A stretch of 64,000 nucleotides of DNA from an uncultured Chloroflexia bacterium (GCA_963728205.1 CAVSIV010000006.1:1120001-1184000), one strand, 5' to 3'. Shown: positions 1-64,000, counted from the stretch's first letter. Made by a program: numbers and translations. Notes: generated by a model from the letters alone, not told the origin.

Positions 1-1029
1 GAAGTGGACACGCCGCTCCCGGCGCTCGAGCTCCCGGCGATGGACGTCCCGTCCGGCCAGCTGCTCGCGTGGGAGAAGGAACTCCTCGGCACGTACATCT
101 CGGAGCACCCGTTCAAGCGCGCGGCCGCGAGCCTTGCGCAGTGGGTCACCGCGCAGGCGGCGGAGCTGACGGAGGATCTCTCCGGGCAGGAGGCCGTGAT
201 CGCCGGCACCGTGGTGGGCGTGCGGGCGCTCAGCACGCGGCAGGGCAAGCCGTTCGCCGCCGTGATGTTTGAGGACCTGTCGGGGCAGGCTGAGCTCACA
301 ATCTGGCCCGACGTCTACGAGCAGAACCGGATTCTGCTCGTCGAGGGCAACGTGTTGATGGCGAAGGTGGAGATCCGCACGCGCGGCGATCGCCTCACCA
401 TCGCCGCGCAGGAGCTCGTGGCGTACGACTACGAGCGCAGCGAGCTGATCGACTTCATGCCTGCGCGCTTCCAGGTGCGCTCCGGCCCCCGCCAGCCGGC
501 GTGGGCGCGCGGCGCCGGCGGAGGCGGAGGCCGTGGCGGTGGCGGTGGCGGTGGCGGTGGCGGGATGGGACGCGCCGGCCCAATGCACGGCGGCGGTCCA
601 CGCCCGCCGTCCGGCGGGCCGGGCGGCGGCCCCGGGGGCGGCTCACGCGCGCCGCTGCGCACCGTGGGCGGCACCGAGGCGCGCGTTGCCGAGCCCGTGT
701 CGCGCTACGCGGCGAGCGCGGACGACGCAACGACCGGTCCGCGCCGCCTGCGCGTCGTCATGGAGGAGACTACCGACGAAGGTGCCGATCTGCGCCGGCT
801 CCGTCGCATCTGTGCTGTCCTCGACCGCGCCGCCGGCGACGATCTGCCCGTCGAACTCGCCATCAAGCGACGCGACGAGACGCTCGTGAAGCTCCAGCGC
901 GGCGGCATGGCCCGCGCGAGCGTCGAGCGCGCCGTGCCCGAGCTGCAGGTGCTGCTCGGCGTGCTCGGCGAGGTGCGCGAGGTCGGCAGCGTCGTACCCG
1001 CCGCACCCATGGCCGCGGTCGGCAGTTAG
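1..1029 (+). CDS. dnaE: DNA polymerase III alpha subunit, C-terminal part (5' end outside window)
   Basis: WEKELLGTYISEHP motif followed by an OB-fold (FAAVMFEDLSGQAELTIWPDVYE) typical of the DnaE C-terminus; carries a Gly/Pro/Arg-rich insertion. Confidence 0.92.
   Translation, partial: EVDTPLPALELPAMDVPSGQLLAWEKELLGTYISEHPFKRAAASLAQWVTAQAAELTEDLSGQEAVIAGTVVGVRALSTRQGKPFAAVMFEDLSGQAELTIWPDVYEQNRILLVEGNVLMAKVEIRTRGDRLTIAAQELVAYDYERSELIDFMPARFQVRSGPRQPAWARGAGGGGGRGGGGGGGGGGMGRAGPMHGGGPRPPSGGPGGGPGGGSRAPLRTVGGTEARVAEPVSRYAASADDATTGPRRLRVVMEETTDEGADLRRLRRICAVLDRAAGDDLPVELAIKRRDETLVKLQRGGMARASVERAVPELQVLLGVLGEVREVGSVVPAAPMAAVGS
533..562 (+). repeat. (GTGGCG)x5 tandem repeat encoding poly-Gly in DnaE
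   Basis: Five perfect 6-bp units read directly from the sequence. Confidence 0.85.
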
Positions 1030-1117
1030 CCGGGACCGCAGCGCACATCAGGTCCCTTGGACCGCTCACACGTGCCGTAGACTTGGGTGCACCGAGCGCT
1101 TCAGCACGAGGTCACTC

Positions 1118-2107
1118 ATGACCCAGCACACGACCGAACCCGCGCCGCCGGCGGAGGGTCTCCGCGATGCCATCACGTCGATCCGCCGCGAGATCGCGCG
1201 TGTCGTCGTCGGCCAGCAGGCGTTCGTCGACCGCGTGCTCGTCGCGCTGCTCACCGGCAACCACGCACTGATCGAGGGTGTGCCGGGGCTCGCGAAGACG
1301 TTGACCGTCTCGACGCTCGCCGCCGCCATCGAGTGCACCTTCGCGCGCATCCAGTTCACGCCCGACCTGCTGCCGGCCGACATCACCGGCACGCTGGTCT
1401 TCAACCCCCGCGACGGCGACTTCTCCGTGCGGACGGGCCCGATCTTCGCGAACGTGGTGCTGGCCGACGAAATCAACCGCGCGCCGGCGAAGGTGCAGTC
1501 GGCACTGCTCGAGGCGATGCAGGAGCGCCAGGTCTCGATCGGCGGGGAGTCGCACTCGCTGCCGACGCCGTTCCTCGTGCTCGCCACGCAGAACCCGATC
1601 GAACAGGAAGGAACGTACCCGCTCCCGGAAGCGCAGCTCGACCGCTTCATGCTGAAGATCCTCGTCGGCTACCCGTCGCGCGAGGAGGAGCGGGCGATCC
1701 TCGCGCAGTCGCTGGACGGCGGCGCCGGCACGGTGACGCCGGTGGTGAGCGTCGAGCAGGTGGCGGCGCTGCAGGAGGCGACGCGCCGCATCGAGGTCAA
1801 CGACCGGCTACGCGAATACGTGATCCGTCTGGTCGAGGCAACGCGCGACCCGGCGCGCTACCAGCTGCCGGCACTCGCGCCGTTGATCGAGTTCGGGGCA
1901 TCGCCGCGCGCCGGCGTGTTCCTCGCGCGCGGCGCGCAGGCGTATGCGTTCGTGCAGGGGCGCACCTACGTGCTGCCCGAGGACGTGAAGGCGCTCGCAC
2001 CGGATGTGCTGCGCCACCGGCTCGTCCTGACCTACGAGGCGGAGGCGCAGGGCGTGAGCGCCGAAGCGATCGTGGCGCGCCTGCTGGAGGGCGTCGGGAT
2101 TCCCTAG
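1118..2107 (+). CDS. MoxR-family AAA+ ATPase
   Basis: Walker [66 protein letters not shown]. Confidence 0.95.
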   Translation: MTQHTTEPAPPAEGLRDAITSIRREIARVVVGQQAFVDRVLVALLTGNHALIEGVPGLAKTLTVSTLAAAIECTFARIQFTPDLLPADITGTLVFNPRDGDFSVRTGPIFANVVLADEINRAPAKVQSALLEAMQERQVSIGGESHSLPTPFLVLATQNPIEQEGTYPLPEAQLDRFMLKILVGYPSREEERAILAQSLDGGAGTVTPVVSVEQVAALQEATRRIEVNDRLREYVIRLVEATRDPARYQLPALAPLIEFGASPRAGVFLARGAQAYAFVQGRTYVLPEDVKALAPDVLRHRLVLTYEAEAQGVSAEAIVARLLEGVGIP

Positions 2108-3037
2108 ATGGCGCTGCTCCGTCGCCGTCGCGAGACGGCACCCGCGACCCCGGGGAGCACGTTCCTCACGCCGGACCTCGCCGCGCGCGTGCGGCGGCTC
2201 GAGATCCGCACGCGGCGGCTCGCCGGCACGCAACTTGCCGGCAACTACCGCAGCATCTTCCGCGGCACCGGCATCGAGTTCGCGGAGGCGCGCGAGTACA
2301 CGCCGGGCGACGACGTGCGCCGCATCGACTGGAACGTCACCGCGCGCATGGGCACACCATGGGTGAAGGAGTACGTCGAGGAGCGCGAGCTGAACCTCGT
2401 GTGCGCCGTCGACCTCTCCGCGTCGCAGCTCGTCGCGCGGCCCGCTACCGGCCGGCTGGCCGCCGCGGCGGAGCTGACGGCGCTCCTCGGCTTCGCCGCC
2501 GTGCAGAACCACGATCGCGCCGGCCTGCTCACGTTCACCGATCGCGTCGAGCGCTTCGTCCCGCCGCGGCACGGCACGCGCCACGTGATGCGCATGATGC
2601 GCGACGTCTTCCTGCACGACGAGACGCATCGCGGCACGAACATCGGCGCGGCCGCGGACTATCTCGCGCGCGTGCTGCCGCGCCGGTCCGTCGTGTTCGT
2701 CATCTCCGACTGGCTCGACACCGGGTTCGCGCAGTCGCTCCGCGCGCTGGCGCGGCGCCACGACGTGACCGCGCTGGTGCTCATCGACCCGATCGATCTC
2801 GCACTCCCCGACCTCGGGCTCGTCGCCGTCGAGTCCGCGGAGGACGGCACGCGCGCATGGCTCGACACGTCCGACCGCGAGGTGCGTGAGCGCTACGCCG
2901 CTGCCGCGCACGACCGCGCCCGCCACCGCCACGAGCTCCTCGCGATCGCGGGCGTGGACGAGGTGGAGGTGCGGCTGGACGCCGACATCGTCGACCCGCT
3001 GGCCGCGTACTTTCGACTGCGGGCGGGCCGGCGGTGA
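2108..3037 (+). CDS. DUF58 (VWA-like) protein, MoxR partner
   Basis: GIEFAEAREYTPGDDVRRIDWNVTAR motif; DLSAS MIDAS-like site; abuts moxR. Confidence 0.9.
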   Translation: MALLRRRRETAPATPGSTFLTPDLAARVRRLEIRTRRLAGTQLAGNYRSIFRGTGIEFAEAREYTPGDDVRRIDWNVTARMGTPWVKEYVEERELNLVCAVDLSASQLVARPATGRLAAAAELTALLGFAAVQNHDRAGLLTFTDRVERFVPPRHGTRHVMRMMRDVFLHDETHRGTNIGAAADYLARVLPRRSVVFVISDWLDTGFAQSLRALARRHDVTALVLIDPIDLALPDLGLVAVESAEDGTRAWLDTSDREVRERYAAAAHDRARHRHELLAIAGVDEVEVRLDADIVDPLAAYFRLRAGRR

Positions 3038-4041
3038 GGTCGCGCCTGCGGGTCCCGGTCGCGGCGTCGTTCATCGCGGTGGTCGCCGCGCTGTCGCTCG
3101 GCATCGCGTCGGCACCGCTTGCGCGGGCGCAGCAGGTGTCGGCGCCGGTCGACGTTCGCACCCACCTCGACATCGCGACGGCGACGCTCGGACAGCACAT
3201 CACGCTGACCGTCGTCGTGCGGCACGCGCAATCGCTGCTCGTGACGATCGCGCGGCCCGCCGCGCAGTCCGACCTCGACATCGCTGCCGGGGATCCCCAG
3301 GACACCGTGCCCGATGCCACGGGCGCTCAGGCCACGACGACTGCGACGTTCGTGCTCGCGCCCTTTGCGCTCGGCGACGTGTCGATCCCGCCGATCCGCG
3401 TGTCGTGGCTGCGCAGCGACGGGACCACGGGCGCCGTCTCGGTGCAGCCGCCGGCGATCCCGGTCACACCCATCCGCACCGCCGGCGACGACGCGTTGCG
3501 TCCGTTGAAGCCCCAGGTCGCCGTCGGCGGCGCCCCGCCGGCATGGTTGCGCGCGGCCGCGGCGACTGCCGTGGGGGGCGTCGTCCTCGCGACCGTGGCT
3601 GCGGTCGCGCTGTGGCGGCGCCGGCGTCGGCTGCGCGCGGCGAGCGAGCGATCGCTGGAACCCGACGTGACACCGGAGCAGCGGGCGCGCGCGCGACTCG
3701 ACGGGCTGTTGCTGCCGTCGCGCAACACCGCCGACCACTACCAGCACTTCTACGGCACGATCTCGCTCGCCGTGCGCTCCTACCTCGAGGACCGTTTCGG
3801 CTTCAACGCGACCGCGCTCACGACGACCGAGCTCGAGCGACGCATGACCGAGCGCGGCGTCGGTCGCTGGCAGGCGCGCCTCGTCGCCGGCCTGCTCGAC
3901 CGTTGCGACGGCGCGGTCTACGCGCACGACTATCCCGACCCCGCCTCGGCCGACCACGATCTCACGCTCGCGTACGAGATCGTGGAGCTGTCGCGGCCGC
4001 ATCTCGAGCCGTCGGGACCGGAGCCGGCGGTGCGCGCATGA
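3034..4041 (+). CDS. Secreted/membrane protein of the Bat-like operon (BatD/DUF4381-like)
   Basis: Signal peptide, Ig-like beta region, TM helix, C-terminal YLEDRFG...TTTEL motif; GTGA overlap with the upstream gene. Confidence 0.65.
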   Translation: MRSRLRVPVAASFIAVVAALSLGIASAPLARAQQVSAPVDVRTHLDIATATLGQHITLTVVVRHAQSLLVTIARPAAQSDLDIAAGDPQDTVPDATGAQATTTATFVLAPFALGDVSIPPIRVSWLRSDGTTGAVSVQPPAIPVTPIRTAGDDALRPLKPQVAVGGAPPAWLRAAAATAVGGVVLATVAAVALWRRRRRLRAASERSLEPDVTPEQRARARLDGLLLPSRNTADHYQHFYGTISLAVRSYLEDRFGFNATALTTTELERRMTERGVGRWQARLVAGLLDRCDGAVYAHDYPDPASADHDLTLAYEIVELSRPHLEPSGPEPAVRA

Positions 4042-4982
4042 GCTTCGCGACGCCGGCCGTGCTCGCGCTGCTCCCCCTGCTCGCGATCGCCGCGCTCGCC
4101 CTCGCGGGCGCGCGCCGTCGCCGGGGCGCGGCGCTGCTCTTCGCCGATGCCGCCGCCGTCGCATACGCCGCGCGGACGACGTGGCGGCTTCGTCTGCGCT
4201 GGCTGCCGACGGCGCTGCGGTGGCTCGCGGTCGTCCTCGTCGTGCTCGCCCTCGCACGCCCGCGCCAGGGGCTCGCGACCACCACGATCCCCGAGGAAGG
4301 CATCGACGTGGTCGTGACCGTCGATGTATCCAGCTCGATGACCACGTCGATCGGCCCGAACGAAACGCGCGTCTCCGCGGCGCGACGCGTCGTGGGCGAC
4401 TTCGTCGACAGCCTGCAGGGCGACCGGGTCGGGCTCGTCGTCTTCCAGTCGCGCGCGCTGACGCTCTCACCGCTCACGCTCGATCAGGAGGCGATCAAGC
4501 AGCGCATCGCGACGCTGAAGCCGGGGCTGATCCAGGACGGGACGGCGATCGGACTCGGCGTGAGCGAGTCGCTGAGCCTGCTGCGCGACTCGCCGGCCAA
4601 GAGCCGCGTGATCGTGTTGCTGACCGACGGCGAGAACAATTCGGGCGACATCGACCCGCAGACTGCGGCGCAGCTCGCGAAGGCGCTCGGCGTGCGCATC
4701 TACACCATCGGATTCACGGGCGGCTCGTTCGGCGGCGGCGGCGTGGACGCGAAGTCGCTGCAGCGCGTGGCCGACACGACGGGCGGCGAGTTCTTCGATG
4801 CGAATACGCAGGCCGACCTCGCGTCGGCGTACGCGCAGATCGGGAACCTCGAGCGCTCGCGGGTCGGGCAGCGCACGTTCACGAGCTTCCGCGAGCTCGC
4901 CCCGCCGCTGATCGCGGCGGCGCTCGCGCTGCTCACGGTCGAGGCGGTACTGCGCGCGTCGTGGCTGCGGCGGTACCCCTGA
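4038..4982 (+). CDS. VWA-domain membrane protein (BatA-like)
   Basis: ATG at 4038 (ATGA overlap); LALARP, DVSSS MIDAS, DRVGLVVF, GTAIGLG, LLTDGENNSG. Confidence 0.88.
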   Translation: MSFATPAVLALLPLLAIAALALAGARRRRGAALLFADAAAVAYAARTTWRLRLRWLPTALRWLAVVLVVLALARPRQGLATTTIPEEGIDVVVTVDVSSSMTTSIGPNETRVSAARRVVGDFVDSLQGDRVGLVVFQSRALTLSPLTLDQEAIKQRIATLKPGLIQDGTAIGLGVSESLSLLRDSPAKSRVIVLLTDGENNSGDIDPQTAAQLAKALGVRIYTIGFTGGSFGGGGVDAKSLQRVADTTGGEFFDANTQADLASAYAQIGNLERSRVGQRTFTSFRELAPPLIAAALALLTVEAVLRASWLRRYP

Positions 4983-6841
4983 TGGGGACGCTCGCGTCGT
5001 TCGACTTCGGCCAGCCGCTGGCACTGCTCGCGCTGCTCGCGGTCGTGCCGGCGGCATGGGCCGCACGCGTCGCGCTGCGCCGGCGGCGCGCGGCGGACGC
5101 CGCGTACGGCGGCCCGGCCGAACTGCGCCTCGGCGTCACGGAGTGGCGCGCGCGCGCCCGGCTGGCGCTGGCGCTGTTGGCGATCGTCGCGCTCGCACTC
5201 GCGCTCGCACGGCCGCGATGGGGGCACGCGCAGGTGCCGGTCGAGCGGCGCGGGATCGACGTGGTGATCGCGCTCGACGTGTCGCGCTCGATGAGCGCGG
5301 CGGACGTCGCGCCCACCCGTGCGCAGGCGGCCGCCGCCGGCCTGGACGCGATGATCGAGCACCTGCAGAGCGACCGCGTCGGCCTCGTCACCTTCGCCGG
5401 CACGGCGTTCATGCGGGCCCCGCTGACCACCGACCTCGGCGCGATCAGCCAGCTGGTGGTACGCGCGCAGTCGGACTCGCCGCTGGTGCGTCCCGGGACC
5501 GACCTCGCCGGCGCGCTCGACACCGCGCTCGCGACGCTGAACGTGAAGGACGCGGCGGGGTCGCAGGTGATCGTCCTCGTCTCAGACGGCGAGGGCGTCG
5601 CCCCCGGCGACCTCCAGGGCGCCTTGCAGCGCGCGCAGGACCGGCACGTGCGCGTCTACACGGTGGTGGACGGAACCGAGGCGGGCGGTGCGTTGACCGA
5701 CGCAGCAGCGGCGCCGGGCGAGGTGAGCCACGCCGATCCCGGCGCGCTCCAGCAGATCGCTCAGGCAACCGGTGGGACGTTCCGGCCGGTGGGCTCCGTC
5801 GCGGGTCTCGCGGTGGACTTCGCGCGCATGAGCCAGTCGCTGTTCGACCGGGAGACGCAGCGGGCGCCCGTCGAGCGGTTTCAATGGTTCCTCGGCGCAG
5901 CGCTGCTGCTCCTGGTCGCGCAGGCGGCGCTGGCCGACGTCGCCCCGCGCGGCCGACCGAGCGTCCGCACGCTGGCGCTGCCCGGGCTTGCTCTGCTCGG
6001 CGCCGTCCTGGTGGGGTGCGGCGGCACGGCGCTCTACCGCGCGGTAACGAGCGGCAACCGCGAGTATGCGGCGAGCCACTACGACGTCGCGCTCACGGAC
6101 TACCAGCAGGCGGAGTCGATTGCGCCGGACGACCCGGGCGTGCTCTATGACCTTGCGACCACGCTGCACCAGCTCCGGCGCTACGAGGAGTCGTCGGTGA
6201 CGGCGACGAAGGCGCTCGCCACCGCGCCGGACCCGGAGCTGGCGTTCCGGCTGCAGTACCTCGCCGGGGGGACGGCGTTCTCGCGCGGCGCACTCGACGA
6301 GGCGCGCACCGCGTACATCGCGGCGCTGCGCGACCACCCGGAGGACCGGGACGCGAAGGCGAACCTCGAGCTGGTCTTGCGCGCGCTCGGGCAGCAGGCG
6401 AACCAGCAGAGCGGGCAGCAGCAGGGGCAGGGGCAGGGGCAGGACGAGCCCGGCGGCGCCGGCACCGGCGCGGGCCAGGGCCAGCAGGGCCCGTCGGGCC
6501 AACCGGGGCAGCCCGACCAGGGCGCGCAGCCGGGTGCCGGCACGCCCGTGCCGGGGGGCACCGGCGGAGCCTCGCCGGGGGGCGGCAGCGGTAGCGGCCA
6601 GCCGAACGCATCGGGCACGCCGGGAGCCGCAGGCGGGGGCGACACCAGTGGGATGCCGGGCGACAGCGCGGACGGCGAAGCGGCGCGTGCACAGGCGGCG
6701 GCGGCGCTGAACCAGGCGCTGCAGGCGCTCGGTCCCAACGTCACGCCCGAGGAGGCCCGCCGGATCCTGGAGCTTGCCCAGCGCGCGAACGCGCTGGAGG
6801 GGCTGCTACCGCCGAAGGACGGGACCGTCCCCGCGCGCTGA
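4982..6841 (+). CDS. VWA + TPR fusion protein (BatB/BatC-like) with Gln/Gly-rich linker
   Basis: ATG at 4982 (TGATG coupling); ALARPRWG, DVSRS MIDAS, SDGE; TPR region ending DAKANLEL; low-complexity Q/G/P tail. Confidence 0.85.
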   Translation: MGTLASFDFGQPLALLALLAVVPAAWAARVALRRRRAADAAYGGPAELRLGVTEWRARARLALALLAIVALALALARPRWGHAQVPVERRGIDVVIALDVSRSMSAADVAPTRAQAAAAGLDAMIEHLQSDRVGLVTFAGTAFMRAPLTTDLGAISQLVVRAQSDSPLVRPGTDLAGALDTALATLNVKDAAGSQVIVLVSDGEGVAPGDLQGALQRAQDRHVRVYTVVDGTEAGGALTDAAAAPGEVSHADPGALQQIAQATGGTFRPVGSVAGLAVDFARMSQSLFDRETQRAPVERFQWFLGAALLLLVAQAALADVAPRGRPSVRTLALPGLALLGAVLVGCGGTALYRAVTSGNREYAASHYDVALTDYQQAESIAPDDPGVLYDLATTLHQLRRYEESSVTATKALATAPDPELAFRLQYLAGGTAFSRGALDEARTAYIAALRDHPEDRDAKANLELVLRALGQQANQQSGQQQGQGQGQDEPGGAGTGAGQGQQGPSGQPGQPDQGAQPGAGTPVPGGTGGASPGGGSGSGQPNASGTPGAAGGGDTSGMPGDSADGEAARAQAAAALNQALQALGPNVTPEEARRILELAQRANALEGLLPPKDGTVPAR

Positions 6842-9226
6842 CCCGGCGCCGTCGTCTTCGCCACGTCGCCGACGGAGTGGAACGAGCCGGCGCGCGACGA
6901 GCCGCCACAGCCGGCGCTGCACGCGCGCCGCATCGCCGTCCAGCTCGCGCGCCTGCTCGTCGTTCTCCGCGCTCGCCCGGTCGCCGCCATAGCGCGAGGC
7001 CGTGTAGGACCGCGCGAGCCGGTCGAGCGCGGCCGGCTCGTCGACCCTGGTACGAAGCGAGCGTGCGGCCTCGATCGGCGTCGCGGTGCTGCGTGGCGTC
7101 GCTCCTGCCCAGGCGCCGAGGCGCTGCACCTTCGCCCAGCGCCGCACCGGCGGCGCGAGGCCGCGGAACTGCCACTCCCACGCGGTGCGCCCGGTCAAGC
7201 CGAGCACGACCACGACCGCCGCCACGCCGAACATCACCTCGAGCATCGCGACGACAATCGACCCGAGCGCGCCTCCGCGGGTGCTCGCCGCGGGCGCCTG
7301 GTGGCCAATCGTGCCGCCGTTGTCGATCGCCGCGAACTGGTCGAGCAGCGACTGCTCGAAGGCGTCCGGGAACGCGAGCGGCGAACCGCCGTTCTGAGCA
7401 CTCTGAGCGCCGGCGTCGCTCGCGGGAAGCGTCGCCGCCGGGCGCGTCGGCGTGGGGTTGAAGTCCACCCAGCCGAGCCCGGCGAAGTAGACCTGCGGCC
7501 ATGCCCACGCGCGGAGTTCGCTGACCTGGTACGTCTTCGTCGCCGAGTTGAGGTCGGCCGGGTCGAGCGCGAATCCGGTCGCGACGCGCGTCGGGATCCC
7601 GAGCGTGCGCAGCAGCACCGCCATCGCGGACGCGTGGTAGTCGAAGTAGCCCTGCTTCGAGTCGAAGAGGAAGTAGTCGACGGCGTCGTGCAGCGGCGGC
7701 GGGTCCTGCATGTTCAGATCGAACGGGTAGTGGTCGCGCAGGTACTGCTCGACGCGACGGGCGGACTCGTAGGGGTTCTGCGTGTTCCCGACGATCTGAC
7801 GCGCGAGCTGGCGCACCTCCGGCGGGAGCGCGGACGGGAGCTGCGTGTAGCGCGTCGCGATCGCGGCGGGGTAGTCACGGCCGGACTGCTCCAGGGTCTG
7901 CGCCGACGCGACGGAGATCGTGCCGACGGTCGTGTACTCGTCGCCCGGCTCGACGCGATTCGTGGGTGCGAGTCCGACCACGTCGTCGCCCCCGGCGCCG
8001 GTGATCGCCTGCGCGTCGACGCTGGTCGCGAGCGGCTCACCGGGTGAGAGCAGGCGCGTCATCGGGATTTCGTTCCCGACGATCTTCACGGTCACGGACA
8101 CGGGCTCGCGGAGCTGAGCGCGGGTGAGCGGTGTGCCGAACGATGCGGCCTGGACGCTGGTACCGGTCATCGGCTGCTTCGACTCGGAGGAGATCTTCCA
8201 GCCGCCGCCGGTGTACTCGTCGTACACCGCGCCGCGCAGGTTGACCGGCGCGGGGGCGGTGACGTCCATCAGCACGTTCGACGACAGCGCCATCTTGCCG
8301 CGCAGGGGGAAGACGTCGGAGAAGGCGTGCGCGGGCAGCGGCTTCTTCGAGTTGATGCCGACGAACAGCCGGCCGACGCGATCGAGTCGCTGGGTCACGG
8401 GCTGCATGACGGCGACCCAGCGATCGGCGATCGGCCCCCAGTGGTTCGCGGTCGGGATCAGCCACGCGGAGAGCACGAGCACGAGCCCGACCCATGCGCC
8501 CGCGAACAGCACCTCCATCGACATGAAGTCGGGCAGCGCGACGTGCTCGCCCTGCCACCGCCGGATCGCCTGCAGGAAGTGCATCCGCGCGAGCAGGAGC
8601 ACGGCGGCGAACAGGAAGACGACAAACGCGAACGACGGCTGCCCCGGGAGGTACGAGATGTTCGTGAGCAGTACGAAGCCGCCCGGGACGAGCGCGGCCC
8701 ACGCGTTGTGCCACCGGACGACGGCCCACGCCGAAACGTATGAGATCGCCCACATCAGCAGGACGAGCAGGAGCACGAACGGAAGCGGGTCGCTGGAGAC
8801 GCCGCCGGTGAGCGCCGCCTGACCCCAGTCGTGCAGCCGGAGCCAGAACTCGGACCAGCGCGCGGCAAACCCCGCGTCGAGGGGGTCGGCGATCTGCATC
8901 GTCTGCAGTACCTCGCCCAGGATCACGATCGCGCCGAGGCTGACGCCGACCACGTGGAGCGGCAGCGCGCGACCCCGGGTGCTGGCCAGCACCCAGCCGA
9001 TGCCCACGCCGATGAAGGCGGCGAGCGTCAGCGACGGCATCTCGTTCACCCACTTCGTGGACTCGAGTGAGCCGACGACGGGAAGCTGGACGAGGAGGAG
9101 GAGGAGGAGGGTCAGCCACGCCTCCCACGACCGCAGGAACGCGAAGCGCCCGGGCTCGGCGGGCTCGGCCTGCGAGGGCGAGACGCCGCCGGGCCGGTAG
9201 AGCACGTCCCAGGACATCTCGGCCAT
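6806..9226 (-). CDS. Membrane transglutaminase-like (TgpA/DUF3488-DUF4129 type) protein, catalytic triad substituted
   Basis: ATG at 9226 coupled to the upstream stop; multi-TM N-terminus, LRGAVYDEYTGGGW, core YFLFDSKQGYFDYHASAMAVLLRTLGIPTRVATGF...AWAWPQVYFAGLGWVDFNPTP. Confidence 0.88.
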   Translation of the reverse strand: MAEMSWDVLYRPGGVSPSQAEPAEPGRFAFLRSWEAWLTLLLLLLVQLPVVGSLESTKWVNEMPSLTLAAFIGVGIGWVLASTRGRALPLHVVGVSLGAIVILGEVLQTMQIADPLDAGFAARWSEFWLRLHDWGQAALTGGVSSDPLPFVLLLVLLMWAISYVSAWAVVRWHNAWAALVPGGFVLLTNISYLPGQPSFAFVVFLFAAVLLLARMHFLQAIRRWQGEHVALPDFMSMEVLFAGAWVGLVLVLSAWLIPTANHWGPIADRWVAVMQPVTQRLDRVGRLFVGINSKKPLPAHAFSDVFPLRGKMALSSNVLMDVTAPAPVNLRGAVYDEYTGGGWKISSESKQPMTGTSVQAASFGTPLTRAQLREPVSVTVKIVGNEIPMTRLLSPGEPLATSVDAQAITGAGGDDVVGLAPTNRVEPGDEYTTVGTISVASAQTLEQSGRDYPAAIATRYTQLPSALPPEVRQLARQIVGNTQNPYESARRVEQYLRDHYPFDLNMQDPPPLHDAVDYFLFDSKQGYFDYHASAMAVLLRTLGIPTRVATGFALDPADLNSATKTYQVSELRAWAWPQVYFAGLGWVDFNPTPTRPAATLPASDAGAQSAQNGGSPLAFPDAFEQSLLDQFAAIDNGGTIGHQAPAASTRGGALGSIVVAMLEVMFGVAAVVVVLGLTGRTAWEWQFRGLAPPVRRWAKVQRLGAWAGATPRSTATPIEAARSLRTRVDEPAALDRLARSYTASRYGGDRASAENDEQARELDGDAARVQRRLWRLVARRLVPLRRRRGEDDGAGSARGDGPVLRR

Positions 9227-10497
9227 CAGCGCATCCCCTGTGAGCGGAGGACCGGCGCCGGCACGCCCTCGATGCCGGAGCTGAGGACGCGACCGAGGTC
9301 GTCTTCGTGCTTCACGGTGTACGTGTAGATGCCGCCGGCGGCGAGCGTGCTGTACGCGTTGAGCGTGCTGCGGCCCGGCCCGAACGTGTCGGCCTCGAGC
9401 AGCACGGCCGCAACCTTCACGCCGCGCGCGGCGAGCGACATCATCGTGAGTGCCCAGTCCTCGCTCGACGACGGCGTGACCACGACCACGGTCGTGTGGC
9501 GGCCGAAGCGCCGCGACTCTTCGAGCAGGAGGTTCGTCAGCGGCACGTCGCCCACGGCGCGCGCGAGCGCGAGCGACTCGAGGATGCGCGTGTAGTGGTT
9601 CTGCCCGCGGTCGGGCGAGTCGATGCGCAGGTCCTCGCCGAACGAGATCAGGCCCACCGAGCGATGAGCGTTGATGAAGTAGCGCGCGATCGACGCACAG
9701 ATGCGGACCGCGGCCTCCTCGGTGCCGTCCTCGCCCTCGCCGACGTGTTCCGACTCCTGCAGGTCCAGCACGATCCAGATGTCGGACGCGGGGTCGAGCT
9801 CGAACTGCTTCACCATCGGCTCGCCCGTGCGGGCGGTGGCCGGCCAGTGCACGCGGTTGAAGGAGTCGCCGGGCTCGTACGGACGCACGCCAGCGACATT
9901 CGGCGTCACGTTGTGCGTGCGTCGACGGAAGCGGCCCTCGCCGGGAAGGTTCGCGGGCGGGATGTAGAAGTTGGGCAGCTCGGGAGCGTTCGGATAGACC
10001 AGGACGGTGGTGACATCGCCGAACGTGCGCTCGAAGCGGAAGAACCCGAACGGATCGGTCGCGATGACGGAGAGTGGGCCGAGCTCGTAGAGCCCGCGCA
10101 CGCGCGTCGGCGTGCGGTACGACCACGCCGAGACGCCGCGCGAGCCGAGCGTGATCACGCGCCGCGAGGCGTGGCCGGGCACTGACGATGGGTCCTCGAC
10201 CTCGAGCCAGATCTTCGGGAGCAGCGAGCGCGAGCGGATGACGATGCTGCCCTCGAGGTGCTGGCCCTGCGTGACGCGGTGCGAGCGCCGCGAGACCTCG
10301 ACCTCGAGGCCGTTCGCCATCGAGCGAGTCCAGAGGAACACGACCGGGACCGCGATCGCCGCGGCGTAGGCGACGCGAAAGAGCAGCCAGAAGCCGGTGG
10401 CGAAGCCCACGACGACGCAGAGCACGGCGGTGACCGCCACCAGCAGCACGGTCTGGTGACGGCGCGACCAGGAGAGGGCGCGAAGCGTGCGCTCCAC
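9226..10497 (-). CDS. DUF58-domain membrane protein
   Basis: Probable GTG start at 10497; two TM helices; GVRPYEPGDSFNRVHWPATARTG motif. Confidence 0.88.
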   Translation of the reverse strand: MERTLRALSWSRRHQTVLLVAVTAVLCVVVGFATGFWLLFRVAYAAAIAVPVVFLWTRSMANGLEVEVSRRSHRVTQGQHLEGSIVIRSRSLLPKIWLEVEDPSSVPGHASRRVITLGSRGVSAWSYRTPTRVRGLYELGPLSVIATDPFGFFRFERTFGDVTTVLVYPNAPELPNFYIPPANLPGEGRFRRRTHNVTPNVAGVRPYEPGDSFNRVHWPATARTGEPMVKQFELDPASDIWIVLDLQESEHVGEGEDGTEEAAVRICASIARYFINAHRSVGLISFGEDLRIDSPDRGQNHYTRILESLALARAVGDVPLTNLLLEESRRFGRHTTVVVVTPSSSEDWALTMMSLAARGVKVAAVLLEADTFGPGRSTLNAYSTLAAGGIYTYTVKHEDDLGRVLSSGIEGVPAPVLRSQGMR

Positions 10498-10504
10498 CAG
10501 CCGC

Positions 10505-11464
10505 CTACGAAGCTCCGCCGCGAGCGCGCACGCCGGGGACCGGCACGCGCTCGATGCACTCGTCGACGATCTGTGCGCTGTCGACCTCACGGACGCGGGC
10601 GCCGGGGGCCACGATCACGCGGTGGCCGAGCGTGGCGTAGGCGAGCAGCTTCACGTCGTCCGGCTGGACGAAGTCGCGACCGTCGAGCATGGCGTAGGCC
10701 TGCGTCGCGCGCATCAGCGCCAACGACCCGCGCGGCGAGGCACCGAGGTACGCGCTCTCGTGCGCGCGCGTCGCGTTCACCAGGCTCACGATGTACTGCT
10801 TGATCAGCGGGTCGACGTAGATCTCGCGCACGGCAGCCTGCAGCTGCAGCACCTCCGTCGGGTTCGTCACCTCGGTCAGCGCGTCGATCGGGTGCTCGGT
10901 TTGCTGCGCGTCCATCACCAGCACCTCGTCGGTCGGGGACGGGTAGCCGAGGTGGATGCGCATGAAGAAGCGGTCGAGCTGGGCTTCCGGCAGCGGGAAC
11001 GTCCCCTCGTACTCGATCGGGTTCTGGGTGGCCATCACGATGAACGGACGCGGGAGCGGGTGCGTCACGCCGTCGACCGTGATCTGGTGCTCCTCCATCG
11101 CCTCGAGCAGCGCCGACTGGGTCTTCGGCGTGGCGCGGTTCACCTCGTCGGCGAGGACGACCTGCGCCGTGATCGGACCGGGGCGGAACTCGAAGCTCCC
11201 GGTGCCCTGGCGGTAGATCGACACACCGGTGATGTCCGACGGCAACAGGTCCGGCGTGAACTGGATGCGAGAGAACTGCCCGCCGGTGGAGCGGGCCAGC
11301 GCCCGGGCGAGCATGGTCTTGCCGACGCCGGGGACGTCCTCGATCAGGAGGTGCCCCCCGCAGAGGAGCGTCACGAGCGCGAGCCGCGCCTCGTGCGTCT
11401 TGCCGATGATCACGCGTTCGACGTTGTCGAGGATCTGCTCTGCAAGCTGCTTGGCGTTGTCCAC
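10505..11464 (-). CDS. MoxR-family AAA+ ATPase (second copy)
   Basis: [65 protein letters not shown]. Confidence 0.95.
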
Positions 11465-11596
11465 GTAGCCCCCTGCTCAGACTACCGAAAGAAGTGCGAA
11501 CGTCGCGGAGCAGCCGCGACGCCCTGGTGGGATGACGCCGTGAGAGGCGGGAGTCCGCCCCGGGACCTGCCGCTTGGCCCGCGGGACTCGCAGGTC

Positions 11597-11605
11597 AGTA
11601 TAACA
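11597..11605 (-). promoter_or_regulatory. Putative extended -10 promoter (TGtTATACT) for the moxR-DUF58-TGase operon
   Basis: Minus-strand TGTTATACT about 130 bp upstream of the moxR start. Confidence 0.5.
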
Positions 11606-11681
11606 AGGTGTCCGGGCGCATCATCGTGATGGGCAGCGGTCGCGGGGTTCCTTCCGCCGGGGCCTCACGTACCATCGAGGC

Positions 11682-12875
11682 ATGTCTGAATCCCCGCGCC
11701 GGCCCCGGCCCGGCTGGTATCCCCGTCCTGAACTGATCGTCGCCGTCGTGATCATTGCAGCCGTCGTGCTGGTCGGCGGTGCCGTGCTGCGCTCGCGCGG
11801 CACCGGCAGCGCGGCCTCCGCGAGCGTGCAGGTCGCGACCAGCACAGCGGCCGCGGGCGGCGCGCCGGCGGCACCCAGCGTCGCCCTCGCGACGTCGACG
11901 CCGACCCCGGCGCCCACCGAGACGCCGACCCCGACCCCAACCCCGACGGCCCCGCCCGCGCCCGTCAGGCCGAGCGTGGACCTGCGCCCGGCGCGAGTGG
12001 GGAACGGCGACACGATGCTCGTGGTCGTCACGGCGCCGGCGGGCGACACCGGTTCGATCACGTTCATGGGCCAGGCCTTCCCGCTGACCCGCAACGGCAG
12101 CGAGCTCTTCACCCTCATCGGCGTGCCGATCGGCGCGGACACCGGGCCCGGCACGCTGAGCGTGGCGCTGCAGGACGCCGACGGCACGGCCGCCGCCACG
12201 CTCAGCGCCGACTACACCGTGTTCCACGTGGACCGGCCGATCGACAACCTCACGCTCACCCAGTCGGAGGCGTCCGTGCTGACCGCGGACGCGGGCGCGA
12301 AGGAAGCGCAGCTGCGCACCGAGCAGTTCTCGCACTTCGACCGCGGCCGTCGCTGGTCGGAGGTGTTCCAGTGGCCGGTGACCGGACCGATCACGACGTA
12401 CTTCGGCCAGGGACGCCGCATCAACGGGGGGCCTCCGGGCGACTTCCACAGCGGCACGGACATCGCCGTCGATGAGGGCACGCCGGTCCACGCCGCGGCG
12501 CCCGGCCGTGTGGCGTTCGCCGCGGAGATGCCGATCCGCGGCAACACCGTCGTGATCGACCACGGCGCCGGCGTGATGACGAGCTACTCGCACCTGTCGG
12601 AGATCGACGTCACGGTGAACCAGTCGGTCGACGCCGGCGAGGTCATCGGCAAGGCCGGGCACACGGGCCTCGCGACCGGGCCGCACCTGCACTGGGAGGT
12701 GCTGATCTACGGCACGGACGTCGACGGCATCGAGTGGACGAAGACCGACTTCACGCCGCCATCGAGTCCGCCGCCGACGGGGACGGCGACCGCGACCGCG
12801 ACGGCCGCAGCCTCAGCGACCCCGGCCGAGGCTACGACCGAACCGTCCACGACGGGGACGCCGTCGCCTCGATGA
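11682..12875 (+). CDS. M23-family metallopeptidase with N-terminal anchor and Pro/Thr linkers
   Basis: HSGTD (HxxxD), YSHL, TGPHLHWE (HxH); TACCAT -10 six nt before the ATG. Confidence 0.9.
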   Translation: MSESPRRPRPGWYPRPELIVAVVIIAAVVLVGGAVLRSRGTGSAASASVQVATSTAAAGGAPAAPSVALATSTPTPAPTETPTPTPTPTAPPAPVRPSVDLRPARVGNGDTMLVVVTAPAGDTGSITFMGQAFPLTRNGSELFTLIGVPIGADTGPGTLSVALQDADGTAAATLSADYTVFHVDRPIDNLTLTQSEASVLTADAGAKEAQLRTEQFSHFDRGRRWSEVFQWPVTGPITTYFGQGRRINGGPPGDFHSGTDIAVDEGTPVHAAAPGRVAFAAEMPIRGNTVVIDHGAGVMTSYSHLSEIDVTVNQSVDAGEVIGKAGHTGLATGPHLHWEVLIYGTDVDGIEWTKTDFTPPSSPPPTGTATATATAAASATPAEATTEPSTTGTPSPR

Positions 12876-13572
12876 TCTGAGCCGCCCCGACAATCGCCGC
12901 CGTCTCGACGCGCAGTATGCGCGGGCCGAGCGAGACGGCGACCGCGCCGTGCGCGTCGAAGGCCGCGCGCTCGGCATCGCTCCACCCGCCCTCGGGACCG
13001 ATCGACAGCAGGATCGCGCCGGGCGCCTGCGGGACGCGCGCGAGCGCGTCGCGCAGCGGGAGCGGTGCGCCGGGATCCGCCACGAGGTGCAGCGCGTCCG
13101 CGGGCGGCGCGCCGCCGATGCGCGGGAGGACCGCGCGCCCGCACTGCTCCGCGGCCTCGATCGCGATGCGGCGCCACCGCTCGAGACGGCCCGCGCCGGG
13201 ATCGAGCACGGCGCGGCCGGCTGCGACCGGCACGAGCTGCGCCACGCCGACCTCGGTCGCCTTCTCCACGATCCAGTCGCCGCGGTTGCCGCGCGGGAAC
13301 GCGCACGCGAGCACGACGTCGACCGGCGGTTCCGGCAGGCCGACGACGGCATCGAGCAGCGCCAGCTCCACGTGCGCGCGGCTCGCGGTCTCGACCCGCG
13401 CTGCGCGCTCGCGGCCGGCGCCGTCGAAGACGCGCAGGGCGTCGCCGGGACGGAGGCGCAGCACCGCCGCGATGCGATGTGCGGTCGCGCCGTCGCACAC
13501 GGCGCGCGGGGCGGCAGCGTCCGCGGGGGGCCATGCGTCGGGCGGGAGGTAGAGGCGTCGCGGAGCGGCCAC
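12832..13572 (-). CDS. rsmE: 16S rRNA m3U1498 methyltransferase RsmE
   Basis: GTG at 13572; VLRLRPGD, EKATEVG, EAAEQCGR, IGPEGG, LGPRILRVETA. Confidence 0.92.
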   Translation of the reverse strand: MAAPRRLYLPPDAWPPADAAAPRAVCDGATAHRIAAVLRLRPGDALRVFDGAGRERAARVETASRAHVELALLDAVVGLPEPPVDVVLACAFPRGNRGDWIVEKATEVGVAQLVPVAAGRAVLDPGAGRLERWRRIAIEAAEQCGRAVLPRIGGAPPADALHLVADPGAPLPLRDALARVPQAPGAILLSIGPEGGWSDAERAAFDAHGAVAVSLGPRILRVETAAIVGAAQIIEATASPSWTVRS

Positions 13573-13583
13573 GCGCGACGGCC

Positions 13584-14543
13584 CTAGCGCGGCGCGGCCG
13601 CGACCAGGCAGCCCCAGTCGCCGTCGTGCGTGAGCTCGCGTTCGACGAGCCCGGCGGCGCTCGCGGCCGCGCGCACCTCGGGCTCGTTGCGCGCGATGAA
13701 GCCGCTCGCGACCAGCAGCCCGCCGGGCCGCAGCGCGGCTGCGAGCTCCGGCATGAGCGCCGCGACGACGGGCGCCGAGATGTTCGCGACGACCACGTCC
13801 GCCGAGGCGCGCGACGGCGAGTCCGGCCATGGCCAGTCCGCCGCGCCGAGCGAGCCGGGCGCCGCCTCGATGGCGGGGGCAACGCCGTTGCGCTCGGCGT
13901 TCTCGCGCGTCACGTCCACGGCGCCCGCGTCGACGTCGACCGCGCGCACGGCGCGCGCGCCGAGCTTCACGGCCGCGACGGCGAGCACGCCCGAGCCGCA
14001 GCCGACGTCGAGCACATCCTCGCCCCCGTGAACGAGGCGCTCGAGCGCCGCGAGACAGAGCCGCGTCGTCTCGTGCTGGCCGGTACCGAACGCCGCGCCG
14101 GGATCCAGCGCGATCACCGCTTCGCCCGGCTGCGCGTCGTACGGCTCCCACGACGGGTGCACGACGAGCCGCGCGCCGATGCGCTGCAGCGTGTAGAAGC
14201 GCTTCCACTCCTCGGCCCAGTCGTGTGCACCGACGTCGCGATAGGCGGGCGGCGCCAGCGGCTCGCTCAGCGCCAGCGCCGCCAGGCGGGCCTCCAGGCG
14301 CGCTCGCGCCGCCGCGTCGAACGGCGCCGGCACGGCCGCGGAGACGGTCGACGGCTCGGGCAGCTCCTCGTACGCGAAGTCGCCGCCCTCGTCGATGCGG
14401 ATCGCCGGGACGATCGCGACCCCATCGGGCGCGAGCTCGCGCAGGACGTCGGCGACGAGATCGACGTCCGCGGCGGGCACGCGAACGGCGATCTCGATCC
14501 AGCGGTCGGGAGCAGAGTCGGCGGGGGAGTCGGCGGCGGCCAC
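13584..14543 (-). CDS. prmA: Ribosomal protein L11 methyltransferase
   Basis: DWAEEWKR, LDPGAAFGTGQHETT, LDVGCGSGVL, VVANI; downstream of dnaJ. Confidence 0.93.
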   Translation of the reverse strand: MAAADSPADSAPDRWIEIAVRVPAADVDLVADVLRELAPDGVAIVPAIRIDEGGDFAYEELPEPSTVSAAVPAPFDAAARARLEARLAALALSEPLAPPAYRDVGAHDWAEEWKRFYTLQRIGARLVVHPSWEPYDAQPGEAVIALDPGAAFGTGQHETTRLCLAALERLVHGGEDVLDVGCGSGVLAVAAVKLGARAVRAVDVDAGAVDVTRENAERNGVAPAIEAAPGSLGAADWPWPDSPSRASADVVVANISAPVVAALMPELAAALRPGGLLVASGFIARNEPEVRAAASAAGLVERELTHDGDWGCLVAAAPR

Positions 14544-14548
14544 CGGTG

Positions 14549-15673
14549 TCAGGAGAAGGCCTCGCGGATGCGGTCGAACAGCCCGCCGTTGGCGCCGTTC
14601 TTCGGCACCTCGGGCGTGCCCAGCACGCCGGCGAGCTGCTCGACGAGCTGGCGCTGCTCCTCGGTGAGCCGCGTCGGCGTCACGACGTGCAGGCGCACGA
14701 GCAGGTCGCCGCGACCGGCCCCGCGCAGGTGCGGGACGCCCTTGCCCTTGAGCACCTGCACGTCACCGTGCTGCACGCCGGGCTTCAGCTCGACGTCGAC
14801 GTCCTCGCCGTCGAGCGTCGGCACCGGGACGGTCGCGCCGAGCGCGGCCTGCGCGATGTTCAGGGGCAGCTCGTAGACGAGGTTGTCGTCGACGCGCCGG
14901 AACTGCTCGTGCGGCTCGACCTCGAGCTCGATGAAGAGGTTGCCGGACGGCCCGCTGCGCTCACCCGCGTCGCCCTCGCCGGCGAGGCGGATCTGCGCGC
15001 CGTTGTCGACGCCGGCCGGCACCTTCACGACGCGCGTGACGGTATTGCGGCGCTTGCCGCGGCCGCGGCAGGTCTTGCACGGGTCGGTGACCACGGTGCC
15101 CTCGCCGCGGCAGGTCGCGCAGGTGGTGACGTTCACGAACTGCCCGAACAGCGACTGCTGCACGCGTCGCAGCTCGCCGGAGCCCTTGCACTCCGGGCAC
15201 GTGCCGCGCTGCGAGCCCTTCACCTGGCCGGAGCCGCGGCAGTCGGGGCAGGTCTCGGTCCGCTCGTACGTGATCTCCTTGTCGGTCCCGAACACCGCCT
15301 CCTCGAACGCGATGCGGAAGCGCGCCTGAAGGTCGGCACCGCGCTGCGGACCGGCGCGGCGCGTGGCCGTGCCGCGGAAGAAGGCATCGAAGATGTCGCC
15401 GAAGCCGCTGAATCCCTCGAAGCCGCTGAAGCCCTGCGCGCCGCCCGCGCCGACGCCGGCCATGCCCATGCGGTCGTAGCGCTGGCGCTTCTCGGGGTCG
15501 GAGAGGATCTCGTAGGCAGCGTTGATCTGCTTGAAGCGCTGCTCCGCCCCTTCCTCCTTGTTGCGGTCGGGGTGGAACTCCATGGCCAGGCGCCGGAACG
15601 CGCGCTTGATGTCGGCCTGGGTCGCGTCGCGCGGCACGCCGAGGGTCTCGTAGAGGTCAGCCTGAGCGGTCAT
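14549..15673 (-). CDS. dnaJ: Chaperone DnaJ
   Basis: J-domain HPD, G/F region, four CxxCxGxG zinc-finger repeats. Confidence 0.97.
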   Translation of the reverse strand: MTAQADLYETLGVPRDATQADIKRAFRRLAMEFHPDRNKEEGAEQRFKQINAAYEILSDPEKRQRYDRMGMAGVGAGGAQGFSGFEGFSGFGDIFDAFFRGTATRRAGPQRGADLQARFRIAFEEAVFGTDKEITYERTETCPDCRGSGQVKGSQRGTCPECKGSGELRRVQQSLFGQFVNVTTCATCRGEGTVVTDPCKTCRGRGKRRNTVTRVVKVPAGVDNGAQIRLAGEGDAGERSGPSGNLFIELEVEPHEQFRRVDDNLVYELPLNIAQAALGATVPVPTLDGEDVDVELKPGVQHGDVQVLKGKGVPHLRGAGRGDLLVRLHVVTPTRLTEEQRQLVEQLAGVLGTPEVPKNGANGGLFDRIREAFS

Positions 15674-15679
15674 CGCGCC

Positions 15680-15688
15680 ATTCTACCA
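15680..15688 (-). promoter_or_regulatory. Putative extended -10 (TGgTAGAAT) giving a leaderless dnaJ transcript
   Basis: Minus-strand TGGTAGAAT-ggcgcg-ATG; no Shine-Dalgarno before the ATG. Confidence 0.6.
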
Positions 15689-15737
15689 AGCGAGGCCGGT
15701 GTGGCCTCGGGAAACACCCGCGTGGGGGTGAGCTGGT

Positions 15738-16526
15738 TCATCGATCCGCATCCGCCGCGGGGACGGTGAGCTGCTCGCGAACGGCCGCGAGCGTGTCCGT
15801 GCCGACCCCAATCCCCGCCAGGTACGCGTCCGCGCCTCCGTGCCGAGCCTCGAGCCCATCGAGGAAGATCGCGATCGCGTCCGCCGGCACGCCGTAGCGG
15901 CGGCGCACCTCGTCCGGATTGTCCGCCGCCGGCGCGCGGCCGTGGGTCGCGAGCCAGCCCAGCCAGCGCTCGGTGTCGCGGTTCGACAGCGCAAAGTCGG
16001 CGAGGATCGTCTCGCGGTCGACGCCCGCGACGCTCATGGCCAGAGCGGTGACGACGCCGGTGCGGTCCTTGCCGGCGGTGCAGTGGAGCACGAGAGGGTA
16101 GGTGGCGGGATCGGCCAGCGCTTCGAAGACGGCGCGGAAGGCGTCCTCGGCATAGCGCAGGTACCCGAGGTAGCGCTCCCCCGAGATGCCGGCGCCGAAC
16201 TCCCGATCGAGCTCCTCGCTCGCGCCGTCGGGCAGTGGCGGCAGGTGCAGATAGCGTGCGCCGATGTCGGCCGCCGGGTGTCCGTCGCGAGCGCGCGCCT
16301 CGGCCGGGCGGCGGAGATCGATCACGGTGGCGACGCCGAGGCCGCGGAGGCGATCGCGATCGGCGGGCGTCATGTCCTCGAGCGCGCCCGAGCGGAAGTA
16401 CCGGCGCCATGCCGTCGCGCGCCCGTCGCGGGCGGCGTAGCCGCCGATGTCGCGGAAGTTCCAGCAGGCCTCGAAGGGCACGTGTCGGGCGACGAAGGCG
16501 CCCGCGCCCGTGCCGGGCTCAGTCAT
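15738..16526 (-). CDS. Tyrosine/dual-specificity protein phosphatase (IphP/MptpB-like)
   Basis: NFRDIGGY, YFRSG, VIDLR, P-loop HCTAGKDRTG. Confidence 0.9.
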   Translation of the reverse strand: MTEPGTGAGAFVARHVPFEACWNFRDIGGYAARDGRATAWRRYFRSGALEDMTPADRDRLRGLGVATVIDLRRPAEARARDGHPAADIGARYLHLPPLPDGASEELDREFGAGISGERYLGYLRYAEDAFRAVFEALADPATYPLVLHCTAGKDRTGVVTALAMSVAGVDRETILADFALSNRDTERWLGWLATHGRAPAADNPDEVRRRYGVPADAIAIFLDGLEARHGGADAYLAGIGVGTDTLAAVREQLTVPAADADR

Positions 16527-17259
16527 GCGGCGGCTCCTCGAGCAGCAGCGCCTCGAGCCGATCGAAGACGTCGTCGGTCACGCCGTGCGCGCGCAGGAAG
16601 CCGCGGGCCGAGCCGTAGCGCTCGGTCATGACGCCGAGCATCTCCTGCATCGCCGGCGGGGCGACGCCCAGCGCCGGGTTCGGCGCCTCGCCGGCCGCGA
16701 TCACGCCGGCGGCGCGCAGCCGCGAGACGAGCAGGTCCATCGCCTCCTGGCTGACGGCGTAGTCGTGCAGGATCGCGTCGTGGTCGACGCCGAGCGAGTC
16801 CAGCACCAGCGCGGCCAGGACGCCGGTGCGGTCCTTCCCCGTCACGCAGTGAAAGACGGCCGGGTAGGCCGCCTCGTCGGCGAGCAGGTGCACGGCCTGC
16901 GCCCACGCGGCGCCGTTGCCCTCGAGCAGCGCCACGTACTCCGGATCCCAGCGGCCGCTCTCGCGCGCCTCGAACTTCGACTCGGCGTTGCCCATCGGCA
17001 GGTGGTGGCGGCGGGCGGGCGGGCGGGCCAGCAGGCCGAAGCCGCGCGCGTCGTTCGCCTCGCCGGCGCTGCGCAGGTCGATCACGGTCGCGATACGCAG
17101 CGCCTCGCGTGTGCGCGCCGCCTCGTCCGCGGACATCCGCTGCAGCTCGCCGGAGCGGAACAGCCGGCGCCAGCGCACGACGCGGCCGTCGGCCGCGGCG
17201 TAGCCGCCGAGGTCGCGGAAGTTGTAGACGCGTTCGAAGGGGAAGTGCCGCTCGAGCAT
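16519..17259 (-). CDS. Tyrosine/dual-specificity protein phosphatase (IphP/MptpB-like), paralog
   Basis: NFRDLGGY, LFRSG, VIDLR, P-loop HCVTGKDRTG; start at ATG 17259 or GTG 17265. Confidence 0.9.
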   Translation of the reverse strand: MLERHFPFERVYNFRDLGGYAAADGRVVRWRRLFRSGELQRMSADEAARTREALRIATVIDLRSAGEANDARGFGLLARPPARRHHLPMGNAESKFEARESGRWDPEYVALLEGNGAAWAQAVHLLADEAAYPAVFHCVTGKDRTGVLAALVLDSLGVDHDAILHDYAVSQEAMDLLVSRLRAAGVIAAGEAPNPALGVAPPAMQEMLGVMTERYGSARGFLRAHGVTDDVFDRLEALLLEEPPHD

Positions 17260-17361
17260 GGTCACGTCAGTCCGACCCTTCCTGCGGCGTGGCGCAAGCA
17301 GCCCGCGGGCGTCCACGGTACCCCGGGACGCCCGCGCTGCGTGTCGTGGACGGAACGCGGG

Positions 17362-19269
<1,908 letters not shown>

Positions 19270-19275
19270 GCCTGT

Positions 19276-19893
19276 CTACCTCTCCGCCCGATCGGAAACA
19301 TCGTCGGGACTGGTTGCTGTCTCATCGTGGTCGCCGCGCGCCGAAGCGCCGGCGCTGTCTGTGTGGTTCTCGGCGTCGCCCTCGCCGTTGCCGACGAGCA
19401 CGAGCGCCGGCCGGATCACGCGATCGCCGATCGCGTAGCCGGCCTGCACGAGCTGCGCGACGCGGCCGTCTTGACCGGGCGCATGCCCGACCGCCTCATG
19501 CACCTGCGGATCGAAACGCTCGCCGGCCGCCGCGATCTCCTCGACGCCCGCTGCCTGGAGCACGCCCCAGAACTTGTTGCGCACGAGGCGCACGCCGTCG
19601 ACCCAGCGGTGGTCCGCCAGGTCGGCATCGACCGAGTCGAGCGCGCGGTTGAGGTCGTCGAGCACCGGCAGAAAGTTCGTCACGAGCGCGATCAACGCGT
19701 GCCGTGACGAGTCGAGCCGGTCCTGCTGCGCGCGCCGCTGCAGGTTCTGGTAGTCGGCCATGGCACGCGCATACTGCGCGCGCGCCTGGTCCAGCTCCTC
19801 GCGCAGCGCCGCGGCGTCCGTGCGTGCGGCGCCGTCGGCCGACTGCTCGGCGGCCTCGTCGGCGACGCGCTCGTCCGATGGCGGATTCGTCAT
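19276..19893 (-). CDS. grpE: Nucleotide exchange factor GrpE
   Basis: ATG at 19893; ADYQNLQRR, FLPVLDDLNRA, FDPQVHEAV, GY...VIRPALV. Confidence 0.93.
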   Translation of the reverse strand: MTNPPSDERVADEAAEQSADGAARTDAAALREELDQARAQYARAMADYQNLQRRAQQDRLDSSRHALIALVTNFLPVLDDLNRALDSVDADLADHRWVDGVRLVRNKFWGVLQAAGVEEIAAAGERFDPQVHEAVGHAPGQDGRVAQLVQAGYAIGDRVIRPALVLVGNGEGDAENHTDSAGASARGDHDETATSPDDVSDRAER

Positions 19894-19937
19894 ACGACTC
19901 CTCGTCCTTGCCTGGGTTCGGCGTCCGGGGACGACGT

Positions 19938-20963
19938 TCAGCGCACGCTCTCGATGAGGTGCCCCATGAGCGTCGCGACGTAGCGGACGCGCGGGATCGT
20001 GCGCTCGTAGCGCATCCGCGTCGGGCCGAGCACCGCGACCGTGCCGATCGAGCCGGTGGTATCGCCGTAATTCGAGACGACCACGCTCCAGTCGAGCATG
20101 GAGTCGTCCCCGTGCTCGCGCCCGATCAGGACGCGGGTCATGCCGATGTTGTCGACGCGCGACTGCTCCAGCAGGTGCCGCACGCGATAGGCCTCGAGCT
20201 GCTGCACGGCCATCAGCATGCGGTCGACCGTGGAGAACTCGGGCTGCTCCAGGACCTCGCGCAGGCCGTCGAGGAACGTCTCCTCGGTGTAGCGCTGCTC
20301 CTGGATGAGCTCCGCAGCCGCGCGAACGATCATCGCCTCCTCGGCGTCGACGATGTCGGTGCCGATCACGCGCGCGGCGTCGGCGCTGACGCCGGCGAGG
20401 CGCGCGTTGAGACGGATCGCGCGGTCGTTCAGCTGCTGCTGTGTCAGCGGCGCCCGGAGCGGAAGCACGCGCTGGCGCACCCGGCCGTCGTCCATTACCG
20501 CCACCAGCAGCATGGAGTCGCCATGCAGCTCCACGAGCTGCAGGTGCTTGAGGCGCGACGCGGTGGTCTGCGGCCGCGTCACGACGGCGACGTTGCCCAC
20601 AGACGCCGCGAGGATCGTGGCGGCGAGGCTCAGCCACTCGTTGAGCCCGCCGAGCACCTGGTGGAGCTGGTGCTCGATCGTGCGCTGCTCCTCGGGTGCC
20701 ACCGGATCCTCGGCCATCAGCGTCTCGACGTAGTGCCGGTACCCCAGCTCGGACGGCACGCGCCCGGCTGAGGTATGCGGGTGCGTGATGTAGCCGTCTT
20801 CCTCGAGCCGCGCCATCTCGTTGCGAATGGTCGCGCTCGAGACCGAAAGCCGGTGCTTCTCGACGAGCGCGCGCGAAGACACCGGCTCCGCAGAGTCGAT
20901 GTATTCCTGCACGATCAGGCGCAGGATCGCTGCCTGGCGCTCGGTCAGTTCCTGGTCGTTCAT
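19938..20963 (-). CDS. hrcA: Heat-inducible transcription repressor HrcA
   Basis: LTERQ...SSATIRNEM...PHTSAGRVPS; GPTRMRY; CIRCE directly upstream. Confidence 0.97.
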   Translation of the reverse strand: MNDQELTERQAAILRLIVQEYIDSAEPVSSRALVEKHRLSVSSATIRNEMARLEEDGYITHPHTSAGRVPSELGYRHYVETLMAEDPVAPEEQRTIEHQLHQVLGGLNEWLSLAATILAASVGNVAVVTRPQTTASRLKHLQLVELHGDSMLLVAVMDDGRVRQRVLPLRAPLTQQQLNDRAIRLNARLAGVSADAARVIGTDIVDAEEAMIVRAAAELIQEQRYTEETFLDGLREVLEQPEFSTVDRMLMAVQQLEAYRVRHLLEQSRVDNIGMTRVLIGREHGDDSMLDWSVVVSNYGDTTGSIGTVAVLGPTRMRYERTIPRVRYVATLMGHLIESVR

Positions 20964-20976
20964 CGTGTCACATCCG

Positions 20977-21003
20977 TTAGCACTCTCGACGTGAGAGTGC
21001 TAA
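20977..21003. promoter_or_regulatory. CIRCE element (HrcA operator)
   Basis: Perfect TTAGCACTC-N9(tcgacgtga)-GAGTGCTAA. Confidence 0.97.
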
Positions 21004-21014
21004 GTCGTGTCTCG

Positions 21015-21043
21015 ATTGTATTCAGGGGGTCGAGCCGGGTCAA
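21015..21043 (-). promoter_or_regulatory. Housekeeping sigma promoter for the hrcA operon
   Basis: Minus-strand TTGACC-N17-TACAAT just upstream of CIRCE. Confidence 0.8.
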
Positions 21044-21142
21044 TCCATCGGGCAACGAGCGGTGGTCGCGGCCGGCGCGACGAGGGAAGCGGCGCAGGCC
21101 AGGGGAGCGCGCGTATACTCGCACTTCCGCGAGCGGACGAGG

Positions 21143-21742
21143 GTGGCCATCACGGCGGATAACACGTCTCGAAATGGTGACGCGCACGCGTCCGTGCGCC
21201 GCGAGGAGCACCTCGTCCGTCGTGCGCGGCGCGACCGTGGCGCGTTCTCGGCGCTCTACCAGGAGCACGCGGACCGCGTCTATCGCTACCTCCTCTCGCG
21301 CACGTCGAGCCCGGCGGATGCCGAGGAGCTCACGTCGCGCACCTTCCTCAACGCGCTGGCGCACCTCGACCAGTACCACGGCCGCGGCAAGGGTTTCGGC
21401 GCGTGGCTGATGAGCATCGCGCACAACCTGCTCGCGAACTGGTACCGCGACCGGGGCCGGCGCCCGCCCACGGCCGACCTCGACGCCGCCCTCACCGTCC
21501 CCACGGACACCCCCGGTCCGGAGTCGAGCCTCGAGACGAACGAGCTGATCCAGCGGGTACGCCAGGCGGTCAGCACGCTCGCCGAGGACCGCCAGCGCCT
21601 GATCGCGTTGAAGTACGTGGACGGTCTGCCCAACGCCGAGATCGGCCGTATGATGGGCCGCACCGAGGGTGCCGTGAAGGCGCTGCATCATCGCACGCTG
21701 CGCGAGCTCCAGCGCCGACTCGGGGAAGACGACGGCGCCTGA
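21143..21742 (+). CDS. ECF-family RNA polymerase sigma factor
   Basis: Region 2 (FSALYQEH...DAEELTSRTF...WLMSIAHN) and region 4 (AEIGRMMGRTEGAVKALHHR); start uncertain (21062 or GTG 21143; TATACT at 21114-21119 favours the latter). Confidence 0.88.
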   Translation: MAITADNTSRNGDAHASVRREEHLVRRARRDRGAFSALYQEHADRVYRYLLSRTSSPADAEELTSRTFLNALAHLDQYHGRGKGFGAWLMSIAHNLLANWYRDRGRRPPTADLDAALTVPTDTPGPESSLETNELIQRVRQAVSTLAEDRQRLIALKYVDGLPNAEIGRMMGRTEGAVKALHHRTLRELQRRLGEDDGA

Positions 21743-21812
21743 GGGCCGCCAGCCCGGCCGGCGACCGGGTCCGCGGTCCCGGCGCGAGGGCCACGCACGA
21801 GGGGCGAGACGC

Positions 21813-22850
21813 ATGACCCTGCCGGTTCGCATCACCGGCGTCGGGCGCTACCTGCCGGCGCGGACGCTGACGAACGCCGACCTCGAGCGCCTGGTCGACA
21901 CCTCCGACGACTGGATCCTCTCCCGCACGGGCATCCGCGAACGGCACATCGCCGCCGACGACGAGAGCTCGAGCACCATGGGCGCCCGCGCGGCGCTCGA
22001 GGCGCTGCGCTCCGCCAGGGTCGAGCCCGGCGACGTCGACCTGGTGATCGCCGGCACCTGCACGCCCGACGGCATGTTCCCGGCTGCCGCGACGCGCATC
22101 CAGGACGCGATCGGGGCGCCGCGTGCCGCCGCTTTCGACGTCAACGCCGCGTGCAACGGCTTCATGACCAGCCTCAGCACCGCCGCGCAGTTCATCGCGG
22201 CGGGCAGCGCGCAGCGTGCCGTCGTCGTCGGCACGGAGACGATGTCACGCATCGTCGACTGGACGGACCGCGGCACGTGCGTGCTCTTTGGCGACGGCGC
22301 CGGCGCCGTCGTGATCGAGCGCTCGGCGCCGGGTGAGCCCGGCGGCATCGGCGCGCTGCTGCTGCGGTCGGACGGCAGCCAGGCGAACTCGCTCTACGCG
22401 TGCGGCCCGGCCTCCCCGACGGCCGGGCACGCTGCCGCGCAGGCGCACATCGTGATGGACGGACCGGCCGTCTTCCGCTCCGCCGTCACCGCGCTCGCCT
22501 CGACCGCGGCCGACGCGCTCGCCAGCGCGGGCCTCACCGTCGACGACGTCGCGTTGTGCGTGCCGCACCAGGCGAACGCGCGCATCATCCAGGCGATGGC
22601 GAAGAGCCTGGGCCTGCCGCCCGAGCGCGCCTTCGTGAACGTCGATCACACCGGCAACACCTCGAGCGCCAGCATCCCGATCGCGCTCGCCGAGGCGAAC
22701 GAGCGCGGGCTCCTGCACCCGGGCGACCAGGTGCTGCTCGCCGCCTTCGGCGGCGGGCTCTCGTGGGGCGCGATGGTCGTGCAGTGGTCGGGCGTGCGCG
22801 CGGCGCCCCCGGCGCCCACGGCGGTCGAGGCGCACGCGGCGAGCCGCTAG
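21813..22850 (+). CDS. fabH: 3-oxoacyl-ACP synthase III
   Basis: DTSDDWILSRTGIRER; catalytic AAC, PHQAN and GNTSSAS intact; FGGGLSWG. Confidence 0.93.
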   Translation: MTLPVRITGVGRYLPARTLTNADLERLVDTSDDWILSRTGIRERHIAADDESSSTMGARAALEALRSARVEPGDVDLVIAGTCTPDGMFPAAATRIQDAIGAPRAAAFDVNAACNGFMTSLSTAAQFIAAGSAQRAVVVGTETMSRIVDWTDRGTCVLFGDGAGAVVIERSAPGEPGGIGALLLRSDGSQANSLYACGPASPTAGHAAAQAHIVMDGPAVFRSAVTALASTAADALASAGLTVDDVALCVPHQANARIIQAMAKSLGLPPERAFVNVDHTGNTSSASIPIALAEANERGLLHPGDQVLLAAFGGGLSWGAMVVQWSGVRAAPPAPTAVEAHAASR

Positions 22851-22853
22851 CCC

Positions 22854-24191
22854 ATGGTCTCGAGTCCCGACGAGGCACCGCGTCCGCGCGTCGTGATCAC
22901 CGGCGCAGGGGTCGTCTGCGCGCTCGGCCGCACGCCCGCCGCGGTGTGGGACGCGGTCGAGGCCGGCCGCTCCGGCGTCGGCCCGCTCACCCGCTTCGAC
23001 GCCTCGGGCTTCGCGACGCGCATCGCCGCGGAGGTGCCCGACGCGGACGCGCCCGACCGCCGCTTCGACGACGCGTACTGGAACCGGCTCGACCTGCGCT
23101 CGCGCTTCGCCGTGAGCGCAACGCTCGACGCGATGCGCCGCGCGGGCCTCGCGCTCACGCCCGAGAACCGCGCGCAGGTCGCGGTGGTGATGGCGTCGGA
23201 GCGGCCGGACGAGCCGTCGCTGCAGGCAGGCGCCGCGCTGCTGGCCGACGGCGATCTCGTCGGCGCAGCCGCGACACTCGCGGAGACGGCGCGGGCACAC
23301 GCGCCCGCCGAGCGCGTCGCCGCCCTGGTGGGCGCGACGGGGCCGGCGATCCAGGTGGCGAACGGCGGCGCCGGCGGCCTCGACGCGATCATCGAGGCGG
23401 CGGCGCTGATCCGCAGCGGCGAGGCGCTCGTCGCGATCGCCGGCGGGGCGGAGGCGCCGCTCACGCCGCTCACGTTCGCCGCGTACCAGGGCGCGGGGCT
23501 GCTCTCGACGCGCAACGACGATCCCGAGGCGGCCTCGCGGCCGCTGGACGCCGCGCGGGACGGTGTCGTGCTCGGCGAGGGCGCTGCGGTCATCGTGCTC
23601 GAGTTGCTCGAGGTCGCCGTCGCGCGCGGAGCGACGATCCTCGCGGAGATCGAGGGCGAGGGGCGCAGCTTCTCGGCGGGCGCCGGCGGAGAGCCCGGCC
23701 TCGACGCCACCGCGATCGGCCACGCGATCCAGCGCACGCTCATCTCCAGCGGGCGCATCCAGGCCGCGGTCGACGTCCTCGCGCTGCACGCCGACGGCGG
23801 CGTCGCGAGTGATCGCGCGGAGGCGCTCGGCGTGCGTCGCGTGTTCGGCGCCGCGACCCGCCACCACATGTACACGCCGGCGCTGAAGTCCTACACCGGC
23901 CACCTGCTCGGCGCGTCGGGGCCGCTCTCCGTCGTGATCATGCTGGAGGCGCTGCGCCGCCAGCTCATCCCCGGGACGCGCAACCTCGTCGCCGAGGACC
24001 CGGAGGTCGACCTCGATGCGAACCCGCGCGGCGTGCGCGCGGACAACGTGCGTGTCGTCGGCGTGAACGCGATCGGCCGCGCGCACGCCGCCAGCCTGCT
24101 GCTCGCGCACCCGCTCGCGATGCGCGCGCTGCCCGAGGTCGCCGAGCCGGACGTGCTGCCGCCTCCGCCGACGGGCACCGAACTGCCCTAG
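22854..24191 (+). CDS. Beta-ketoacyl synthase II (FabF)-like protein lacking the catalytic Cys
   Basis: RVVITGAG, ASRPLDAARDGVVLGEGA, LKSYTGHLLGASG; VANGGAGG where FabF has xATACxSG. Confidence 0.82.
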   Translation: MVSSPDEAPRPRVVITGAGVVCALGRTPAAVWDAVEAGRSGVGPLTRFDASGFATRIAAEVPDADAPDRRFDDAYWNRLDLRSRFAVSATLDAMRRAGLALTPENRAQVAVVMASERPDEPSLQAGAALLADGDLVGAAATLAETARAHAPAERVAALVGATGPAIQVANGGAGGLDAIIEAAALIRSGEALVAIAGGAEAPLTPLTFAAYQGAGLLSTRNDDPEAASRPLDAARDGVVLGEGAAVIVLELLEVAVARGATILAEIEGEGRSFSAGAGGEPGLDATAIGHAIQRTLISSGRIQAAVDVLALHADGGVASDRAEALGVRRVFGAATRHHMYTPALKSYTGHLLGASGPLSVVIMLEALRRQLIPGTRNLVAEDPEVDLDANPRGVRADNVRVVGVNAIGRAHAASLLLAHPLAMRALPEVAEPDVLPPPPTGTELP

Positions 24192-24294
24192 GGCTCGCTC
24201 GCCGAGCGTTCCCGGTTCGGTTCGCGCTGGTCTCTAGCCGTCCCCCGCCGGTACGATCCGCGCGGATTCTCCCCGCACAACCTTCGGAGGCCCC

Positions 24295-24939
24295 TTGGAC
24301 ATCACCTGGCTCGGCCATGCCGCCATTCGCATGCGCGCACGCGACGCGGCGGTGGTGATGGACCCGACGGACAGGTCGGCGGGCAACGACATGGGCCGGC
24401 CGCCCGGCGAGATCGTGACGATCAGCCACGACCACCCGCACCACAACCACGTCGCCGGCGTGAAAGGCGACGTGATGGTGATCGACGGCCCCGGCGAGTA
24501 CGAGATCAGCGGCATCCACATCGAGGCGCTGCGGTCGTCGCTGCGCCCCGTGGAGGGCGAGGATCCTGCGGCGCTCCGCAGCACGATCTTCATCTTCGAG
24601 ACGGAGGAGCTGCGACTCGCACATGTCGGCGGGCTCGGGGTCGCGCCCACGTCGCAGCTGGCGGAGCATCTCTCCGACCTCGACGTGCTCTTCATCTCGG
24701 TGGACTGCCCCGAGGCTCAGCCGGCCGACCAGGCGGCGCGCACCACGCACGCGCTCGAGCCGCGCATCGTGATTCCGGTGGGCTACGACCCGCCCGCGAG
24801 CGGCACGGCGCCGGCGCTGCAGGCGTTCGTGCAGGCGCTCGGCCTCACGCCCGAAGAGGCGGTCTCGCGGCTGACGCTGAACCGCCGCGCGGTGGGCGGG
24901 GACTCGACCCGCATCCTGCTGCTGGAGTCGCGCGGCTAA
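24295..24939 (+). CDS. Metallo-beta-lactamase-fold protein (Lactamase_B_3-like)
   Basis: ITWLGHA, TISHDHPHH, IDGPGEYEISG, LEPRIVIP; TTG start. Confidence 0.8.
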   Translation: MDITWLGHAAIRMRARDAAVVMDPTDRSAGNDMGRPPGEIVTISHDHPHHNHVAGVKGDVMVIDGPGEYEISGIHIEALRSSLRPVEGEDPAALRSTIFIFETEELRLAHVGGLGVAPTSQLAEHLSDLDVLFISVDCPEAQPADQAARTTHALEPRIVIPVGYDPPASGTAPALQAFVQALGLTPEEAVSRLTLNRRAVGGDSTRILLLESRG

Positions 24940-24973
24940 CGGCCCGGCGGACGACGCGGCGCGCTCATGACGA

Positions 24974-25007
24974 GAACGCCCCGGGGACCGCAGTCCCCGG
25001 GGCGTTC
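24974..25007. terminator. Strong hairpin between convergent genes (probable bidirectional terminator)
   Basis: gaacgccccggggac-cgca-gtccccggggcgttc, 15-bp perfect stem. Confidence 0.75.
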
Positions 25008-25037
25008 GCTCGTCCGGCCCTCTGGCACCGCGGACGG

Positions 25038-26081
25038 TCAGGGTAAGAAGCCGGGACCCATCGGGTTCTGAATCACGCCATTACGCGTGATCTCGAAGTG
25101 GAGGTGCGGTCCGGTCGCGTGGCCGGTCTCGCCGATCGCACCCAGCAGGTCACCGGCGCTGACATGTTGGCCGGGGACGACGTTCATGCTCGAGAAGTGC
25201 GCGTACGTCGTCTCGTAGCCGTCCCCGTGATCGATGATGACGTGGTAGCCGTAGGAACAGCAGGGATTGCCGCCCGCGAACACGACGGTCCCGGCGCGCG
25301 CAGCCACCACCGGCGCGCCCCACGGCGCCCCGACGTCGATGCCGAGCGGGTGGGACGGGCCGAAGTACGAGGTGATGGGGCCGGAGGCCGGCCACACCCA
25401 GCTATCGGTTGCGGCCGGGGCCGCGACTCCCGGGGTGGGCCGCAGCGAGGGGGCCACCGCCGGCAGCTTCTTGCCACCGGGCACCAGGATCAGCGAGTCC
25501 GAGTGCAGGCTGTTCGGGTCGTCCTGGAGGCCGTTGGCGGCGAACTCAACGATGTCGCGCGGGTCGGCACCGTAGCGCGTGGCGATCTCGGAGACGGTCT
25601 CGCCGTACCGCACGGAGTGGATGATGCCCTCCACCGAGGGGATCTGCAGCGTCGTCCCGACGGTGAGCACGTCGCGATCGCTGATGTCGTTGTTGTTCCA
25701 GAGGATGTAGTCGGGCGCGATGTGGTAGCGCGTGGCGATCGCACCGACCGTGTCACCCTCCTGCACCTGGTACTCGAAGAAGATCGGCATGCGCTCTGCG
25801 CGCGCCGCCGTCACGGTGCCGGATCCGTCGGAGACGGTGGCCGCGCGCTGCTGATCCGCGAGCACGGCCACAGACTGAGCGGTGCCGTTCTCCGCGCTGA
25901 CGACCTGGTCCTGCACGGTCGCGGGCGCCGTCACCGTGAGCGGCAGCGGCGATGCGCCAATCTCGCCGGGCGTCGCCGCCGCGCCGGCCGCGCTGGCGAG
26001 GCCGGGAAGGGAGACGGCGCTGGCGAGAAGCGTGGGCTGCGGAGTCGTGCTCGTGACGGTCACCGGGAAGCGGCCGAGCAA
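25038..26081 (-). CDS. LysM x2 + M23 peptidase (true start probably upstream of the called TTG)
   Basis: YQVQEGDTVGAIATRY and HSVRYGETVSEIATRY LysM repeats; HPLGID, YAHF, TGPHLHFE. Confidence 0.9.
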   Translation of the reverse strand: MLGRFPVTVTSTTPQPTLLASAVSLPGLASAAGAAATPGEIGASPLPLTVTAPATVQDQVVSAENGTAQSVAVLADQQRAATVSDGSGTVTAARAERMPIFFEYQVQEGDTVGAIATRYHIAPDYILWNNNDISDRDVLTVGTTLQIPSVEGIIHSVRYGETVSEIATRYGADPRDIVEFAANGLQDDPNSLHSDSLILVPGGKKLPAVAPSLRPTPGVAAPAATDSWVWPASGPITSYFGPSHPLGIDVGAPWGAPVVAARAGTVVFAGGNPCCSYGYHVIIDHGDGYETTYAHFSSMNVVPGQHVSAGDLLGAIGETGHATGPHLHFEITRNGVIQNPMGPGFLP

Positions 26082-26445
26082 AACGATCGAGCAGAGGATG
26101 ACGGCGATGACTCCGAAGTGTGCGAGTGGACGGTGAAGCAGCCGCCCGCCGGTCGCCGGTTGGCGGCGAGCCCGGTCCAGACGTCGGCTGCGACGCGGAC
26201 GTCGAGAGGGTGGGGTAACCGTTCCCTGGATAGAGCGTCCCTGCCTACCAGGCCCCGTGGGACCATCCCCGCCGTGGACGGTGCCCGCGGGGAGCCGACC
26301 CCGCGAACCTTCCAGAATCCTATCATCGGCGCCGGATAGCGTGAGGAGTAGGGAGACTACTTATCCAAAAGACGTACGGATTATCAACATGCGCATACAG
26401 GTTATGCGCATCCCTGGCGGCGACTGTCGGGGGAGAATCGATTGC

Positions 26446-26478
26446 GATCGGGATGATCGCTCACGGATCATCCCGATC
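26446..26478 (-). terminator. Hairpin directly after the rho stop codon
   Basis: gatcgggatgatc-gctcacg-gatcatcccgatc, 13-bp stem, 5 nt beyond the stop. Confidence 0.65.
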
Positions 26479-26483
26479 TCTCG

Positions 26484-27935
26484 CTATATCACCTCGGTCT
26501 TGAGGGTGGAGAGGAATTCGCCGTTCGTCTTGGTCTTGATCAGACGCTCGATCACACGCTCCGTGGCGTCGGAGCCGTCGTCTTCCATCATCGAAGCCAT
26601 GCGGCGGAGCAGCCAGATCTGGCGCAGCTCCTCCTCGCCGAAGAGCAGATCCTCGCGGCGGGTCGACGAGCCGAGGACGTCGATCGCGGGGAAGACGCGC
26701 TTCTCCGCGAGGCGCCGGACGAGCCGGAGTTCCATGTTCCCGGTGCCCTTGAACTCCTCGAAGATGACGTCGTCCATGCGCGACCCGGTCTCGATGAGGC
26801 AGGTGGCGATGATGGTCAGCGAGCCGCCCTCCTCGGTGTTGCGGGCCGAGCCGAAGAAGCGCTTCGGCGGGTAGAGGGCGATCGGGTCCATACCGCCGGA
26901 GAGCGTGCGGCCGCTTGTCGGCATCGCCGTGTTGTAGGCGCGCGACAGGCGGGTGATCGAGTCCATCAGGATCACGACGTCGACGCCGCCCTCGACGAGG
27001 CGCTTGGCCCGCTCGAGCGCGGCCTCGGTCACGCGCGTGTGGTCTTCGACGGGCTCGTCGAAGGTCGACGCGATCACCTCGCCGCGCACGGACCGCTTCA
27101 TGTCCGTGACTTCCTCCGGCCGCTCGCCGATGAGGAGGATCATGAGGTGGATATCGGGGTAGTTCTGAGCGATGCCGTGCGCCATCGACTTCAGCAGCAT
27201 CGTCTTGCCGGCCTTCGGCGGCGAGACGATCAGGCCGCGTTGGCCGCGTCCGACGGGCGCGAACATGTCGACCATGCGCTGCGAGACCTCGGCCTGCGTG
27301 GTCTCGAGGCGGAGCATCTTGTTCGGGAAGATCGGCGTGAGGCTCTCGAAGTCCGGGCGGCGCTTCGCGTCCTCGGGGTCCATGCCGTTGACCGTGTCGA
27401 CGCGGAGGAGGCCGTAGTACTTCTCGGACTCCTTCGGCTGGCGGACCTGGCCGGTGACGTAGTCCCCCGAGCGGAGGCCGAAGCGGCGGATCTGGGACTG
27501 CGAGACGTAGACGTCGTTCGCGCCCGGCAGCAGCCGCTCGCCGCGCAGGAAGCCGAAGCCATCATCGACGATCGTGAGCACGCCACCGGAGTAGATGGTG
27601 CCGTTGCGCTCGGCCTGCCGCTGCAGCACGCGGAAGATCAGCTCCTGCTTGGGCAGCGCGGCGGCGTTGTCAACGACCATCTCGTCGGCGAACTCGATCA
27701 GCTGCTCGCGCGGCCACTGCTCGAGGTCGGAGATGTTGACCGCGGGCACGCTGGGGTCGATGCGCTGCTCTTGCAGCTGCGAGTCGCGCAGCTCGCGGGC
27801 TTCGCGGTCACGGAGATTCCCGTTGCCGCCGCCCCCGCCGCCACTGCTGCGCCCGGGGCGGCGCCCACGGCGACGCGGCTCGCTGGATGCGTCTGCAGGC
27901 ACACCGTCGCGCCCGCGTGGTGAGGTACTCGTCAT
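26484..27935 (-). CDS. rho: Transcription termination factor Rho
   Basis: DGFGFLR, DVYVSQSQIRRFGLR, PPKAGKT, ERPEEVTDM, EEFKGTGNMEL; start probably ATG 27935. Confidence 0.98.
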   Translation of the reverse strand: MTSTSPRGRDGVPADASSEPRRRGRRPGRSSGGGGGGNGNLRDREARELRDSQLQEQRIDPSVPAVNISDLEQWPREQLIEFADEMVVDNAAALPKQELIFRVLQRQAERNGTIYSGGVLTIVDDGFGFLRGERLLPGANDVYVSQSQIRRFGLRSGDYVTGQVRQPKESEKYYGLLRVDTVNGMDPEDAKRRPDFESLTPIFPNKMLRLETTQAEVSQRMVDMFAPVGRGQRGLIVSPPKAGKTMLLKSMAHGIAQNYPDIHLMILLIGERPEEVTDMKRSVRGEVIASTFDEPVEDHTRVTEAALERAKRLVEGGVDVVILMDSITRLSRAYNTAMPTSGRTLSGGMDPIALYPPKRFFGSARNTEEGGSLTIIATCLIETGSRMDDVIFEEFKGTGNMELRLVRRLAEKRVFPAIDVLGSSTRREDLLFGEEELRQIWLLRRMASMMEDDGSDATERVIERLIKTKTNGEFLSTLKTEVI

Positions 27936-28006
27936 GAGATAGGTAAAACCTTGCGCCTGTGGAGGCTGTGAAGGGTGTGCCATCGGATGGTGGCCCACTC
28001 ATGCTA

Positions 28007-28046
28007 GCGAATCTGGCCCCTTGCGCACAAGGGGGCGCAGATTCGC
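28007..28046. promoter_or_regulatory. Long imperfect inverted repeat between fsa/tal and rho (terminator or operator)
   Basis: gcgaatctg-g-ccccttg-cgca-caagggg-gc-g-cagattcgc; overlaps a possible minus-strand TTGTGC-N18-TAGCAT promoter. Confidence 0.5.
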
Positions 28047-28105
28047 GGCGAAGCCGGCACGCCGCCCCCTGCACGCGCGCCCGCCCGCACTGATCTTCGA
28101 CCTCG

Positions 28106-28753
28106 TTACACGGGGGAGTACTTCTTCGCGTCGGCAAGAAAGCGCTCGATGCCGACATCCGTCAGCGGATGATGGACCATCTGGAACAGCACCGACGCGG
28201 GGACGGTCGCGATGTGCGAGCCGGCCAGCGCTGCCTCCGTGACGTCGCGCGTGCCGCGGATGCTCGCCGCCAGCACCTGGGTCGGGAGGTGGTAGGCCTC
28301 GAAGATCGTCACGATCTCGCGGATCACCTCCATGCCGTCGTGCCCCGCGTCCTGCAGGCGGCCGATGAACGGCGAGACGAACGTCGCCCCCGCCGTGGCC
28401 GCGAGCAGCGCCTGGTTCGCGGAGAAGATCAGCGTCGTGTTCACGCGGATGCCCTCGGCGCTGACGCGCTTGATCGCCTGGAGCCCGACCTCGCTCATCG
28501 CGATCTTCACGACGACGTTCGGGTGCCACGACGCGATGCGACGCGCCTCCTCAACGAGCGCGTCGATCTCGGTCGAGATGCACTCCGCGGAGATCGGCCC
28601 GTCCACGACGTCGCAGATCTCGAGCACGCGGTCGCGATACGGCACGCCCTCCTTCGCCACGAGGCTGGGGTTGGTGGTGACGCCGTCGACGACGCCCATC
28701 GCGGCGCCACGCCGGATGTCGTCGATGTTGGCGGTGTCGAGGAACAGTCGCAT
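28106..28753 (-). CDS. tal: Transaldolase / fructose-6-phosphate aldolase (short TalC/FSA type)
   Basis: FLDTAN, GVTTNPSL, VVKI Schiff-base Lys, NTTLIFS, SPFIGRL, AASIR. Confidence 0.9.
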   Translation of the reverse strand: MRLFLDTANIDDIRRGAAMGVVDGVTTNPSLVAKEGVPYRDRVLEICDVVDGPISAECISTEIDALVEEARRIASWHPNVVVKIAMSEVGLQAIKRVSAEGIRVNTTLIFSANQALLAATAGATFVSPFIGRLQDAGHDGMEVIREIVTIFEAYHLPTQVLAASIRGTRDVTEAALAGSHIATVPASVLFQMVHHPLTDVGIERFLADAKKYSPV

Positions 28754-28838
28754 CGCGTCCTCCTCCGTCTGCGATGGCGCCGGGGGTCCGGCTCGAATCA
28801 GGGTGTGCCGCGGCGGGCGATCCGCAGCCCGGCGCGCG

Positions 28839-29306
28839 TCAGAAGGGCTTGAAGACCGGGAGCCAGACCATGATCGGGATGGTCAACGCGATCAGCGTAC
28901 CGAAGACGATCGGCACGTTGTCGGCCAGCACGTCGCGCAGCTCCGGCGTCACAGCCCCGCGCTTGCGCGCCTGCAGGGCAACGACGCGCACCCGCCGCAG
29001 CCCGACGCCCATCAGCGGCAAGAACACGAAGATGTCGATGCCGAGGATCACCTGCAGTGCGACCAGCCATCCGGTCGTCACCACGTTGTAGTTCGCCGAC
29101 GCCGCCCACGCATAGCCCGAGAACACCGTCGCGATCATGCCGGGCAGCAGCCAGGTCGTCTCGTTCTGCTGCGCCTCGACGAGCATCAGGGCTTTGTCGT
29201 CGATCTCGCTCGTGAACCACGCGCGCCAGATCGGCACGACGGTGTTCCCGATCCCGGCCATCAGCCAGAACAGCGCGAGGATGTGCAGGAAGCGCCAGAA
29301 GCTCAC
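28839..29306 (-). CDS. Integral membrane protein (DUF2269-like)
   Basis: GTG at 29306 overlapping the pyrG stop; FLHIL N-terminus, four TM helices, C-terminal VFKPF. Confidence 0.65.
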   Translation of the reverse strand: MSFWRFLHILALFWLMAGIGNTVVPIWRAWFTSEIDDKALMLVEAQQNETTWLLPGMIATVFSGYAWAASANYNVVTTGWLVALQVILGIDIFVFLPLMGVGLRRVRVVALQARKRGAVTPELRDVLADNVPIVFGTLIALTIPIMVWLPVFKPF

Positions 29307-30979
29307 GCCCCGCCGGCCCCCGTCGGGGCCACCGCTTCGTGCCGCGCGACGGTGCCGTCCTCGCCGCGCCCGGCCGCGTCCGCGTGGGCCACGGCGGCGC
29401 CGACGAAGTCGCGGAACAGCGGGTTCGGCCGGTTGGGGCGACTCGTGAATTCCGGGTGGAACTGCGCGCCGACCATCCACGGGTGATCGCGCAGCTCGAC
29501 GATCTCGACGAGCTGCCCGTCGGCGGTGCGGCCGGCGACCACGAGCCCGTGCTGCTCGAGCTGCGCGACGAACTCGTTGTTCACCTCGTAGCGGTGGCGG
29601 TGACGCTCGCGCACCATCTCGGCGCCGCCGTAGGCGGCCGCAGCACGGGTGCCCGGCGTGAGGCGACAGTCGTAGCCGCCGAGGCGCATGGTGCCGCCCA
29701 GGTCGTGCACCTCTCGCTGCTCGGAGAGCAGCGAGATCACGGGGAACGGCGTGCGCGGGTCGGCTTCCGTTGTGTTCGCCGCCGGCATCTCGGCGACGTG
29801 GCGCGCAAACTCGACGACGAGCATCTGGAGCCCGAGACAGTCGCCCAGGTAGGGGATCCCGCCTTCGCGCGCGTAGCGCACGGCGCTGATCTTCCCCTCC
29901 AGGCCGCGGTCGCCGAAGCCGGGGCACAGCAGGATGCCGTCGACGTCGCCGATCACCTCTTCCGGCGAGCGGCGCTCGAGCTCCTCCGAGTGCACCCAGT
30001 GCAGGTCGAGCGCGGCGGAGTGGTGCACACCGGCGTGCACCAGCGCCTCTTTGATCGACAGGTAGGCGTCGTGCAGCTCGACGTACTTCCCGACCACCGC
30101 GACGCGCGCGAACGTCCGCGGGTTGCGCAGGCGCTCGACGAACGAGCGCCACTCCTCGAGCGACTGCGTCTTCTCGCCGGTGCCGAGGTGGCGCACCACG
30201 AGGTCCCCGAGCCCGGCGGCCTCGAGAATCAGCGGCACCTCGTAGATGGAGTCCGCGGTCTCGAGCGCGATCACCGCCTGCCGCTCGATGTTGCAGAACA
30301 GCGCGATCTTGTCGCGCAGCGCCTCGGCGACGGGGAAGTCCGAGCGCGCGAGGATCACGTCCGGCTGAATCCCGAAGGTGCGCAGCTCGCGCACGGAGTG
30401 CTGCGTGGGCTTCGTCTTCAGCTCGCGCGTCGCGCCGATGTACGGCAGCAACGTCACGTGGATCGACATCGTGTCCTCGCGGCCGGCGGCGTGCCGCATC
30501 TGGCTGATCGCCTCGAGGAACGGCTGGCTCTCGATGTCGCCGACGGTGCCGCCGACCTCGACGACGACGACGTCGGCGCGCAGCGCCTGCCCGGCGAGCC
30601 GGATGCGCCGCTTGATCTCGTTCGTGACGTGCGGGATCGCCTGGATCGTGCCGCCGAGGTAGTCGCCGCGGCGCTCCTTGCGGATCACCTCGTCGTAGAT
30701 CTGGCCGCTCGACGACGAGTTGGCCGCCGTCAGCCCTTCGTCCAGGAAGCGCTCGTAGTGACCGAGGTCGAGGTCGGTCTCGGCACCGTCGTCGGTGACG
30801 AAGACCTCGCCGTGCTGGTACGGCGACATCGTGCCGGGGTCGACGTTGATGTACGGATCGAGCTTGAGGATGGAGACCGCGAGCCCCCGCGACTTGAGGA
30901 TGCGGCCGAGGGAGGCGGTGACGATGCCCTTTCCGACAGAGCTGACGACACCACCGGTCACGAAGATGTACTTGGTCAT
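29303..30979 (-). CDS. pyrG: CTP synthase
   Basis: TKYIFVTGGVVSSVGKG, DPYINVDPGTMSPYQHGEV, GDCLGLQ, QFHPEF. Confidence 0.99.
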   Translation of the reverse strand: MTKYIFVTGGVVSSVGKGIVTASLGRILKSRGLAVSILKLDPYINVDPGTMSPYQHGEVFVTDDGAETDLDLGHYERFLDEGLTAANSSSSGQIYDEVIRKERRGDYLGGTIQAIPHVTNEIKRRIRLAGQALRADVVVVEVGGTVGDIESQPFLEAISQMRHAAGREDTMSIHVTLLPYIGATRELKTKPTQHSVRELRTFGIQPDVILARSDFPVAEALRDKIALFCNIERQAVIALETADSIYEVPLILEAAGLGDLVVRHLGTGEKTQSLEEWRSFVERLRNPRTFARVAVVGKYVELHDAYLSIKEALVHAGVHHSAALDLHWVHSEELERRSPEEVIGDVDGILLCPGFGDRGLEGKISAVRYAREGGIPYLGDCLGLQMLVVEFARHVAEMPAANTTEADPRTPFPVISLLSEQREVHDLGGTMRLGGYDCRLTPGTRAAAAYGGAEMVRERHRHRYEVNNEFVAQLEQHGLVVAGRTADGQLVEIVELRDHPWMVGAQFHPEFTSRPNRPNPLFRDFVGAAVAHADAAGRGEDGTVARHEAVAPTGAGGA

Positions 30980-31084
30980 AGGGCCTCGGGTGCGGCGGGG
31001 AGGCGCCCGGTTTGGCCCAGTTTCCGTGGTCGCCGAGGGGGTGTCAAACCGCGCCCCCGCGGGACGGCCGGGCGGCTGCCCGCG

Positions 31085-31810
31085 CTACATCCGCTCCTTC
31101 CATCCAACCTTGATCAACCAGGCGTTCGCCGGGTACGCGGTGAAGAATCCGAGGATCATCGCGAGCGCCATGCAGACCCAGTAGGTCGCGGTCGTCTTCG
31201 GGAGGGGATCGGGGAAGATCACCTCCTGGTAGAGCCACATCCCGAAGAAGAGGCCGACCTGGAACGCGAGGATGGACAGCGTGTCGGCCTTGATCGCCGC
31301 CCAGATGCCGCGCAGTGGCGACAGCCCGCGCATCGGGACGATGGCGAAGTACTGGAACGCGATCCCAATGGTCCACGCGGCGACGAAATCCGCCGGGAAG
31401 TCGGCGTAGAGCGCCTTTCCGGCGATCGTCCAGCCGGCCGCGAGCACGAGCCACTCCGCGACGATGTCGCCGAGCGTGCAGCCGCCGCCGCAGTGCGCGA
31501 CGCCCTTCGCGACCTGCCACCAGCGCAGCGGCTCGTCGTCGGAATCGCCGCGGTCTCCCCCGCCCCGCTCCCCCGCGGCCGGCTCCTCGCCGCGGCGCGT
31601 CGCCATGCGACGGCCGTAGCGGAGGTAGAACCAGATCGCCGCGGGTCCCCAGTAGAGAGCATTGATCGGATAGACGGCCTCCATGACGCGCATGCGCTGC
31701 CGGTACCCGCGTCCGTAGATGTCGTAGAGGACGTAGGCGGCAGAGGCGAAGACGATGGCGAGCGCTGCCCACGCCACCGCCTCGAGCCAGCCCGGCGGAT
31801 CGAACTCCAT
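31085..31810 (-). CDS. DUF4396-family membrane protein
   Basis: HCGGGCTLGDI motif, FQYFAI, TAYPANAWLIKVGWKERM. Confidence 0.8.
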   Translation of the reverse strand: MEFDPPGWLEAVAWAALAIVFASAAYVLYDIYGRGYRQRMRVMEAVYPINALYWGPAAIWFYLRYGRRMATRRGEEPAAGERGGGDRGDSDDEPLRWWQVAKGVAHCGGGCTLGDIVAEWLVLAAGWTIAGKALYADFPADFVAAWTIGIAFQYFAIVPMRGLSPLRGIWAAIKADTLSILAFQVGLFFGMWLYQEVIFPDPLPKTTATYWVCMALAMILGFFTAYPANAWLIKVGWKERM

Positions 31811-31915
31811 GGGCCCCTCCCGTGCTCGCTGGGACCCGACCCTCTTCCTCTCAGGCTACGGGACCCTCGCGAGCGCGGGCCGCGCGCATCGGCGAGAGGA
31901 ACGGCCGGACATACC

Positions 31916-31943
31916 ACAGGGCCCCTCCTCGGAGGGGCCCTGT
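31916..31943 (-). terminator. Hairpin after the AOR stop codon
   Basis: acagggcccctc-ctcg-gaggggccctgt, 12-bp stem. Confidence 0.7.
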
Positions 31944-31973
31944 TGCCGCGGCGTGCTGCCGGCGGACGGGTGA

Positions 31974-33842
31974 CTAGACGCCCAGCGCCTCCGCCACGTC
32001 CTGCAGGCCGAGCGACTCGAGCTTCGCGCGGCTCGGCGCGCTCGTCTCCTGGTCCCAGCCGGCCTCGTCGTACCACTCGCGCTTCATCGTCTCGAGATCG
32101 ATCGTGAAGCCCTCGTGCGGGCCCGCGGCGAGCGCCGGCTGACCGAGGATGCGCCCGGGGACCTTGCGCTTCGCGGGGTTGTTGCCGTGCTTCACCGCGA
32201 AGGCAAGGCGCAGGTTGGCGATGCGCTCGCCCACCTGGTCCAGTTCCTCGTGCGTGGTGTCCCAGCCGGTCACGAGGTTGATCCACTCGGGGATCCGGCT
32301 GGTCGGCGCCATCGTGTAGATGAAGTAGCACATGCCGGCCGAGTTCATGATGTGCGCCTGCTCGTGCGCCGCCTTGTGGATCTTGCCGCGGCCGGCGAAC
32401 TGCTTCTTGTCCTCGGGCGGCTTCGGCATCGTCGGGAACTTCGACGACTTGCCCGGCGACCACAGCGTGTGGCGCGCCGGCGTCGGGTCGAGCGCGTAGG
32501 ACGCCGCGAAGCCGATGTCGAGCTTCGGGTCGTGCATCGGCGGCTCCTCGCCGTCGATCGACGTGACGTACTGCTCGGCCTGCGCGCCGATCTTCTCGGC
32601 GGCAACCCGCGAGCCGTCCGCGAGCAGGTCGCCGAGCCGGCCCTCGCGCCGGCCGATCTTGTGCAACGCCTGCATCATCGCCGTGGCGTTGCCCCAGCGC
32701 AGGTCGATGCCGTCGGTGTCCTCCTTGGTGAGGACGCCGTTCTCGAAGCACTCGATCGCGAAGCCGATGGTCGCGCCGGTCGAGATCGTGTCGAGCCCGT
32801 ACTGGTTGGCCCAGTGGTTCGCCGCGATCATCGCGTTGACGTCGTTGATGCCGTTGGACGCGCCCAGCGAGCCCATGGACTCGTACTCGGGGCGATGCGT
32901 GTGCAGCGGGAACGAGAACTCGCCACGGTCGCTGCCGTCGACCGACTCGGCGCCGCATGCCACCGGGCAGTGCCAGCAGGCGTACTTCTTCTCCATGTCC
33001 TGGTTGACGTTCGGGCCCGTCATGTTCGACGTGTCCTGGTCGCCGACCAGGTCGACCACGCCGACGCCGCCCCAGTTCTTCACCGGCATATCGCCGTTGA
33101 TCGCCGAGTTCGCGGTGATGCCCGTGGTGCCGAACGTCGTGAAGAACTGCTTCGTGCCCTTGTTGAAGCCCTCGAGGCTGCTCTTCACGGTGAGCAGCAC
33201 GTCCTTGTTCTGAGCCATGATCTTCGCGGTCGGCTTGCAGACGACGGCCTTGAGCTTCTTCGAGCCCATCACGGCACCGACACCGGAGCGGGCGGCGAGG
33301 CGCCCGCGCTCGTTCGCGATGCCCGCCATCAGGTTCAGGTTCTCACCGGCCGGGCCGATCAGCGCGACGCTGATCTTCTTGCCCAGCTCCTCCTTCATCT
33401 GGTCCTCGACGTCGATCGCGAGCCCACCCCAGTACTGCGAGGCGTCGCGCAGCTCCACGGTGTCGTCGTCGATGTAGAGGTAGACGGGGTGGTCGGACTG
33501 GCCGGAGAAGAGGATGCCGTCGTAGCCGACGAACTTGAGCGCCGGGCCGAAGTCGCCGCCGCAGTTGGCGTCGCCCCAGCCGTTGTTCTTCGGCGACTTG
33601 CAGACGACCTGGAAGCGCTGGCCGAACAGCGGCGTGCCGGTAAGCAGGCCGGGGAAGATGCCGAGGATGTTGTCGGGGCCGAGCGGGTCGGCGCCGGCAG
33701 GGATGCGGTCGAACAACAGCCGCGAGCCGAGGCCGTACCCACCGAGGAGCGAGCGATACATCTGCTCCGGGATGTCCTCGGGCTCGATCTCGCCCGTGGT
33801 TAGATTCACGTTCAGGATGCGGCCGTTGATCGCCTCTGCCAC
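31974..33842 (-). CDS. Aldehyde:ferredoxin oxidoreductase family (tungsten/molybdopterin) enzyme
   Basis: GTG at 33842; RILNVNLT, IGPAGEN, ARSGVGAVMGSKKLKA, CWHCPVAC, PEYES, YGLDTISTG, HDP. Confidence 0.92.
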   Translation of the reverse strand: MAEAINGRILNVNLTTGEIEPEDIPEQMYRSLLGGYGLGSRLLFDRIPAGADPLGPDNILGIFPGLLTGTPLFGQRFQVVCKSPKNNGWGDANCGGDFGPALKFVGYDGILFSGQSDHPVYLYIDDDTVELRDASQYWGGLAIDVEDQMKEELGKKISVALIGPAGENLNLMAGIANERGRLAARSGVGAVMGSKKLKAVVCKPTAKIMAQNKDVLLTVKSSLEGFNKGTKQFFTTFGTTGITANSAINGDMPVKNWGGVGVVDLVGDQDTSNMTGPNVNQDMEKKYACWHCPVACGAESVDGSDRGEFSFPLHTHRPEYESMGSLGASNGINDVNAMIAANHWANQYGLDTISTGATIGFAIECFENGVLTKEDTDGIDLRWGNATAMMQALHKIGRREGRLGDLLADGSRVAAEKIGAQAEQYVTSIDGEEPPMHDPKLDIGFAASYALDPTPARHTLWSPGKSSKFPTMPKPPEDKKQFAGRGKIHKAAHEQAHIMNSAGMCYFIYTMAPTSRIPEWINLVTGWDTTHEELDQVGERIANLRLAFAVKHGNNPAKRKVPGRILGQPALAAGPHEGFTIDLETMKREWYDEAGWDQETSAPSRAKLESLGLQDVAEALGV

Positions 33843-34041
33843 GCTCGTCCCCTTACTGCTGTCGCTGTCGTGCGGTGGGCCTTCCGCCGCGCCGCGCCCG
33901 GTCCGTGGACAGGACCGCGCGGCACACCGGCCCCGTGTTGCCGGGCCATACGCGCCCACCTAGGCTGATGGACCGCCGGGCCCGCCCACGCGCGTAAGCG
34001 TACAGCGTGTACGCATCGCGCGTGATCAGATTGGACCGCTG

Positions 34042-35319
34042 GTGTCGAACGATTTGGAAATTACCACACTCGATAATGGGCTGCGTGTGCTCACGACGCC
34101 CCTCCCCACCGCTCAGTCGGCGGCGGTGGCGCTCTTCGTCGGCGTCGGGTCGCGAGACGAGACGCCGCGCACCAACGGCCTTTCGCACTACATCGAGCAC
34201 ATGCTGTTCAAGGGCACCGAGCGGCGCCCCGACGCCGCGCTGATCTCCCAGGCCATCGAGGGCGCGGGCGGTGGACTCAACGCCTACACGACGAAGGAGC
34301 TCACCTGCTACTGGGCAAACCTGCCCTACGAGCGGTGCGAGACCGGCATCGATGTGCTCGCCGACATGCTGCAGCACAGCCTGCTGCAGCCCGAGGAGAT
34401 CGAGCGCGAGCGGACCGTCGTCCAGCAGGAGATCCGGCGCGCGCATGACAGCCCGGGCGCGTACGTGGGCGAGCTGCTCGGAACGGCGATCTACGGCGAT
34501 CAGCCGATCGGCTGGCCGGTCGCCGGGTCGCTCGAGACCGTCGCCGCGGTGCAGCGCGACGACATCGTGCAGCACCTGGCGGCGTTCTACCGCGCGTCGG
34601 ACTGCGTGCTCTCGGTCGCCGGGAACGTGACACACGAGGCCGTGGTGGAGGCGGCGGCGCGCCACCTCGCGGACTTCAGCGCCGGGACGCCGCCACAGCC
34701 GCCGGCGTCGCGCTGGGGGCGTCCCGCGGACTACATCCACATCGCCGAGCGCGATCTCGAGCAGACGAACGTCGCGCTCTCGATGCAGGCGCTCGCGCGG
34801 CGCGACCCCGACCGCTACGCGCTCGACATCATGAACACCGCGCTTGGTCGCGGGATGTCGTCACGCCTCTTCAAGGAGGTGCGCGAGCGTCGCGGGCTCG
34901 CCTACTCGGTGTCCTCGGGCGCGACGCGCTACCAGGACATCGGCACGCTGACGGTGAGCGCCGGCGTCACGCGGCAGCACCAGGAGGAGGCGCTGCGCGT
35001 GATCCTCGCCGAGCTGCACCGACTGGTGAGCGAGCCGATGCCGGAGGACGAGCTCCAGCGCACGAAGGACTTCGCCGTCGGGAGCTTCCGGCTGTCGCTC
35101 GAGACGCCGATGGCGCTCGGTCAGCGGCGCGGGAACCAGCTGCTGCAGGACGGCGAGATCGAGCCCGCCGACGTGACCGTCGAGCGCCTGCGCGCGGTGA
35201 CCGCGGACGACGTGCGCCGCGTCGCGGAGCGCGTGATCGGGCCCGCGCAGTTCGCGCTTGCGGTCGTCGGACCGTCGGCGTCCAGCGACACGCTGGACGC
35301 GATCCTCGCAGGCGCGTGA
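34042..35319 (+). CDS. M16 (pitrilysin-family) zinc peptidase
   Basis: Inverted zincin HYIEH, NAYT, GMSSRLFKEVRERRGLAYSV. Confidence 0.93.
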   Translation: MSNDLEITTLDNGLRVLTTPLPTAQSAAVALFVGVGSRDETPRTNGLSHYIEHMLFKGTERRPDAALISQAIEGAGGGLNAYTTKELTCYWANLPYERCETGIDVLADMLQHSLLQPEEIERERTVVQQEIRRAHDSPGAYVGELLGTAIYGDQPIGWPVAGSLETVAAVQRDDIVQHLAAFYRASDCVLSVAGNVTHEAVVEAAARHLADFSAGTPPQPPASRWGRPADYIHIAERDLEQTNVALSMQALARRDPDRYALDIMNTALGRGMSSRLFKEVRERRGLAYSVSSGATRYQDIGTLTVSAGVTRQHQEEALRVILAELHRLVSEPMPEDELQRTKDFAVGSFRLSLETPMALGQRRGNQLLQDGEIEPADVTVERLRAVTADDVRRVAERVIGPAQFALAVVGPSASSDTLDAILAGA

Positions 35320-35335
35320 TCGCGCGGCCCCTTCG

Positions 35336-36334
35336 GTGACGGACGAGCGCGCGGTCGACGCGGCCGACGTCGTCGCGATCGTGCGAGCGTCGGGGCTCGC
35401 GGTCACGGGCGCCGTCACCGCGCTCGACGCCGGCGTCAGCGTCGAGGCGTGGCGCGCGGAGAGCGACGGCGGGCCGCTCGTGGTGCTCGTCGAGCGCGCG
35501 GGCCTCGCGGGCGGCGAGCGCCGGCAGCGCGCCGCTTTCGAGGCGCGCCACGCGCTGCTCGCGCAGCTGCACCCTCGCGACCCGCGCTGCCCGCGCCCGC
35601 TCGCGACGCAGGCGGACGCCGGCGCGGCCGACCCGCTCAGCGGCGCGCGCTCCTGGGCCGTCGCGACGTTCGTCGCGGGCACGCCGCTCGATCCCGATCG
35701 CCACGCGGACGCTGCCCGCGAGCTCGGCGTGCTGCTGCGCGCGCTGCACGACCTCCCCGCCGCCGGCCACGGCATGCTCGCCGACGAGCGCGGCGCGCTG
35801 CGCGGGCTCGCCGACGACCCCACGGCGGGCCTGCTGCTGCGCTGGCCGTGGCTGTGGCCCTTCGACGGCCGCCCGCTCGTCGCGCACCCGGTCGTGCGCG
35901 CGGCGCCCGCCCTCGTCGGCGGGCTCGCCGCGCTGCGCGCGCCACTGCTGCGCTGGGCCGACCCCGCCATCCCCACCGCCGTCTGCCACGGCGACCTCAA
36001 GCCCAACCACGCGCGCATCGACGCCGACGGGCGCCTCGCCGGCCTGATCGACTTCGGGGACGCCATGGTCGCGCCGCGCGCGTGGGACCTCGCGACGTTC
36101 GCGTGGCACGCCGGGTGGCCGGCGGTCGACGCGCTGCTCGAGGGCTACGAACCGAAGCGGCTCCTGCGCGAGTCGCTGCGAGCCGAGGCGGAGCACCTCG
36201 TCGTGCCGCTGGTGCTCGGGTACTTCGAGCGCGACGTCCGGCGGGGCGCACCGGCCGGCGAGACGGGGGAAGCGCCCCGGACGCTGGCGTTCCTGGCGGA
36301 CGCCGTGCCCCGGGCACTGCGCCACGCTCGCTGA
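35336..36334 (+). CDS. Aminoglycoside phosphotransferase/choline kinase-like protein
   Basis: CHGDLKPNH and GLIDFGD motifs; GTG start at 35336. Confidence 0.75.
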   Translation: MTDERAVDAADVVAIVRASGLAVTGAVTALDAGVSVEAWRAESDGGPLVVLVERAGLAGGERRQRAAFEARHALLAQLHPRDPRCPRPLATQADAGAADPLSGARSWAVATFVAGTPLDPDRHADAARELGVLLRALHDLPAAGHGMLADERGALRGLADDPTAGLLLRWPWLWPFDGRPLVAHPVVRAAPALVGGLAALRAPLLRWADPAIPTAVCHGDLKPNHARIDADGRLAGLIDFGDAMVAPRAWDLATFAWHAGWPAVDALLEGYEPKRLLRESLRAEAEHLVVPLVLGYFERDVRRGAPAGETGEAPRTLAFLADAVPRALRHAR

Positions 36335-36356
36335 CGGCGCCGCGGCGCGCACGGAA

Positions 36357-36385
36357 GAGCCCCCGGCGGGGGGAGCCGGGGGCTC
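36357..36385. terminator. Hairpin between convergent genes
   Basis: gagcccccggc-gggggga-gccgggggctc, 11-bp stem. Confidence 0.65.
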
Positions 36386-36421
36386 GGGGCACACGACGTC
36401 GTGCGCAGCAGACCGGGCGCG

Positions 36422-37036
36422 CTAGCCGCCGGCAGGCGACCCCGCCGCGCCCGTTCTCGACGGGGGACTCGCGGCGATCAACCCCGGGTCCCACGGCGTA
36501 CCGAGCATCGGCAGCACCCAGCGGTCCATACCGATGCGGCCCGCGACCTTCCAGGCCAGGAGGATCAGGATCCCCAGCAGGAAGAGGACCGGGTTCGTGC
36601 TCGCGCTCCCGGCGAGCATGAAGTTGAAGTTCATCGTGATGCCGCCCAGCGCCGCGAAGCCGGTGAGCAGCCCGATGATCAGGCCGATGCCCACGAAGAA
36701 CTCACCGAAAGCGATGATCCAGGCGAACCAGTGGTACCAGCCGTGGTCGAGCATGAACTGGATGAACGCGCGATACCAGTCGTAGCGAATCGGCGCCGAC
36801 CCGGTCGCCGGGACGGCCACGATGCGCTTCCAGAAGCCTTCGAGCCCGACGCCGCCGTTCGTGATCCAGTTTCCGCCGTGGATCTTCTCCCAGCCGGCGT
36901 TCAGCCACTGCCAGCCGACGTACGTACGGACGATCAGCCACAGCGGCGCCATCATCGTGTTCGCGAAGAGCATGCGGTACCACGCCGGGTCCCGCAGCTC
37001 GTGACTGCGCGAGAGCTCGGTCAGCCGGAAGCTCAT
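36422..37036 (-). CDS. DoxX/DoxD (TQO small subunit-like) membrane protein
   Basis: ATG at 37036; RTYVGWQWLNAGWEKI, GEFFVGIGLIIG, MNFNFMLAGSASTNP. Confidence 0.85.
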   Translation of the reverse strand: MSFRLTELSRSHELRDPAWYRMLFANTMMAPLWLIVRTYVGWQWLNAGWEKIHGGNWITNGGVGLEGFWKRIVAVPATGSAPIRYDWYRAFIQFMLDHGWYHWFAWIIAFGEFFVGIGLIIGLLTGFAALGGITMNFNFMLAGSASTNPVLFLLGILILLAWKVAGRIGMDRWVLPMLGTPWDPGLIAASPPSRTGAAGSPAGG

Positions 37037-37230
37037 GACGCCCTCCTCCCGCTCTCGTCCGGATGCACCACCCACTCGCCGATCGCCCACGCGACGATCA
37101 CCGCCGCGAGGACGGGGAAGAAGCTCCAGAGCTTGTTCTCGAAGCTGGCCGCCATGATGACCGCGAACACCGCCACCGCGGCCCAGGTGGCCAACCCGAG
37201 GATGAGTTTGCCGATTTCGCTTTCCGACAT
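37033..37230 (-). CDS. Small two-TM hypothetical membrane protein, coupled to the doxD-like gene
   Basis: GGAGGAG RBS before ATG 37230; 65 aa, two hydrophobic helices; ATGA overlap. Confidence 0.65.
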   Translation of the reverse strand: MSESEIGKLILGLATWAAVAVFAVIMAASFENKLWSFFPVLAAVIVAWAIGEWVVHPDESGRRAS

Positions 37231-37376
37231 GTTCCGCTCTACTCCTCCAACCAGTGTCCCTGTGAGCATCTCACTGACGCTCACCCGGGACCTCCGCGTG
37301 GACTCCCCCTGCCCACGTCATCGACCATCCTAATTTCGCTTGTGCTCTCGCAGAAGGACGACCGCCTACCGTCGCT

Positions 37377-37392
37377 GGTGACGAAAGTCCCC
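37377..37392 (-). promoter_or_regulatory. DosR/DevR-like palindrome (GGGGACTTTCGTCACC)
   Basis: Matches the GGGAC-N4-GTC(A/C)C pattern; about 45 bp upstream of a TAGGAT -10 at 37327-37332. Confidence 0.4.
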
Positions 37393-37482
37393 TGTGTGCC
37401 TGCGGAACGAATGGCAGCAAAGCCTCCCGCTGGCTCGTCGCCGCGCGACGGGTAGGATCGCGCGGGACGGGGAGGGTGGCCC

Positions 37483-38205
37483 ATGCCGCACGTCGAGACG
37501 CCGCACGGTATTCGGATTCGCTACGACGATCGCGGGCGGCGCGACGGCCGTCCCATCGTCCTCGCCCACGGGTTCGGCGTGGGGCTCGAGATGTGGTTCC
37601 CGCAGCTGCGCGACCTCTCGCAGGCGCATCGCCTGATCACGTGGGACGCGCGCGGCCACGGCGGCAGCAGCGCGCCGGACGACCGCGCGACCTACACGAT
37701 GCCGGCACTCGCGCGGGACCTCCGGGCGCTGCTCGAGGCGCTCGACGCAGTGGATGGAGCGGTGATCGGCGGGATGTCGTTCGGCGGAATGATCGCGTTG
37801 CAGTACGCGGTCGACCACGCCGCGGACGTCCACGCGCTGATTCTGTCCGACACGACGACCCGCGGATCGGACGAGGGCCGCGGGCGCGAAGCATCGCCGC
37901 CGGAGTGGGCCGGCGACCCCGGCCTCGAGGGAGCGATGCACGCGATGGCAACCCGGCCCGACCTCACGCCGCGATTGCACGTGCTCGAGGTGCCGACGCT
38001 GGTGCTGGTGGGCACCGAGGACGACCGCATCCTGCGCGGCCTGGACCGCCTGATCGACGGGCTGCCGCACCGGCGGGTGGTGCGTCTCGTGGACTGCGAG
38101 CACGGCACGTCGGGCCAGCGGCCCGGTGCGTGGAACACCGCGGTGCTCGACTTCCTCGCGGACGTCGACGCCGGCACGACGCTCGGCGAAGACCGCACCG
38201 TCTGA
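37483..38205 (+). CDS. Alpha/beta hydrolase
   Basis: LAHGFG, WDARGHG, nucleophile elbow GMSFGG, GTED, EH. Confidence 0.9.
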   Translation: MPHVETPHGIRIRYDDRGRRDGRPIVLAHGFGVGLEMWFPQLRDLSQAHRLITWDARGHGGSSAPDDRATYTMPALARDLRALLEALDAVDGAVIGGMSFGGMIALQYAVDHAADVHALILSDTTTRGSDEGRGREASPPEWAGDPGLEGAMHAMATRPDLTPRLHVLEVPTLVLVGTEDDRILRGLDRLIDGLPHRRVVRLVDCEHGTSGQRPGAWNTAVLDFLADVDAGTTLGEDRTV

Positions 38206-38297
38206 CCGAGCGGGCCGGCGATGGCCGTGACGCCGGCCGCCGTGCGCCCGTAGCATGCCGCGCGCACGCATCCATCAGGCGGAACACGGGAGGTGCC

Positions 38298-39190
38298 ATG
38301 CTCGCGCTGCGCAGCGTCCTCGTGATCGACGGCGACGACGAGTCGCAGTACGTCGCTGCGGCGACCACCGCGGCGGACGCCGTGCTGTTCGACCTCGCCG
38401 CGCCCGAGCAGCTCGGGGCGCGCGCCGCCGCGCGACGCCTGGTCGAGCGACACGCGCCGGCGGCGGCGAAGGCGCGGCGCACGGTGCTCGTGCGACTCGG
38501 CGACACGCGCTCGGGCGAGCTGGAGGCGGACGTCGATGCAATCGTCGGCGCGGCCGTCTCCGGCGTCGTGCTCGCCGGCGCCGAGGCGCCGCAGGACGCG
38601 CGCGACGCCGACGTCGCCATCCGCAAGCGCGAGATGCGGCGCGGGCTCGAGCCCGGCGCAATCCGGCTCGTCTGCGAGATCGACTCGCCCGCCGGCCTGC
38701 GCGCGCTGCCGGGAATCCTCGACGCCGTCGACCGTCACGGCGCGGTCGCGCTCGACGTCGCCTCGCTGCTGACGCAGCTGGGTGCGGCGCGGCGGGCCTC
38801 GCCGGGCGGAACCGGCGCGGTCGGTGTGCTCGCGGAGCACGCGATGGCGGACGTCGCGCTCGCGGCCGGCGCGCTGCACCTGCCGTGGATCGTCACCGGC
38901 CGCGATGCCGGCGCGATGGCGCCCCGCGCGCACGACCTGGGCGCGGCCGGGGTCGCGCTGCGCAGCGAGACGGCGGCGCTGGGGACAAACGCGCTCTTCG
39001 CGCCCGACCCCGAAGAGGTCGCCGCCGCGCGCGCCACGCTCGCCGAATGGGGGCGGGTCCGCGATCACGGCCGGTGGGTCGGCGTGGTGGGGGCGCCGGG
39101 CGGTCCGCGGCTCGTCGATCGCCGCACCGCGCGGCTGGCACGCGCGGTGATCGCCCGTGCCGATGCCGTGGCGCGCCGCGAGACCGCGCG

Positions 39191-39194
<4 letters not shown>
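38298..39194 (+). CDS. HpcH/HpaI aldolase / citrate lyase beta (CitE)-like protein, divergent
   Basis: GGGAGG RBS + ATG 38298; LRSVL, ADAVLFDL, NALFAPDPEEV, LVD...AR C-terminus. Confidence 0.65.
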
Positions 39195-41415
<2,221 letters not shown>

Positions 41416-41455
41416 CCGGGGCGCGCACGAGCCGGCGCTCGCGAGGGAGGCAACG

Positions 41456-41977
41456 TTGCACACGCTCTCGCTCGTGATCCACGTGACCGCGGCGGCGATC
41501 CTGTTCGGGCCGCAGGTGCTCCTCTTCCTCGCGGTCACGCCGGCGACGTGGCTGATCGACGACGAGGCGCTGCGCCGCGCGGTGACGCGCGTGGTGACGG
41601 CCCGCTACGGGATGATCGCCGGGATCGCGATCGTGCTGCTCGTCGTGACCGGCATCTACCAGTACATGTCGATGGTGCCGGCCGACATCCGCGGGAACCT
41701 CTCGAGCTACCGCTTCGGCACGATCTTCATGCTGAAGATGGCGCTGTTCGCGGCCTTCCTCGCGCTGCTCTTCTACCACGTGTTCTTTGTCGCGCGGCGC
41801 ATCGTCGCGCTGAGCGAGGCGGTGGTGGCGCAGGGCCGGGACGATGACGTCGCCGCGCTCGACGCGGCACGGCGGACGTCGTTCCTGATCTCGTTCTTCA
41901 TGCTGATGACGGTGCTGGCCGTGGTCGTGCTCGGCGTGATGCTCGGCAGCCACGAGTTCTCGTACGTGCACCTGTGA
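41456..41977 (+). CDS. Four-TM membrane protein (CopD/DUF2269/DUF4149-like)
   Basis: GAGGGAGG RBS + TTG; IHV...TG...KMAL...H pattern. Confidence 0.6.
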   Translation: MHTLSLVIHVTAAAILFGPQVLLFLAVTPATWLIDDEALRRAVTRVVTARYGMIAGIAIVLLVVTGIYQYMSMVPADIRGNLSSYRFGTIFMLKMALFAAFLALLFYHVFFVARRIVALSEAVVAQGRDDDVAALDAARRTSFLISFFMLMTVLAVVVLGVMLGSHEFSYVHL

Positions 41978-42531
41978 CGCGCACGCTGCCCGACCTGCTG
42001 CGGCCCGGGCTCGACCTCGTGTTCGTCGGGATCAACCCGGGGGAGCGCTCGGCGGCGGTCGGTCACTACTACGGGCACGGGGGCAACGGGTTCTGGCCGG
42101 CGCTCGCGGCGTCGGGGCTGGTCGACGCGCCGGTCACGGCGGCCGACGACCGCGTCTGTCCCGAGCGGTGGGGCATCGGCTTCACCGACGTCGTGAAGCG
42201 CGTGGTCACCGACTCGTCGCTGGTGACGACCGACGAGCTGCGGGGGGCAGCGCCGGCGTTCGGCCGGCGCATCGCCTACGCGGCCCCGCGACACGTGTGC
42301 TTCACCAGCACACGCGGGTTCGACGCCGTGTTCCCCGGCACGCGCCGCGCGCACGGGTGGGGTCGCCAGCCGGTGACGCTCGAGGGCGCACAGGTGTGGC
42401 TGATGCCGTCGACGTCGGGGCGCGCGGTCGCCTTCCGCGCGCAGGTGCACGAGGTGCTGCGCGCGCTCGCCGCGGCGCTCGGCCGCGACGGCGGCGAGGC
42501 GACGCAGGCGCGAACGGAGGATGCCGCGTGA
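41974..42531 (+). CDS. mug: G/U mismatch-specific DNA glycosylase
   Basis: LPDLLRPGLDLVFVGINPG, GNGFW, MPSTSGR. Confidence 0.88.
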   Translation: MTRTLPDLLRPGLDLVFVGINPGERSAAVGHYYGHGGNGFWPALAASGLVDAPVTAADDRVCPERWGIGFTDVVKRVVTDSSLVTTDELRGAAPAFGRRIAYAAPRHVCFTSTRGFDAVFPGTRRAHGWGRQPVTLEGAQVWLMPSTSGRAVAFRAQVHEVLRALAAALGRDGGEATQARTEDAA

Positions 42532-43088
42532 CCAGCAGCGGACGCCGCGCGCGGCGGCGGGCGTCGAACGACGTGCCGCCGGAGGAGCGCTACCGCCCGG
42601 ACGATGGCTGCCCGCTCTTCAGCACGAGCCTCGAGGATCACCTCGTGGCGGTCAGCCGGGGCGAGGAGCCGAAGCGCGGCCGCTTCTGCGGGAACTGCTA
42701 CACGCCGCTCGCGCGCAACGTCGACGCCTGCGAGCACTGCGGCAACGACGCGACGAGCGGGCGCCGCGCGGCGCTCGTCGTGCCCGAGGAGATCGCGCTC
42801 ATCCTGCGCACCCAGCGCAACGTCGAGTCGACGTGGGTGAACGGCATGGCCTACCTCGGCCTGCTGATCGCGGTGGTCGGCGGCATCGCGCTGGTGCTCG
42901 CCGTGCCGTACCTGCGGGGCCACCTGATCTGGGCGACGATCGTCTACGGCGTGCTGCTGCTGGTGGGCGGGCGCATGCTCGCCGGGTTCCTCGGCGGGTT
43001 CTTCGGAGACCGGTGGGGGTACACGATCGCGCGCCGGCGCACCCGCGCCGGATGGGAGCGCTGGGTGCGCGTGCGGGACCGGGGGTAA
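42528..43088 (+). CDS. Zinc-ribbon membrane protein, hypothetical
   Basis: GTG at 42528 overlapping the mug stop; CGNC...CEHC followed by two TM helices. Confidence 0.65.
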   Translation: MTSSGRRARRRASNDVPPEERYRPDDGCPLFSTSLEDHLVAVSRGEEPKRGRFCGNCYTPLARNVDACEHCGNDATSGRRAALVVPEEIALILRTQRNVESTWVNGMAYLGLLIAVVGGIALVLAVPYLRGHLIWATIVYGVLLLVGGRMLAGFLGGFFGDRWGYTIARRRTRAGWERWVRVRDRG

Positions 43089-43141
43089 AGCGTTCGTCGG
43101 CCGACTCCGGTAGCGTGCGTGGACGCGGAGGCGAAACGTCC

Positions 43142-43819
43142 ATGACGTCGACGGTCAACGTGGAGGCACTCCCGAGTTCCGCCCACCTTGCGGGGCTCCG
43201 CTCACGCCTGATTACGAGACTCACGGGCCTCTCGCCGCATCAAGTCCGCTACTGGCATGAGTCTGGTCTGCTCGAGGCATCACTTCGCCCGGGGCACCGG
43301 GGTGTTCCCCGCCTCTACAGTTGGGTCGACTATCTGCGCCTGCAAGTCGCGGCAGAACTTGAACGGGCACAGGTGCCCACGACTCGAACCCGACGTGCGA
43401 TTGCTTTCCTGGACGAGCATCTGCCCGACTGGTACTTGCTCCCGACGCGCGTCCGTAGCGATTCGATGGGCCATGTCCGCGTCCGTACTGCGGGAGCGCC
43501 AACCTTCGTGGCCGACGCGGGTGGACAATTCACGCTCGATGTCACTGGTTCGATGCCCCCCGACGTTCCTGAAGCCGGTGTCGCATTGTCACTCATCTCG
43601 AAGCGCGGCCCGCTGTGCCTCCTGAGCACGTTCGACGACGCCGTGTTCATGGATCCCACCGTCAATCTTGCGCAGCCGAGTGTGGTCGAAACAGCTCTCG
43701 AAACGCGCTTCGTGGCCGGCATCGCCAGTGAGATTGGCGTTGCAGAGACGGCGGTCCTCTACCGTCTCGACCTGGCTCGCTTGCGCCGGGTCATCGAGTT
43801 CGAGGGGGCCGTTGCATAG
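43142..43819 (+). CDS. MerR-type HTH + DUF433-like antitoxin (VapB45-like)
   Basis: GGAGG RBS + ATG 43142; RLTGLSPHQVRYW...RLYSWVD HTH; MDPTVNLAQPSV...IEFE DUF433-like C-terminus; lower GC. Confidence 0.72.
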   Translation: MTSTVNVEALPSSAHLAGLRSRLITRLTGLSPHQVRYWHESGLLEASLRPGHRGVPRLYSWVDYLRLQVAAELERAQVPTTRTRRAIAFLDEHLPDWYLLPTRVRSDSMGHVRVRTAGAPTFVADAGGQFTLDVTGSMPPDVPEAGVALSLISKRGPLCLLSTFDDAVFMDPTVNLAQPSVVETALETRFVAGIASEIGVAETAVLYRLDLARLRRVIEFEGAVA

Positions 43820-43824
43820 CCAGG

Positions 43825-44358
43825 TTGCTCCTCGACGAGCACGTACCTCCTGAACTCGGCCTCGTGCTTCGCAGCCTCGGGCACGAAACGTTGCACGTCA
43901 CCGAGACGCCGCTGAGAGGAAGCGACGACGCGGGGCTCTTACGATCACTTCCCGAAGTGGACTGCGAGTGGCTCCTCACGCTCGACATGCACCTACAGCC
44001 GGAGGTGTGGCCGAACGTCTACACCGTGCTAGCAGAGGGCGTGGGGCGGCTTATCCGCGTTCGCCCGCTTCGCTCGCCTCCCATCGAAACGCGTGCGGAC
44101 CTCGTCGCGAAACTCACGCAGTATTTGGTGACGGACTATCCAAGTTGGGCTCGCTGGTTGCCCGATAGGTCCGTGCGTCTAATCGATCTGGGCCGCGGGT
44201 CAACCAGTCGATCGCGCGGACGCATGGGGCGTGGACCATCGGCGCACTCCGCGTTCACCGCGAAGGAGGTTGCCGGGTTGATGCAGCAGCACCTCGGGTA
44301 CGGGGGCGGCCCTCGGCTCAATCGCGCTCAGAGAACGCGGCGGGGGCGATCCTCATAG
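43825..44358 (+). CDS. PIN-like (DUF5615/VapC45-like) toxin
   Basis: LLLDEHVP, LRSLGHE, GSDD, LLTLD motifs; follows the antitoxin; possible ATA start at 43816. Confidence 0.72.
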   Translation: MLLDEHVPPELGLVLRSLGHETLHVTETPLRGSDDAGLLRSLPEVDCEWLLTLDMHLQPEVWPNVYTVLAEGVGRLIRVRPLRSPPIETRADLVAKLTQYLVTDYPSWARWLPDRSVRLIDLGRGSTSRSRGRMGRGPSAHSAFTAKEVAGLMQQHLGYGGGPRLNRAQRTRRGRSS

Positions 44359-44368
44359 GAGTGAAGGT

Positions 44369-45292
44369 CTACGCCCGCGCCGGCGCCTTGATGTCGATCG
44401 TGTGCGACCCAAGCTGCGCGCGGATCACCGCCTGCGCGGCCTCGGTCGCCGGCAGCAGCGGGAGGCGCGGCGGACCGGCGTGGACGCCGACCGCGTCGAG
44501 CGCGAACTTCAGCGGGATCGGGTTGCTCTCCACGAACAGCGCATCCACCAGCGGGCGCAGCTCCGCGTCAATCGCCGTCGCGCGGTCGGCGTCGCCCGCG
44601 ACGTGCGCGTCGATCATCGCGCGGATCTGCAGGCCGACGAGGTGCGCCGCGACCGACACCACCCCGTAGCCGCCGAGTCGCAGCACGCCGAGCGTGTCGC
44701 TGTCGTTGCCCGACCACACCGAGAACCCGTCGGGCGCGCCGGCGATGATCGCGCGGATCTGCGCCAGGTCCGCGCTCGCCTCCTTGATGCCGACGACGTT
44801 CGGCACGGCGGCGAGCGCCAGTGTCGTCGCGGCGGTCATGTTCAGCGACGTGCGCGAGGGCACGTTGTAGAGCATGCACGGCAACCGCGTGGCGTCGGCG
44901 ATCGCGGTGAAGTGCGCGACGAGCCCGGCCTGCGTCGGCTTGTTGTACGCCGGCACCGTGAGCAGCACGCCGTCGAGCCCGAGGCGCTGCGCTTCCTTTG
45001 TCAGCTCAATCGAGTGGCGCGTGTTGTTGTCGGTCGCGCCAGCGATCACCGGCACGCCGGCGCCGACCGCGTCCTTGATCGTCTCCCAGACCTGGAGGCG
45101 CTCGCGATCACTCAGCGTCGCGGCCTCGCCGGTGCTACCGGTGGCGACGAGCGCCTCCGTGCCAGACGCGACGAGCGCCTTTGCGAGGTCGGCGGTTGCC
45201 TCCAGGTCGACGTCGCCACCGGCCGTCATCGGCGTGACCATCGCGGTGATCAGCCGTCCGAAGGGGACTGCCATCTCGACTACCTCCGCCAT
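44369..45292 (-). CDS. dapA: 4-hydroxy-tetrahydrodipicolinate synthase
   Basis: TAMVTP, GSTGE, PAYNKP, YNVPSRT, GIKEA, ESNPIP. Confidence 0.96.
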   Translation of the reverse strand: MAEVVEMAVPFGRLITAMVTPMTAGGDVDLEATADLAKALVASGTEALVATGSTGEAATLSDRERLQVWETIKDAVGAGVPVIAGATDNNTRHSIELTKEAQRLGLDGVLLTVPAYNKPTQAGLVAHFTAIADATRLPCMLYNVPSRTSLNMTAATTLALAAVPNVVGIKEASADLAQIRAIIAGAPDGFSVWSGNDSDTLGVLRLGGYGVVSVAAHLVGLQIRAMIDAHVAGDADRATAIDAELRPLVDALFVESNPIPLKFALDAVGVHAGPPRLPLLPATEAAQAVIRAQLGSHTIDIKAPARA

Positions 45293-45320
45293 GCGCGGCC
45301 GCTGTCCGGGGACCCGAGGC

Positions 45321-46334
45321 CTACAGTTTGCCCCGGCGGATCAACTCCTCGGCGATCTGGATGGCGTTCGTGGCGGCGCCCTTGCGCAGGTTGTCCGCGA
45401 CCACCCAGAAGACCACGCCGTGCTCGACCGACGGATCGACCCGCAGTCGCCCGACAAACGCGCGGTCGTCGCCGGCGGTGTTGAGCGGCATCGGGTAGAC
45501 GCCGTGCGCCGGGTCGTCCATCAGCTGCACGCCCGGCATCGCGCGGAGAGCCTCGCGCAGGTCGCCGATCGACGCGGCGGAGGCGAACTCCGCGTGCACC
45601 GCCTCGGCGTGGCCGATGATCGTTGGGACGCGCACACAGGTCGCGGCGAAGCGCAGATCCGGCTCGTGCAGGATCTTGCGCGTCTCGTTCTTCATCTTGG
45701 TCTCTTCCTTCGTGAAGCCATCTTCCTCGAAGGAGTCGACCTGCGGCAGGACGTTCATTGCGATCTGGTGCGGGTAGACCTGCGGACCGGGGATCGGCTC
45801 GCCACGGCCGAAGGCCGCGAGCTGCGACTTCAGCTCTTCGACGGCGGCCGTGCCGGTACCCGACACCGCCTGGTACGTCGCGGCGGTAACGCGAGCAAGC
45901 GGCGCGACGCGGCGCATCGCCTCGAGCGCCATCGCGAGCGGCGTCGTCGTGCAGTTCGGGATCGAGACGATGCCCCGGTGCCAGTCGAGGTCGTCCCCGT
46001 TGACCTCCGGGATGACGAGCGGCACGTCCGGGTCCATGCGGTACGCGGAGCCGTCGTCGATCATGACGTGCCCGGCGGCGCGCACGACGGGACCCCACTG
46101 CCGCGATGCCTCGCTGGTCGCGGAGCAGAACACGAGGTCGGCGTCGGCGACGGCGTCCTCGGTCGTCTCCTCGACCACGAGCGACTTGCCGCGGAACGTC
46201 AGGCGCTTGCCGGCGGAGCGCTTCGTCGCCAGCAGCCGCAGCTGCGAGACGGGGAAGTTACGCTCCTCGGCGACGCGGAGGAACACGTCCCCCACTGCGC
46301 CGGTCGCGCCGATGACGGCGACCCTGGGTTCCAC
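45321..46334 (-). CDS. asd: Aspartate-semialdehyde dehydrogenase
   Basis: GATGAVG, PNCTT, YQAVSG, TCVRVP, DNLRKGAA. Confidence 0.97.
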   Translation of the reverse strand: MEPRVAVIGATGAVGDVFLRVAEERNFPVSQLRLLATKRSAGKRLTFRGKSLVVEETTEDAVADADLVFCSATSEASRQWGPVVRAAGHVMIDDGSAYRMDPDVPLVIPEVNGDDLDWHRGIVSIPNCTTTPLAMALEAMRRVAPLARVTAATYQAVSGTGTAAVEELKSQLAAFGRGEPIPGPQVYPHQIAMNVLPQVDSFEEDGFTKEETKMKNETRKILHEPDLRFAATCVRVPTIIGHAEAVHAEFASAASIGDLREALRAMPGVQLMDDPAHGVYPMPLNTAGDDRAFVGRLRVDPSVEHGVVFWVVADNLRKGAATNAIQIAEELIRRGKL

Positions 46335-46446
46335 GGCAAACGCTCCTGTACGTGGGCTCGGACGGCACGCGCCGCGTTTCCGCGGCGCATCCCGATGATA
46401 GAGGGACGGGCGGAGTGAGCGCGAGGGCGCCGGAGCGACGTGGCAG

Positions 46447-47235
46447 CTAGCGGAGGCCCATGAGCGCGTCGAGGCCCTCGACGAGCCCCTCGCGCTCCAT
46501 GACCGCGCGCACCGCGAGCAGCACCCCCGGCATGAACGACTCGCGACCGTACGAGTCGTGCCGCAGCGAGAGCGTCTGCGCGGTGCCGCCGAAGATCACC
46601 TCCTGGTGCGCGACCAGCCCCGGCAGCCGCACGGAGTGGATCGCGATGCCCCCCTCGGCGCCGCCGCGGGTGTGGTCGAGCGGCGTCAGGCTCGGCACGT
46701 TGTGCCCGAAGTCGCGGGCGCGCGCCTCGCGCATCAGGCGCGCCGTGGTCAGCGCGGTGCCGCTCGGCGCATCTACCTTGCGGTCGTGGTGGAGCTCGAT
46801 GATCTCGGCGGAGTCGAAGTAGCGCGCGGCGATCTGCGCGAGGTGCATCAGCAGCACGGCGCCGAGCGCGAAGTTGGCCGCCACCACTCCGCCGACGCGG
46901 CGGTCGGCCAGCCCGCTTCGCAGGAGCGCGACGGTTTCGGCGTCGACGCCGGATGTGCCGATGACCGGCCGTATGCCGGCGGCGACGGCCGCCGCCGCGA
47001 GAGTCGGCGTGAAGGTGGCGTTCGTAAAGTCGACGACGACGTCGGGCGCCACCGCCGCGAAGAGCGCGGCGGGGTCGGGGCGCATCGGCAGGGTCGCACC
47101 GCCCGGCGAGACGTGATCGCCGGCAGGCTGCTGCGGCTCGACAACCCCGACCAGCTCGAGGTCCGCCTCGGCCTCGACGGCGCTCATCACCATGCGGCCC
47201 ATCTGGCCCAATCCGCTGACGGCTACCCGGATCAT
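46447..47235 (-). CDS. dapB: 4-hydroxy-tetrahydrodipicolinate reductase
   Basis: ATG at 47235; GLGQMG, DFT, IGTSG, ELHHDRKVDAPSGTA. Confidence 0.96.
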   Translation of the reverse strand: MIRVAVSGLGQMGRMVMSAVEAEADLELVGVVEPQQPAGDHVSPGGATLPMRPDPAALFAAVAPDVVVDFTNATFTPTLAAAAVAAGIRPVIGTSGVDAETVALLRSGLADRRVGGVVAANFALGAVLLMHLAQIAARYFDSAEIIELHHDRKVDAPSGTALTTARLMREARARDFGHNVPSLTPLDHTRGGAEGGIAIHSVRLPGLVAHQEVIFGGTAQTLSLRHDSYGRESFMPGVLLAVRAVMEREGLVEGLDALMGLR

Positions 47236-47237
47236 CT

Positions 47238-47936
47238 TCAGCCTCCCCGCTCCGCGCGGTCGATCTCGGCCTTCACCTGCCAGCACTCGCGCACCATCTC
47301 GCCGAGCCGGCCGGCGGCCGTCCGGGCATCGAAGCGTACGCCGCGTGTGTGATCGACGAACGCGCGCCACGCGGCGTCGAACTCGTCACGCGTGAGGCGG
47401 CCGCGGACGTACTGCTTCGCATCCTTGAGGAAGTAGACGAAGTGGCCGTGGTGGTCCCACTCGGCGTCGCCGACGGCAATCATTCGCGGGGCGGCGGGCA
47501 GCCGACCGACGGCCACGGCGGATCCTCGCCACACCTCGCGCGCGGTGATCGGCTCGCCCTCCTTCACGCCCTCGACGCGCACGCGCTCGTACTCCTCGAG
47601 CGGGTAGAAGCTCACGTCGACCTGGTGGAAGGGCGACTCGCCGTCGAACCAGTAGCGTCCGGACGGCTGCGCGACGCCGGTGAACCTGCGGTAGTAGCGC
47701 ACCGGCTTCGCCAGGCGGAGCGCGTCGGCGCAGGTCCACGCGGTGCCGGCCGCGCCGTCGTGGCCGACGATCATGTCGACGTCCGAGAAGCCGTCGTGGG
47801 AGCCTGCGGCGAGCGAGCCGAACAGCGCGATCGCGCGCGCGCCCGGCACCGCGGCGACCGCGTTGACGATCTCATCGGCGATGCGCGGGGGCGTGGTGAC
47901 GTACGGGTTGAGCAGCCCGTCGATGTCTTCGAGCAT
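47238..47936 (-). CDS. Pol-beta superfamily nucleotidyltransferase domain protein
   Basis: FGSLAAGSHDGFSDVDM (hG[GS]...DxD) plus a third Asp in QVDVS; ATG at 47936. Confidence 0.75.
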   Translation of the reverse strand: MLEDIDGLLNPYVTTPPRIADEIVNAVAAVPGARAIALFGSLAAGSHDGFSDVDMIVGHDGAAGTAWTCADALRLAKPVRYYRRFTGVAQPSGRYWFDGESPFHQVDVSFYPLEEYERVRVEGVKEGEPITAREVWRGSAVAVGRLPAAPRMIAVGDAEWDHHGHFVYFLKDAKQYVRGRLTRDEFDAAWRAFVDHTRGVRFDARTAAGRLGEMVRECWQVKAEIDRAERGG

Positions 47937-48054
47937 GGCGGAAAACGTAGCGAACCCGCGGCCGTGCGGCGAGCACGCCGTTGCGGCGGGCAGGCAAACG
48001 GCCCGGCGTGTGCCGGGCCGTTGTGCCTTCTGTTGTCGGGGCGACGCGAAGCGC

Positions 48055-50547
48055 CTACCAGCGACGCCCGCCGGTGCCGCCGCCGCGCGCCGGCCGGTCG
48101 CCGCCGCCCTCGCTGCGGCCGGCTCCACCCGCGCTGGTGCTACCGCCATCGCCGCCGCTGCGCTCACCGCCGCCGGTGCCGCCGGTGCCGCCGGAGCCGC
48201 CGGAGCCACCGGAGCCACCGGAGCCGTAGCCCCCGCCGCTGCCGAAGCGCTGGCCGCCACCACCGCCGCGCTGGCCGCCGCCACCGCCACCGCGACCGCC
48301 GCGGTCGCCGCCACGCCCGCCGCCGCGTGGACCGCGGTCACCGCCGCCGCTGCGCGGACCGCGGTCGCGCTGCGGCGTTTCCTCGCGGTCATCGCCCAGC
48401 TCCGCGTCGCTCAGGCCGACGCCGCCGTCGCCCTCGTGCAGCAGCGCGCGGCGCGAGAGGTTGATGCGCCCGAGGTTGTCGATCTCGACGACCTTCACCT
48501 TGACGCGGTCGCCCACGTTCACGACGTCCTCGACGCGGTCGACGCGCTCGTCGGCCAGCTCCGAGATGTGCACGAGGCCGTCCTTGCCGGGCAGGATTTC
48601 GACGAACGCGCCGAAGGCCATGATCCGCGAGACGGGGCCCTCGTAGACGTCGCCGACCTTGACCTCCTTGGTGAGGCCCTCGATCTCTCCGATCGCGCGG
48701 CTCACGCCGTCGTGGTCCGAGCCCGACACGAAGATCGTGCCATCCGGCTGCACATCGATCTGCGCGCCGGTGCGCCCGATGATCGCGTTGATCACGCGGC
48801 CGCCCGGGCCGATCACCGCGCCGATCTTCTCGGGATCGATCTTCACCGTCTCGATCTTCGGCGCGGTCGGCGCTACCTCGTCACGCGGCTGCGCCAGCGC
48901 CGACAGCATCGTCTCGAGGATCTGCATGCGCGCCTCACGCGCCCGACGGAAGACCTCGGTCATGAAGTCGTTCGGCAGCCGCTTCAGCTTGATGTCGAGC
49001 TGCACGGCGGTGACGCCGCGCTCGGTACCGGCGACCTTGAAGTCCATGTCGCCGAACGCGTCCTCGATGCCGGCGATGTCGGTGAGGATCCGGTAGTCGC
49101 TCGCGTCGGGGTTCGTCATCAAGCCCATCGCGATGCCCGCGACGGGCGCGTCGATCGGCACGCCGGCGTCCATCAGCGCGAGCGTGCCCGCGCAGATCGA
49201 GGCCTGCGACGTCGAGCCGTTCGAGGCCAGCACGTCGGAGACGATGCGGATCGTGTACGGGAACGCCTCGAACTCGGGCAGGACGGCCGAGAGCGCCTTC
49301 TCACCGAGCATGCCGTGGCCGATCTCGCGCCGGCCCGGGCCGCGCAGGAAGCGCGCCTCGCCGACGGAGAACGGCGGGAAGTTGTAGTGCAGCATGAAGC
49401 GCTTGAACGGCTCGGGGTCGATCTGGTCGAGCTTCTGGCGGTCGCCGATCGGGCCGAGCGTCGCGACCGAGAGCACCTGCGTCTCGCCGCGCTGGAAGAG
49501 CCCGGAGCCGTGGACGCGCGGCAGCACGCCGACCTGTGCGCTCAGCGGGCGGATCTGCTCGGGCGGCCGGTCGTCGGCGCGCAGGCCCTGGCCCAGCACG
49601 CGCTCACGAACGAACGACTTGAGGATCGACTCGGTGACGCTGCGCACCTCGCCTGGGGAGAGCGCCGCGGCCTCCTCGGCCGGCATCGACGCCTGCAGCT
49701 CGGCGAGCACCTTCGCGCCCATCTGGTCGATGCCGCGGAAGCCCTCGGACTTCACGGAGTCGAGCATCTCGGCGTCGCGCCCGGCGAGCAGCCCCTTGAT
49801 GCGGTCCTTCAGCGCCGTGTTCTCGGGCGCCGGCTCGAACGGCATCTTCGCCTGGCCGAGCTCGGCGATGATCTTCGCCTGCAGGTCGTTCAGCTGATGG
49901 CAGATGCCCTCGGCATACGCGATGGCCTCGATCAGATCGGCCTCGGGGACCTGCAGCGCGCCGGCTTCGATCATCACGATCGAGTCGTTCGTGGCGGCCA
50001 CGGTCAGCTCGAGGTCGGACGCGTCGAGCTCCTCGTAAGTCGGGAAGGCCTTCAGCTGGCCGTCGACGCGGCCGACCTTCACCGACGACACCGGGCCCTC
50101 GAACGGCAGGTGCGAGAGGTTGACGACGGTCGAGGCGCCGGTCGTGGCGAGCGCGTCGGCCGGGTTCTCGCGGTCGGACGCGAGCAGCGTGCAGACGATC
50201 TGCACCTCGCGCTTGAAGCCCTTGGGGAAGAGCGGGCGGATCGGGCGGTCGGTCATGCGGGCGGCCAGCGTGGCGTCCGTGCCCGGCCGGCCCTCGCGGC
50301 GGAAGAACGAGCCCGGCACTTTGCCGATGGCGTACATGCGCTCTTCGAAGTCGACCGTCAGCGGGAAGAAGTCGATGCCGGGCCGCGGGTCGCCGTCGCA
50401 GACGGTGACGAGCAGCACGGTGTCGCCGAGCCGCACGGTGCAGGCGGCGAGGGCGTTCGGCGCGAGCAGCCCGGTGGCAATCTCGAGCGTGCGGCCCTCG
50501 ATCTCGGTGGTGAAGCGCCGCTGTCCGGTCGTGGTCTCTGTGGTCAT
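48055..50547 (-). CDS. pnp: Polyribonucleotide nucleotidyltransferase (PNPase) with Gly/Arg-rich C-terminal tail
   Basis: DFFPLTVDFEE, RPIRPLFP, RGETQ, GDMDFKVAGT, KH and S1 domains. Confidence 0.98.
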   Translation of the reverse strand: MTTETTTGQRRFTTEIEGRTLEIATGLLAPNALAACTVRLGDTVLLVTVCDGDPRPGIDFFPLTVDFEERMYAIGKVPGSFFRREGRPGTDATLAARMTDRPIRPLFPKGFKREVQIVCTLLASDRENPADALATTGASTVVNLSHLPFEGPVSSVKVGRVDGQLKAFPTYEELDASDLELTVAATNDSIVMIEAGALQVPEADLIEAIAYAEGICHQLNDLQAKIIAELGQAKMPFEPAPENTALKDRIKGLLAGRDAEMLDSVKSEGFRGIDQMGAKVLAELQASMPAEEAAALSPGEVRSVTESILKSFVRERVLGQGLRADDRPPEQIRPLSAQVGVLPRVHGSGLFQRGETQVLSVATLGPIGDRQKLDQIDPEPFKRFMLHYNFPPFSVGEARFLRGPGRREIGHGMLGEKALSAVLPEFEAFPYTIRIVSDVLASNGSTSQASICAGTLALMDAGVPIDAPVAGIAMGLMTNPDASDYRILTDIAGIEDAFGDMDFKVAGTERGVTAVQLDIKLKRLPNDFMTEVFRRAREARMQILETMLSALAQPRDEVAPTAPKIETVKIDPEKIGAVIGPGGRVINAIIGRTGAQIDVQPDGTIFVSGSDHDGVSRAIGEIEGLTKEVKVGDVYEGPVSRIMAFGAFVEILPGKDGLVHISELADERVDRVEDVVNVGDRVKVKVVEIDNLGRINLSRRALLHEGDGGVGLSDAELGDDREETPQRDRGPRSGGGDRGPRGGGRGGDRGGRGGGGGGQRGGGGGQRFGSGGGYGSGGSGGSGGSGGTGGTGGGERSGGDGGSTSAGGAGRSEGGGDRPARGGGTGGRRW
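48170..48223 (-). repeat. 9-bp tandem repeat x6 (CCRCCGGWG) encoding SGG/TGG in the PNPase tail
   Basis: ccgccggtg x2, ccgccggag x2, ccaccggag x2 read directly. Confidence 0.8.
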
Positions 50548-50950
50548 GTCTCTGGGTCTACCTATTCCTGCTACACATCTCTGTCTCGATGGATCGGGTG
50601 TGGGGTGCGCGCACGTCGTGCGCCGCTGCCGGTGCAGCGTGGCGGGGAAGTCGTGCGGCGATCAGCGGGGAGGCGGGGGCTTTCGTCCGGGGGTCCCGGG
50701 GGGAGATGGCCGGCGGCTGGCCGGTGCATCGCCTGTGCTGCGGGAATCGGATGTGGGGCCGGGGTCGGGGCTGCGCCTCAGCACTTGCGCTGGTGCGCGG
50801 GGCCTCGAACTCCGCTTGCGCGGACGCTGTGTCCGCTGTTGCCGTGTCGCTTCGGTTCCTGTCTCTGTCTCTCTCGCCTGCTTCTACCACTGCCGACCGG
50901 CCGCCCTCACCCGCAGAGCCCGCCGGCCGCGCATACGAACAAGGGCTGCG

Positions 50951-51217
50951 CTATCGGCGCAGCCCCAGTGCCTGGATCACCTCGTGGTACCGGTCGACGT
51001 TGGTGCGACTCAGGTAGCGCAGCTCGCGACGTCGGCGGCCGACGAGCTTGAGCAGCCCGCGGCGCGTCGAGAAGTCATGCTTGTGCATGCGCAGGTGGTC
51101 GGTGAGGTGGTTGATCCGGTCCGTGAGCAGCGCAATCTGAACCTCGGACGAGCCGGTGTCGCCATCGTGCTGCTTGAATTGGTCGATGATCTCGGTCTTC
51201 AGTTCAGCCGTCTGCAT
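50951..51217 (-). CDS. rpsO: 30S ribosomal protein S15
   Basis: [34 protein letters not shown]. Confidence 0.98.
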
Positions 51218-51401
51218 CTCGTCGCGTTCGCGCTCTCAGGGTGCGGGTGATGGTGGGAAACGACCGCGCGGAACGGCGGACGTTGGGGACACGCTAGCAT
51301 AGGGTCCGACCTCGGGCAACGCGCGCTCCACGAGCGTACACCCGGCCCGGCGCCCCCATCACCGCGCACGACCGCCGTCCCGCCCACCGGAGAGGATGCC
51401 C

Positions 51402-52220
51402 ATGTCCCGCACCGCGATCGTGATCGACGCGGACGCCTGCGTGCCCGCGCCACTGTGCGCCGAGCTCGGCATCGTCGTCGCGCCGGCGGATGCGCCCCTG
51501 CTGCTCGAAGCCGAGACCGTCTCACGCCTCAGCCTCGAAGCCGCGGCGCCCGACGCCGAGCCCGTGGCCGCGGCGTGTGCGAACGCCGCCGAGGACGCCG
51601 ACGCCGTGCTCTATATCGCGTGTGGCGACGGCTACGGCGCCGCGGTCGACGCCGCTCCCCTGGCGCGGGCGGCCGTGGAGGCGCGCTCGCCGGGCACGCG
51701 CTTCGTCGCCTTCGACAGCGAGGCGGCGGTGATGGGCGCCGGCTGGCAGGCCGTCGCCGCGGCGCGCGCAGTCGCCGCCGGGGGCGACTTGGATGCCGCG
51801 ATCGCGGCCGCGGCGGCGGTGCGCGAGTCGGTGACCGTCCTCGCCGCGCTCGACCACCCGGAGCTCTCGGGCGCCGGACGGCTCGCGCCGGACGGCCGGC
51901 TGCGGCTGCGCGCGGTCGCGGAGCTGAGCGCGGCGAACATCGAGGTGATCGCGGCGCCGAGCCGGCGCGACGCCGCGCTCGTGCAGCTACGCGACCAGTT
52001 CCACGCGCTCGCGACACCCCCGCACGGCGCGCCCGCCGGCCGGCTGCACGTGGCCGTGCAGCACGCGGCCGCCGGCGCCGGCGGCGACGCGCTCGCCACG
52101 TGGATCGCGCGCACCCTCGCGCCTGACGAGCTCTTCGTGGCCCCGCTCACGCGCCATGCCGCCACGCGCCTCGGGCCGCGCATGATCGGCGTCGCCTGGT
52201 ACCGCGAGCCGCCGCCGTAA
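51402..52220 (+). CDS. DegV/FakB-like protein, divergent
   Basis: AIVIDADA N-terminus, FDS...MGAG, VAVQHA, LGPRMIGVA C-terminus; GGAGAGG RBS. Confidence 0.65.
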   Translation: MSRTAIVIDADACVPAPLCAELGIVVAPADAPLLLEAETVSRLSLEAAAPDAEPVAAACANAAEDADAVLYIACGDGYGAAVDAAPLARAAVEARSPGTRFVAFDSEAAVMGAGWQAVAAARAVAAGGDLDAAIAAAAAVRESVTVLAALDHPELSGAGRLAPDGRLRLRAVAELSAANIEVIAAPSRRDAALVQLRDQFHALATPPHGAPAGRLHVAVQHAAAGAGGDALATWIARTLAPDELFVAPLTRHAATRLGPRMIGVAWYREPPP

Positions 52221-52261
52221 CGCGTCCCCAACACGTGCGCGCATCGCGTATCATGCGCGCG

Positions 52262-52912
52262 ATGTCCGTCACCACGAACAACGGGAACGCAGCCGGTGCC
52301 TTCCGCACCGCCGCCACCGGCGGCGATGGCTCGGCGCTCGACGCGGGCACCGACCTCGAGCGCCTGCGCTCGACGCTGGGCGCGCTGCCGGCCGCGCGCG
52401 AGCATCCGGCGCTGGTGGTGCTCGTCGGCCCGCCGGGCACCGGGAAGACGACGATCGCGCGCGCCGTCCACGAGCGCACGCCGGTCGTCGTGCTCGATGG
52501 CGAAGAGATCCGGCACGAGCTGTTCGACGTGCCCGACTATTCGTTCCGGGAGTCGCAGCGCGTCGACCGCGCAGTCCGCACGCTGATCGGCGAGTTGCTC
52601 GCCCAGCGCCAGGCCGTGATCCTCGACGACTCGAATCTCACGGAGTGGGAGCGGCAGCCGCTCTACACGCTGGCCGCGCGTCACCACGCGCGCCTCGTGC
52701 TCGTCGAGGTGACGACGCCGACGCGCGTCGTGATCGACCGCATCCGCCACCTCGCCGTGCGCTCGCCTCAGGACACCGAGCAGCTCGAGAGCGTCTACTC
52801 GCGCATGGCCGGCCGGCAGGAGCCAATCGCGCGGCCGCACCTGCGCGTCGACACGTCGCACGACGTGCGCCCCGTGGTCGAGGAGATCGTTCGCGAGATC
52901 GAGGTCGGCTAG
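52262..52912 (+). CDS. P-loop kinase (AAA_33 family)
   Basis: Walker A GPPGTGKT, VILDDSN; TATCAT -10 seven nt before ATG 52262. Confidence 0.8.
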   Translation: MSVTTNNGNAAGAFRTAATGGDGSALDAGTDLERLRSTLGALPAAREHPALVVLVGPPGTGKTTIARAVHERTPVVVLDGEEIRHELFDVPDYSFRESQRVDRAVRTLIGELLAQRQAVILDDSNLTEWERQPLYTLAARHHARLVLVEVTTPTRVVIDRIRHLAVRSPQDTEQLESVYSRMAGRQEPIARPHLRVDTSHDVRPVVEEIVREIEVG

Positions 52913-53739
52913 CCGGGTCGCGACGCCCCGCCGCCGCCGCTGGTCTCCGCGAGGTTCGCGCGACGCCCGAACCATTGCCGCAGCCCCGGATAGCCGCGCC
53001 GCTGCAGCCACGCCGCCGCCGCCAGCGCGATGAGCGAGACGACCATTCCCATCACGCCGTCGAAGATGAAGTGGTTCGCCGTCGCGACCACCGACAGCGC
53101 CTGCAGCGCGAGCACCGAGAACGCCGCGAGCCGCAGCCACCAGTTCCGCGTGGCATCGAACACCACGACCGCGAGCAGCAGCGACCAGCCGACGTGCAGC
53201 GACGGCACCGCCGCGAACGGGTTCACGAACGGCTTCGTCGACTGGGTCTGGTAGGCGAGGTGCGAGAACCGCGCCAGCGTGTCGATGAAGCCCCACTCCT
53301 TGAGGTAACGCGGCGGCGCCACCGGGAACGTCCAGTACACGATCAGCGCGAGCCCGCCCGAGATCAGCAGCGCGTCGCGCAGCAGCGTGTAGCTCGTGCG
53401 CCGGCGCCAGAAGAGCAGCAGCCCGACGGCGACGATCAGCGGGAAGTCGAACCAGAAATAGACGAAGTCGACCAGCCGCAGGATCGGCGTATGGGTCACG
53501 ACCCAGCGATTGACGATCGGCTCCACGAAGAAGCCGAGGTGCGTCTGCAGATTCACGATCCAGCGTGCATGCTCGAGCGCGTCGTGCGTGCGGTCGATCA
53601 CCGCGCCGCGTACGACGAAGTAGAGGAGGAAGCCGAAGGCGACCAGGCCGATCTCGATAAAGTCGAACCAGTCGACGCCCGCGCGATCGGGTGCGGTGAC
53701 CCGATGCAGGTAGCGGTAGATGTGCGTCTTCATGCCCAT
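52909..53739 (-). CDS. PAP2-family (AUR1/IPC synthase-like) membrane phosphoesterase
   Basis: FPVAPPR, FAAVPSLHVGWS, TANHFIFD motifs. Confidence 0.85.
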   Translation of the reverse strand: MGMKTHIYRYLHRVTAPDRAGVDWFDFIEIGLVAFGFLLYFVVRGAVIDRTHDALEHARWIVNLQTHLGFFVEPIVNRWVVTHTPILRLVDFVYFWFDFPLIVAVGLLLFWRRRTSYTLLRDALLISGGLALIVYWTFPVAPPRYLKEWGFIDTLARFSHLAYQTQSTKPFVNPFAAVPSLHVGWSLLLAVVVFDATRNWWLRLAAFSVLALQALSVVATANHFIFDGVMGMVVSLIALAAAAWLQRRGYPGLRQWFGRRANLAETSGGGGASRPG

Positions 53740-53948
53740 GCTCGGCCCGCGCCGCCCGTCCCGCCTCGCTCGCCCGACCGCGATGTCCCCGCGCTGCGTG
53801 GAAGGCGCTGGCGAGTCATTGTATCCGCTTTGCCGGTTGCGTCCGCCCGCAAACGCACGTGTCTGCGCGGTTGCCCCGTTTCTCGGGCCGCTCCTATGCT
53901 CCGCGCGCCGCCCCGGTCGGGGCCGGCGCACCGGGTGAGGAGCGCGCG

Positions 53949-55451
53949 ATGCAGATCCAGGTCACGGGCGGCCACGTCGCCGACCAGGTCGCCGATACCT
54001 ATGTCGTGACGATCGCGGAGGGCGCGCGGCGGCTCACCGGCGAGGCGGCGGCGCTCGACGACGCGATGCGCGGCGCGATCACCGGACAGCTCACGGCCGG
54101 GCTGGCGAAGGGGCGCGACGGCGAGGTCACCGTGCTGCCGGCGCCGGCGCGCATGCGAGCGCAGCGCGTCGTCGTGGTCGGCACGGGACGCCGCAACCAG
54201 GAGGAGACGGCGCAGCGCCTGCGCAACCGTGTGGCCGCGGTCGCCCGCCGGCTGCGCTCGCTCGATGCCGGCCGCGTCGCGTTCGCCTGCGGCGACGTGT
54301 CGAGCGCGCTCGCGCCCGCCGACGCCGGCCGCGCGATCGCCGAGGGCTTCGTCCTCGGCCTCTACCGCTTCGATAAGCACCACACGCGCGCCGAGGACCG
54401 CGCGTCCGGATCGATCGGCGACGTCACGCTCGTGGAGCCGGTCGCGCGCAAGCTTGCCGCGGTGCGCACCGGCGCGGAACTCGGTTCCGTCGTGGCCGAG
54501 GCACAGAACCTCGCGCGCGACCTGGGCAACGAGCCGGCGAACCTCATGACGCCGACGCACATGGCCGCCGAGGCGCAGCGCGTCGCGTCGGAGGCCGGGC
54601 TCGAGTGCAAGATCATCGAGCGCGCCGAGGCCGAGCGGCTGAAGATGGGCTCCTACCTCTCGGTCGCCGCCGGGTCCGTGCAGCCGCCGAAGTTCATCGT
54701 GCTCACCTACCGCGGCAGCCGCGGCAACCGCTTCATCGGGCTCCTCGGCAAGGGCATCACCTTCGATACCGGCGGCACCTCGCTCAAGCCGGCGGCCGGC
54801 ATGGAGTCGATGAAGGGCGACATGACCGGCGCGGCGTCCGTGATCGGCGCGATGCAGGCCATCGCGCGCCTGCGCCCGAACGTGAACGTCATGGGCATCG
54901 CGCCGTGCACCGAGAACATGCCGGGCGGCTCGGCGACGAAGCCGGGAGACGTCGTCTACGCGATGGACGGCCAGTCGATCGAGGTGATCAACACCGACGC
55001 CGAGGGGCGCCTCGTGCTCGCCGACGCCCTCTGCTACGCACGGTCGCAGGGCTGCAACGTGCTCGTCGACGTCGCGACGCTGACCGGCGCCATGTCGGTC
55101 GCGCTCGGCGACGTGCGCTTCGGCGTCTTCGCCAACGACGACCGCGTGTGGGGCGAGATCGAGAAGGCGTCGAACGTCACGGGCGAGCGCGCCTGGCGCA
55201 TGCCGCTCGACCGCGACTACGCCGAGCAGATCAAGTCGGACGTCGCCGACGTGAAGAACACGGGCGGCCGCAACGCCGGTTCGATCACGGCCGCGAAGTT
55301 CCTCGAGCGCTTCGCCGGGAACACGCCGTGGGCGCACCTCGACATCGCGGGGGTGATGGCGTCGTCGAAGGACAGCGGCGTGCTCGTGAAGGGCAACAGC
55401 GGCATCCCGGTGCGCACGCTCGTGCAGTTCGTGCTCGGCCGCGCGCGTTAG
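53949..55451 (+). CDS. pepA: Leucyl aminopeptidase (M17)
   Basis: GAGGAG RBS + ATG 53949; GKGITFDTGG, MKGDM, NTDAEGRL, DVATLTGA, WAHLDIAG. Confidence 0.96.
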   Translation: MQIQVTGGHVADQVADTYVVTIAEGARRLTGEAAALDDAMRGAITGQLTAGLAKGRDGEVTVLPAPARMRAQRVVVVGTGRRNQEETAQRLRNRVAAVARRLRSLDAGRVAFACGDVSSALAPADAGRAIAEGFVLGLYRFDKHHTRAEDRASGSIGDVTLVEPVARKLAAVRTGAELGSVVAEAQNLARDLGNEPANLMTPTHMAAEAQRVASEAGLECKIIERAEAERLKMGSYLSVAAGSVQPPKFIVLTYRGSRGNRFIGLLGKGITFDTGGTSLKPAAGMESMKGDMTGAASVIGAMQAIARLRPNVNVMGIAPCTENMPGGSATKPGDVVYAMDGQSIEVINTDAEGRLVLADALCYARSQGCNVLVDVATLTGAMSVALGDVRFGVFANDDRVWGEIEKASNVTGERAWRMPLDRDYAEQIKSDVADVKNTGGRNAGSITAAKFLERFAGNTPWAHLDIAGVMASSKDSGVLVKGNSGIPVRTLVQFVLGRAR

Positions 55452-55513
55452 CTGCGAGCGGACACGCGGCCGCTGCGCCAGCGCCGGCCGGCCCGAGACG
55501 ATATCCTGACGGG

Positions 55514-55903
55514 GTGAGCGACGACGCCCCCGACATCACGGGCCTCGCCGGCGTGCTCGTCTGGACCGAGGCCGCGCGCTTTCCCGCCATGCGACGCTTC
55601 TACGTCGAGACACTCGGGCTGCGCCCGCGCTCGGATCGCGACGGGTTCGTGAACTTCGCGTGGGATGACCAGCGGCTCACGGTCGCCGTGCACGCCGGCG
55701 TCGCCGGCGCGGCCCGCGACCCCCTGCGGCTCATGCTGAACCTGCGGGTCGTCGACATCGACGCCGCATACCGCCGGCTCGCCGCCGCCGGCGTCGCATT
55801 CACGCGGCCACCGGAGATGGAGCCCTGGGGCGGCCGCGTGGCGACGTTCGGCGACCCGGACGGGAACACGCTGCAGCTGATGCAGCTGCCGGCAAGCGGC
55901 TAG
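55514..55903 (+). CDS. VOC/glyoxalase-family protein
   Basis: RFYVETLGL, VVDIDAAY, PWGGRVATFGDPDGN; TATCCT -10 six nt before the GTG. Confidence 0.85.
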   Translation: MSDDAPDITGLAGVLVWTEAARFPAMRRFYVETLGLRPRSDRDGFVNFAWDDQRLTVAVHAGVAGAARDPLRLMLNLRVVDIDAAYRRLAAAGVAFTRPPEMEPWGGRVATFGDPDGNTLQLMQLPASG

Positions 55904-55913
55904 GGGGGCGCGC

Positions 55914-56495
55914 GTGCGCATCGGTCTCGATTTCGACGGCACGATCGCGGCGTGGGGCGGCGCGATGGAGCGGTGGATGGCGCTGAACGGCGACGCGCCG
56001 TTCGACCCCGATCGCAACATCACCGAGCAGCTCTCGCGCGACGAGCTGCGCGCGATGGTCCACGAGATCCTGGCGACCTCGCTCACGCTGGAGATGCGGC
56101 CGTCCGATGACGCGATCGAGGTGATGCGCCGCCTCGCCGCGGACCACGAGCTGTACGTCGTCACGGCGCGCGACGACGCCGAGGCCGCCTGGGCCTCGCG
56201 CTGGATCGCGCGCTACGGCGCGCCGGTGACGGACCTGGTGTTCACCTCGCGCGAGTCCAAGGCACAGTCGTGCGGCCGCCTGCGGCTCGATGTGCTGCTC
56301 GACGACACGCCCGAGGTGCTGACCGAGCTCATCGCGGCACCGGAGCTGGCGACCGTGCCGGTGCTGTTCGAAAGCCGCTTTCGCAGCGGCGACCCGCGTC
56401 CGCCGGCGCTGCGCACTGTCGACCACTGGCACGCGTTCGAACGCGTGTGCGGGGAGCTCGCCGGGGCGACGCGCGCCGCCGGGGAGCGGCGCTGA
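55914..56495 (+). CDS. HAD-superfamily 5'(3')-nucleotidase-like protein (NT5C-like)
   Basis: IGLDFDGT, YVVTAR, K, LLDD motifs. Confidence 0.8.
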   Translation: MRIGLDFDGTIAAWGGAMERWMALNGDAPFDPDRNITEQLSRDELRAMVHEILATSLTLEMRPSDDAIEVMRRLAADHELYVVTARDDAEAAWASRWIARYGAPVTDLVFTSRESKAQSCGRLRLDVLLDDTPEVLTELIAAPELATVPVLFESRFRSGDPRPPALRTVDHWHAFERVCGELAGATRAAGERR

Positions 56496-57088
56496 TGCGC
56501 ATCGGGCTCGACTTCGATGGCACCATCGCCGACGCGTCGGGCGGAAAGATGCGCTATGCCGCCGAGCGGTGGGGCGTGACGCTGACGCGTGCGCAGACGA
56601 TGCGCCCTGGCGCGATCCCGCTCCTCGGCCGTGAGCGGTACGAGCAGATGATCGGCGATCTCTTCGGGAGCGCGCTCACGGAGGAGATGGAACCGATGCC
56701 CGGCGCGCTCGACGCGCTGCGGCGGCTCGGTGCCGAGCACGACCTCTACGTCGTCACCGCGCGCCTCGACCACGAGGTGGCGTTTGCGACGCAGTGGCTG
56801 GAGACGCACGGCGTCGGCATCCGCGAGTTGCGCAACAGCGCGCGCGGGCGCAAGGCGGCGCCGTGCGCGGCGCTGCAGCTCGCCGTGATGCTCGAGGACT
56901 CGCCGGCCGAGCTCGCCGCGCTGCCGGTCGCCGCGCCCGCGGCGGTGCTGCTCGCGACGCCCTACAACGCCGAGGACGCGCGCGCCGACCACTGGCACGA
57001 GGTGCCGGACTGGGCGGCCTTCGAGACGCTGTGCCGGCGCCTCGCGTCGGACGGCGGGCGTCCCGCGCTCAGCGCGGCTCCAGGTTGA
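56495..57088 (+). CDS. HAD-superfamily 5'(3')-nucleotidase-like protein, tandem paralog
   Basis: TGATG coupling; IGLDFDGT, YVVTAR, K, MLED, PYN. Confidence 0.8.
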   Translation: MRIGLDFDGTIADASGGKMRYAAERWGVTLTRAQTMRPGAIPLLGRERYEQMIGDLFGSALTEEMEPMPGALDALRRLGAEHDLYVVTARLDHEVAFATQWLETHGVGIRELRNSARGRKAAPCAALQLAVMLEDSPAELAALPVAAPAAVLLATPYNAEDARADHWHEVPDWAAFETLCRRLASDGGRPALSAAPG

Positions 57089-57329
57089 ACTGCCCGCCGC
57101 CGTCGACCGCGCCTACCTCGTAGTTCGCAATCTCGACGGCCGAGCCCAGCTCGGCGGGCTCGACCTCGGCGACGATCGACTCCACCGCCGCGCGCACGGC
57201 GATCTCGTCCTCCAGGTCAACGTCTGAGGGCAGCTCCATGCTGTACTCGCCGCGCAGGAACAGCCGCACGATCGGGCGCCGGCCGCGCAGGCGCTCGCCG
57301 CGCAGGTCACGGTCCATCGGGTTCGTCAT
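57069..57329 (-). CDS. Small acidic hypothetical protein
   Basis: GAAGGGGAG RBS before ATG 57329; 86 aa; GC3-rich codons. Confidence 0.55.
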   Translation of the reverse strand: MTNPMDRDLRGERLRGRRPIVRLFLRGEYSMELPSDVDLEDEIAVRAAVESIVAEVEPAELGSAVEIANYEVGAVDGGGQFNLEPR

Positions 57330-57445
57330 CGCTCGTCTCCCCTTCGTCTCGCGTCGTCGGATGACCCGGCGTCGGTCGAACGGGCAGACCACCACGATCC
57401 ACGTTACGGGCGCGAACAACGCCGGTCTCGGGTGAAGAGCGGCGC

Positions 57446-58693
57446 CTAGCGGGCGTCGCGGAGCAGCGCGGCGACGCGATCGAGCACGCGCATGCCGACG
57501 TCGTACTTCGACATCAGGGGCAAGTCCTCGCGGCCGCCGTGGTCGTCGAGGATCGAGACGCGGTTGTTGTCGACGGCGAAGCCCGCGTCGGTCGCGCTCA
57601 CGTCGTTCGCCACCATCAGCTGCGCGCGCTTCTTCTGGAGCTTGCGCTCCGCGTTCGCGAGCAGCTCCTCGGTCTCGGCCGCGAACGCGACTTTCACCAT
57701 CCCGGGCTCGTCGATGGACGCGATGATGTCGACGTTCTCAACGAGTTCGATCGTGAGCTCGTGAGCCTTCTCGCGCTTGATCTTCTGCTCGGCCGGACGC
57801 GCCGGGCGGTAGTCGGCGACGGCGGCCGCCATGATCAGCGCGTCGGTGCCGCGGCAGGCCTGCTCGAGCGCGGCGTACATGTCGGCATGCGACGAGACGG
57901 GCACCACGCGGATTGCGGCCGGTGCGGGCAGCGCGGCCGACGAGATCAGCGTGACGTCGGCGCCGCGGTCGCGCGCCGCGCGGGCGATCGCGTAACCCTG
58001 CTTGCCGCTGGAGTGGTTGCCGACGAAGCGCACCGGGTCCAGGGGCTCGCGAGTGCCGCCCGCGGTGACGACGAGGCGGCGACCTGCGAGGTCGCCGTGC
58101 TCTCGGCCGAGTCGTGCCTGCAGCACCTCGACAATCTCCGCCGGCTCGACCAGCCGCCCGGCGCCTGTGCGCCCCGAGGCCAGCCGGCCGGCGGCCGGCC
58201 CGATGAACTGAACGGCGCGCTCGACGAGCAGCGCGCGGTTCGCCTGCGTCGCGGGGTGCTCCCACATCTGGGCGTCCATCGCCGGCGCCACGAGCAGCGG
58301 CGCAGTCGTCGCGAGCGCGGTCAGCGCGACGAAGTCGTCGGCGAGACCGTGCGCGAGTCGCGCGAGTGTGGAGGCGGTAGCGGGCGCGATCAGCATCGCG
58401 TCGGCGCGGCGCGCCAGCTCGACGTGCGCTTCGCCGTCGGCGCCGTGCGGCGTGAACATGTCGACGTACGGCTGGCGCGCCGTCAGCGAGCGGAACGCGA
58501 GTGGCGTCACGAACTCCGTCGCGGCGCGCGTCAGCGCGACGTCGACGACCGCGCCGGCCTGCACGAGCCGGCTCGCGATTTCGAGCGCCTTGTAGCAGGC
58601 GATCGAGCCGGTGACGCCGAGCACGACGTGGCGACCGGTCAGGGGGAGCGTTTCCCCGGGCGGCGTGCGGTCGAGAGGCGGCTGCGCGGTCAC
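57446..58693 (-). CDS. coaBC: Phosphopantothenoylcysteine decarboxylase/ligase
   Basis: GTG at 58693; GVTGSIACYK, APAMDAQM, TAGGTREPLDPVRFVGNHSSGKQG, FAAET. Confidence 0.95.
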   Translation of the reverse strand: MTAQPPLDRTPPGETLPLTGRHVVLGVTGSIACYKALEIASRLVQAGAVVDVALTRAATEFVTPLAFRSLTARQPYVDMFTPHGADGEAHVELARRADAMLIAPATASTLARLAHGLADDFVALTALATTAPLLVAPAMDAQMWEHPATQANRALLVERAVQFIGPAAGRLASGRTGAGRLVEPAEIVEVLQARLGREHGDLAGRRLVVTAGGTREPLDPVRFVGNHSSGKQGYAIARAARDRGADVTLISSAALPAPAAIRVVPVSSHADMYAALEQACRGTDALIMAAAVADYRPARPAEQKIKREKAHELTIELVENVDIIASIDEPGMVKVAFAAETEELLANAERKLQKKRAQLMVANDVSATDAGFAVDNNRVSILDDHGGREDLPLMSKYDVGMRVLDRVAALLRDAR

Positions 58694-59469
58694 TGGTTCG
58701 CCTCGTACACGATGCGCAGGCCCTCCAGGTTGAGGTTGTCCTCGATCGCATCGAAGCAGGCGGCCTCGTCCGCGATGACGCGCGCGTAGCCGCCGGTGGC
58801 GACCACCGTCGCGCCGTCGCCGACTTCCTCCTTGAAGCGTCGCACCATGCCTCTCACCATCTCGGACCACCCGAAGACGATCCCGGCCTGCAGCGCGTGC
58901 GCGGTGTTGCGCCCGATCGCCTTGGGCGGTCGCTCGAGGCTGACGCGGTAGAGCATGGCGGCGCGCGCGAACAGCGCCTGCGAGGCGATGGCGATCCCCG
59001 GCGCGATCGCGCCGCCGATGTAGTCGCCGTCGCGCGAGACGGCATCGAACACGGTCGCGGTCCCGACGTCGACGATCACGAGCGGCGGCGGATAGTGCTG
59101 CAGGGCCGCGACGGCGTGGAGAATGCGGTCGGGACCGACCTCGCGCGGGTTGTCGTAGAGCACGCGGATGCCGGTCTTCACGCCGGGACCGACGATCAGC
59201 GCTTCGACGTTGAAGTAGTCGCGGCAGACCTGGCGGAACGTGTTGAGCAGCGGCGGGACGGTCGACGACATCACCGCCGCGCACACGCGCTCGGGCTCGA
59301 TCGAGCGGCTGCGCAGCAGGCCGAGCACGAGCATCGCGTACTCATCCGGGAGGTTCTCCTGGTCGGTGGCGATGCGGAAGGTGGCGGCGAGCCGCTCGCC
59401 CTCATAGAGGCCGATGGCGACGCTGGTGTTACCGATGTCGATTGCGAGCAGGAGTCCGGTGGGAGTCAC
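58690..59469 (-). CDS. coaX: Type III pantothenate kinase
   Basis: LAIDIGNT, EVGPDR, DVGTAT, GGAIAPG, ATGG; GTG at 59469. Confidence 0.95.
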   Translation of the reverse strand: MTPTGLLLAIDIGNTSVAIGLYEGERLAATFRIATDQENLPDEYAMLVLGLLRSRSIEPERVCAAVMSSTVPPLLNTFRQVCRDYFNVEALIVGPGVKTGIRVLYDNPREVGPDRILHAVAALQHYPPPLVIVDVGTATVFDAVSRDGDYIGGAIAPGIAIASQALFARAAMLYRVSLERPPKAIGRNTAHALQAGIVFGWSEMVRGMVRRFKEEVGDGATVVATGGYARVIADEAACFDAIEDNLNLEGLRIVYEANQ

Positions 59470-59851
59470 GCCGTTGCCCCCGGGGGTGTGTGCCAGATGG
59501 TCGGACGGGGGCCGGGCCCCTCTCCGCTTCGCCGCAAACCCGCCGACGGGCCGCCGCGCGGCGGCCGCAGTATACCGTCGCGCCCGTGCGACCGTCGGAT
59601 CGCGAATAGGGACCGCGCACCCGCTCGATGCGGCTTTGGCGGGACACGCGCCGCGGAGCGCGCCCATCGCGCCGCGACAGACGTTTTTCCCGGACACTCC
59701 ACATAAGTGCCTTGATCGGGCTGATCGGCCGGTGCTACAGTCCGCCCCGTTCGCTTTCCCCCGTTACATGCGGCACGCGGGAGAACGATCAGGCCGGGCT
59801 TTCGGCGCGCAATCGCTAGAGGAACCAAGCTCCACCGGTTCATTTGCAGGG

Positions 59852-59882
59852 TTATCCACAGGTGTCGAACATCTGGGGATAA
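59852..59882. promoter_or_regulatory. Pair of DnaA boxes upstream of dnaA
   Basis: TTATCCACA (59852-59860, perfect) and inverted TGGGGATAA (59874-59882, one mismatch). Confidence 0.85.
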
Positions 59883-59916
59883 GTCGCGTGCTGCTCGGCG
59901 CGGGCGGGGGTGAGTC

Positions 59917-61305
59917 TTGTCAGATCCAGCCGATCCCGGCGTGGCGGAGTCGCTGCAGAGCGACGCTTACGCGCTGTGGACGTCCGCGCTGCGAGACCTC
60001 GCGCACCAGGTCACCCGCACGAACTACGACACGTGGCTCGAGGGTACCGAGGGCATGCGCATCGACGCCGACACGCTGGTTGTCGGCACCCGCTCCGAGT
60101 TCGTCACCGAGTGGCTGCAGAAGCGGCTGCGCCCCGCGATCCTGCGTTCGTTGACCGAGCTGTCCGGGCGCCAGATCGATGTGCGATTCGAGCCGCTGCG
60201 CGCGGACGATGACCGGTCGCCCGCGCTGCGCACCCCGGCCGACGACGCCGGCGGCTCGCGCGGCGGCGCACCGCGGCCGCGACTGCGCGAGCGGTACACG
60301 TTCGAGAGCTTCGTCGTCGGGCCGAGCAACCGGCTGGCGTTCGCCGCGGCAGAGGGCGTCGCCAACGCGCCCGGCCGCCTCTACAATCCGCTCTTCCTCT
60401 ACGGCGCCGCCGGCCTGGGCAAGACGCACCTGCTGCAGGCGATCGGGCACCGGCTGCTCGAGGAGAGCCTGCACGTCGTCTACATCAGCGCCGAGGCCTT
60501 CACGAACCAGCTGATCACGGCGATCCAGCAACGGACGATGCAGGAGTTCCGCGGGCGCTACCGCCAGACGGACGCGCTGCTGATCGACGACATCCAGTTC
60601 ATCGCCGGCAAGGAGCAGACGCAGGAGGAGTTCTTCTACACCTTCAACGAGCTGCACGAGGCCGGGCACCAGATCATCATCACGTCCGACAAGAGCCCGC
60701 CGCACATCCAGCACCTCGAGGAGCGCCTGCGCACCCGCTTCGAGTGGGGCATGATCGCCGACCTCCAGGCGCCGGACATGGAGACGCGCGTCGCCATCCT
60801 GCGCCGCAAGGCCGCGGAGCAGCGCACGTCCGTGCCCGACGAAGTGCTGCAGGTGATCGCCGCGCGCTACAAGAACAACATCCGCGAACTCGAGGGCTCG
60901 CTGACGCGCGTGCTCGCCTACTCGCGGCTGACCAGCGAGCCGCTCTCCGTGAACCTCGTGCGCTCCGCCCTGGCATCGCTCGAGCCGACCGAGCCCCGAC
61001 TCCCGCCGTCGCCCGACCTGATCATGGAGATGGTCTGCCGCTACTTCGAACTCGACACGCCCGCGCTGCTGTCCAAGAGCCGCGAGAAGCGTGTCGCCTA
61101 CCCGCGCCAGATCGCCATGTACCTGATGCGCGAACTGGGCAATCGTTCGCTCGTCGAGATCGGCGACGCACTCGGCGGCCGCGATCACTCCACCGTGCAC
61201 CACGGCTGGCGCAAGATGGAGCGCGCCCTCTCGGTCGACCCGGAGACGAAACGGGACATCGCCAGCCTGCGCGACATGATTGAGCAGTCCCGCCGCATCG
61301 CCTGA
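59917..61305 (+). CDS. dnaA: Chromosomal replication initiator DnaA
   Basis: YTFESFVVG, YNPLFLYGAAGLGKTHL, LLIDDIQF, RELEG, RQIAMYL, GGRDHSTV. Confidence 0.99.
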   Translation: MSDPADPGVAESLQSDAYALWTSALRDLAHQVTRTNYDTWLEGTEGMRIDADTLVVGTRSEFVTEWLQKRLRPAILRSLTELSGRQIDVRFEPLRADDDRSPALRTPADDAGGSRGGAPRPRLRERYTFESFVVGPSNRLAFAAAEGVANAPGRLYNPLFLYGAAGLGKTHLLQAIGHRLLEESLHVVYISAEAFTNQLITAIQQRTMQEFRGRYRQTDALLIDDIQFIAGKEQTQEEFFYTFNELHEAGHQIIITSDKSPPHIQHLEERLRTRFEWGMIADLQAPDMETRVAILRRKAAEQRTSVPDEVLQVIAARYKNNIRELEGSLTRVLAYSRLTSEPLSVNLVRSALASLEPTEPRLPPSPDLIMEMVCRYFELDTPALLSKSREKRVAYPRQIAMYLMRELGNRSLVEIGDALGGRDHSTVHHGWRKMERALSVDPETKRDIASLRDMIEQSRRIA

Positions 61306-61688
61306 GCGCGTCCGCACCCTCTCCAGTCCGGCTTATCCACCGAACGCCGCCCTTCGGCGCCTTGGCGCATTGGCCTATTCATGTGTTCACTTCTCGTACC
61401 GGTTTCGTTGAGAACCCCGGCCAATCCGTTGGATAGAACGATCGGGTTGTTCGTCATTACAAGCGGCATCGGCGTTCGGGCGGGCGCCATGGCCAATTCA
61501 TCCCCGCAATCCGGCTACTTGCCCACAGCCGTCCGCAGTGCCGCCCCAGCCGCTCCACGTCCCCCGCGCTCTGGGCTCAGATACGGCGTCCACACCGTCC
61601 ACAGCCCCTACTACTACTACGAGTCCCCTTCCTCTCCACATCCCTTCTGCCCTGTGCTCGATGCCCCAACGACCGTTCCCTGTGCACA
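61306..61688. other. Probable chromosomal origin oriC (DnaA boxes + GC tract + DnaA-trios)
   Basis: TTATCCACC 61333, TTGCCCACA 61519, tandem GCGTCCACA/CCGTCCACA 61586-61603, GCCCC, then (TAC)x4 at 61609-61620. Confidence 0.82.
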
Positions 61689-61697
61689 ATGGCCAGC

Positions 61698-62987
61698 ATG
61701 ATCGACCACGTTGAGCTCGAGGTGACCGGTGGACGCGGTGGGGACGGCTCGGCGTCGTTTCGACGCGAGAAGTTCGTGCCGCGCGGCGGACCGGACGGCG
61801 GCGACGGCGGGCGCGGCGGCGATGTCGTGCTGGTGGCGGAGCGCCGCGTGAGCACGCTCGCGGCCTTTCACTCGCGGCAGCGGTTGCGCGCGGAGGACGG
61901 GGAGCCCGGGGGGGCGAACCAGCGGCGAGGCGGCTCGGCGTCGCCGCTGCGCGTCCCCGTTCCGGTCGGCACGGTCGTCTGGGAGACGGCGACGGGGCCG
62001 GCTGGGGATCAGGCCCCCGCCGCGCCGCTCGCCGACCTCTCGGCCGAAGGGATGTCCGTTGTCGTCGCGCGCGGCGGCCGCGGCGGGTTCGGGAACAAGC
62101 GCTTCACCACGCCGACGCGGCAGGCGCCGCGCTTCGCGCAGCACGGAGCCGCCGGCCAGCACCGCACGATTCGGCTCGAATTGAAGCTGCTCGCCGACGT
62201 CGGCCTGGTCGGCCTGCCCAACGCCGGCAAATCGACGCTGCTGCGCGCCTGGAGCCGCGCGATGCCGAAGATTGGGGCGTACCCCTTCACGACGCTCGAC
62301 CCCGAGCTGGGCGTCGTCGAGGTCGGCTACGACTCGTTCGTCGCCGCCGACATGCCGGGGCTGATCGAGGGCGCGAGCGCCGGGGTGGGCCTCGGCCACG
62401 AGTTTCTGCGGCACATCGAGCGCACCCGCGTGCTCGTGCACGTGGTGGACATGACGTCGGAGGACCCGGTCGGCGAGATCGCGATGATCGACGCCGAGCT
62501 CGCGGCATTCGGGCACGGGCTCGCTGAGAAGCCGCAGCTGCTCGCGCTGAACAAGATCGACGACGAGGACGCGCGGGCGCGCGTGGAGCTGCTGACGCCT
62601 CGCCTGGCGGCGCTGGGACGGCCCTGGCTCGCGATCTCCGCGGCGACCCGCGAGGGCACGGCGGACCTGGCGCGGCGCGCGCTGGCGCTGGTCCGCGAGA
62701 TCGACGCCGGGATCGAGCGCGCGCAGGCCGAGGAGCTGCCCGTGCTGCACCCCGAGCCGCGGCGCAGCCGCTTCGAGGTCGCGCTCGGTGAGGACGACGT
62801 CCCGGTGATCACGGGTGCGACGCCGGAGTGGCTCGCGTCCACGCTGCCGCTCGAGAACCGCGAGGCGCGCCTCGAGCTCTTCGGCCGGTTGCGCCGGCTG
62901 GGCGTGGCGCGTGCGCTCGACCGCCTCGGCGTGGAGGTTGGCGACGAGGTGCGCATCGGCGACGTCACGGTGCGCTGGGAGCTGTGA
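61698..62987 (+). CDS. obgE: GTPase ObgE/CgtA
   Basis: FRREKFVPRGGPDGGDGG, GLPNAGKST, YPFTT, DMPG, NKID; start at ATG 61698 (or 61689). Confidence 0.97.
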   Translation: MIDHVELEVTGGRGGDGSASFRREKFVPRGGPDGGDGGRGGDVVLVAERRVSTLAAFHSRQRLRAEDGEPGGANQRRGGSASPLRVPVPVGTVVWETATGPAGDQAPAAPLADLSAEGMSVVVARGGRGGFGNKRFTTPTRQAPRFAQHGAAGQHRTIRLELKLLADVGLVGLPNAGKSTLLRAWSRAMPKIGAYPFTTLDPELGVVEVGYDSFVAADMPGLIEGASAGVGLGHEFLRHIERTRVLVHVVDMTSEDPVGEIAMIDAELAAFGHGLAEKPQLLALNKIDDEDARARVELLTPRLAALGRPWLAISAATREGTADLARRALALVREIDAGIERAQAEELPVLHPEPRRSRFEVALGEDDVPVITGATPEWLASTLPLENREARLELFGRLRRLGVARALDRLGVEVGDEVRIGDVTVRWEL

Positions 62988-62988
62988 G

Positions 62989-63616
62989 GTGAGCGCCGAG
63001 CAGCCGGCGCATCGCACCGGGGTGCTCGGCGGCACGTTCGAATCCGCCGCACCTCGCTCACCTCGCGTTCGCGGCCGCGGCGAAGCACCGCCTCCACCTC
63101 GACCGCGTCGTGTTCTTGCCCGCGGGCGATCCGTGGCTCAAGCGCGACCGGGCGAACCTCACCCCCGCCGAGACCCGCCTGCGGCTCGTGCGCGCGGCGG
63201 TGTCCGACCTCGCGTGGGCGGAGGTCGATGACCGCGAGTTGCGGCGCGCGGGGCCCTCGTACACGTCGGTCACGGTCGAGGAGCTGACCGGCGACGACGG
63301 CGCGTGGTGGTTTCTGATCGGCCAGGACGCGCTCGACAGCATGCCACGCTGGCACGAGCCGGCACGCATCGTGCGCCACGCGCGACTCGCGGTTGCGCGG
63401 CGGCCGGACGCCGGCGATGTGCTCGTAGAGGATGCGGTGCGCGCCGCCGTGCCCGGCATCGACGCGGCGATCGACGTGGTGCCGATGCCGCCGCTCATGC
63501 TCTCGTCGACGGAGGTGCGCCGGCGCGTGCGCGACGGCCGCTCGCTGGACGTGCTCGTGCCCGAGGGGGTGCGTGTGCTGATCGCGGAACGGCGCCTGTA
63601 CCGCGACGCGGTCTAG
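62989..63616 (+). pseudogene. nadD: Nicotinate-nucleotide adenylyltransferase, frameshifted (+1) near 63041
   Basis: GVLGGTF in one frame; PPHLAH...GPSYT...IGQD...LSSTEVR in the next; removing one A from ttc-gaat-ccg restores GGTFDPPHLAH. Confidence 0.85.
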
Positions 63617-63619
63617 CCG

Positions 63620-64000
63620 CTAGCCGAGCGGGCCGGTCCAACCCTCGGGCGGCCGCCCGACGAGGATCGATGCCCGCGGGATCGGCGGCGCCAGGAACGG
63701 TCGCAGGTTCGCCTCGCGGTTGAATGTGAAGCCCGCGGCGGCCGCGCGGTGGCGCAGCGTCGATGCCGCGCGCAGGTGAGGGGCCGCGCTCGTGATCGCA
63801 ACGATGCGCGCGTTCCAGGCGTCGAGCCGCGGGTTCCCGCTCGGACCGAAGTCCCAGATCACGGCGAGGCCGCCCGGCGCGAGCACGCGGTGGATCTCCA
63901 CGAGCAGCGCGTCGACCTCGTCGTTTTCGAGGTGGCGCACGACGTAGCCGCACGTGACGAGCGTGAACGCCCCGTCGCGGAACGGGAGCGCGACGGGACC
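63620..64000 (-). CDS. Class I SAM-dependent methyltransferase, C-terminal part
   Basis: LPFRDGAFTLVTCGYVVRHL...EIHRVLAPGG; runs off the window end. Confidence 0.8.
   Translation of the reverse strand, partial: GPVALPFRDGAFTLVTCGYVVRHLENDEVDALLVEIHRVLAPGGLAVIWDFGPSGNPRLDAWNARIVAITSAAPHLRAASTLRHRAAAAGFTFNREANLRPFLAPPIPRASILVGRPPEGWTGPLG

Follow-up and report, generated by a model that had tools for sequence, protein, structure and literature searches.

Can a transglutaminase-like membrane protein lose its whole catalytic triad and still be maintained by selection, and if so, what is it kept for? This question is raised by a gene in a 64,000-nt stretch of DNA (hereafter, the window) from an uncultured Chloroflexia bacterium (GCA_963728205.1 CAVSIV010000006.1:1120001-1184000). 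A preliminary description of the locus had stated that all three catalytic residues of a TgpA-type protein are replaced and had read this as repurposing under selection. The features of the locus are listed in Table 1.

Table 1. Features of the transglutaminase-like (TG-like) gene and its neighbourhood (positions counted from the first letter of the window).
Feature	Position	Strand	Basis
TgpA-family transglutaminase-like membrane protein, 806 aa	6806..9226	(-)	translation, Pfam, phmmer
N-terminal polytopic membrane domain, residues about 28-257	8456..9145	(-)	hydropathy, helices in model
Large loop between membrane helices, residues 258-656	7259..8455	(-)	Foldseek match to TgpA periplasmic domain
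Transglut_core domain, residues 472-591	7454..7813	(-)	Pfam PF01841, 80.6 bits
Phe528, codon TTC, catalytic Cys position	7643..7645	(-)	phmmer alignment, homologues
Trp574, codon TGG, catalytic His position	7505..7507	(-)	phmmer alignment, homologues
Asn590, codon AAC, catalytic Asp/Glu position	7457..7459	(-)	phmmer alignment, homologues
Last membrane helix, residues 657-675	7202..7258	(-)	hydropathy 2.83; model helix 653-685
DUF4129 domain, residues 697-762	6941..7138	(-)	Pfam PF13559, 31.2 bits
DUF58 protein, two N-terminal hydrophobic helices	9226..10497	(-)	Pfam, hydropathy
MoxR-type AAA+ ATPase (AAA_3 + AAA_lid_2), first gene of the trio	10505..11464	(-)	Pfam, 214.8 bits
Convergent Bat-type second MoxR operon	1118..6841	(+)	Pfam, loci
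Bat-type operon, MoxR	1118-2107	(+)	
Bat-type operon, DUF58	2108-3037	(+)	
Bat-type operon, BatD-like	3034-4041	(+)	
Bat-type operon, BatA-like VWA	4038-4982	(+)	
Bat-type operon, VWA+TPR	4982-6841	(+)	

Translation of the gene gave 806 residues plus a stop in an intact frame, and hydropathy analysis revealed seven hydrophobic segments at approximately residues 28-54, 63-81, 88-113, 151-169, 200-218, 239-257, and 657-675. Both the open frame and the membrane segments of the preliminary description were thus recovered. In the large loop, which is probably located outside the cytoplasm, the TG-like core is preceded by a beta-rich domain; the C-terminal tail is Arg-rich (28 Lys + Arg in 131 residues), and the DUF4129 domain is predicted to be cytoplasmic. 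The PF01841 match spanned all 108 positions of the profile and exceeded the 23-bit cut-off. The AlphaFold2 model had a mean pLDDT of 80.9, and its top Foldseek matches were the structures 6g4h and 6g49 of the TgpA periplasmic domain (E 1e-12, probability 1.00, TM 0.70 relative to target). The polytopic domain, TG domain, membrane helix, and DUF4129 domain (hydropathy, model, Pfam) make up the TgpA-type architecture, and by profile, fold, and architecture the protein belongs by descent to the Transglut_core/TgpA family. No match to PF11992 (DUF3488 in source names) was found in the window protein in a scan listing matches to E 0.01; this family is precomputed for many of its homologues. NCBIfam provided no family for either the TG-like or the DUF58 protein.

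The motifs GYFDYHASA, RAWAWPQVY, and VDFNPTP begin at residues 526, 572, and 587, and the three replaced codons lie exactly where they had been reported. In the phmmer alignment with TgpA of Pseudomonas aeruginosa (6g49, E 9.5e-14), F528 corresponds to Cys, W574 to His, and N590 to Asp. The window protein has no cysteine among its 806 residues, so no substitute cysteine is possible, and takeover of catalysis by another cysteine was ruled out. With F528, W574, N590, and zero cysteine, the Cys-His-Asp/Glu triad of an enzyme is absent. Cysteine was likewise lacking in 55 of 76 full-length genomic orthologues and in 171 of the 237 triad-less proteins collected, versus 0/169 proteins with the Cys-His pair (C-H proteins).

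TgpA (PA2873) shares with the window protein a homologous TG core and the fold of the outside domain, and both are polytopic, with the TG domain outside in TgpA and probably so in the window protein. However, the two are only about 20% identical in the structural alignment, and TgpA retains the triad. According to the excerpted source (PMC3507681), its periplasmic domain was active as a transglutaminase in vitro, the assay being one with CBZ-Gln-Gly and biotin-cadaverine. Closer relatives are TgpA-like proteins with Cys-His-Glu or Ser-His-Glu (C-H-E/S-H-E) at the triad positions (e.g., P0153, P0175, P0286), which belong to the same phylum by source labels, are 30-36% identical to the window protein, and have the same length, PF01841 and PF13559 domains, and flanking motifs. 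They differ in keeping His and Glu; their nucleophile is Cys or, in some, replaced by Ser. The Cys-His-Asp triad given for TgpA-type proteins in the preliminary description thus needs one refinement: the nearest catalytic relatives have Cys-His-Glu, a variant allowed by its F[DE]PT motif.

The TG-like gene is the last of three genes. Its ATG overlaps the stop codon of the DUF58 gene by a single base (TGATG). The DUF58 gene itself probably starts with the GTG at 10497, 7 nt past the moxR stop, within an open frame reaching 10590. At 77 of 80 loci the gene immediately upstream was DUF58, the remaining 3 having no upstream DNA, and MoxR preceded DUF58 in 76/80; the order MoxR, DUF58, TG-like was kept at every locus with upstream DNA. 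The distance from the DUF58 stop to the TG-like start was -8 to +16 nt in 76/77 loci. These data agree with the proposed translational coupling, and the same strand and tight spacing in the window and the loci place the genes in the MoxR (MRP subfamily)-DUF58-transglutaminase trio. Complex prediction for the DUF58 protein and TG-like residues 645-806 gave a score of 0.00 (mark 0.32) and is evidence neither way.

This trio has been described before, and the suggestion in the preliminary description that it may be an undescribed envelope module is not supported. In the excerpts of the sources cited, tgpA follows MoxR-type and DUF58-type genes in the order PA2875-PA2874-tgpA, as in the window (PMC3507681, which also names P. 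fulva, P. mendocina, and P. stutzeri as having a cluster of this type), and the MoxR-DUF58-transglutaminase trio is described as such (PMC6803598, citing Wong and Houry 2012). The Bifidobacterium PFNA cluster, given there as pkb2-fn3-aaa-atp-duf58-tgm (PMC6803598, PMC12067865), likewise combines a MoxR-family ATPase, DUF58, and a polytopic transglutaminase-like protein (Tgm) in the same order; as presented in these excerpts, it differs in an extra kinase and FN3 adhesin.

On the opposite strand, the 3' end of the Bat-type operon overlaps that of the TG-like gene by 36 nt. This operon is a conserved neighbour of the trio, which does not imply one common system. The setting is a housekeeping one, with hrcA, dnaK, and dnaJ near the TG-like gene and dnaA about 50 kb off. 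A defence system was rejected in view of these surroundings, the synteny kept across many Chloroflexota/Dehalococcoidia MAGs, and the result of PADLOC, in which all three trio proteins matched 0 families. Rfam (gathering threshold) and ARAGORN found nothing across the whole window. Between 6500 and 12000, no promoter-like site was detected, and the terminator scan gave one hairpin versus 0.7 expected.

The combination F-W-N was present in 118 of the 120 closest database proteins (45-65% identical), positions 528, 574, and 590 being unchanged in 120, 118, and 119 of them, respectively. It was also present in 69/76 genomic orthologues, the others being FFN (5), FYS (1), and FFS (1); the wider triad-less group has [F/Y]-[W/Y/F]-[N/D/S]. 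The triad positions were read with a profile built from the F-W-N clade itself, with which the C-H-E proteins nevertheless aligned cleanly. In the FastTree reconstruction, built from 129 full-length representatives, a branch with 100% support had on one side 39 of the 40 rows without the His, together with one F-H-D row. When the motif columns were removed, IQ-TREE grouped 28/29 such rows on the same side of a branch that again had 100% support. The C-H-E and S-H-E relatives, likewise labelled Chloroflexota, fell outside the triad-less branch with full support. The preliminary description had proposed to check whether F/W/N defines a conserved clade across Chloroflexota, and these counts and trees agree with such a clade. 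The distribution is best explained by a single, ancient loss of the triad in a large, mostly Dehalococcoidia, lineage of Chloroflexota. Neither an alternative Cys/His pair nor orthologues keeping Cys-His-Asp beside a copy under relaxed selection, the two findings named in advance as contrary to repurposing, were encountered, since the protein lacks cysteine and the orthologues lack Cys-His-Asp.

Estimates of dN/dS (NG86), proposed as a check in the preliminary description, indicated purifying selection: across 13 close pairs, whole-gene dN/dS ranged over 0.065-0.378, and the TG core had lower values, 0.016-0.233. For the window gene against its three nearest relatives, the values were 0.37-0.40 (whole) and 0.16-0.35 (core) at dS 0.73-0.82 and are uncertain owing to saturation and strong codon bias. 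These higher values, along with the rare residues Q578 and D588 (Glu in 116 and 118 of 120 relatives), are what could be expected of a gene decaying under relaxed selection in this genome, or of an assembly error. However, the Q578/D588 pair recurs beyond the window (of 11 rows with Q578, 9 had D588 and 2 had N588), dN/dS is below 1 everywhere, the 806 codons are open, and synteny and stop-start coupling are retained. The homologue motif counts, genomic orthologues, and dN/dS contradict a pseudogene or assembly error, which we consider hardly credible. The same dead form persists under selection, together with the MoxR and DUF58 helper genes, in numerous genomes of Chloroflexota, and the protein is therefore best read as a selected non-enzyme rather than the product of a broken gene. 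F/W/N is a selected, conserved state, and the absence of catalytic residues from an intact, conserved gene under purifying selection is that of a pseudoenzyme.

Columns around the old pocket were compared between groups. Six positions, Y329, W330, S435, Y502, G557, and Y584, were conserved at 79-100% in C-H rows and at least 72% in rows keeping the His without Cys, and the C-H-E/S-H-E proteins retain them, unlike the triad-less clade, in which they are variable or fixed as L330/G435. In contrast, conservation reached 85% or more in each of the three groups at 45 positions, among them D146, R171, and N189 of the membrane domain and R286 just beyond it. The six relaxed positions fit a filled-in, abandoned pocket at least as well as a repurposed one, judging from residue identities.

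It is possible, though we regard it as rather unlikely, that the protein became a receptor, in which the aromatic pair and Asn would form a new outside site for an envelope glycan, lipid, or peptide, its occupancy being relayed across the membrane to DUF4129, DUF58, and MoxR. The near invariance of the three positions in the F-W-N subclade fits such a site, as do the retained flanking motifs, the almost constant aromatic-aromatic combination in the wider clade (F-W, F-Y, F-F, Y-Y, Y-F), and the fact that in several close pairs dN/dS is lowest in the TG core. But the exact residues differ among subclades (W, Y, or F; N, S, or D), the loss of conservation at the six neighbouring positions would be unexpected if the same pocket bound a related ligand, and no ligand or partner was indicated by the analyses run. 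An enzyme working with a different nucleophile or mechanism is very improbable. In its favour, D529, adjacent to F528, and E578 are conserved, and conservation of His300 is specific to the triad-less group (85%; C-H rows instead have 32% Ser). However, catalytic relatives conserve D529 and E578 to the same degree, so that these are not new, residue 531 varies in the 120 closest proteins (His 58, Phe 44, Tyr 17), the protein is devoid of cysteine, and the column comparison revealed no group of polar residues newly conserved in the TG core.

We therefore favour, as the probable explanation, a pseudoenzyme with a filled-in cleft in a MoxR-DUF58-TgpA module that retains a role independent of catalysis. 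With Phe/Tyr in place of Cys, Trp/Tyr/Phe in place of His, and Asn/Ser/Asp in place of the acidic residue, thiol transglutaminase/protease chemistry would have been abolished. The two aromatics, together with the change of W330 to Leu and S435 to Gly, may fill the old catalytic cleft and stabilise the domain, with F528 and W574 probably buried and the cleft closed; the invariance of these two residues also fits a new binding site and counts against this part of the explanation. The protein would then serve as a scaffold across the membrane, its TG-fold domain outside and its DUF4129 tail in the cytoplasm, and the co-translated DUF58 protein and MoxR ATPase, presumably in physical contact with it, could assemble or remodel it. 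Of the repurposing into a binding or scaffold protein proposed earlier, the selected conserved state thus stands, while binding via the old pocket is not supported. A catalytic C-H-E paralogue, if present in the same genomes, would count against a module that functions free of catalysis.

Transglutaminase folds without catalytic residues are described as scaffolds in the eukaryotic proteins EPB42 (erythrocyte protein 4.2), Rad4/XPC, and FBXO21 (excerpts of PMC10318531). Like the window protein, these have a transglutaminase/papain-like fold from which the triad is gone, but they are soluble or peripheral, have neither a membrane domain nor MoxR/DUF58, and represent independent losses of the triad. 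A chain of the erythrocyte ankyrin-1 complex (8cs9_X) was a weak fold match of the window protein (Foldseek rank 38, E 0.26). No paper on a triad-less TgpA-type clade was found in the literature searched, within which this clade, as distinct from the known gene trio, appears undescribed.

The source name of several of these proteins, 'transglutaminase-like putative cysteine protease', is probably functionally wrong for the triad-less clade. A lineage that keeps the module under selection without the triad is a natural separation-of-function experiment. It indicates that the module has a role for which, in part or in whole, transglutaminase chemistry is not needed, and this is best sought in the conserved residues of the membrane domain and on the surface of the TG fold away from catalysis. 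More tentatively, and with more doubt than confidence, we suggest that the core function of MoxR-DUF58-TgpA is itself independent of this chemistry, catalysis being an accessory dropped by a class-level Chloroflexota lineage. Such a core function may be a scaffold of membrane and envelope, or transport or signalling via the conserved polar membrane-domain residues and DUF4129, and a stacked aromatic pair may have taken the place of the Cys-His pair. If this is true, the critical role in viability reported for P. aeruginosa TgpA may also be non-catalytic.

Translation of the minus-strand reading frame yielded an 806-residue TgpA-type membrane protein; its ATG start codon overlaps by one base with the TGA that ends the upstream gene (TGATG junction). 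A single solved structure was matched by sequence: 6g49, the P. aeruginosa TgpA periplasmic domain (E 9.5e-14). F528, W574 and N590 are aligned there with Cys, His and Asp in the TgpA motifs. The protein contains no cysteine. The replacement of the triad by Phe, Trp and Asn, as reported in the preliminary description, was thus confirmed, and the positions given there for the three codons were exact. Because the C-terminal 131 residues are rich in Lys and Arg (28 together), the tail was assigned to the cytoplasm and the loop of residues 258–656 to the outside by the positive-inside rule, which is well established. An AlphaFold2 model based on a 24-row alignment had a mean pLDDT of 80.9; its top structural matches were 6g4h and 6g49 (E ~1e-12, TM 0.70 relative to the target). 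Since these matches extend over ~290–310 columns, the TgpA fold in the model spans the whole outside domain and not the core alone.

Features of the transglutaminase-like (TG-like) protein and of its surroundings (nucleotide positions unless residues are indicated)
Feature	Position	Strand	Remark
TG-like gene	6806–9226	−	
Codon of F528	7643–7645	−	TTC
Codon of W574	7505–7507	−	TGG
Codon of Q578	7493–7495	−	
Codon of D588	7463–7465	−	
Codon of N590	7457–7459	−	AAC
Hydrophobic segments	within residues 28–257; residues 657–675		hydropathy
Transglut_core	residues 472–591		Pfam, 80.6 bits (cut-off 23)
DUF4129	residues 697–762		Pfam
DUF58 protein	9226–10497	−	upstream of TG-like gene; two N-terminal hydrophobic helices
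MoxR-type AAA_3 ATPase	upstream of TG-like gene	−	Pfam
G+C-rich hairpin, then T-run	11498–11524	−	leader upstream of moxR
M23 peptidase	11682–12875	+	divergent from moxR
dnaJ	14552–15673		
Two tandem Y_phosphatase3 genes	15741–17316	−	tyrosine phosphatase family
dnaK	17365–19269		
M23 peptidase with LysM domains	25041–26081	−	
dnaA	59917–61302	+	~50 kb from TG-like locus
Second MoxR operon, Bat (aerotolerance-like) type	1118–6841	+	convergent
DUF58 gene of the Bat-type operon	2108–3037		

Among the 120 best database proteins (45–65% identical, query counted in), 118 had F-W-N at the catalytic Cys, His and Asp/Glu positions, one had F-F-N, and one was a truncated fragment. The wider family was collected by a search over 1.84 billion cluster representatives, in which the triad was read with a core profile made from the F-W-N clade, a possible source of bias. 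By this reading, nearer representatives carried F-W-N, F-Y-N, F-F-N, Y-W-N, F-F-S and similar states, and those ~30–36% identical carried C-H-E (61 domains), S-H-E (25) or G-H-E (3); 3 of 150 representatives had no core match. According to source names, named C-H-E and S-H-E relatives also belong to Chloroflexi, Dehalococcoidia or Anaerolineae. A subclade of ~950-aa proteins (P0373–P0455, relatives of P0165) had Y-Y-D in 74 of 83 members, and its single named protein was labelled Dehalococcoidia. Three giant relatives of 2800–3140 aa (P0230, P0238, P0261) contained four TG-like domains apiece; the triad Cys was absent from domains 1 and 2 (S-H-D, G-H-D or S-S-D), and the last two were C-H-E or, in one case, C-H-D.

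Trees were built from 129 full-length (700–950 aa), single-domain rows ungapped at the triad; 22 rows, including fragments and the three giant proteins, were left out. With FastTree, 39 of the 40 His-less rows and one F-H-D row fell on one side of a branch with support of 100, inside which the F-W-N rows formed an 11-row clade, also at 100. When IQ-TREE was run on 71 sampled rows with residues 524–536 and 570–595 cut out, 28 of 29 such rows again came together on one side of a branch at 100. The simplest reading of these unrooted trees would be one old replacement of Cys and His by two aromatics.

Alignment columns were compared between 40 triad-less representatives, 57 that keep Cys and His, and 32 that keep His but lack the Cys (x-H). 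Y329, W330, S435, Y502, G557 and Y584 were 79–100% conserved in the Cys-His rows and at least 72% in the x-H rows; in triad-less rows they were variable or fixed to another residue (L330 in 34/40, G435 in 36/40), which fits loss of the whole catalytic or substrate pocket. In all three groups, 45 positions were at least 85% conserved. The TG core contributes 21 of these, the residues up to 288 contribute 13 (D146, R171, N189 and R286 among them), the first outside domain 9 and DUF4129 2. At positions 578 and 588 the window protein has Gln and Asp; Glu stands there in 116 and 118, respectively, of the 120 relatives. As all 11 rows with Q578, spread over the three groups, had D or N at 588, the two residues are a compensated, covarying pair on neighbouring strands and not damage.

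Ser occupied the nucleophile position in 25 of the 129 full-length representatives (e.g., P0155, P0158, P0176, P0286), a sizeable group within this Chloroflexota family. His and Glu were retained in it, as were most of the six pocket positions. These S-H-E proteins may be serine-nucleophile versions of a transglutaminase-like enzyme. Among 56 proteins with His and without the nucleophile Cys, 21 were cysteine-free.

A scan of the one-genome-per-species GTDB collection, with search patterns biased towards the FNP motif, gave 504 confirmed stretches coding for a relative. The best 80 were all from Chloroflexota, for the most part Dehalococcoidia MAGs. After exclusion of five truncated loci, the window and 75 loci made up 76 full-length sequences (FWN 69, FFN 5, FYS 1, FFS 1), 55 of them cysteine-free. 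NG86 dN/dS in 13 close pairs was 0.065–0.378 over the whole gene and 0.016–0.233 over the TG core; in most pairs, selection was most relaxed on the C-terminal part. The window gene against its three nearest relatives gave 0.37–0.40 at dS 0.73–0.82, values made uncertain by saturation and codon bias.

DUF58 lay immediately upstream of the TG-like gene in 77 of the best 80 loci, and MoxR preceded it in 76; in each exception the available DNA stops there. The DUF58 stop and TG-like start were −8 to +16 nt apart in 76 of 77 loci (ATGA in 45, TGATG in 7). In the window, DUF58 probably starts with GTG at 10497, 7 nt past the moxR stop. Its D-L-Q-E-S corresponds to D-L-S-A-S in the other DUF58 protein, from the Bat-type operon; the metal-site motif of vWA domains is DxSxS. 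Across 21 orthologues of the DUF58 partner, Asp was invariant, Leu nearly so, and the other three positions varied.

The preliminary description suggested that the module may be undescribed, which proved wrong. PMC6803598, citing Wong and Houry 2012, and PMC12067865 already describe the MoxR, DUF58 and transglutaminase trio. PMC3507681 reports that PA2875-PA2874-tgpA are co-transcribed, that the TgpA periplasmic domain has transglutaminase activity in vitro and that tgpA is critical for viability. No publication on a triad-less TgpA clade was found in a literature search covering mostly non-subscription sources.

The Bat-type operon comprises genes for MoxR, DUF58, BatD-like, BatA-like VWA and VWA+TPR proteins, the last of which runs 36 nt into the 3' end of the TG-like gene (6806–6841). 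In 58 of the 63 loci for which 5.5 kb or more of downstream sequence was available, another MoxR gene lay downstream on the other strand. The hairpin upstream of moxR was the sole terminator-like site in 6500–12000 and is not significant, as 0.7 such sites are expected by chance. The Y_phosphatase3 pair is flanked by dnaK and dnaJ within an hrcA-dnaK-dnaJ-prmA heat-shock cluster. The two M23 peptidase genes suggest a source organism with a peptidoglycan wall. The window consists throughout of housekeeping chromosome (~72% G+C), without tRNA or Rfam matches.

Selection on the triad-less state, as proposed in the preliminary description, was borne out by the 118/120 F-W-N relatives, the trees, dN/dS and synteny, and the same evidence spoke against chance or decay as the cause of triad loss. 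The protein is very probably a selected pseudoenzyme, and gene decay is exceedingly improbable. Enzymatic activity retained through another mechanism is also quite unlikely. The replaced triad and the absence of cysteine upheld the proposed loss of catalysis. Inactive transglutaminase-like domains are described in eukaryotes (EPB42, Rad4 and FBXO21; PMC10318531).

Bulk was gained at two positions (C to F, H to W) and lost at two others (W330 to L, S435 to G), a pairing suggestive of a filled catalytic cleft in the triad-less clade. The main rival, a new aromatic binding site serving sensing, seems doubtful, and the binding role put forward earlier was not substantiated. With moderate confidence, we regard the aromatics as structural fill and the protein as a membrane scaffold of the MoxR-DUF58 module, whose core role would be independent of catalysis.
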